A DNA stretch of 40,000 nucleotides, from the NCBI RefSeq assembly GCF_036512875.1, contig NZ_AP028978.1, positions 3,304,211 through 3,344,210 of the forward strand. The letters are read 5' to 3'. Position 1 is the stretch's first letter. Each line of letters opens with the position of its first letter. The position numbers and the translations under genes were made by a program. The notes under the pieces were generated by a model, which was given only the letters and a program-made list of their open reading frames with translations, did no database searches and was not told where the DNA came from. The DNA is from Xenorhabdus taiwanensis (GTDB taxonomy: Bacteria; Pseudomonadota; Gammaproteobacteria; Enterobacterales; Enterobacteriaceae). This document shows positions 1-40,000 of this stretch, one piece after another.

Positions 1-411
1 GCTAATCTCTTATAGGCTGGATTGTTAATGGGTAGCAATTTATATAAGCGAGACATAAATGTTTTCACGTCGAATTGCTCCAGTATTTCCTTGTCTAACT
101 TATCCAGATTGGCATCCACTTCTTTGGAAAGGGGATTGGCAGGAACATGGTGATAATGCGCCCCATTCCATATTCGATCGGGTTTATCCATAATTTCGCT
201 GCTATCACGATAATCAATGATCTGCAAAAGGTTTTGATCCACTAAAAAAGCCTGATCATTGTCTGTCAGTCTGTCCAGTGAACCGGAACGAAATAACAAT
301 CCTGGTTTAATTCTGGTGCCGTTGTTCAGTGTCTTATTACCTAAATCACGAAAATTAATGCCGCCATTCAAAGGAAGTAGTGAAGGATGAGATAGAAATG
401 TTGTGGTCATA
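1..411 (-). CDS. Tyrosine-protein-phosphatase-family protein (Y_phosphatase3-like). It is 3'-truncated by the window edge and its 5' end is ambiguous or frameshifted.
   Basis: This gene is not in the ORF track because it runs off the edge. The minus-strand reading from the ATG at 368 gives MAAINFRDLGNKTLNNGTRIKPGLLFRSGSLDRLTDNDQAFLVDQNLLQIIDYRD..., and NFRDLG...LFRS is the family signature. An upstream ATG at 411 gives MTTTFLSHPSLLPLNGGH and then a stop. Removing one C from the GGCGGCC run (about 360-366) would join it as ...LNGGINFRDLG. Confidence 0.5.
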
Positions 412-525
412 GTCACTCTTGTTGCGATTAAAAAATAGTTAATAGAACAAACTATCTATTAGTACAAAATGCTATGACATTAGCAAATTTTAAAATGAAA
501 GGAAGAAAAGATCGCACAAACGATA

Positions 526-545
526 GGGCCAGAATATTCTGACCC
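526..545 (-). terminator. Possible udp terminator hairpin
   Basis: A near-palindrome, gggccagaatattctgaccc, lies 14 bp past the udp stop. The stem has one mismatch and only a weak T-rich tail on the minus strand. Confidence 0.35.
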
Positions 546-558
546 TTGATGAAAGACG

Positions 559-1314
559 TTACAACAGACGGCGGGTGGCCTCCACAACTATCCCCAACGC
601 ATGACTTTCTGTTTGCTTCAGTAATTCAGCATCTGGGATTTCCTGTTGGGTTCGGTTAACAATCACACCCGCTACCATACCAGCCCGCAGTCCCTGACTT
701 GCACACATGGTCAGTAATGTTGCTGATTCCATCTCAAAGTTCATTACGCCCATTTCTTGCCATTCTTTCATCGAACCCTGAAAACGACGAACGACACGGC
801 CAGAATAAGTATCGTAACGTTCCTGACCTGGATAGAAAGTATCAGAAGAGGCAGTAATACCAACATGGGTAGCAGAACCAGATGCTTTTGCTGCTTCATA
901 CAAAGCATTTGTGCACTCAAAATCAGCAACCGCAGGGAACTCCATTGGGGCAAAGTGCAAGCTGGCACCATCCAAACGAACCGCGGCAGTCGTAACCAAT
1001 ACATCCCCTACATTGATATGTGGCTGAATTGCACCAGTTGTTCCGATACGCAGGAAAGTACGAACTCCCAACTGTGCCAATTCCTCTACAGCAATCGACG
1101 TTGAGGGACCGCCAATGCCTGTAGAGCAGACAACCACGGACTTTCCGTCAATTTCTGCACGCCAGGTTGTAAATTCACGGTGGGAAGCCAAATGTACTGG
1201 GTTATCCATCAGGCGCGCAATTTTCTCAACACGGTTAGGATCGCCGGGTACAATCGCCAGAATTGCGCCTTGCAGATCGCTTTTGGTGATACCTAAGTGA
1301 AACACATCAGACAT
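559..1314 (-). CDS. udp: Uridine phosphorylase
   Basis: The translation is near-colinear with E. coli Udp ([25 protein letters not shown]...VVEA.RRLL). I prefer the ATG at 1314, which has a GAGGAG Shine-Dalgarno 6 nt upstream (1321-1326). The track start at 1335 would add 7 residues absent from E. coli Udp. Confidence 0.95.
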
Positions 1315-1383
1315 ATCAGACTCCTCAACGGACATGATTCAAAATATGAATACCTAAATTTAGTCACTACTCTGACATTTTTT

Positions 1384-1399
1384 AGTGATTTAAATCATC
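1384..1399. promoter_or_regulatory. Weaker CRP-like site proximal to udp
   Basis: The sequence is AGTGA-tttaaa-TCATC. Its centre lies 52 bp from the strong CRP site and about 77 bp upstream of the udp ATG. Confidence 0.4.
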
Positions 1400-1432
1400 T
1401 TTAATTGATCTAAATAAGAAACACATACATAA

Positions 1433-1454
1433 ATTTGTGATAAATATCACATTT
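1433..1454. promoter_or_regulatory. CRP (cAMP receptor protein) binding site upstream of udp
   Basis: atTTGTGAtaaataTCACAttt has perfect TGTGA-N6-TCACA half-sites and is a perfect 22-bp palindrome. udp is a classical CRP/CytR-controlled gene in E. coli. Confidence 0.7.
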
Positions 1455-1499
1455 AAAAATAACGCCCTCTACAGATCGCTATAGCTATTCACATAAAAG

Positions 1500-2888
1500 T
1501 TACATGACGAGATTAAGAAGCAATACACCACACAATCCGATTCCCCATGCAATTGTGGTAGGAATCGACCAAACGATAATCTGCTGCCTTGCATTTTTAA
1601 TGCCCATCATCCGGTTAACCACCCAGAAAAAGCAGTCATTGAAGTAACTGAAAAACAGTGTACCCATCATCGCAGCTTGAGCCGCCACCAACATATTAAC
1701 ATCCGGTATCTGCTTGATAACCGGCGCAGAAATAGAAGCCGCAGTTATCATTGCCACTGTACCAGAGCCTTGAATTATGCGTATGAGCGTTGCAATGATA
1801 AATGGAATCAAAACAGGTGTTATGGGCAGGCCGGCAATATAATGCGCTAATATCGTCCCTGTTGAGCCTTCGTTCAACACGGCGCCTAATGCTCCTCCCG
1901 CTCCTGACACCAACAAAATAATGCCTACCGTTTTTAACCCTGTTTCCAGATGTTCAGTTACTTCATGCTTACTGACGTTTGGCATTAAGGTATAAACCGC
2001 CAGTAATACACTGATTGCCAGCGCAATAATGGGGGATCCTAGAAAATCAAAAATCTGAAAATAGAAAGCGTTCTCCCCACCAGCAAACTCATCAGTTTTC
2101 AATATCATTCCATTAATGACACCAATAAAAATCAGGACAATTGGCACGACGATGGGTAAAAGAGAAAGAAACAGGCTAGGAAGTGATTTTTGCTCTTTTT
2201 CTTCCATATAACGCTGATGTACTTGTGGCAAATTTTCTGCACTTTCTTCTGAATCACCAAGTTGATATTCAGGATATTTAGTCTCCAACCATTTTGCATA
2301 GCAGGTAATCCCAATGACGCAAGGCACCGCCAGTATCATACCAGCCAGCATCATTTGGCCGATACTCACTCCGAATATTCCGGCGACACCAAGCGGCCCT
2401 GGTGTTGGAGGAACAATATGGTGAGTCACCACTAACCCTCCCGCCAAAGCAACCCCAAGGGACAATACATTGCGTTTACCTTTCTTCGCCAATGCTTTCA
2501 CCAGCGGATAGAGGATCACAAAAGCCGAATTCACAAATATGGGGATACTGACAATATAACCGGTAATCGCCAAAGCCCACTCTTCGCGCCTTTTACCCAG
2601 CCATTTAATCAGGCTAAAAGCGATCTGTTCGGTTGCTCCCGAGACTTCTAATATCCTCCCCATCATGCATCCCAATCCAATCACGATACCGATGTTGCCT
2701 AATGTCGAACCAAATCCTTTAGCGATCACTTCAACGATATTATTCATAGACAAACCACCTGATATTCCGGCGATTATTGCCACAATTAGCATAGCAATCA
2801 GGACATGAACGCGAGTCCGCAAGACCAGAAAAACCAGCGTAAATACCGCCACTCCCAACCCTATAATTGGAATATAAAACTCCATCAC
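1500..2888 (-). CDS. GntP-family (gluconate:H+ symporter family) permease
   Basis: This is a 462-aa polytopic membrane protein with the PPTPGP motif. It has the GntP-type layout of a central hydrophilic loop between two hydrophobic halves. Confidence 0.85.
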   Translation of the reverse strand: MMEFYIPIIGLGVAVFTLVFLVLRTRVHVLIAMLIVAIIAGISGGLSMNNIVEVIAKGFGSTLGNIGIVIGLGCMMGRILEVSGATEQIAFSLIKWLGKRREEWALAITGYIVSIPIFVNSAFVILYPLVKALAKKGKRNVLSLGVALAGGLVVTHHIVPPTPGPLGVAGIFGVSIGQMMLAGMILAVPCVIGITCYAKWLETKYPEYQLGDSEESAENLPQVHQRYMEEKEQKSLPSLFLSLLPIVVPIVLIFIGVINGMILKTDEFAGGENAFYFQIFDFLGSPIIALAISVLLAVYTLMPNVSKHEVTEHLETGLKTVGIILLVSGAGGALGAVLNEGSTGTILAHYIAGLPITPVLIPFIIATLIRIIQGSGTVAMITAASISAPVIKQIPDVNMLVAAQAAMMGTLFFSYFNDCFFWVVNRMMGIKNARQQIIVWSIPTTIAWGIGLCGVLLLNLVM

Positions 2889-3228
2889 AAAACCTCATTA
2901 AAAATGGATAAATTGGAACATGCCATATTTGCTATGCTTTTCGCTATCAGAAATCGATATTTCTCCAAGGAAAATTTTAGATAGCATCTGTTTTATAAAA
3001 CAATCCGCAAAAATACATTGCACAAGGGAGAAAGTGATTATTTATTATTAATCAGGACGGTGACAATAAGAGAGGATAGTTGAGATGAAAAATGAAAATC
3101 GCTTGACAATTATGTGTTGAAAATGAACCTGCCAGAAAAATAAATTTCTTTTTCACCCGCCACATTGCACTCACTGTGACGGGTATTCTCAGCTTATTTA
3201 AATTTAAACTGCTTGATTAAACTCTAAG

Positions 3229-5508
3229 TTAACTGTTTAACGAAGAGCGCAAGCGTTTTGCCGCTTCAACCATGTTTGCCAACGCTTGTCTGGTTTCCGT
3301 CCAACCACGAGTTTTCAAGCCGCAGTCAGGATTAACCCACAAACGCTCGACCGGAATACGATCAGCCGCTTTGCGTAACAATGCCTCAATCCATTCAACA
3401 CTAGGGACGTTTGGTGAATGAATGTCATACACACCAGGCCCTATCTCATTCGGATATGAGAAATCTTCAAACGAATCCAGCAACTCCATATCCGAGCGTG
3501 AGGTTTCAATGGTGATCACATCCGCATCCAGTGCTGCAATGGATGGCATGATGTCATTGAACTCGCAATAACACATATGAGTGTGGATTTGGGTGTCATC
3601 TTTCGCGATTGCTGCACTCAGTTTGAAAGCATCCACCGCCCACTCCAGATATTCCTGCCACTCTTCTCTGCGCAGTGGTAAGCCTTCCCGCAATGCAGGT
3701 TCATCAATCTGGATAATGCCAATGCCTGCTTTCTGCAAATCATCAACTTCATCCCGCAAAGCCAACGCGATCTGTTTAGCGATGGTTTCACGGCTGACAT
3801 CTTCCCTTGGGAATGACCAACAGAGAATGGTTACAGGCCCCGTCAACATGCCTTTGACTGGCTTATCAGTCAAGGATTGCGCATATGTCGCCCAGTTTAC
3901 CGTTATCGCCTCTGGACGGCTAATATCGCCAATGATTACCGGTGGTTTCACGCAACGGGAGCCATAACTCTGCACCCAACCATTTTGGGTAAAGACATAA
4001 CCGTCAAAGTGTTCACCGAAATATTCCACCATGTCGTTACGCTCAGCTTCACCATGTACCAATACATCCAGCCCCAAATGTTCCTGCTCTTGGATCGCCT
4101 GTTTGATATGCTCACTGATGTTGGCTCGGTAGTGCGTACTATCCACCCGACCTTTTTTGAAATCGAGACGCAGGCTACGAATTTCCGTTGTTTGTGGGAA
4201 TGAACCTATGGTTGTTGTTGGCCACAGCGGTAAGTTATAACGTTGACGCTGAAGTTTAGCACGCTCAGGATATACCTGATTACGTTCACTATCCTGTGGC
4301 TTTATTGCCGCAATACGTTCAGCAACCGCTGCATTATTCACCCTTGTGGAACTGCGACGAGCACGAATTGGGGCACTATAGGCATCCAGCTCAACCTGTT
4401 TATTGCCTTCTGGTGCATTCAATGCTTGTGATAACAAAGAAAGTTCCGCACATTTTTGCAATGCAAAGGCAAACCAGCTTTTCACTTCTTCATCCAACCC
4501 AGTTTCATCATTCAGATCAATGGGGCTATGAAGCAATGAACAGGACGTGCCGATCCACACATTTCTCTTACCAACCAATGGTGCAACAAGCTGATATTTC
4601 TCACTCAAATCGGCTCGCCAAACATTGCGGCCGTTAATTACACCCAATGAAAGCAACCAATCTTCCGGTACAGATTTATCCAAATTCTCAAGAGAATCCC
4701 TTCCTGCAACCAAATCAACATGCAATCCTTGTACTGGCAGCGATTTTATGGTCTCCAGATTGTGACCGATGCTATCGAAATAGGTCGTCAGCAACAATTT
4801 CACTTGTCCCTCAAGTGCTTGATAAGCTGTTGAGAATGCCGCCAGCCACTCTTCTGGTAATTCCAGTACCAGAGCTGGTTCATCAATTTGTACCCATTCA
4901 ATGCCACGTTTTGCCAGTTCCGCCAGCACTTGCTGGTATACCGGCAGGATATCTTTTAATAGAGACAAGCGATCAAAAACTTTGCCTTTCACCTTACCGA
5001 GCCATAAATAGGTCACGGGTCCCAAAAGAACAGGTTTTACGCTGTGCCCTAGTGCCAAAGCTTCATCAACTTCGTCCAACAATTGAGTCCAACCCAGTTT
5101 AAATTCCTGCCCTTCCTGAAATTCAGGCACGATATAGTGATAATTTGTGTTGAACCATTTCGTCATTTCCGAAGCTGCCGCAGGTGTGCCTGTTGGTGCC
5201 CGCCCACGAGCGATACGAAACAGTGTATCCAGATCAATATTGCCATCTTCATTTTGATGACGCGGTGGAACATTGCCCAGTAACAGGCTTGTAGTCAATA
5301 CTTGGTCATACCAGGCAAAATCACCAACGGGGACTAAATCAACACCCGCTTCTTTTTGTTGTTGCCAGTGACTTGCACGTAATTCACGACCTGTCTCCAG
5401 CAATTCCTGTTGAGAAATTTTACCCGCCCAATAGTTTTCTTGCGCCTTTTTTAGTTCTCTTTTCAATCCGATACGTGGAAAACCTAATGTATGATTCAAA
5501 ACCGTCAT
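3229..5508 (-). CDS. metE: Cobalamin-independent methionine synthase (5-methyltetrahydropteroyltriglutamate-homocysteine methyltransferase)
   Basis: The 759-aa product is colinear with E. coli MetE ([22 protein letters not shown]...). It has the C-terminal HTHMCY and PDCGLKTR zinc-site motifs. Confidence 0.97.
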
Positions 5509-5528
5509 GTCGTCACCCGTAAATTTTT

Positions 5529-5552
5529 AGCCGTCTAGATGTTTACACTTCT
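5529..5552. promoter_or_regulatory. MetJ operator made of three tandem met boxes
   Basis: AGCCGTCT AGATGTTT ACACTTCT match the AGACGTCT consensus at 7/8, 6/8 and 6/8. They lie in the metE-metR divergent intergenic region. Confidence 0.55.
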
Positions 5553-5604
5553 ATAATCAACAGGTAGTGTATAAACCACAAGCGCAAATTATTCATTATC
5601 ATCT

Positions 5605-5617
5605 TGAAGGTTTTTCA
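5605..5617. promoter_or_regulatory. Candidate MetR binding site
   Basis: TGAAggTttTTCA matches the remembered MetR consensus TGAA-N5-TTCA with a central T. It abuts the metR start codon, so it may be coincidental. Confidence 0.35.
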
Positions 5618-6573
5618 TGATCGAGCTAAAACACTTAAAAACACTACAAGCACTGAACCATTGTGGCTCACTCGCAGCAGCGGCAAATTATTTGCACCAA
5701 ACGCAATCTGCCCTTTCCCATCAGTTCAGTGAATTAGAACACCGGCTGGGATTTAAATTATTTATTCGTAAAAGCCAACCCTTGAAGCTAACGGCTCAAG
5801 GAGAAGTGTTATTAAAGTTGGCAGAGCAAGTCTTACCCTTAGTGACAGCTTCCTTACGTCAATGCCATGAGCCGGAAGAGACAAACTTACGCATCGCCAT
5901 TGAGTGTCATAGCTGTATTCAATGGCTGACACCCGCACTTAAGCGTTTTCGTGAAAGTTGGCCACAGGTTAATGTAGACTTTAAATCTGGAGTGACATTT
6001 GATCCTCAACCAGCCCTGCAAAAACGCGAACTGGATATTGTTCTGACATCTGACATTATTGCAGACAGTAACCTGCACTATACGCCACTGTTTGATTATG
6101 AAGTGAAATTGGTGATCGCACCAGATCATCCACTGGCAAATAAACGCGATATTCGTCCACAAGATCTCGCGGCCGAAACTTTGCTGATTTATCCTGTCCA
6201 ACGCCAACGGATGGATATCTGGCGACGTTTTCTCCAACCTGCGGATATTACTCCAACATTAAAAACTGTCGACAATACGCTATTGTTAATTCAGATGGTT
6301 GCCGCCCGATTGGGTATTGCCGCCTTACCACACTGGGCGGTGGAAACATTCGAAAGACAAGGATTGATTGTAACCCAAACATTGGGAGAGGGATTATGGA
6401 GCAGATTGTACGCTGCCAGCCGAGAAGGGGAGCAGCGCCAACCCGCTATTGATACTTTTATTCGTTCTGCGCGCCAGCACGCAGTGGACAATTTGCCGTT
6501 TGTGAAACGGGTTTCAGTATCCAACGGTGATGCACCCAAAGTGACGCAACAATCAGGCTGCCTCCAATGGTAA
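5617..6573 (+). CDS. metR: LysR-family transcriptional activator MetR
   Basis: The 318-aa product has an N-terminal LysR HTH ([12 protein letters not shown]...[19 protein letters not shown]) and is colinear with E. coli MetR. It is divergent from metE, as in E. coli. Confidence 0.95.
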
Positions 6574-7357
6574 AGCTCAGCCAATTAGGATGCTGCTGCC
6601 AAATTGCAAAATTGACCAATAACCCCGCCGGAACCAACATATTATTCATAATTGCCAGTGCTCCGGCATCCACTTGGGTGGCACCATAGTTCCACATAAA
6701 GTAGCCAATCCCCGACGCACCAACACCCAGCCAAATCAAAACGCCCCACTGTAGCTGAGTTTTTGGTAATTTTTGCGGATCACCAAACATGAGCCAACCG
6801 ATGATAGCAACAACACAAGCGCCCAGATAGAACCATGAAAATGCCACTCGTTGTGGAATTGGATGGACCTCCATCAAGCGCTTATAACCAACCTGACCAA
6901 TCGCAAAGAAAATATTTGCCAATTGTACTAGCAGCAAGCCAACCCAGAAAGATTCACTCAATCGGTCATAGCGAATAATCGCTGCACCAGCCACTGCCAA
7001 TAAAGAACTCAAGGCATACCCCCAGCGTAATCGCTGGCGCCCCATCAGGTCATAAACTAATGTGACATAGAGCGGCGTCATGATGGTAAACAGTAAAAAT
7101 TCTGCCACAGTCAGGTAATGATAGGCATGAAATACAAACAAATACATCACACCAAGCTGACAGGCACCGACGGCCATATACAGTGAAATGACTTTAAGAG
7201 ATAACCCACGCCAGCGTAAAAATGGTAAAAAAACCATTGCTGCCAACATGACCCTGACAAGAACCGAAAACCAGCTATCAACCTGACCGGCGAGATAAGC
7301 GCCAATCAGGCTAAATGAGGCGGCCCACAAAAATGTTGTGATCGTTAACAGCCACAT
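6458..7357 (-). CDS. yigM: EamA/DMT-family transporter, YigM (BioP)-like
   Basis: The 299-aa product has 10 predicted TM segments. It matches E. coli YigM in length, in its position next to metR, and in sequence strings ([40 protein letters not shown]). Confidence 0.8.
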
Positions 7358-7378
7358 AATTTATAGGTCTTTTACCTT

Positions 7379-9028
7379 TTATTGATCTTTTTCCACTAAA
7401 AGCGCTTCCAGCAAATCAAGATCATGCAGCAACGTTTGTAGCGTTTCATTACTAATCTTACGGGTTGCACGCAGGTGATATAACTCTCCTCGTTCAGCCC
7501 TTAATGCCGTCAAACGGAAGCGCCGCTCTAAATCTTCAACCATCAGGTTATGCTCGATTTCATCCGTTCCCGCAGTACGGCGCCGTAAATAACCGGTAAC
7601 ACGAGAAGCAATTTCACTAATAACTTCTGCATCCAGTTTTTCTTCAGTGCTGGCCGACAGACGCTCTTCCATCTTATTCATACTGACAATCGCAACTTCA
7701 GCCATTGCCGCTTTTGCCATTCTGATTTCATTGAGATCTGCCAGCTTATCTCCAACTTTCATGCCACGCAGCAGCAAAGGCAAAGCGATAACCCCGACAA
7801 AAAGGGAGAACAGAATCACACCCGCAGCAATGAAAATTAACTGATAACGTGCCGGGAACGGATCACCATCTGGCAAGAACAATGGCACCGACAACGCACC
7901 TGCCAGCGTAATTGCCCCACGAACCCCCGCAAATGAAGCCAACCATAACTCACGAGTCGTATAAGAGGCAAACTGAAGCGGTTTTTTCTTTATCAGCATC
8001 TTGCTGGTATTTTTCATCAGCCATAACCAAGTGAATCGCAGTAATACCAGCGCAACGTAAATGACACCAACGACAGCGAACAGCATCCAGGTTTCAACAT
8101 TTGGGTCAAGCTCAGCTTGAGCTACCGATGTTTCCCAGATGCCCGGCAATTGCAGCCCCAGCATGATAAACACCAGGCCATTGAAGACAAAGGCCAGCAT
8201 TCCCCATACATTATCAGCCCGCAGACGCATATCCAGTGGAGCGTTGCGGATCACTCCGGCTTTACTGATAGTCATACCTGCGGCAACCGCAGCCAAAATC
8301 CCTGATACACCGATATGTTCAGCAATCATATAGGAAGCAAACGGTAACAGCATCATAAACATGATTTGAGTTGCAGGATCATCCCCACTCCAGCGACTCA
8401 TCAAGCGTAGTGATTTACTGTATAACCATGTGATGGCGATACCCGACAACAAACCACCAATCGCAACCTTGAAAAACTCCACCGTTGCGCCAGTGACAGT
8501 AAATACCATTGTGCCCATGGCAATCGCCACAGCAAATTTCAGCGCCACCAGACCGGAAGCATCATTCATTAATGCCTCCCCTTCCAGCACGCTCATCATA
8601 TTTTTAGGAATACGCCCTTTTCCAACAATTGATGACAATGCCACCGCATCTGTTGGGGATAATACCGCCGCCAGTGCAAAAGCAGCAATAAGTGGGATAC
8701 TCGGCAATAACCAATAGATCAAATAGCCAATGCCAATAACCGTCACCAATACCAATACTAAAACTAAAATGACGATTTCACGCCCATGCTGGAAAAACTC
8801 TCTGGTTGGTGTTTTCCAACCATCAACAAATAACAAAGGAGGGATAAGTAAAACGAGGAAGAGTTCAGGATCAAAAGTAACGTGTAAACCAAAATGAGGC
8901 CAGGCCAGCAACGCTCCCATTGCTATTTGCACTATCGGCAAGGGGATACGTAACGGAATCATTTTAGTAAGAACACCAGAAACTGACACCACCAAAATCA
9001 AGATCAAGATAGTAAAGAATATTTCCAT
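7379..9028 (-). CDS. yjcE: CPA1-family Na+(K+)/H+ antiporter, YjcE-like
   Basis: This is a polytopic N-terminal exchanger domain followed by a cytoplasmic charged tail. It sits next to ghxP, as yjcD-yjcE do in E. coli. I use the ATG at 9028 (AAGGG Shine-Dalgarno upstream) rather than the track's TTG at 9049. Confidence 0.85.
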   Translation of the reverse strand: MEIFFTILILILVVSVSGVLTKMIPLRIPLPIVQIAMGALLAWPHFGLHVTFDPELFLVLLIPPLLFVDGWKTPTREFFQHGREIVILVLVLVLVTVIGIGYLIYWLLPSIPLIAAFALAAVLSPTDAVALSSIVGKGRIPKNMMSVLEGEALMNDASGLVALKFAVAIAMGTMVFTVTGATVEFFKVAIGGLLSGIAITWLYSKSLRLMSRWSGDDPATQIMFMMLLPFASYMIAEHIGVSGILAAVAAGMTISKAGVIRNAPLDMRLRADNVWGMLAFVFNGLVFIMLGLQLPGIWETSVAQAELDPNVETWMLFAVVGVIYVALVLLRFTWLWLMKNTSKMLIKKKPLQFASYTTRELWLASFAGVRGAITLAGALSVPLFLPDGDPFPARYQLIFIAAGVILFSLFVGVIALPLLLRGMKVGDKLADLNEIRMAKAAMAEVAIVSMNKMEERLSASTEEKLDAEVISEIASRVTGYLRRRTAGTDEIEHNLMVEDLERRFRLTALRAERGELYHLRATRKISNETLQTLLHDLDLLEALLVEKDQ

Positions 9029-9285
9029 GTTACCCTTACAAATTGCCAAAAATCCGTCAGTGGAAAGATTGTGACTGTTTTTTACTGTTAATAATAGCGC
9101 TAATAACCATAAATATTACAGTTATTAAAGAAAATCAAAAAGCAATCACATAGTGAATCAATAAATATTGATTCATTTTTCTATTTTATGCTTATCGACT
9201 TGAGCGTGTTGAAAAATTAATACTTTTTAGAATGTGCCTGGCAATCACAGTATGACTAACATTGGAATAGTAAGGATGTGAAGGG

Positions 9286-9311
9286 ATGCGCAAACCCTAT
9301 TGTTTGCGCAT
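9286..9311 (-). terminator. Strong hairpin immediately downstream of ghxP, a possible terminator or mRNA-end stabiliser
   Basis: atgcgcaaac-cctatt-gtttgcgcat forms a perfect 10-bp stem starting 11 bp past the ghxP stop. There is no clear U-tract on the minus strand, hence the modest confidence. Confidence 0.4.
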
Positions 9312-9321
9312 TCTATTTTAA

Positions 9322-10668
9322 TTAGATGGCCCAATTTCCGGCATAAAATACCACTAATACAATGGCAAGTATCACTGTACCAATATTCAGTTTACGCCAT
9401 TCGCCCGAAAAAATACGCCCAACAACCAGCGCACTGAAACCCAGCATAATACCTGTGACGATATTACAAGTCAGCACGATAAATACGGCGCACAATAAAC
9501 CTGACATTGCATCAACAAAATCATCAAAATTCAGCTTTCGCACATTACTCAGCATCAGTAATCCGACATACATCAAGGCAGGAGCCGTAGCATAGCCAGG
9601 AACCAAATACGACAGCGGAGACAGGAATAAAATCAACAGGAATAAAATACCAACTATGGAGGCGGTTAAACCCGTTTTTCCGCCAGCAGCGGTTCCTGCG
9701 GCAGACTCAATATAAACCGCGGCGGGGGAAGAACCGATCGCACCGGCAAAAATACTACTAACAGAATCTGCTGTCAGTGCCTTGCCACCATTGATAATCT
9801 GGCCTCTCTTATCCAATAAATTGGCTTGTCCCGCCACAGCCCGAATTGTACCTGTTGCATCAAATATCGCTGTCATTACCAGCGCCAAAACACTAGGTAA
9901 TACAATAGGCTGTAACGCTCCCATAATATCCATACTGAACATCAGGGACAGACCATCTTCCCCCAATGTAGGAAACTTAAAGAACCCTTGATATTTAACG
10001 GCTGGATCAAAAATCAAACCGATGATAGAAATTGCGATAATCACCAACAGAATACCGCCCGGCACTTTTTTTCGCTCCAGACCGATAATTCCCGCCAGTC
10101 CCAATAGCGTCATAACTACAGGAAATGAATTCAATGAACCAAACGCAACAGGCAAACCTGCATGTGGATTCTTAATCACCAAGCCAACACCATTGGCTGC
10201 AATTAACAATAAAAATAACCCGATGCCAATACCCGTTCCATGTGCAATGCCCATTGGCATATTACGCAAAATCCACGCTCGCACGCCCGTTACTGAAATT
10301 AACGTAAATAGACACCCCATCAGGAACACCGCACCGAGTGCCACGGGAATGCTTACCTGCTGCCCTAATACCAGGCTGAATGCGGTAAATGCAGTCAATG
10401 AGATCGCACAACCAATCGCCATTGGCAAATTGACCCACAATCCCATCAATAACGAACCGATACCAGTCACCAGACAAACAGAAATAAACACAGCGGTATG
10501 AGGAAATCCGGCTTGCCCAAGCATCCCCGGTACCACAATAACGGAATAGACCATCGCCAAAAATGTCGTTAATCCGGCAAGAATTTCCTGACGTACCGTC
10601 GATCCACGTTCAGTAATCTTAAAATACCTATCGAGTTTGCATTGAGTTGGTGCCTGCATACCAGACAT
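9322..10668 (-). CDS. ghxP: NCS2/AzgA-family guanine/hypoxanthine permease
   Basis: The 448-aa product matches remembered E. coli GhxP/YjcD (449 aa) over long strings: [63 protein letters not shown]. Confidence 0.85.
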
Positions 10669-10736
10669 GTTTTTCCCCTGCTTCTGTTAAATATGTCGCT
10701 TTAAAAAACGCTCATTCTATTTCTTCACTTCTCCAA

Positions 10737-10752
10737 ACGAAAACGATTACGT
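10737..10752. promoter_or_regulatory. Candidate PurR operator upstream of ghxP
   Basis: ACGAAAACGATTACGT matches the palindromic PurR consensus ACGCAAACGTTTGCGT at 13/16. It lies 69-84 bp upstream of the ghxP ATG. Confidence 0.55.
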
Positions 10753-11218
10753 CACAAGATAATAAAAATCAATGCTGTGTTCATTGGTTCAACCATTCGC
10801 TTGCGCAATCGTTTGGCTTTTTGGGTAAAGAAACTGTGAGAAAATTTGAGGCGGACGATTATCCAGTGAATCAGGGATAAGAATCAAGCGATAATCACAT
10901 CGAAGATGATAAAACTCATGCGCTGTATTTTGTATGTTAACAAGGTAACTGGTTAACATTGAGGCATATTTACTCAATAATGAGAAAAAGAATATTTTGC
11001 CGTAGGAAATTCTGGTCTTCTAACTCAGTTATCAAAGCCGTAGATTTGCTGGCTGATGAAATAGGTCTTATAACCTATAATAATCAATATATTACCTAAT
11101 TCCTGCGCCATATCGACACATTTTTATGCGGCCTTTAAGCCTGACCTTGTGTAAAATCCCCTCAATTCGATTTTTGACTGGTTCATTAGGATTTCTGTAA
11201 GAATTAAGGAGATAAACC

Positions 11219-20285: not shown

Positions 20286-21479
20286 CTAACTCACCGCAGC
20301 AAACGCTTCTGCAATGGGTTGCACGTTATGATGATTCACGCCAGCCATGCAAACTCGGCCAGAACCGACCAAATAGACGCCAAATTCTTCACGTAATCTA
20401 TCAACTTGTGTCTGACTGAATCCGGTATAACTGAACATTCCACGCTGTTTCAGTAAATGGTCAAAGTTTTTCTCTGGCAGTGCTTGTTGCAGGGCATTTA
20501 CTAATACTGTCCGCATTTCCAGAATACGCAAGCGCATCCGTTCAACTTCATCCAGCCATTGGTTTTTTAATTCAGGGTTGCTTAATACCCTGGCAACAAT
20601 CTGCGCCCCAAAATTTGGAGGACTGGAGTAAATACGGCGCACCGTCGCTTTCAATTGTCCCAAGACATGTTCAGCCGCTTTTACATCGTCACAGATAACT
20701 GATAATCCACCAACACGCTCACCATACAGCGAGAAAATTTTCGAGAATGAGTTGCTGACCAAACAAGGTAACTTCGCATTTGCCATTGCACGGATTGCGT
20801 AAGCATCCTCTTCCATACCATCGGCAAATCCCTGATAAGCGATATCAAGGAAAGGAAGCAATTCCCGCTCTTTAGCAACCTGAACCACCTGATCCCATTG
20901 CTCATTGGTGAGATCTGAACCTGTTGGGTTATGGCAGCAAGGGTGCATTAAGATAATACTTTTTGGCGGCAATTGCTTGAATGTTGCCAGCATTTCGTCA
21001 AATTTTACCCCTTTGGTTTTATCATCAAAATAAGGATAATAATTCACCTTGATGCCTGCTCCGCCAAAAATAGCGGCATGATTTTCCCACGTCGGATCAC
21101 TACACCATACTTCAGAATCAGGGAAATAACGGTGTAAAAAATCAGCCCCTACTTTTAATGCGCCTGAGCCACCCAGTGTTTGAATCGTCGCAACACGTTG
21201 TTGGTTTAATAGTGGATGATCTTTGCCAAACAGCAGTTCCTGAATTGCCGTGCGATACGCAAGCAATCCTTCCATTGGGAGGTAAAGAGAAGCAGACTGT
21301 GGCAAGACGTTTATTTGTTTTTCAGCAGTTGCAACAGCCTGTAATTTTGGGGTTATACCCTGTTCATCGTAATACAGCCCGATGCTCAGATTTATTTTTT
21401 CTGCGCGGGGATCGTTTTTGAATTTTTCCATTAACGACAGGATAGGATCGCCCGCATACGCATCAACATTCTGGAACAT
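20286..21479 (-). CDS. tyrB: Aromatic-amino-acid aminotransferase
   Basis: The 397-aa product is the same length as E. coli TyrB and near-colinear with it ([47 protein letters not shown] with the PLP lysine, FGVYL..SGR.C.AG.N). Confidence 0.93.
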
Positions 21480-21547
21480 TACGTCATACTCCCTGCTATT
21501 GTGTTATTTATTAAAAGTGCAATAACAGACAATATAACTTACCCTGA

Positions 21548-22627
21548 TTATTCGTCTAGATATTCCATCGCAACACGTGAGGTCAATTTCGTAATCAGCT
21601 CATAAGCACTGATCCCCGAATGCTCCGCAATTTTTTCAACTGGCAGGGTATTCCCCCAAAGGATAACTTCGTCCCCAACTTTATCCTGACATGTTGGTCC
21701 CAGATCCACAGTAATCATATCCATAGATACACGGCCAACAAGTGGCACTTCCCGACCATTGATAAATACTGGTGTACCGACAGGTGCACTACGGGGATAG
21801 CCATCACCATATCCTATTGCCACAACGCCAAGACATGTGTCTCGTTCACTGCTCCACGTACCTCCATATCCTACTGCTTCTCCCGCTTTGTGTTTACGTA
21901 CGGCAATTAAGCTGGATTTGAGTGTCATGGCAGGGAGTAAATTAAAATCGTCAGCGGTTTTATCTGCCATCGGCGAAGCACCATACATCATGATGCCGGG
22001 ACGAACCCAGTCCAAATGCGCCTTTGGCCATAATAAAATCCCCCCTGATGCAGAGATGGATTTCTCGCCAGCTTTATCCACAATAAATGCCATGAAGCGC
22101 TCAATTTGTTGCTGGGTCGTTTCAACTGTAGGTTCATCTGCACGGCTAAAATGGCTGATGATATTAACGGGTTGCTCAACATTACGACAGCGGCTCAGAC
22201 GTTGATAAAATGCGTCTGCTTCATCGATCCTGATACCCAGACGGTGCATTCCTGTATCGAGTTTCATCCACACTTTAATCGGATGGGACAAATCCGCCTG
22301 TTCCAAGGCTTCAAGCTGCTCAATGCTATGCACGACGGTTTCAATATGATTGACGACTAAAACGGGGAGATCTGCCGCTTCAAAAAAACCTTCTAATAGC
22401 AAGATTGGCTTGACGATCCCGCCACTGCGCAGGGCAAACGCTTCCCCAATGCGAGCGACACCAAAGCAATCAGCATCTTCCATTGTGTGCGCAGTTTCTA
22501 ATAAACCATGTCCATAAGCGTTTGCTTTCACAACTGCAATCAGTTTACTGCCGGGAGCTTGTACTCTCACCTGTTGCAAATTGTGTCGCAGAGCGCGGCG
22601 GTCGATAACAGCAGTTGCCGCTTTCAT
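21548..22627 (-). CDS. alr: Alanine racemase (biosynthetic)
   Basis: The 359-aa product has the [13 protein letters not shown]-lysine motif and is colinear with E. coli Alr. The dnaB-alr-tyrB order matches E. coli. Confidence 0.95.
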
Positions 22628-22730
22628 TCCATCCCCTTTTTATCATTATTCAGTCAGGTTTGATAAATAACAGCCTATCTTCAATGTTGATGACTAAAGT
22701 TATTTGAACACAAACGATAGGCACTTGGAT

Positions 22731-24140
22731 TTATTCGTCACTGTAACTCGGTCCAGCATAATTATCGAATCGTGACCATTGACCATTAAATGTCAGCCTT
22801 ACTGTGCCTATAGGGCCGTTACGCTGTTTACCAAGAATGATTTCTGCCACACCTTTCAGTTCACTGTTATCGTGATAAACCTCGTCACGATAGATAAACA
22901 TGATCAAGTCAGCATCCTGTTCGATAGAGCCTGATTCACGTAGATCGGAGTTAACCGGACGCTTATCGGCTCGCTGTTCCAAACTACGGTTAAGCTGGGA
23001 GAGCGCAACAACCGGCACTTGAAGCTCTTTTGCCAATGCTTTTAGTGAGCGGGATATTTCCGCAATTTCCAATGTTCGGTTGTCAGATAAAGAAGGTACT
23101 CGCATCAATTGCAGGTAGTCGATCATAATCAAACTGAGCCCACCGTGTTCGCGGAAAATTCGTCGCGCACGGGAACGCACTTCTGTTGGCGTTAAACCAG
23201 ATGAGTCATCGATATACATATTGCGTTTTTCCAGCAAAATTCCCATTGTGCTGGAAATTCGTGCCCAATCCTCATCATCAAGTTGACCGGTACGAATACG
23301 TGTTTGATCTACGCGGGACAGGGATGCCAGCATACGCATCATAATCTGGTTGCCGGGCATCTCAAGGCTGAAAATCAAAACAGGCTTATCCTGCATCATT
23401 GCCGCGTTTTCACACAGGTTCATCGCAAAAGTCGTTTTACCCATTGAAGGACGCGCCGCTACGATAACTAAATCTGATTTTTGCAATCCTGCGGTTTTCT
23501 TATCCAGATCTTGATAGCCGGTAGAAACACCTGTTACGCCATCATGCGGGCGCTGATAGAGCTGTTCAATTCGTTCAACGGTTTCTTCCAGGATCTGTTC
23601 AATGCCTTTTGGGCCCTCGTCTTTATTTGCCCGATTTTCTGCGATCTGAAATACGCGTGATTCAGCCAAATCCAACAGCTCTTCGCTGGTTCGCCCTTGT
23701 GGATCATATCCTGCATCGGCAATTTCATTGGCTACCGCGATCATATCGCGTACTACCGCACGTTCTCGGACAATATCAGCATAAGCATTGATATTCGCCG
23801 CACTTGGGGTATTTTTTGACAATTCAGCAAGATAGGCAAACCCTCCGACATTATCAAGTTCGCCATTCTGTTCAAGAGATTCCGATAATGTGATCAGGTC
23901 GATAGGTTTGCCCGTTTCGAGCAAACGCTGCATTTCAGCGAAAATACGCCTGTGTGGTCGGCTAAAAAAGTCATTACTAGTAACCCGTTCGGATACATTA
24001 TCCCAACGTTCATTATCCAGCATCAAACCGCCTAACACGGATTGCTCTGCTTCCAAAGAGTGTGGTGGAAGTTTCAGCCCTTCCACTTGGCGATCTTTTG
24101 GTTCAGCCATACTATTGTTAGTTGGTTTTTTTCCAGCCAT
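22731..24140 (-). CDS. dnaB: Replicative DNA helicase
   Basis: The 469-aa product has PPHS.EAEQSVLGG at the N-terminus, a Walker A motif (ARPSMGKTTFA) and IMIDYLQLM. It is colinear with E. coli DnaB. Confidence 0.97.
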   Translation of the reverse strand: MAGKKPTNNSMAEPKDRQVEGLKLPPHSLEAEQSVLGGLMLDNERWDNVSERVTSNDFFSRPHRRIFAEMQRLLETGKPIDLITLSESLEQNGELDNVGGFAYLAELSKNTPSAANINAYADIVRERAVVRDMIAVANEIADAGYDPQGRTSEELLDLAESRVFQIAENRANKDEGPKGIEQILEETVERIEQLYQRPHDGVTGVSTGYQDLDKKTAGLQKSDLVIVAARPSMGKTTFAMNLCENAAMMQDKPVLIFSLEMPGNQIMMRMLASLSRVDQTRIRTGQLDDEDWARISSTMGILLEKRNMYIDDSSGLTPTEVRSRARRIFREHGGLSLIMIDYLQLMRVPSLSDNRTLEIAEISRSLKALAKELQVPVVALSQLNRSLEQRADKRPVNSDLRESGSIEQDADLIMFIYRDEVYHDNSELKGVAEIILGKQRNGPIGTVRLTFNGQWSRFDNYAGPSYSDE

Positions 24141-24324
24141 GTATACCGCATCAATACACTAAATAAAAAAACGAAATAGGACATCAGTATACGCCATGAA
24201 AACAGCCTTGAGTAATTATATATAGTCTGCAATGATTTCAGATATATTAACGCTATTTGCAGCTATATTCGTTGCAAACGTGCGAGGCTGTTCCCAATAT
24301 TTCTAACATAATGAGAGTATTACC

Positions 24325-25308
24325 ATGGCAAAACACATCGAATTATCCGCTATTGGCGGCCCAGAAGTACTCCGATATTGTGAATTTACCCCTGCTGACC
24401 TTGCTCCCGATGAAGTACAAGTCGCAAACAAAGCCATCGGCATTAATTATATCGATACCTACATACGCAGTGGCTTATATCCTCCAGCCAGCCTACCTTG
24501 TGGTCTGGGAACAGAAGCCGCAGGCATTGTCACCAAAGTTGGCGCCAATGTGACATCAATTAAAGTCGGTGATCGTGTGGTTTACGCCCAGTCAGCCTTA
24601 GGTGCTTACAGTGAAATACACAACGTTTCTGAAAGTAAATTAGCACTGTTACCGGATGAGATCTCGTTCGAACAAGCGGCTGCGTCATTTTTAAAAGGCC
24701 TGACTGTTTATTATCTGTTCAATTTAACACATAAGCTCCAGGCAGGAGAAACAATTCTATTTCATGCTGCCGCTGGTGGTGTTGGTTTGATTGCCTGCCA
24801 GTGGGCAAAAGCATTGGGTGCGAAATTAATTGGCACAGTCGGATCAGAAGAAAAAGCGGCACTCGCCAAAACAGCTGGAGCATGGCAAACCATCAACTAT
24901 CGTCGCGAGAATATTGTAGAACGTGTTCTGGCTATTACTGGCGGGGAAAAAGTTGGTATCGTATATGATTCTGTTGGCAAAGAGACATGGCTGGATTCAC
25001 TGGATTGCCTGAAACGACAAGGTTTGATGGTCAGTTTTGGTAACGCTTCAGGCCCCGTAACCGGAGTGAATTTGGGTATCCTCAATCAGAAAGGTTCACT
25101 GTTTCTCACCCGCCCTTCTCTTAATGGCTATATCACTACGGGCGAAGAGTTAGCAGAAGCCAGCAAGACACTGTTTGGTTTAATTTCCAGCGGCAAAATC
25201 AATGTGGATGTCCCAGAAAATCAGAAATTTCCATTGAGAGAAGCAGTAAGAGCACACCAGACGCTGGAAAACCGTGCAACCCACGGCTCCAACTTATTGA
25301 TTCCATAA
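24325..25308 (+). CDS. qorA: NADPH:quinone oxidoreductase (zeta-crystallin family)
   Basis: The 327-aa product is the same length as E. coli QorA. It shares long identical strings (AIGIN.IDTYIRSGLYPP.SLP.GLGTEAAGIV.KVG, HAAAGGVGLIACQWAKALGAKLIGTVG). Confidence 0.93.
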   Translation: MAKHIELSAIGGPEVLRYCEFTPADLAPDEVQVANKAIGINYIDTYIRSGLYPPASLPCGLGTEAAGIVTKVGANVTSIKVGDRVVYAQSALGAYSEIHNVSESKLALLPDEISFEQAAASFLKGLTVYYLFNLTHKLQAGETILFHAAAGGVGLIACQWAKALGAKLIGTVGSEEKAALAKTAGAWQTINYRRENIVERVLAITGGEKVGIVYDSVGKETWLDSLDCLKRQGLMVSFGNASGPVTGVNLGILNQKGSLFLTRPSLNGYITTGEELAEASKTLFGLISSGKINVDVPENQKFPLREAVRAHQTLENRATHGSNLLIP

Positions 25309-25333
25309 TTTCAGACAAAATTCCTGAACGGAT

Positions 25334-26371
25334 TTACATCCGCTCTGTCACCATTTCCAACGCTTTTTCAACAACCATAATATCAGCGCCCTGCTTATGG
25401 GCGTTTTCACTTAAATGACGGCGCCACTGACGAGCCCCAGGAATTCCCTGGAAAACCCCTAAAATATGGCGGGTGATATGCCCTAAATAAGTGCCTTTGG
25501 ATAGCTCTTGTTCGATATAAGGATAAAGCGCCTTAACCACCTCAACCGTATTAGTCACTGGAACTGTTTGGTCAAACAATTCACAATCCACATGTGCCAG
25601 AATGGAGGGATTTTGGTAGGCTTCTCGCCCAATCATCACACCATCCATATACTGCAAATGCTGTTTGGCTTCTTCCAGTGATTTAATGCCGCCATTAATT
25701 GAAAGCGTCAGTTGAGGGAAATCCCGTTTCAATTGATAGACTCGCGGATAATCCAAGGGCGGAATTTCACGGTTTTCTTTCGGGCTTAACCCCGATAGCC
25801 ACGCTTTACGTGCATGGATAATAAAATTATCGCAATCGCTGTTTTTCACGACAGTATCAATGAAATCACACAGAAACTCGTAGCTATCCTGTTCATCAAT
25901 TCCGATACGGGTTTTAACAGTAACAGGGATATCCACTACATCCTGCATTGCCTTAACACAATCAGCTACCAGCGCCGCTTCTCCCATCAGGCAAGCACCA
26001 AAACGGCCATTCTGCACACGATCAGAAGGACAACCCACATTCAGATTGATCTCATCATAACTTCTTTCCTGCGCGATCTTGGCACATTGCGCCAATGCCT
26101 GAGGATCACTACCTCCCAATTGCAGTGCCAATGGATGTTCTTGCTCGTTATAGGCCAGATAATCCCCTTTGCCATGAATAATCGCGCCTGTTGTAACCAT
26201 TTCCGTGTAAAGCAGCGCTTCCTTGCTTAATAAGCGATGAAAGTAACGGCAATGGCGGTCAGTCCAGTCTAACATGGGGGCAACAGAAAAGCGGGAAGGT
26301 TTGAATTCTCCCGCGCTCGTTGATATTACAGTGAATTTATTAGGTTTTTGTATCTGTATATTTTCGTGCAT
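25334..26371 (-). CDS. dusA: tRNA-dihydrouridine(20/20a) synthase
   Basis: The 345-aa product contains [38 protein letters not shown] and [17 protein letters not shown], as in E. coli DusA. If the adjacent prophage used the dusA 5' attachment site, its extreme 5' end may be prophage-derived. Confidence 0.95.
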
Positions 26372-26458
26372 TTCAGGCTATTTTGGGCTATTTTTGAATT
26401 ATTAGCACCCCAAACAGAACCCCATTAATTTGGGGACCTGAATAGGAGAGTATTAAAG

Positions 26459-27550
26459 ATGGCCTATTATAGCATAGAAAAACGCCCACGCGCAGATGGC
26501 ACCGTCCGCTATCGTTGCACTGTTGGTGTTAAGTCTGGTGGCAAATATATCTATAGAGAGAACCGTACATTCGGAAAACAATCCCACGCTAAGACATGGG
26601 GTGCTCAGCGAGTGGCTGAGCTGGAACAAAACGGAATTCCCACGCAGAATGATACCGAGGATTTAACAGTCGGTGATTTGCTGTACAAATACATCAATGA
26701 TCCAACTTTGGGTGGAAAAGCAGGAAGAACTAAAAAATATGTACTAGATATGCTCTTGGATAGTGAATTAGCGAAACTAACACTTTCAGAGCTATCAGTT
26801 AGTCATGTCATCGAGTATTGCAAGCAAAGACATTCTACTGGTATTACTCCATCAACCATTAACCACGATGTCAGCTACTTAACGTCAGTATTAAAATCAG
26901 CCAAACCAATCTATAACATAGACTATGTATCAAATCCTGCATATGAAGCGCGCCCTTTACTAACTCAAATGGGGTTGATTGGAAAGTCTCAACGTCGTAG
27001 TCGAAGGCCTGCGCAAGATGAGATAGATAAACTTCTTGTTGGATTACGTAAGCGCAGTAATCATAGAGAAGGTAAAATACCCTATGAAGATATCTTAAAT
27101 TTCTCAATCTTAAGCTGCATGCGCATAGGTGAGGTCTGCAAAATTAGATGGGATGATGTAGACGAAAAACAAAGGTCTGTCATTGTGAGGGATCGGAAAG
27201 ACCCTCGAAAGAAAACAGGTAATCATATGTCTGTTCCGTTATTGGGGGAAGCATGGGAAATAGTTCAACGTCAACCAAAAACAAGTGAACTAATATTTCC
27301 TTACAACGCCAAAAGCGTAACAGCAGGATTTCAGAGAGTCCGCAACGCTCTAGGCATCGAAGACCTCCGCTACCACGATCTACGTAGAGAAGGTGCAAGT
27401 CGCTTATTTGAAGCTGGCTTTTCCATTGAAGAGGTAGCACAAGTTACAGGCCATCGTTCACTGAATGTATTATGGCAGGTGTATACGGAACTATACCCGC
27501 AATCGTTGCATGAAAAATTCAACAAACTAATGCAGCAGAAAGAAGAGTAA
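26459..27550 (+). CDS. int: Phage tyrosine integrase, probably of the dusA-specific integrase family
   Basis: The 363-aa product has catalytic-domain motifs: CMRIGEVCKIRW (Arg), HDLRREGASRL (HxxR) and GHRS...LWQVYTELY (His/Tyr). An AGGAG Shine-Dalgarno precedes it. It lies 87 bp from, and divergent to, the dusA start, with phage tail genes downstream. Confidence 0.9.
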   Translation: MAYYSIEKRPRADGTVRYRCTVGVKSGGKYIYRENRTFGKQSHAKTWGAQRVAELEQNGIPTQNDTEDLTVGDLLYKYINDPTLGGKAGRTKKYVLDMLLDSELAKLTLSELSVSHVIEYCKQRHSTGITPSTINHDVSYLTSVLKSAKPIYNIDYVSNPAYEARPLLTQMGLIGKSQRRSRRPAQDEIDKLLVGLRKRSNHREGKIPYEDILNFSILSCMRIGEVCKIRWDDVDEKQRSVIVRDRKDPRKKTGNHMSVPLLGEAWEIVQRQPKTSELIFPYNAKSVTAGFQRVRNALGIEDLRYHDLRREGASRLFEAGFSIEEVAQVTGHRSLNVLWQVYTELYPQSLHEKFNKLMQQKEE

Positions 27551-27947
27551 TCCATAGGACAGAAATCCGCCCTTTAACCTACGGGATAATCCCGTATGCA
27601 CATGTCCGGCCGCCTCAAATTGAGGTTTCCGAGAATATCAATAAGTTATCATCAAGCTGCTCAGTATTTAATCACTCCGTTTGAAACGGAAGGAAAGCGG
27701 GGTTGTCGACCAATAAAGATAATAAAATCAATGCGTTTAATCCTTTTGTCCAGCATGTAGGACTTCCGCAATGGTTGAGCCAAAGTGACGGCCTCGGACA
27801 AATCAATAAGTTGCAAAGGTGGCAAATCCCACCTTTATCTAACCTGTTGATTTTGCTTATTTCTGTCACTGTGCCGGAAATTAAGGAAATCAAGGGGTTG
27901 GAGGAAGGCCGCGTAGTGCGCAGCCTAAGTTGGGAATAAAGTTGCGA

Positions 27948-28856
27948 TTAACGCCAGTTGAAGTAGAAGCGCTTGGTTTGACCTGTTTGCTTCAATATTT
28001 CACCTAATTTTTCTATTTCAGCATTATTTTCATACCAATTTCCCCAATAATATTTGTTGTGAGAGCCTTTAGGTGAACTCATACCCAAATTATAAGTTAT
28101 ATTATCCACTGTTATATAAAGAGATTTGTTTTTGAATAAATTTTTCATTTGTTGATAACTTGCATCATTTTCATGAGAACTTATTAATAAGTTAATCCCC
28201 GATGCTTTAGATTTATTATTTTTACCCCAGTAAAAAATATCTATTTTTTCAATGGCTTTTTTATTTTGGATTACATTTAAGGTGCCAAAAGCTGCTTCAT
28301 TTCCTGTACTTAGGTATCTATCATCGACAAGATATCCCCAATCATCAGAGCTTTCCCCTTGGTTACTCCTATAACGTCCAGCGCCTAAGGTAAGATCAAA
28401 TGCAAACATACTATCATCCAAATCAGGCTTTAATTCAGGTTCAGACGTTGGTTCTGGAGTAGGTTCGGGTTCAGGCTTCACTGGCTCTTCTTTCTCTTCC
28501 TTATCTTCAAAAAACTCCCAATCACACGCCATCATATCTTCCTGTGTTGGCTGCCACGGTACAAGGTTACCATGCTCATTGCGTAGGTCGATGTGTGTCA
28601 GGTAATCGTACTTGGTTCCAACGGCTACACCATCAACCGCGTAAGCACTGCCTTCTTCTACAGCCAAGTCACTCACACGTGGTGTAATCGCCAGATACAT
28701 TCCTTTATCACCCCAGACAGAACGGGTAACACGTTTGCGTAGTTTTAATTGAATCAGCGCCCAAGAGAATGAACCCACTGGTGCAATAAAGCAATCACAC
28801 TGATATTGTTTCGGATCGAACGGACATTCACATTCAGGCTTAATAACGTCAGACAT
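27948..28856 (-). CDS. DUF2829 (Tad2-like) domain protein fused to a C-terminal domain of unknown function
   Basis: Residues ~28-125 (FSWALIQLKLRKRVTRSVWGDKGMYLAI......NLVPWQPTQEDMMACDWEFF) follow the DUF2829 pattern as I remember it: an A-l-k-G-kkv-R-W-g-kgmyl start and a vpW-pSq-D-la-DWe end. A Cys-rich N-terminal leader (ECECPFDPKQYQCDC) precedes this domain. A PEPEPTPEPTSEPELKP linker and an AT-rich 150-aa Asn/Lys/Tyr-rich domain follow it. An AAGGAA Shine-Dalgarno is present. Confidence 0.5.
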   Translation of the reverse strand: MSDVIKPECECPFDPKQYQCDCFIAPVGSFSWALIQLKLRKRVTRSVWGDKGMYLAITPRVSDLAVEEGSAYAVDGVAVGTKYDYLTHIDLRNEHGNLVPWQPTQEDMMACDWEFFEDKEEKEEPVKPEPEPTPEPTSEPELKPDLDDSMFAFDLTLGAGRYRSNQGESSDDWGYLVDDRYLSTGNEAAFGTLNVIQNKKAIEKIDIFYWGKNNKSKASGINLLISSHENDASYQQMKNLFKNKSLYITVDNITYNLGMSSPKGSHNKYYWGNWYENNAEIEKLGEILKQTGQTKRFYFNWR

Positions 28857-29278
28857 ACTATTTCCTTGTTTAATTATTAACTGCTGGACAGTCCGAATAT
28901 ATTAACGAGTGAGGAGGGTTGAATGAATTGATTGGGATTGTGTGGGGGTTGGTACAAAGGGGTATCAGGATAATATAACCGACGATACAGTTTTAATCTG
29001 ATATTTTTTATCACATTTCGATAAATTAGCTGTCTTTTCACTTCACAGATTAGGAAAATTCCGATCACATATTAGGATTATGATTTAGTATGGTGAGTGT
29101 TGGTTTGTCAATGATACCCATTTAGCTAGTAGTTTGGCGAGCCGCTTTGAGTAAACATGAGAATAAAATCAGTCGGATGTTTTTTAACATCAGATGGAAA
29201 ATTGGTTATATCAATATCAATTTTAACGATATTGGTGTTAATTGGTTTAAAAACGTTATTATGTATAAGTGAACAGAT

Positions 29279-30118
29279 ATGAAGCTTAATTTCCATGCAG
29301 TTTATACCGAAGACAAAGAATTCAATAAGTTCTCAATAGCACTTGAAAGCAAGATAAACCATTCGGTTATTCTCCCTGAAAAACACGCTTTAGAGTGCAG
29401 TGGGTATTACCTATACATGCATAAAATAAGCAATCATTCATACTTGTTCACAAAAACAAATGATGGAGACTTAATAAAAAAGATAAATAAAAGTACGGCT
29501 TCTGTGGAGGATATAAAAAACAGTTTGGCTAGCGATGAATCTCTTGGGTTTCCATCATTTTTATATATAAATAATGACGTTATAGGTTATGCTTCATCAA
29601 TATATGGACCAAGCATAAGGGAATTAAAAATATACCTTTGTAAAAAATTAAATTTCAATAGCGATCACAATTTGGTCATAGAACCATTAATAAGAAACAT
29701 CAGCAGTAAAGAAACTGAACGCATGGTGTTCATTGGTAGGACAACGTTAAAAACTGAAGCAGATACTAGCACGTTTCAAAAGGTTTTGGCTGCATTCGGA
29801 GCTTCTGACGTTAGAGAGGAGCTTTACGAAGGGATAGAGGTTATAATTAAACCAAGAAAAAACAAAGATATAAAGAGAGTTGCATCAAAAATAATTAATA
29901 ATCCAGATAACGAATTTAGTGATGTTCATATAAGAGCCAGGGAAGAACTAGGGGATCAACTAACTGACTTCTATTTATCTGGACAAGGGATTATCAGTGC
30001 AAATCTCAAGAAAGCAACAAATCAAGAAATAGCGATGGAAATGGAAAATTGCTACGAAAGGACAAAGCATGTTATCATTAAAGCAATGAATGAGTCCATT
30101 TCTAGCGGATTAATGTAG
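29279..30118 (+). CDS. rexA: RexA-like phage-exclusion protein
   Basis: The 279-aa product is the length I recall for lambda RexA. Strings such as YLYMHKI..HSYLFTKTND, KINKSTASVEDIKNSLASDESLGFPSFL, FIGRTTLK, VIIKPR.NKDIK.VA and FSDV.IRA.EE.GD agree with my memory of lambda RexA. The gene is strongly AT-rich. Confidence 0.6.
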   Translation: MKLNFHAVYTEDKEFNKFSIALESKINHSVILPEKHALECSGYYLYMHKISNHSYLFTKTNDGDLIKKINKSTASVEDIKNSLASDESLGFPSFLYINNDVIGYASSIYGPSIRELKIYLCKKLNFNSDHNLVIEPLIRNISSKETERMVFIGRTTLKTEADTSTFQKVLAAFGASDVREELYEGIEVIIKPRKNKDIKRVASKIINNPDNEFSDVHIRAREELGDQLTDFYLSGQGIISANLKKATNQEIAMEMENCYERTKHVIIKAMNESISSGLM

Positions 30119-30151
30119 GAGAGTAAAACGTTTTTCACAGGAGGTAATTTA

Positions 30152-30583
30152 ATGAAAATAAAGATATTGCCTGCTATTGCGTTTGTTGCTGCTCCTTATC
30201 TTTTTATTTGGTTAGGACATTTTATTTTTCGTTATTATTTTAATGATGTTACTTTTTCATCTAATAAAGTTTCATTAGGAACAGCCATTAGTTCTTATGC
30301 CGGAACTACAATAGCCATTTTAATTGCCGCTTTAACATTTGTTATTGGGATACGAAATAACAATATGGTAAAAATAAGAAAATATGGTTACATGGCTTCA
30401 ATAGTGGTGATGTATTCCTTTACTTTTGTTGAACTTGGGGCTTTGTTTCTTACTGGTATATTGCTGATATCAAATATTAATGGCATCCCTTTAGCTACAA
30501 TATCCTTATTTATCGCAATTGCATCTTTTATACATATTTGCCTACTTTTAATGCAACTGTTTTTACTAGCCAGTAAAAAATAA
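30152..30583 (+). CDS. rexB: RexB-like four-TM membrane protein
   Basis: The product is 143 aa, against 144 aa recalled for lambda RexB. It has four hydrophobic helices. Strings SSYAGTTIAILIAALTF, KIRKYGYM, FVELGALF and IASFIHICLLL agree with my memory of RexB. A strong AGGAGG Shine-Dalgarno lies within the 33-bp gap after rexA. Confidence 0.6.
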   Translation: MKIKILPAIAFVAAPYLFIWLGHFIFRYYFNDVTFSSNKVSLGTAISSYAGTTIAILIAALTFVIGIRNNNMVKIRKYGYMASIVVMYSFTFVELGALFLTGILLISNINGIPLATISLFIAIASFIHICLLLMQLFLLASKK

Positions 30584-30586
30584 ACC

Positions 30587-30609
30587 AGCCCTCCCCACGA
30601 GGGCTTTTC
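30587..30609 (+). terminator. Terminator of the rexAB-like cassette
   Basis: agccctc-cccac-gagggct forms a perfect 7-bp GC-rich stem followed by tttcc. It starts 4 nt after the rexB-like stop. Confidence 0.6.
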
Positions 30610-30726
30610 CCATCACGTCCCCACCTCCCCCTGCCTCACATTCCACACCGAATCTGCCGGCATCTGGACACGGATATCTAAGCGGGTGCCTTCGGGGATG
30701 TCACAGGGGCGCGCTGCCCCTGATTG

Positions 30727-31143
30727 TTATTCTGGCGCTTTAGGCCAGTCAATGTTGGGTACTGTCGAACAGTCTACTCGGTTGAGCAGGACACGGTATT
30801 TTTTCCATGCGAGGAGTGCGGTCTTCTCTTCCTTAGTTGCCATGTCGAGGTCAACCGCGTCCTGCCAGATATCAATTTTCTCTTTGGCTATATTGAGCAA
30901 GTAGCGTTTTTCCTGTTCTGCTTGTTGCTGCAACTGTTCGGGTGTTGGCGGTGGGATATCCACCCATGCGGGCAATCCGTCATCCCCCGCTATACACATT
31001 TTTCCCGCTGGCGGTGTCATGAATTTGCGATAAACAGCCTCACTCACCTCAACCCCGTCGTCCGGCCACGTCCCCGCATCAATATACAATTGTTGCCAAT
31101 CAATGGGGTAAAATGCGTTATTTTTTGCACTATAAACGTACAT
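30727..31143 (-). CDS. tfa: Tail fibre assembly protein (Tfa/gpU-type chaperone)
   Basis: The 138-aa product begins MYVYSAKNNAFYP... It has a PTPEQL..QAE.EK coiled region and a ...ALLAWKKYRVLLNRVD...DWP C-terminus typical of Caudovirales tail-fibre assembly proteins. It lies directly downstream of the fibre gene. Confidence 0.8.
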   Translation of the reverse strand: MYVYSAKNNAFYPIDWQQLYIDAGTWPDDGVEVSEAVYRKFMTPPAGKMCIAGDDGLPAWVDIPPPTPEQLQQQAEQEKRYLLNIAKEKIDIWQDAVDLDMATKEEKTALLAWKKYRVLLNRVDCSTVPNIDWPKAPE

Positions 31144-31151
31144 ATTTCACC

Positions 31152-32204
31152 TCAATATCCAATCGCGATCCACGTACAATTCAACGGAACAGTATTAATA
31201 AATGCGTTTCCTGTGGAAACAGCACAACCCACAAAAAACTCATTGAGTGAGATAGGATAGCTGAGTACTACTTCAAAACCAGCAGCATCATTAGCGTTAG
31301 CACTGATCGTCACCGCACCAACTACACGGGTAAATGGTCGCGGAAATCTAACAAATTGGCCATCACGGTATTTGCCACTGCCCCACTGAATAATGACCCC
31401 GTTCACTGTGTCCCGATACCATCCATTCGTCTCTAACAACGCCTCGGTCTGTGGATTATTCGGACTGTAAACTCGAATCCCACCCGCTTCATACACCTTA
31501 CCGGCTGACACGTAGCCAGTCGCATCGACATTACCATTGACGGTTCCGCCCGTTTTAGGGTAAGCACCAATGTCATCGGGCGTGGGTTTATTATTCGCGC
31601 TGTAAACCCTGATCCCTCCCGCTTCATACACGGCATTACTTGATAAATATCCCGTAGCATCAATACTTCCGTAGACTACTCCGCCTGTTTTGGGGTAGGC
31701 ATTTTTCGCGAGATCTACGGTTCCCGCCAAACCGAGGTTTTTCACAAACGCCTGTTTATCATAAATATCGGCGCCGTTCTTGTTCTTGTCTAACATCGCC
31801 GCATACAGTGCCTTAATCGACTGCAATGACACCGTCTGACCATTCGGCAATGTCACGCTGACCGTCCCATTCTGTGTCATCCATTTATCCATGTTCTGGA
31901 GGAACTGCGTGATATAACTGTTGTTAGCCACCAAGTGCCGGACGCCATCTGAGATGGAATCAGGAACGGTGGTCTGAATCTGGTATTTTGCGTAATTTAG
32001 GGTAAGGAAAGCGCTATCCGCCAGTACCAGTTCGGTATCGGAGTTCACCGCCTGAATCATGTGCAATAAGTTGTTGTTGCCTGACCGGATTAATATAACC
32101 TGACCGGGGGCAACGCCGTTGATATTCGATTTAAATCGTGTGCCCGTGCCGCGGACAATAGCCGAGCCGGACACGGTGCTGATTGTGCCTTGTGAATAGA
32201 ACAT
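31152..32204 (-). CDS. Side tail fibre protein
   Basis: Its position is downstream of J and upstream of tfa. It contains two tandem ~44-aa repeats, AYPKTGG.V.G..DATGY.S...VYEAGGIRVYS.NN (nt ~31458-31700). I prefer the ATG at 32204 (MFYSQGTIS..., CAGGAA Shine-Dalgarno, 13 nt after the upstream stop) over the track start at 32243. Confidence 0.8.
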   Translation of the reverse strand: MFYSQGTISTVSGSAIVRGTGTRFKSNINGVAPGQVILIRSGNNNLLHMIQAVNSDTELVLADSAFLTLNYAKYQIQTTVPDSISDGVRHLVANNSYITQFLQNMDKWMTQNGTVSVTLPNGQTVSLQSIKALYAAMLDKNKNGADIYDKQAFVKNLGLAGTVDLAKNAYPKTGGVVYGSIDATGYLSSNAVYEAGGIRVYSANNKPTPDDIGAYPKTGGTVNGNVDATGYVSAGKVYEAGGIRVYSPNNPQTEALLETNGWYRDTVNGVIIQWGSGKYRDGQFVRFPRPFTRVVGAVTISANANDAAGFEVVLSYPISLNEFFVGCAVSTGNAFINTVPLNCTWIAIGY

Positions 32205-32217
32205 GGTGGGGTTCCTG

Positions 32218-32874
32218 TTAGACGTCGTAAAGAGCGCAGTCAATATACGGGCTGGTGAGATCTTCTATACTGAACTCAACAATCCAAGAGAGGGGACCTG
32301 ATACGGCTGCCGGAACAAATTGTGTGGAATGACCGTTGAAGAAGGCAGAAAAAGAGGTGTCCCTGTATTGCAGTATGGGTAATTCTCCGGGTGGTTCGAT
32401 TGACGAGCTAATCAAGCCTGTCGTTTGCATTAACAAGGCTTTCTTTCCCCGCAATGTCATTTGCTGGTTGGTGTTATATTCCCCCTCAATCGCCAGCGGG
32501 TTTGTATCACTGGTCATCACACATTTCCCGTTCTCATCCCAGACAGCAATCCCCCAATCAGGGACAGGCTGCGGATAAACCAGGGTAAAAAGGTAAATCT
32601 CACACACCGTTGGGGTACGGGAATCTGGCGCTGACAACTCAATATGCCAGCGGCTTTTTCCACTACTGAGTTCACCATAAGGTGCATTCTCTACACTGTC
32701 TGTATGGGCGCACATAAATGCCATGCACGGCTGCGTTGTGCTAATGTGCGTATCTATGCCTTCATACCATCTGCCAATGGTAACCGATATTTTCCTAACA
32801 AAAGAAAGTGGTGTCGTTTTGGGTGTCCACCACGGGATGCCTTCATTCGTTGTTAAAAATGCGCCCCAGTCCAT
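32218..32874 (-). CDS. Phage tail-region protein of unknown function (two copies of a ~100-aa domain)
   Basis: The 218-aa ORF is packed tightly in the tail operon between J and the fibre gene. It has an N-terminal DWGAFLTTNEG....TPL motif and a mid-protein DWGIAVWDENG......NPL motif. Confidence 0.6.
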   Translation of the reverse strand: MDWGAFLTTNEGIPWWTPKTTPLSFVRKISVTIGRWYEGIDTHISTTQPCMAFMCAHTDSVENAPYGELSSGKSRWHIELSAPDSRTPTVCEIYLFTLVYPQPVPDWGIAVWDENGKCVMTSDTNPLAIEGEYNTNQQMTLRGKKALLMQTTGLISSSIEPPGELPILQYRDTSFSAFFNGHSTQFVPAAVSGPLSWIVEFSIEDLTSPYIDCALYDV

Positions 32875-32880
32875 ATATCC

Positions 32881-33180
32881 TCACGCTGTATAATACGCAA
32901 TCAGCCAGCCCTCAGCAGCCACACTGCGCCCTGTTGAAATAATGATTTGGTTGTCTCTCACCAAAAACTGGCGTTTGGCATTCGGCCATTCCCCCGTTTG
33001 TGTGCACATAAACACATACGACAGCCGCAGCCCCTGACTCATCGGCTCACGGGGGATAGTGAGTTCGCCTGTCGTCTGGCCGCTGTTCAGCTTCATAAAT
33101 CCCGCATAAAGAAAAGGGCGGATGCCTGTATTACGCTGCCGCCCCTGCTCGTCCCACACACCAAAACCATAGTCACTCAT
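32881..33180 (-). CDS. Phage tail-region protein of unknown function (single copy of the same domain)
   Basis: The start of this 99-aa ORF overlaps the J stop (ATGA coupling). Its N-terminal DYGFGVWDEQG......RPF motif is related to the motifs in the downstream 218-aa ORF. Confidence 0.6.
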   Translation of the reverse strand: MSDYGFGVWDEQGRQRNTGIRPFLYAGFMKLNSGQTTGELTIPREPMSQGLRLSYVFMCTQTGEWPNAKRQFLVRDNQIIISTGRSVAAEGWLIAYYTA

Positions 33181-36100
33181 CGAAATTGCCCTATATATCC
33201 CATTGCCGCCCTGACCCGTCCGTTTTGGTCATAACACGCAATTGCCCCATTCGCCCAGCGCAACCCTGCCTGAGAACGCATGTCATTAAATTCAAAAGCA
33301 CCGGTGGCCGCATTAATCAAAAAGCCTGCCCTGTACTGTACGTAGTTCTTTGACCTGATGGCATCAGATAAGATAATTTCCCTGATATAGCCTTTATCAA
33401 TAAACCCGTCCCTGATAAACACCTGACCGTTTTTGACCGCCATAAACGGCTCCAATTTGCCGTTGGTCGGGTTATAGAACGCAAAATTATTCGCAGAAAA
33501 TCCAATATACGACTCCAGATTGCCGTTCTTAAATTCACCGCTAATCACCATGCCACCCGCGTTATATTTTGTCCCATTGCGGTTAATGGTGATATTCACG
33601 CTGTGGATGGCATAGCCGGCATTCTGGTTAAATTCCGCCTGCATTTTGCTGTTGATGATGGCCTGTTGTTCGCCAAATTGCGCCTGAACCTGCTGTTTTG
33701 ATTCAGCCACCGCTTTCTGTGTACTGGATATGGCCTGTTTGTTAGTCACCACATCCGCCGCAATTTTACCCACGCTATCGTTAGTGTTCCCGATGCTGGT
33801 ACGGATTTCGGTAAATTGCTGGCCAAACGATTTATCCCGCTCAGCTATCGTGGTCTCAACCGTTTTGATACGGGATGCGTTAGCCCCAACCGACGAATTA
33901 ACTTCCGTTATTCTCTGCGCCCACGCCTCATTATCCGTTGCCCGTACCTGCCAGAGTTCGCTAATCTGCGCCTTACTCTCCCCGTCACGCACCATCAGTT
34001 CACGGGATAATTGCTGTTGCGCATTGGTGAGTTCAAGGGCGCTTTCAGCGTTCCAGTTCATGTCGGATTGCAGGCGCTTGCCCGCTTCGGCGGAAAGGAA
34101 CTGGTTGCCGGCTGCCTTGACTATCCAGTCTGTATCAGAGGAAGACTCCCCTCGCATAAACCTTGTCCACGGGGATTGATTACCCGACTTATCCACCAGC
34201 CGTGCACGGAACCAAAATGCCACACCTGCCGCCAATCCTTGCATAGTATGCGTACGCTGCGGATAGGGAATATCAGCCAGCAGCATCAACCCCTCACCAT
34301 CCCTCGTCCGGCTGTACTGGATTTCGGTTTTCAGTGTGTCGTCAGTCTGGGCGGCAAAACCCCAATCTAACTGGATGCCAAAGATAATCGGTGTGGTTCT
34401 GAAAGCTAACGGTACGGGCGGGTTACCTTCTTTCCCTTTCAGGCGGGTTTCCGGTGCATTCGCCCAGATACTGGATATCTCAGCCGCATTAATTGCCCTC
34501 ACCCGTGCCTGATAGCGACCAGAATAGACGTTTGGCACTTCAAAGCCTTGCGTCGAGGTTCGGGGGGCGGATATCCAGTTGCCATTATCCCGCCGCCACT
34601 CAGCCTCATACGCAATCGCACCCTCAGCCGCATCCCATGTCACGCGCAATGTGGTGACTGCAATACCCTGATTGACAACTGAATAACTGTTGATGGTGAC
34701 ATTTTTTGGCGGTGACTGGACGCCGGGCGGGATAACAGAAATGGGGCGTTCTTCAATGCGGGTGCCTGTGTCAATGCGGGCGTATTTGTCGGGATTATGC
34801 TCAACAGCAGTAATCTCAAAGGACACGCCATCTTCATTCTCTTTAATGCCCGTCACCCTGAATTGCTGAATGGCTAAATCCGTTGCGTCAATCGCCCAGA
34901 CACATTCAGGCTCTGGCGTTTCACTGTAGGCTGTCGTCACTGTGATAACCTGCCCGTTCACGGCCTGAATGGTGCGCCCCTCGGCTTTACCTGATGGCAG
35001 ATTTAGGATCAATCGCTCACCCACTTTTGCTGCGGATATTCTGTCCAGCGTAATGTTACGCCCATTCGCCGAACTCACGCGCCCACCCAATACGCGACCG
35101 GAAAACATTTCATCAGCCACCCCGATAATGTATCCGGGTAACGGTATTTTACCATCCAGCCCCACCGTAAACGTGACCATCCGATCATATTCGTTGGTGT
35201 GCAATATCCACTTCCCGCGCCGGATAGCCTCACTCTGGCGGGTACAGCCGATAGCCGTCACATCCGCCTGTTTCACATTATAACGACGGATTAACCGGTT
35301 ATCGAAAACAGGCTCTATTGCATCCTGATAGCCGTTCTGTGGATCTGACCAGCTTACCATTGCCGTACTGTAATGAGTTTTCTCGCTGGAGCTGGCATAA
35401 ACAAATTTACCGTCACGCACATTGGCACGTGTGTAGATAAAATCCACATCACGCGGCATATCCGCCAGCACGTTCATATTATTGTTCGCCCAATAGGTCA
35501 TCCCCCGAAAGATACCGGCGATATCCCGTAAGACCGTCCACGCATCCTCTTGTGACTGGATATAAACATTGCAGGTGTGACGCGGCTCCATCCCTCCCTT
35601 GCCATCAGGAACCGGCTGATCGCAATATTGGGCAATGCGGTACAAATCCCATTTTGCCAGACTCAGGTTTTCAGCCTTAACCCGCGTGCCGATGCTGAAC
35701 CGATCATTAATCATCAGGTCATACAGCACCCACGCCGGGTTATCTGTCCATGCCCATTTAAACTGCCCTGACCAGACACCGGAATAGCTGCGGCTTTCAG
35801 TGTCATAATTATCGGGCACGCGGATAACACGCATTTTCGGTTCACAGGATATTTGCGGAATATTACGAAACTGCTTGGCGTCAAACTGGACAAATAATAG
35901 CGCTGTTTCGGGGTAACTGAGCTTGGCGTCAATCACTTCCGTAATGGCCTCCACAACCATTGCATCGGCAATCCGGATACTGTTCTGCTTTGGTGTCAGG
36001 CGACGTACCCGCACCTGCCAGCCAGAATGGGCTTTCGGTAAATCCACACGGTGTGAGCGTTCATATTTTGTCGTCGTTTTGCCATCCGCAGCCAGCGTGG

Positions 36101-36569
36101 GCAGCTCCTGATACGAACCGCCATCTGTTGCCACGTCAATAGTATAATCAATGCGATACCCCACTGTATCACCGTTTTCTTCCTGTTTTTGCAGTTGCGG
36201 CCACGAAAGCCGAATACGCACCGCAGATAACTGAGTATTGGTGACCGATCTGACCCATGATTCGTTCAATTCCGTTCCGACGGTCAGTTCATTTTCTACA
36301 GCTGGCATGCCGGGAATATAATCCTGATGCGGGGTTCCGTGACGAAATTCCCATTTCACCCCCTCAAAATTGGGCTTACCCTCCGGGCCAATAATCGGCG
36401 TGTTATCCAGAAAGATGTTGGTGCCATTCAGTTCTCCCGCGAACTCGCCCTCACCCAATGCCAGTAAGATTTTGGCATACGAGGTTGACTGCAATGAGTC
36501 CGGTGATTCAACAGGAGTACGAGGGCTGTCGCTACCGCCTTTGCTGCCCTGAATAAGATGATTTCTCAT
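33177..36569 (-). CDS. J: Tail tip / host specificity protein J
   Basis: The product is 1130 aa, against about 1132 aa for lambda J. The N-terminus GSKGGSDSPRTPVESPDSLQSTSYAKILLALGEGEF parallels the start of lambda J. Fibronectin-III-like repeats occur in the middle, and the gene sits after I. Confidence 0.95.
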   Translation of the reverse strand: MRNHLIQGSKGGSDSPRTPVESPDSLQSTSYAKILLALGEGEFAGELNGTNIFLDNTPIIGPEGKPNFEGVKWEFRHGTPHQDYIPGMPAVENELTVGTELNESWVRSVTNTQLSAVRIRLSWPQLQKQEENGDTVGYRIDYTIDVATDGGSYQELPTLAADGKTTTKYERSHRVDLPKAHSGWQVRVRRLTPKQNSIRIADAMVVEAITEVIDAKLSYPETALLFVQFDAKQFRNIPQISCEPKMRVIRVPDNYDTESRSYSGVWSGQFKWAWTDNPAWVLYDLMINDRFSIGTRVKAENLSLAKWDLYRIAQYCDQPVPDGKGGMEPRHTCNVYIQSQEDAWTVLRDIAGIFRGMTYWANNNMNVLADMPRDVDFIYTRANVRDGKFVYASSSEKTHYSTAMVSWSDPQNGYQDAIEPVFDNRLIRRYNVKQADVTAIGCTRQSEAIRRGKWILHTNEYDRMVTFTVGLDGKIPLPGYIIGVADEMFSGRVLGGRVSSANGRNITLDRISAAKVGERLILNLPSGKAEGRTIQAVNGQVITVTTAYSETPEPECVWAIDATDLAIQQFRVTGIKENEDGVSFEITAVEHNPDKYARIDTGTRIEERPISVIPPGVQSPPKNVTINSYSVVNQGIAVTTLRVTWDAAEGAIAYEAEWRRDNGNWISAPRTSTQGFEVPNVYSGRYQARVRAINAAEISSIWANAPETRLKGKEGNPPVPLAFRTTPIIFGIQLDWGFAAQTDDTLKTEIQYSRTRDGEGLMLLADIPYPQRTHTMQGLAAGVAFWFRARLVDKSGNQSPWTRFMRGESSSDTDWIVKAAGNQFLSAEAGKRLQSDMNWNAESALELTNAQQQLSRELMVRDGESKAQISELWQVRATDNEAWAQRITEVNSSVGANASRIKTVETTIAERDKSFGQQFTEIRTSIGNTNDSVGKIAADVVTNKQAISSTQKAVAESKQQVQAQFGEQQAIINSKMQAEFNQNAGYAIHSVNITINRNGTKYNAGGMVISGEFKNGNLESYIGFSANNFAFYNPTNGKLEPFMAVKNGQVFIRDGFIDKGYIREIILSDAIRSKNYVQYRAGFLINAATGAFEFNDMRSQAGLRWANGAIACYDQNGRVRAAMGYIGQFR

Positions 36570-36621
36570 ATTTCACCCATAAAAAAAGCCGCCTGAGCGA
36601 CCTAACAGAAACAATAAAGCG

Positions 36622-37200
36622 TTATTGCTGATCTTCGGCGTAGATACCCGCTGAGATGATGGCACCCCCGATGCGGCGTTTGCCGTACCCTATCGGCACA
36701 GGGTTCCCCTGCGCGATGGAGTTGACAGGTCCACCAAAGGCATAGCTGGGTTTATTGTCGGGATCTTCCCGTCGCGCCAGTCCGCCCGGCATCGGGGATA
36801 ACATTTGCACCACGCCCCCCAGCATCATACCGACGCCGGATGTCACCATGGGTGCACCAAACGGCGTATACCATAAAAACGCCCCCGCAACGACCATCAC
36901 GGCTCCGAGGATAGTCTGGAAAACACCCGCCTTTTTACTGCCAATGATCATCGGGGCAATACGAATATCGTCTGCACCGGAAAACGCCAGTTCATCTTGG
37001 TTGATATTGCGTGTTCCACTGAACACGGCAAAAGTTAATCCACGCTCTTTCGCGGTCAACAGAAACTTTTCAAAGCCATTAATTAACACGGACAATGCCC
37101 TGATAGCTTCCTGCGGTGATGAGACTGCCAGTCGGTGTTCTCGCCCGAACTGCGTACCGAGTGTGCCGTATAAGCGTATTGTGCGTAGGATTTCCATCAT
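36622..37200 (-). CDS. I: Tail assembly protein I
   Basis: The 192-aa product has a central Gly/hydrophobic segment (GVFQTILGAVMVVAGAFL...GVGMMLGGVVQML) and a PVPIGYGKRRIGG C-terminus, as in lambda gpI-family proteins. It is coupled to K through an ATGA overlap. Confidence 0.85.
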   Translation of the reverse strand: MMEILRTIRLYGTLGTQFGREHRLAVSSPQEAIRALSVLINGFEKFLLTAKERGLTFAVFSGTRNINQDELAFSGADDIRIAPMIIGSKKAGVFQTILGAVMVVAGAFLWYTPFGAPMVTSGVGMMLGGVVQMLSPMPGGLARREDPDNKPSYAFGGPVNSIAQGNPVPIGYGKRRIGGAIISAGIYAEDQQ

Positions 37201-37901
37201 TCCCCCTGATATCTGACAATTTTCACCGTGCGTTCCTGCCAGTAACCACTGTAAGACACACGATTACTCAGTTGACCGTACATGTGGTGTAACATTAATT
37301 CATCGCCGATATACACCCCAGCATGGTTAGGTTCTTTGGCTTGTACCTGCATAATGATCACATCACCGGTCTGGAGTTCCCCGCTGCACTCAACAAACCC
37401 CGCCGAGGCGTAGTGCTGCATATAGAGATTTTCGCCCCGGTTCCACCAGCCATCGGTGCGGGTAAAATCCGGTAATTCAATATTACGTTCCAGTCGATAC
37501 CAATCGCGCACGATGGAATAGCAGTCCCAAATACCGTGGACGAATGGGCGACCCAATAGGGGTTTAATACCTTCCGTTGGCATAACAGTACGAATATCCC
37601 CCTCCGGCCATGAGACAATTATCCACGGGGTTTGTGACAGGTCACACTGAGCAATATCTAATTGGCTGGGCTGTGTTGTTGCGTCGGGGTGACTGTGGAC
37701 AATTGCTACAATAGTTCCTGCATCCTCGGCATTAGCGTAATCTTCGGGGTGAATGCTGAATTGCTCTGTGGGTGAAGGCGCGGTATTGCGACAGGGGATA
37801 TATTGCTGTTTGCGGCTATTTTGAATCACCAAACCGCAACATTCATTGGGGTATTCTGATTTGGCGTGATCCATGATGGATTGGGTAATATGGGGGCGCA
37901 T
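37197..37901 (-). CDS. K: Tail tip assembly protein K (JAB/MPN + NlpC/P60 domains)
   Basis: The product has E..CG....HSHP JAMM-like motifs (NECCGLV, VHSHPD). It also has an NlpC/P60-type Cys/His half (IWDCYSIVRDWY...PNHAGVY..HH), like lambda gpK. I prefer the ATG at 37901 (GGAG Shine-Dalgarno 6 nt upstream) over 37913. Confidence 0.9.
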   Translation of the reverse strand: MRPHITQSIMDHAKSEYPNECCGLVIQNSRKQQYIPCRNTAPSPTEQFSIHPEDYANAEDAGTIVAIVHSHPDATTQPSQLDIAQCDLSQTPWIIVSWPEGDIRTVMPTEGIKPLLGRPFVHGIWDCYSIVRDWYRLERNIELPDFTRTDGWWNRGENLYMQHYASAGFVECSGELQTGDVIIMQVQAKEPNHAGVYIGDELMLHHMYGQLSNRVSYSGYWQERTVKIVRYQGE

Positions 37902-37914
37902 GTAAAGCTCCATA

Positions 37915-37939
37915 ACAAAAAAGCCCCGAAGTGGGGCCT
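37915..37939 (-). terminator. Rho-independent terminator of the moron gene, lying inside the tail operon
   Basis: On the minus strand, aggcccc-acttc-ggggctt is followed by ttttgtt. It lies 23 nt after the stop of the 102-aa gene and immediately upstream of K. Confidence 0.75.
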
Positions 37940-37961
37940 GATTTGCTTAATTAAATCGTGG

Positions 37962-38270
37962 TTAAGAGTGGGTTTGATATTTTTGTATGTTTTCAATTTC
38001 CCGCAATCTTCTTTCTATTTCTTTTTTGCGTTCCTTGAAATTACGTACGTCACACTCAATTGTTTTTAAGCCCACCTCAACTTCTCCTTTGCTATACTGC
38101 TGCAACTCTTTGATAGACTCAACAGGAGTGCTTTTCGCTCTATCTAATGCCTCCTTTAGTCCTTTTTCTGAATACTTTGGGCAGCCATCATACCAATACC
38201 CTTCCTGAGCAACAGCATATGAGGATGAAAACAACAACACAGCAGCAGCAAGAATTGAGTGATATTTCAT
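37962..38270 (-). CDS. Small secreted protein (moron) inserted between tail genes L and K
   Basis: The 102-aa product has a clear Sec signal peptide (MKYHSILAAAVLLFSSSYAVA|QE). The mature part has two Cys residues and a Lys/Glu-rich helical C-terminus. The gene is AT-rich relative to its neighbours and has its own terminator. Lambda has no gene at this position. Confidence 0.65.
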   Translation of the reverse strand: MKYHSILAAAVLLFSSSYAVAQEGYWYDGCPKYSEKGLKEALDRAKSTPVESIKELQQYSKGEVEVGLKTIECDVRNFKERKKEIERRLREIENIQKYQTHS

Positions 38271-38332
38271 GTCATTATCCTATCCATAAATAAATGAGAT
38301 TGGTCATCATATCACCTATTTGTAGCAAATGA

Positions 38333-39073
38333 TCATCGTCTCAGCAACGCAGAGCCAGGGAAGCCACCGAAAGGTAATTGAGCACCCTCTCCATATCGAG
38401 CTTTACAGTCACTCATTAGTCCGCCGCATGCATCTTTTGATGGATCATTGGTTGGGTTGCTATCCTCATCAAAATAGCGCGTTCCTGTATAGTTACAGGG
38501 TGATTTTCGGTACAATCCACGCATACACCATGTACAAAGACCATGGATCTGTCGTGTTGGAATTTGAATGCCCTGTAAGTCATCGGGGGAAGACAAGGCA
38601 AAATGAATTTCTGTATTGTCTTCATGCGTCTTGCTGTCAATATAGTAGACGTCAATCTTTTCCTGTGTGGGATCAGCTTCTGGGTTTCCCTCTGGAAAAT
38701 TGCGGGCATCCAGATAATGCGCAAACGTCATATGGATTGTGACACGCGCCTGCGCCATATTTTGATACGCCAGACACAAGGCGCTGATAGCACCATCCAG
38801 ATTGGCAACACTGAGCACGGGTGATATCGCCTTGCCATCACCGTTGATCTCCAATCCCTCAATTCTCACAGGCCACGGCTTATACTCTATGCCTTGCCAC
38901 CAGATTGATTTAATCGGTAAATTACCTATATTGCCTTCCAGTTCCTTTTCTGTATAAGAAATAGGGTGATTATGGAAATACAGTTCTGGCCCACCAAATA
39001 CTGAGCCATCGACAGAAAACAAAAGAATTTTATTCCCCGACTCAAGGCGCTGGAGGGTAGCATTGATTGTCAT
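38333..39073 (-). CDS. L: Minor tail protein L
   Basis: The 246-aa product resembles lambda gpL. It has an N-terminal ...LFSVDGSVFGG..LYFHN region and the C-terminal Cys cluster (CTWCMRG...C.Y.G...D..KDACGG..S.CK.R) that binds Fe-S in gpL. Confidence 0.93.
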   Translation of the reverse strand: MTINATLQRLESGNKILLFSVDGSVFGGPELYFHNHPISYTEKELEGNIGNLPIKSIWWQGIEYKPWPVRIEGLEINGDGKAISPVLSVANLDGAISALCLAYQNMAQARVTIHMTFAHYLDARNFPEGNPEADPTQEKIDVYYIDSKTHEDNTEIHFALSSPDDLQGIQIPTRQIHGLCTWCMRGLYRKSPCNYTGTRYFDEDSNPTNDPSKDACGGLMSDCKARYGEGAQLPFGGFPGSALLRR

Positions 39074-39084
39074 GGTAAAGCCTC

Positions 39085-39417
39085 TTAAGGATGATAGGTG
39101 CGAGTGAACGTCACAGAGAGAGTAAAGTGAAATCCATTAGCTTGTATGTTGAATCTTCCGGCCTGATACAACCCCAACTCAGATAGCGGATTACGCCATT
39201 TAAATGAGTGCCATCCCTGATGCTCACGCAAAAAAACAATAATAGGTTCGATTTCAGACAGCGTACCCACAAAGGACAACGGCCAACTTTCCCGTTGTGA
39301 ATTAATCCCGTCACCGGTGGTTTGCTTATACCCGTCACCGAACTGAACAGAACGCACCACGGGTTCAAATTCACCAACAGCACCGACCCTTGCGGGAAAA
39401 TCAAATGTCTTTATCAC
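39085..39417 (-). CDS. M: Minor tail protein M
   Basis: The product is 110 aa, against 109 aa for lambda gpM. It reads IKTF.....V......VRSVQFGDGY.Q......N.........L...E...I..FL.EH.GW.SF.W. Its GTG start overlaps the tape-measure stop (GTGA). Confidence 0.93.
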   Translation of the reverse strand: MIKTFDFPARVGAVGEFEPVVRSVQFGDGYKQTTGDGINSQRESWPLSFVGTLSEIEPIIVFLREHQGWHSFKWRNPLSELGLYQAGRFNIQANGFHFTLSVTFTRTYHP

Positions 39418-40000
39418 CGTCTGCCTCCTTTAATGGCTGTGCTCAATTCACCACCCTGCCCCAGGCTCTTATGTAGTAATAATTTGAATCGCTGATCAAT
39501 AAACTTTGCAACATCATGACCCGCAGCCTCAAACCCACTGGTCGCCTTCACTTCGTGGTTACCATCAGAATTCACAACGATGTCAACGTTAACAATTGTC
39601 TGATTGCTTGCGCCGCCCGTTGCCTGAACGCCTAGCTTACCGTCAGGACCACGCTTGAGAGGCATAATAGCTTCGGGACCCGCCTCACCCATCAATCCTG
39701 CGCCTTTCGCAAAAGCAAACAGCTTCGGGCTACTAACTATCTGCCCACTGTAACTGCTCAGGCTAGGGGAGTTGTAGACACCGCCTTTGGCGTTGGGGGT
39801 AAAACTCTGCCAACTGGTAGACATTCCCATTGCGCCCACGCTGGCTGATGATGCCCCGCTGCCCGCTGACGCTAACGAACTGATCCCCATAGATGCTCCA
39901 CCGAGTCCGCCGAAGAATCCAGATAGCGCCTTGGTAATCATGGCTTGCATGGCGATACGGACCAAATCCTGAATAATGGATTGCGCCAATGATGCAGACA
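39414..40000 (-). CDS. H: Tail tape-measure protein (gpH-like), C-terminal part only
   Basis: The reading frame stays open past position 40000; the track's M at 39989 is an internal TTG. The product is Gly/Ala/Ser-rich, with its C-terminal end immediately upstream of M, as in lambda. Confidence 0.8.
   Translation of the reverse strand, partial: SASLAQSIIQDLVRIAMQAMITKALSGFFGGLGGASMGISSLASAGSGASSASVGAMGMSTSWQSFTPNAKGGVYNSPSLSSYSGQIVSSPKLFAFAKGAGLMGEAGPEAIMPLKRGPDGKLGVQATGGASNQTIVNVDIVVNSDGNHEVKATSGFEAAGHDVAKFIDQRFKLLLHKSLGQGGELSTAIKGGRR

What the first reader, a model, noticed from the sequence alone, without database searches (positions are those of the whole stretch)
29279..30609. RexA/RexB-like exclusion cassette placed as an AT-rich moron between int and the tail-fibre genes, away from any immunity region
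- **Seen in the sequence:** A 279-aa soluble protein is followed 33 bp later (AGGAGG Shine-Dalgarno) by a 143-aa protein with four TM helices. A stem-loop terminator closes the pair. The cassette is much more AT-rich than the adjacent tail genes.
- **Established knowledge (from memory):** Lambda RexA is 279 aa and RexB is 144 aa with four TM segments. Several motif strings match my recollection of both proteins. Lambda rexAB is co-transcribed with cI from PRM/PLIT in the immunity region.
- **Inference:** This is a Rex-type abortive-infection or exclusion module. It has been uncoupled from the repressor operon and relocated to the region equivalent to lambda's b region, with its own 420-bp control region. 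Its regulation and possibly its trigger would then differ from the lambda paradigm. If the Rex similarity is weaker than I believe, this is an uncharacterised two-gene soluble-plus-membrane effector system and would be even more interesting.
Basis: partly seen in the sequence, partly recalled or inferred. Interest (0 to 1): 0.7.

Follow-up and report, generated by a model that had tools for sequence, protein, structure and literature searches.

The report
Repressor-less RexAB phage-exclusion cassette
This is a true relative of phage lambda's classic RexA/RexB anti-phage gene pair, but it sits as a self-contained cassette at the integrase/tail-fibre end of a prophage instead of behind the phage repressor gene; that is an unusual placement of a well-known system, not a new system.

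Summary
ORFs of 279 aa (29279-30118) and 143 aa (30152-30583) lie 33 bp apart, with an AGGAGG site, a closing hairpin and GC of 0.30-0.34. They are unambiguous RexA and RexB homologues: Pfam 1e-50 and 8e-42, PADLOC 2e-93 and 2e-46. They are 46% and 50% identical to lambda RexA (PDB 8TWQ) and RexB.

The placement is also as claimed. The order is dusA | int | Tad2-like gene | rexA-rexB | tfa, tail fibre, gpJ. There is no repressor gene or remnant in the window.

In 19 other distinct locus types rexA directly follows a gene, and 18 of these encode an HTH + Peptidase_S24 CI-type repressor. This includes the closest canonical relative (75% aa), whose DNA homology to the window starts exactly at the rexA ATG.

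A 92%-identical copy in Xenorhabdus bovienii shares the unit 29043-30608 (236-bp upstream region, rexA, rexB, terminator). It sits at another chromosomal site, again next to tfa. dN/dS is 0.09 for rexA and 0.14 for rexB.

A PLIT-like internal promoter and a TIMM-like terminator are retained. Repressor-less rexAB also occurs in at least two other viral-contig lineages, so uncoupling is recurrent.

Verdict: a new member of a known kind with a non-canonical, apparently unreported placement. Interest is modest. Function and promoter are inferred, not shown.

The parts
29043..29278 (+). Conserved upstream control region of the cassette (236 bp). It replaces the cI gene found upstream of rexA in canonical loci.
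   Evidence: Homology to the X. bovienii copy (L002 9762-11328, 89%) begins at 29043. The upstream part alone is 84% identical, so it has diverged less than synonymous sites (pS 0.25-0.33). Homology to the canonical copy L001 begins only at the rexA ATG.
29043..29077 (+). Tandem direct repeat TCACAGATTAGGA / TCACATATTAGGA, start-to-start spacing 22 bp. It is a candidate protein-binding (operator-like) site and overlaps the -35 of a weak promoter candidate (ATCACA-N16-TAGTAT, 29064-29091).
   Evidence: Repeat found. This core is the only upstream segment shared by all four module copies: window, L002 and two in L022. Promoter candidate conserved in L002. Function is inferred.
29242..29269 (+). 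Alternative weak promoter candidate TTGGTT-N16-TATAAG, 10 nt before the rexA ATG. A third candidate is TTAACA-N17-TATATC at 29184-29212.
   Evidence: Relaxed scan; the site is conserved in L002 with a 17-nt spacer. The standard scan found no +-strand promoter in the spacer. Unresolved.
29279..30118 (+). rexA: 279-aa soluble DNA-binding sensor component.
   Evidence: Pfam RexA 9.5e-51. PADLOC RexA 2.3e-93. Lambda RexA PDB 8TWQ 6e-74 over residues 1-272, 45.8% identity. D215 and R219 are conserved and K221 is R (alignment; residue roles from PMC11077077). dN/dS 0.09 against L002.
30049..30078 (+). PLIT-like internal promoter (TTGCTA-N18-TG-TATCAT) inside the 3' end of rexA. It is predicted to give rexB-only transcripts.
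   Evidence: Found. It lies at the same offset (770-799 nt into rexA) as the only +-strand promoter-like site in the lambda rex region and in L002. A comparable site at a similar position is present in most family members. PLIT is described as lying in the distal end of rexA. Activity not tested.
30139..30144 (+). AGGAGG Shine-Dalgarno for rexB.
   Evidence: Read. A strong rexB SD and a weak rexA SD are seen across the family.
30152..30583 (+). rexB: 143-aa membrane effector with four TM segments.
   Evidence: Pfam RexB 7.8e-42. PADLOC RexB 2e-46. 50% identity to lambda RexB, gap-free over 143 aa, with four collinear hydrophobic segments and a conserved E94 in the third. dN/dS 0.14 against L002.
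30587..30605 (.). GC-rich hairpin 4 nt after the rexB stop, in the position of lambda TIMM. It marks the right end of the cassette.
   Evidence: dG -12.1, z -4.4. Homology to both L001 and L002 ends at 30608. Lambda has a terminator at the same position after rexB (TIMM).
30704..30722 (+). Second hairpin with a T-rich tail, just before the convergent tfa stop. It probably blocks read-through into the tail genes.
   Evidence: Terminator-like site. It lies outside the conserved cassette.
26459..27550 (+). Left flank: tyrosine integrase next to the 5' end of dusA (25334-26371, -). This is the prophage end.
   Evidence: Pfam Phage_integrase and Int_N; Dus for the neighbour. PHROG integrase.
27948..28856 (-). 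Left neighbour, divergent from rexA: 302-aa Tad2-like + DUF7823 protein. It is not part of the cassette.
   Evidence: Pfam. Matches to PDB Tad2 entries. Absent from L002.
30727..32243 (-). Right flank, convergent: tail-fibre assembly gene (30727-31143) and tail-fibre gene (31152-32243). gpJ follows at 33177-36569.
   Evidence: Pfam Caudo_TAP, Gp53-like_C and GpJ domains. PHROG tail families.

Best explanation
This is a true RexA/RexB two-gene phage-exclusion (abortive-infection) module. It is carried as an autonomous accessory cassette (29043-30608) at the integrase-proximal, tail-fibre-adjacent end of a lambda-like prophage. The prophage is integrated at dusA in a Xenorhabdus/Photorhabdus-clade bacterium.

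Inferred working, by homology with lambda:
- In the lysogen, RexA (a soluble DNA-binding dimer) senses an event of superinfecting-phage development.
- RexA then activates RexB, a four-TM inner-membrane protein.
- Membrane potential and ATP collapse, and the infection aborts.

The difference from lambda is transcriptional. The pair is not the distal part of the cI (PRM) operon. It must instead be driven from its own 236-bp upstream region, which contains a conserved tandem repeat. rexB keeps a second, internal PLIT-like promoter, and a TIMM-like hairpin ends the unit.

Shown here: homology, gene order, absence of a repressor, cassette boundaries, purifying selection and conservation of the signals. 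Inferred: promoter activity, expression in the lysogen, the exclusion phenotype and the trigger.
For: **Identity**
- Pfam RexA and RexB, PADLOC RexA and RexB.
- PDB 8TWQ 6e-74.
- RexB 50% identical to lambda RexB, gap-free, with four hydrophobic segments and E94 conserved.
- The DNA-binding residues D215, R219 and K/R221 are kept (with PMC11077077).

**Placement**
- alr-dnaB-qor-dusA | int | Tad2-like | rexAB | tfa-fibre-gpJ.
- No cI remnant and no domain in any small ORF.

**Canonical norm**
- 18 of 19 distinct upstream genes are HTH + S24 repressors. This includes the 75% relatives L001 and L004.

**Cassette boundaries**
- Homology to L001 runs 29279-30608.
- Homology to X. bovienii L002 runs 29043-30608. 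L002 is at a different site (aspS side) and is again beside tfa.

**Functional constraint**
- dN/dS is 0.09 and 0.14 at dS 0.31-0.43.
- The upstream region is more conserved than synonymous sites.

**Retained signals**
- PLIT-like site at the same offset as in lambda.
- Hairpin terminator.
Against: - No consensus-grade +-strand promoter is found upstream of rexA. There are only weak candidates.
- No expression or phenotype data exist.
- One related Xenorhabdus copy (L022) has a frameshifted rexA, so repressor-less copies can decay.
- The prophage's immunity region lies outside the window. Control by the prophage repressor acting at a distance, or a second rex copy, cannot be excluded.
- The mechanism of lambda Rex itself is still debated: exclusion versus tuning of the lysis-lysogeny switch.
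Confidence: 0.8

Rival explanations
1. The pair is kept mainly for the non-exclusion roles proposed for lambda Rex. RexA would act in trans on the prophage's own CI/Cro switch to favour commitment to lytic growth. RexB would stabilise replication protein O or antitoxins. Physical linkage to cI would simply be dispensable.
For: RexA is reported to bind CI and to bias the switch, and RexB to interact with O. The DNA-binding residues are retained. Proteins act in trans, so relocation does not abolish such roles. The PLIT-like promoter that keeps rexB on after induction is conserved.
Against: The near-identical cassette sits in what appear to be two different prophages or sites in two Xenorhabdus species, with non-homologous flanks. 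Repressor specificities vary widely among rex-linked cI genes: mean column identity is 31% in A3. A portable cassette adapted to one repressor is therefore less likely than a generic host-protective function. This reading is not exclusive of the best explanation.
Confidence: 0.2
2. int + Tad2-like gene + rexAB form a separate small dusA-integrating island, lying in tandem with a prophage whose end is at tfa. They would not be part of that prophage.
For: Integrase, an anti-defence-like gene and a defence pair together resemble a mini defence island. All are lower in GC than the tail genes.
Against: No att-like direct repeat links the dusA/int junction with the rexB-tfa spacer. In X. bovienii the same cassette abuts tfa with no integrase or Tad2-like gene beside it. 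The cassette therefore travels with the tail-fibre end, not with int.
Confidence: 0.07
3. It is a silent or decaying passenger: horizontally acquired AT-rich DNA that is not expressed (for example H-NS-silenced) and has no current function.
For: There is no strong promoter. GC is very low. A related copy in X. budapestensis carries a frameshift in rexA. Symbiopectobacterium copies are rearranged or IS-disrupted.
Against: Both ORFs are intact. They are under strong purifying selection relative to the X. bovienii copy despite dS of 0.31-0.43. The upstream region and the internal promoter-like site are conserved.
Confidence: 0.05

Closest known systems
Phage lambda RexA/RexB (cI-rexA-rexB operon; PDB 8TWQ for RexA)
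   Same: Same two families, sizes (279 / 143-144 aa), order and spacing logic. RexA is 46% and RexB 50% identical. Both have four TM segments with E94 in the third, weak rexA and strong rexB ribosome sites, an internal PLIT-like promoter at the same offset and a terminator right after rexB.
   Different: There is no cI upstream and the pair is not in an immunity region. It lies between int and the tail-fibre genes, is convergent with the tail operon, and has a 236-bp private upstream region carrying a tandem repeat.
cI-rexA-rexB of 'Salmonella phage MS2 LVA' (MZ614453, L001) and an unnamed Logan contig (L004): the closest canonical relatives
   Same: RexA 75% and RexB 73% identical. DNA is 72% identical from the rexA ATG to just past the terminator.
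   Different: There rexA directly follows an HTH + S24 repressor with a divergent cro-like gene. Homology to the window stops exactly at the ATG.
Xenorhabdus bovienii rexAB (GCA_029104665, JAILSN010000035; annotated 'protein rexA')
   Same: RexA 92% and RexB 91% identical. It has the same 236-bp upstream region, the same terminator, the same tfa neighbour and no repressor.
   Different: The other flank is different: aspS and ~1.2 kb of repeat-rich non-coding DNA in place of int and the Tad2-like gene.
Rex-like systems of actinophages (Sbash gp30/31, Butters, CarolAnn) and P. putida RexABpp
   Same: Each pairs a soluble RexA-like DNA binder with a four-TM partner that gives phage defence. In Sbash, Butters and Rubeelu the genes are inverted and separated from the repressor by several genes. 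In P. putida they are separated by two genes.
   Different: These are only remote homologues (HHpred- or structure-level), and all remain in the neighbourhood of the repressor. The window pair is a close lambda-type homologue, and no repressor lies anywhere between the prophage's integrase end and the window's edge.

Membership tests
RexAB (lambda-type exclusion system; PADLOC RexAB, Pfam PF15969 + PF15968) | RexA-family protein | tested here: met
   PF15969 9.5e-51, full length. PDLC02339 2.3e-93. 8TWQ 6e-74 over residues 1-272.
RexAB (lambda-type exclusion system; PADLOC RexAB, Pfam PF15969 + PF15968) | RexB-family membrane protein with four TM segments | tested here: met
   PF15968 7.8e-42 and PDLC02340 2e-46. 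50% gap-free identity to lambda RexB, with four collinear hydrophobic segments by Kyte-Doolittle. No dedicated TM predictor was available.
RexAB (lambda-type exclusion system; PADLOC RexAB, Pfam PF15969 + PF15968) | rexA immediately followed by rexB on the same strand | tested here: met
   33-bp spacer, same strand.
RexAB (lambda-type exclusion system; PADLOC RexAB, Pfam PF15969 + PF15968) | RexA DNA-binding and conformational residues (lambda D215, R219, K221) | tested here: met
   D215, R219 and R221 in the pairwise alignment. Residue roles come from PMC11077077.
RexAB (lambda-type exclusion system; PADLOC RexAB, Pfam PF15969 + PF15968) | RexA two-domain dimeric fold | not tested
   No model was built. 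The fold is inferred from 46% identity along the whole solved chain.
RexAB (lambda-type exclusion system; PADLOC RexAB, Pfam PF15969 + PF15968) | Exclusion of T4 rII and other phages with membrane depolarisation, dependent on both genes | not testable with these tools
   Needs cloning and phage challenge.
Lambda immunity-region arrangement of rex (cI-rexA-rexB, PRM/PLIT/TIMM) | rexA directly downstream of, and co-oriented with, a CI-type repressor gene | tested here: not met
   Upstream there is a 422-bp non-coding spacer, then a divergent Tad2-like gene. tblastn with the L001 repressor finds nothing significant in the window. The arrangement is met in 18 of 19 other distinct locus types.
Lambda immunity-region arrangement of rex (cI-rexA-rexB, PRM/PLIT/TIMM) | Internal promoter in the distal end of rexA for rexB-only transcription (PLIT) | tested here: inconclusive
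   A consensus-level site lies at the same offset as in lambda and is conserved in the family. Coding constraint also acts on these bases, and activity was not measured.
Lambda immunity-region arrangement of rex (cI-rexA-rexB, PRM/PLIT/TIMM) | Intrinsic terminator immediately after rexB (TIMM) | tested here: met
   The hairpin at 30587-30605 is stable. It occupies the same position as the lambda terminator. Its U-tract is short.
Moron (autonomous accessory transcription unit in a phage genome) | Own terminator, and base composition distinct from the flanking phage genes | tested here: met
   Low GC is intrinsic to rexAB in all contexts.
Moron (autonomous accessory transcription unit in a phage genome) | Own promoter | tested here: inconclusive
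   Only weak candidates are found, inside a conserved 236-bp upstream region.
Moron (autonomous accessory transcription unit in a phage genome) | Discrete unit found between otherwise unrelated or different flanks in different genomes | tested here: met
   The same 1.57-kb unit has different left flanks in the window and in X. bovienii. A related prophage lacking the insert was not found.

The most novel reading that the evidence does not exclude
The Xenorhabdus-type cassette is a natural separation-of-function variant. RexAB would be maintained by selection purely as a host-protective exclusion device, independent of any role in the CI/Cro switch. Its conserved upstream module, with the tandem TCACA(G/T)ATTAGG repeats overlapping a weak promoter, would be an operator for a different regulator (prophage- or host-encoded). 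Rex expression would then be conditional rather than tied to repressor synthesis.
Probability: 0.2. Interest if true: 0.5.

Novelty: new member of a known kind. Interest (0 to 1): 0.3.

Why it matters
Rex was among the first abortive-infection systems described, and its real biological role is still disputed. It may be phage exclusion, or it may be fine-tuning of the lambda genetic switch. Recent papers use adjacency to the repressor as part of the argument for the switch role (PMC11077077; PMC12894663).

This copy is intact, selectively constrained and has no repressor beside it. A sister copy sits at another site, and other lineages show independent repressor-less placements. Together these show that linkage to cI is not obligatory for retention of the pair.

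They also provide ready-made natural constructs for asking what RexAB does on its own. Beyond that, the locus is an ordinary prophage accessory-gene region.

Tried and rejected
- **Near-identity DNA searches:** searching the cassette against phage records and complete E. coli genomes gave no match.
- **Exact-sequence look-ups:** the window's RexA and DnaB are not on record. The source genome is therefore not in those collections.
- **Host assignment:** inferred only from DnaB (95% to Photorhabdus) and RexA (92% to X. bovienii).
- **RNA genes:** the tRNA and Rfam scans of the window found nothing.
- **cI remnant:** a search upstream of rexA found none.
- **Leaderless rexA mRNA:** I considered this because rexA has no Shine-Dalgarno site and a promoter candidate ends 10 nt upstream. 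I dropped it as unnecessary, because a weak rexA SD is family-wide, lambda included.
- **AT-richness as a sign of recent transfer:** rejected. rexAB is AT-poor... i.e. low in GC relative to its surroundings in lambda and in L001 as well.
- **Flanking short repeats (27675-27901, 28975-29112, 30634-30690):** I tested whether these are abundant host REP elements or cassette ends. They have no other copy in the window. They do recur around the Xenorhabdus loci. Their role is unresolved.
- **Upstream module as a widespread portable element:** only the X. budapestensis contig in IMG/VR carries it.
- **Genome-contig hits in unrelated phyla:** discounted as probable lambda contamination, since they carry lambda cI-rexA-rexB verbatim.
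- **Tandem-island hypothesis:** no att-like repeat was found.
Full report
**1. Observation**

One is a 279-aa ORF at 29279..30118 (+). The other is a 143-aa ORF at 30152..30583 (+). They are separated by 33 bp that contain AGGAGG 7 nt before the second ATG.

The second protein has four long hydrophobic segments; the first has none.

A GC-rich hairpin (30587-30605, dG -12.1 kcal/mol, z = -4.4) follows the second stop codon. A further hairpin with a T-rich tail lies at 30704-30722.

GC is 0.336 for the first gene, 0.299 for the second and 0.329 for the upstream spacer. The tail genes are 0.495 and the chromosomal part is 0.439.

**2. Identity**

- The 279-aa protein matches Pfam RexA (9.5e-51, full length) and PADLOC RexA (2.3e-93).
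- The 143-aa protein matches Pfam RexB (7.8e-42) and PADLOC RexB (2e-46).
- Against solved structures, the only hit is lambda RexA (8TWQ), at 6e-74 over residues 1-272.
- Pairwise identity to lambda RexA is 45.8%.
- Identity to lambda RexB is 50% over 143 residues without a gap. The four hydrophobic segments are collinear, and the acidic residue in the third (E94) is conserved.
- The lambda RexA residues implicated in DNA binding and conformational change (D215, R219, K221; PMC11077077) read D215, R219 and R221 here.

Its fallback of an uncharacterised two-gene system does not apply.

**3. Context in the window**

| Coordinates | Strand | Feature |
|---|---|---|
| 21548-26371 | mixed | Host genes alr, dnaB, a quinone-oxidoreductase-like gene and dusA |
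| 26459-27550 | + | Tyrosine integrase, next to the 5' end of dusA |
| 27948-28856 | - | 302-aa Tad2-like + DUF7823 protein |
| 28857-29278 | – | 422-bp spacer |
| 29279-30583 | + | rexA-rexB |
| 30727 onward | - | Tail-fibre assembly gene, tail fibre, two small accessory genes, gpJ and the minor tail genes, to the window end |

The cassette is thus at the integrase-proximal end of a lambda-like prophage, convergent with the tail operon. No tRNA or Rfam family is present. No small ORF between int and rexA has any Pfam domain. tblastn with a rex-linked repressor finds no remnant.

The host is a Morganellaceae of the Photorhabdus/Xenorhabdus clade. DnaB is 95% identical to Photorhabdus, and the closest RexA (92%) is from X. 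bovienii.

**4. How unusual is the placement?**

I collected rexA loci from phage records, species-representative genomes, IMG/VR contigs and assemblies. I then classified the gene directly upstream.

Many hits in unrelated phyla carry lambda cI-rexA-rexB verbatim. They look like lambda contamination, so I counted them once.

Nineteen distinct locus types have a 152-262-aa gene directly upstream on the same strand. Eighteen of these carry Peptidase_S24 and seventeen carry HTH_3. The lambda arrangement is therefore the rule. It includes the closest canonical relatives, L001 and L004 (RexA ~75%), where a divergent cro-like gene is also present.

The exceptions are:
- **(a) Xenorhabdus group:** the window, X. 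bovienii L002 and X. budapestensis L022.
- **(b) L030/L031/L034/L051:** rexAB lies antisense inside a tail cluster, next to the tape-measure gene.
- **(c) L055/L060/L061:** the order is int (or the smpB side), a DinI-like gene, rexAB, then an invertase and tail-fibre genes.
- **(d) Symbiopectobacterium:** rearranged or IS-disrupted copies.

Uncoupling from cI has therefore happened several times and is a minority state. I found no paper that discusses it. Two recent studies treat proximity to the repressor as characteristic.

**5. The cassette and its boundaries**

DNA homology to the canonical copy L001 starts exactly at the rexA ATG (29279). It ends at 30608, just past the hairpin (72% identity).

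Homology to X. bovienii L002 runs from 29043 to 30608 (89%). The flanks are non-homologous: aspS and about 1.2 kb of repeat-rich non-coding DNA on the left, and a diverged spacer before tfa on the right.

The mobile unit is therefore a 236-bp upstream region, then rexA, rexB and the terminator. The upstream region stands where cI would be.

Between the two relocated copies:
- dN/dS is 0.09 for rexA at dS 0.43.
- dN/dS is 0.14 for rexB at dS 0.31.
- The upstream region is 84% identical, so it has diverged less than synonymous sites.

Both genes, and probably the control region, have stayed under constraint since they lost the repressor. By contrast, the more distant X. budapestensis copy has a frameshift in rexA.

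**6. Expression signals**

The standard scan finds no +-strand promoter in the spacer. A relaxed scan gives three weak candidates that are conserved in L002:
- 29064-29091
- 29184-29212
- 29242-29269

The first candidate overlaps a tandem repeat, TCACAGATTAGGA / TCACATATTAGGA (29043-29077, 22-bp spacing). That repeat is the only segment shared by all four copies of the upstream module (window, L002 and two in L022). The second L022 copy precedes a different, truncated ORF. This looks like a regulated promoter with an operator, but that is inference.

Inside rexA, a promoter-like site TTGCTA-N18-TG-TATCAT (30049-30078) lies 770-799 nt into the gene. The only +-strand promoter-like site in the lambda rex region occupies the same offset, and so does the one in L002. 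A comparable site at a similar position is present in most family members.

[quoted passage not shown] The hairpin fits TIMM. A weak ribosome site for rexA and a strong one for rexB are family-wide.

Part of the lambda 'three-way control' is thus kept. Only the PRM/cI coupling is lost.

**7. Mechanism**

By homology, RexA senses superinfection and activates the RexB membrane protein. Membrane potential falls and the infection aborts.

Here the pair is predicted to be expressed from its own promoter in the lysogen, independent of repressor autoregulation. The main rival is not exclusive: RexA and RexB could still act in trans on the prophage's own switch and replication proteins. The presence of nearly the same cassette at two sites with different flanks argues for a generic host-protective function instead.

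A tandem-island rival has no support. No att-like repeat is found, and the cassette travels with tfa rather than with int. A silent-relic rival is contradicted by the dN/dS values.

**8. Verdict**

It is, however, a close homologue of a textbook system. Its nearest relative is already annotated 'protein rexA' in public records, and several of its regulatory parts are conserved.

The non-canonical placement is worth noting and experimentally useful, but it is neither unique nor a new kind of system. I rate it a new member of a known kind, with interest 0.3.

Noticed in passing
window 27948-28856 (-): A 302-aa protein with three parts. The N-terminal domain (aa 29-115) matches the Tad2-like anti-Thoeris family: Pfam 4.5e-19, and PDB Tad2 8V3E and ModTad2 9EIB at E~6e-4 across nearly the whole ~88-aa Tad2 chain. 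A Pro/Glu-rich linker follows. The C-terminal part is DUF7823 (3.6e-30). GC is 0.39. It is a candidate anti-defence gene divergent from the rexAB defence cassette, and it is absent from the X. bovienii locus.
   Followed up: partly
window 25334-27550: The integrase (26459-27550) sits 87 bp from the 5' end of dusA (25334-26371, -). This fits, from memory, the known class of dusA-targeting integrases. int and the tail-fibre genes are adjacent in the integrated state, so attP must lie on the far side of int, unlike in lambda.
   Followed up: partly
window 27675-27901, 28975-29112, 30634-30690; L002 9131-9640; L022 308-450, 1206-1932, 3442-3516: Short (50-140 bp) repeat-like segments surround the rexAB cassette in all three Xenorhabdus loci, in both orientations and in several copies. 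They have no further copy in the 26 kb of chromosome in the window. They could be MITE/REP-like elements or recombination scars involved in moving the cassette.
   Followed up: partly
L008-L018 and other genome-contig loci: Species-representative assemblies of unrelated phyla (Shewanella, Kitasatospora, Capnocytophaga, Neobacillus, Bradyrhizobium and others) carry lambda cI-rexA-rexB verbatim, several on ~48-kb contigs. This is most likely phage lambda contamination of public assemblies.
   Followed up: partly
L030 6001-7307, L034, L051; L055 5565-7305, L061 1207-2872: Two further repressor-less placements of rexAB occur in IMG/VR contigs. In one, the pair is antisense inside a tail-gene cluster beside the tape-measure gene. 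In the other, it lies at a prophage end behind a DinI-like gene, next to an invertase and invertible tail-fibre genes (smpB side in L061).
   Followed up: partly
L022 2004-2842: The X. budapestensis DSM 16342 rexA has a frameshift near codon 67, while rexB is intact. This is either decay of the sensor gene or an assembly error.
   Followed up: no
window 32218-33180 (-): Two small accessory genes lie between the tail-fibre gene and gpJ: phrog_425 ('membrane associated protein', moron category) and phrog_557 ('outer membrane protein'). From memory, this is the position of lambda lom.
   Followed up: no
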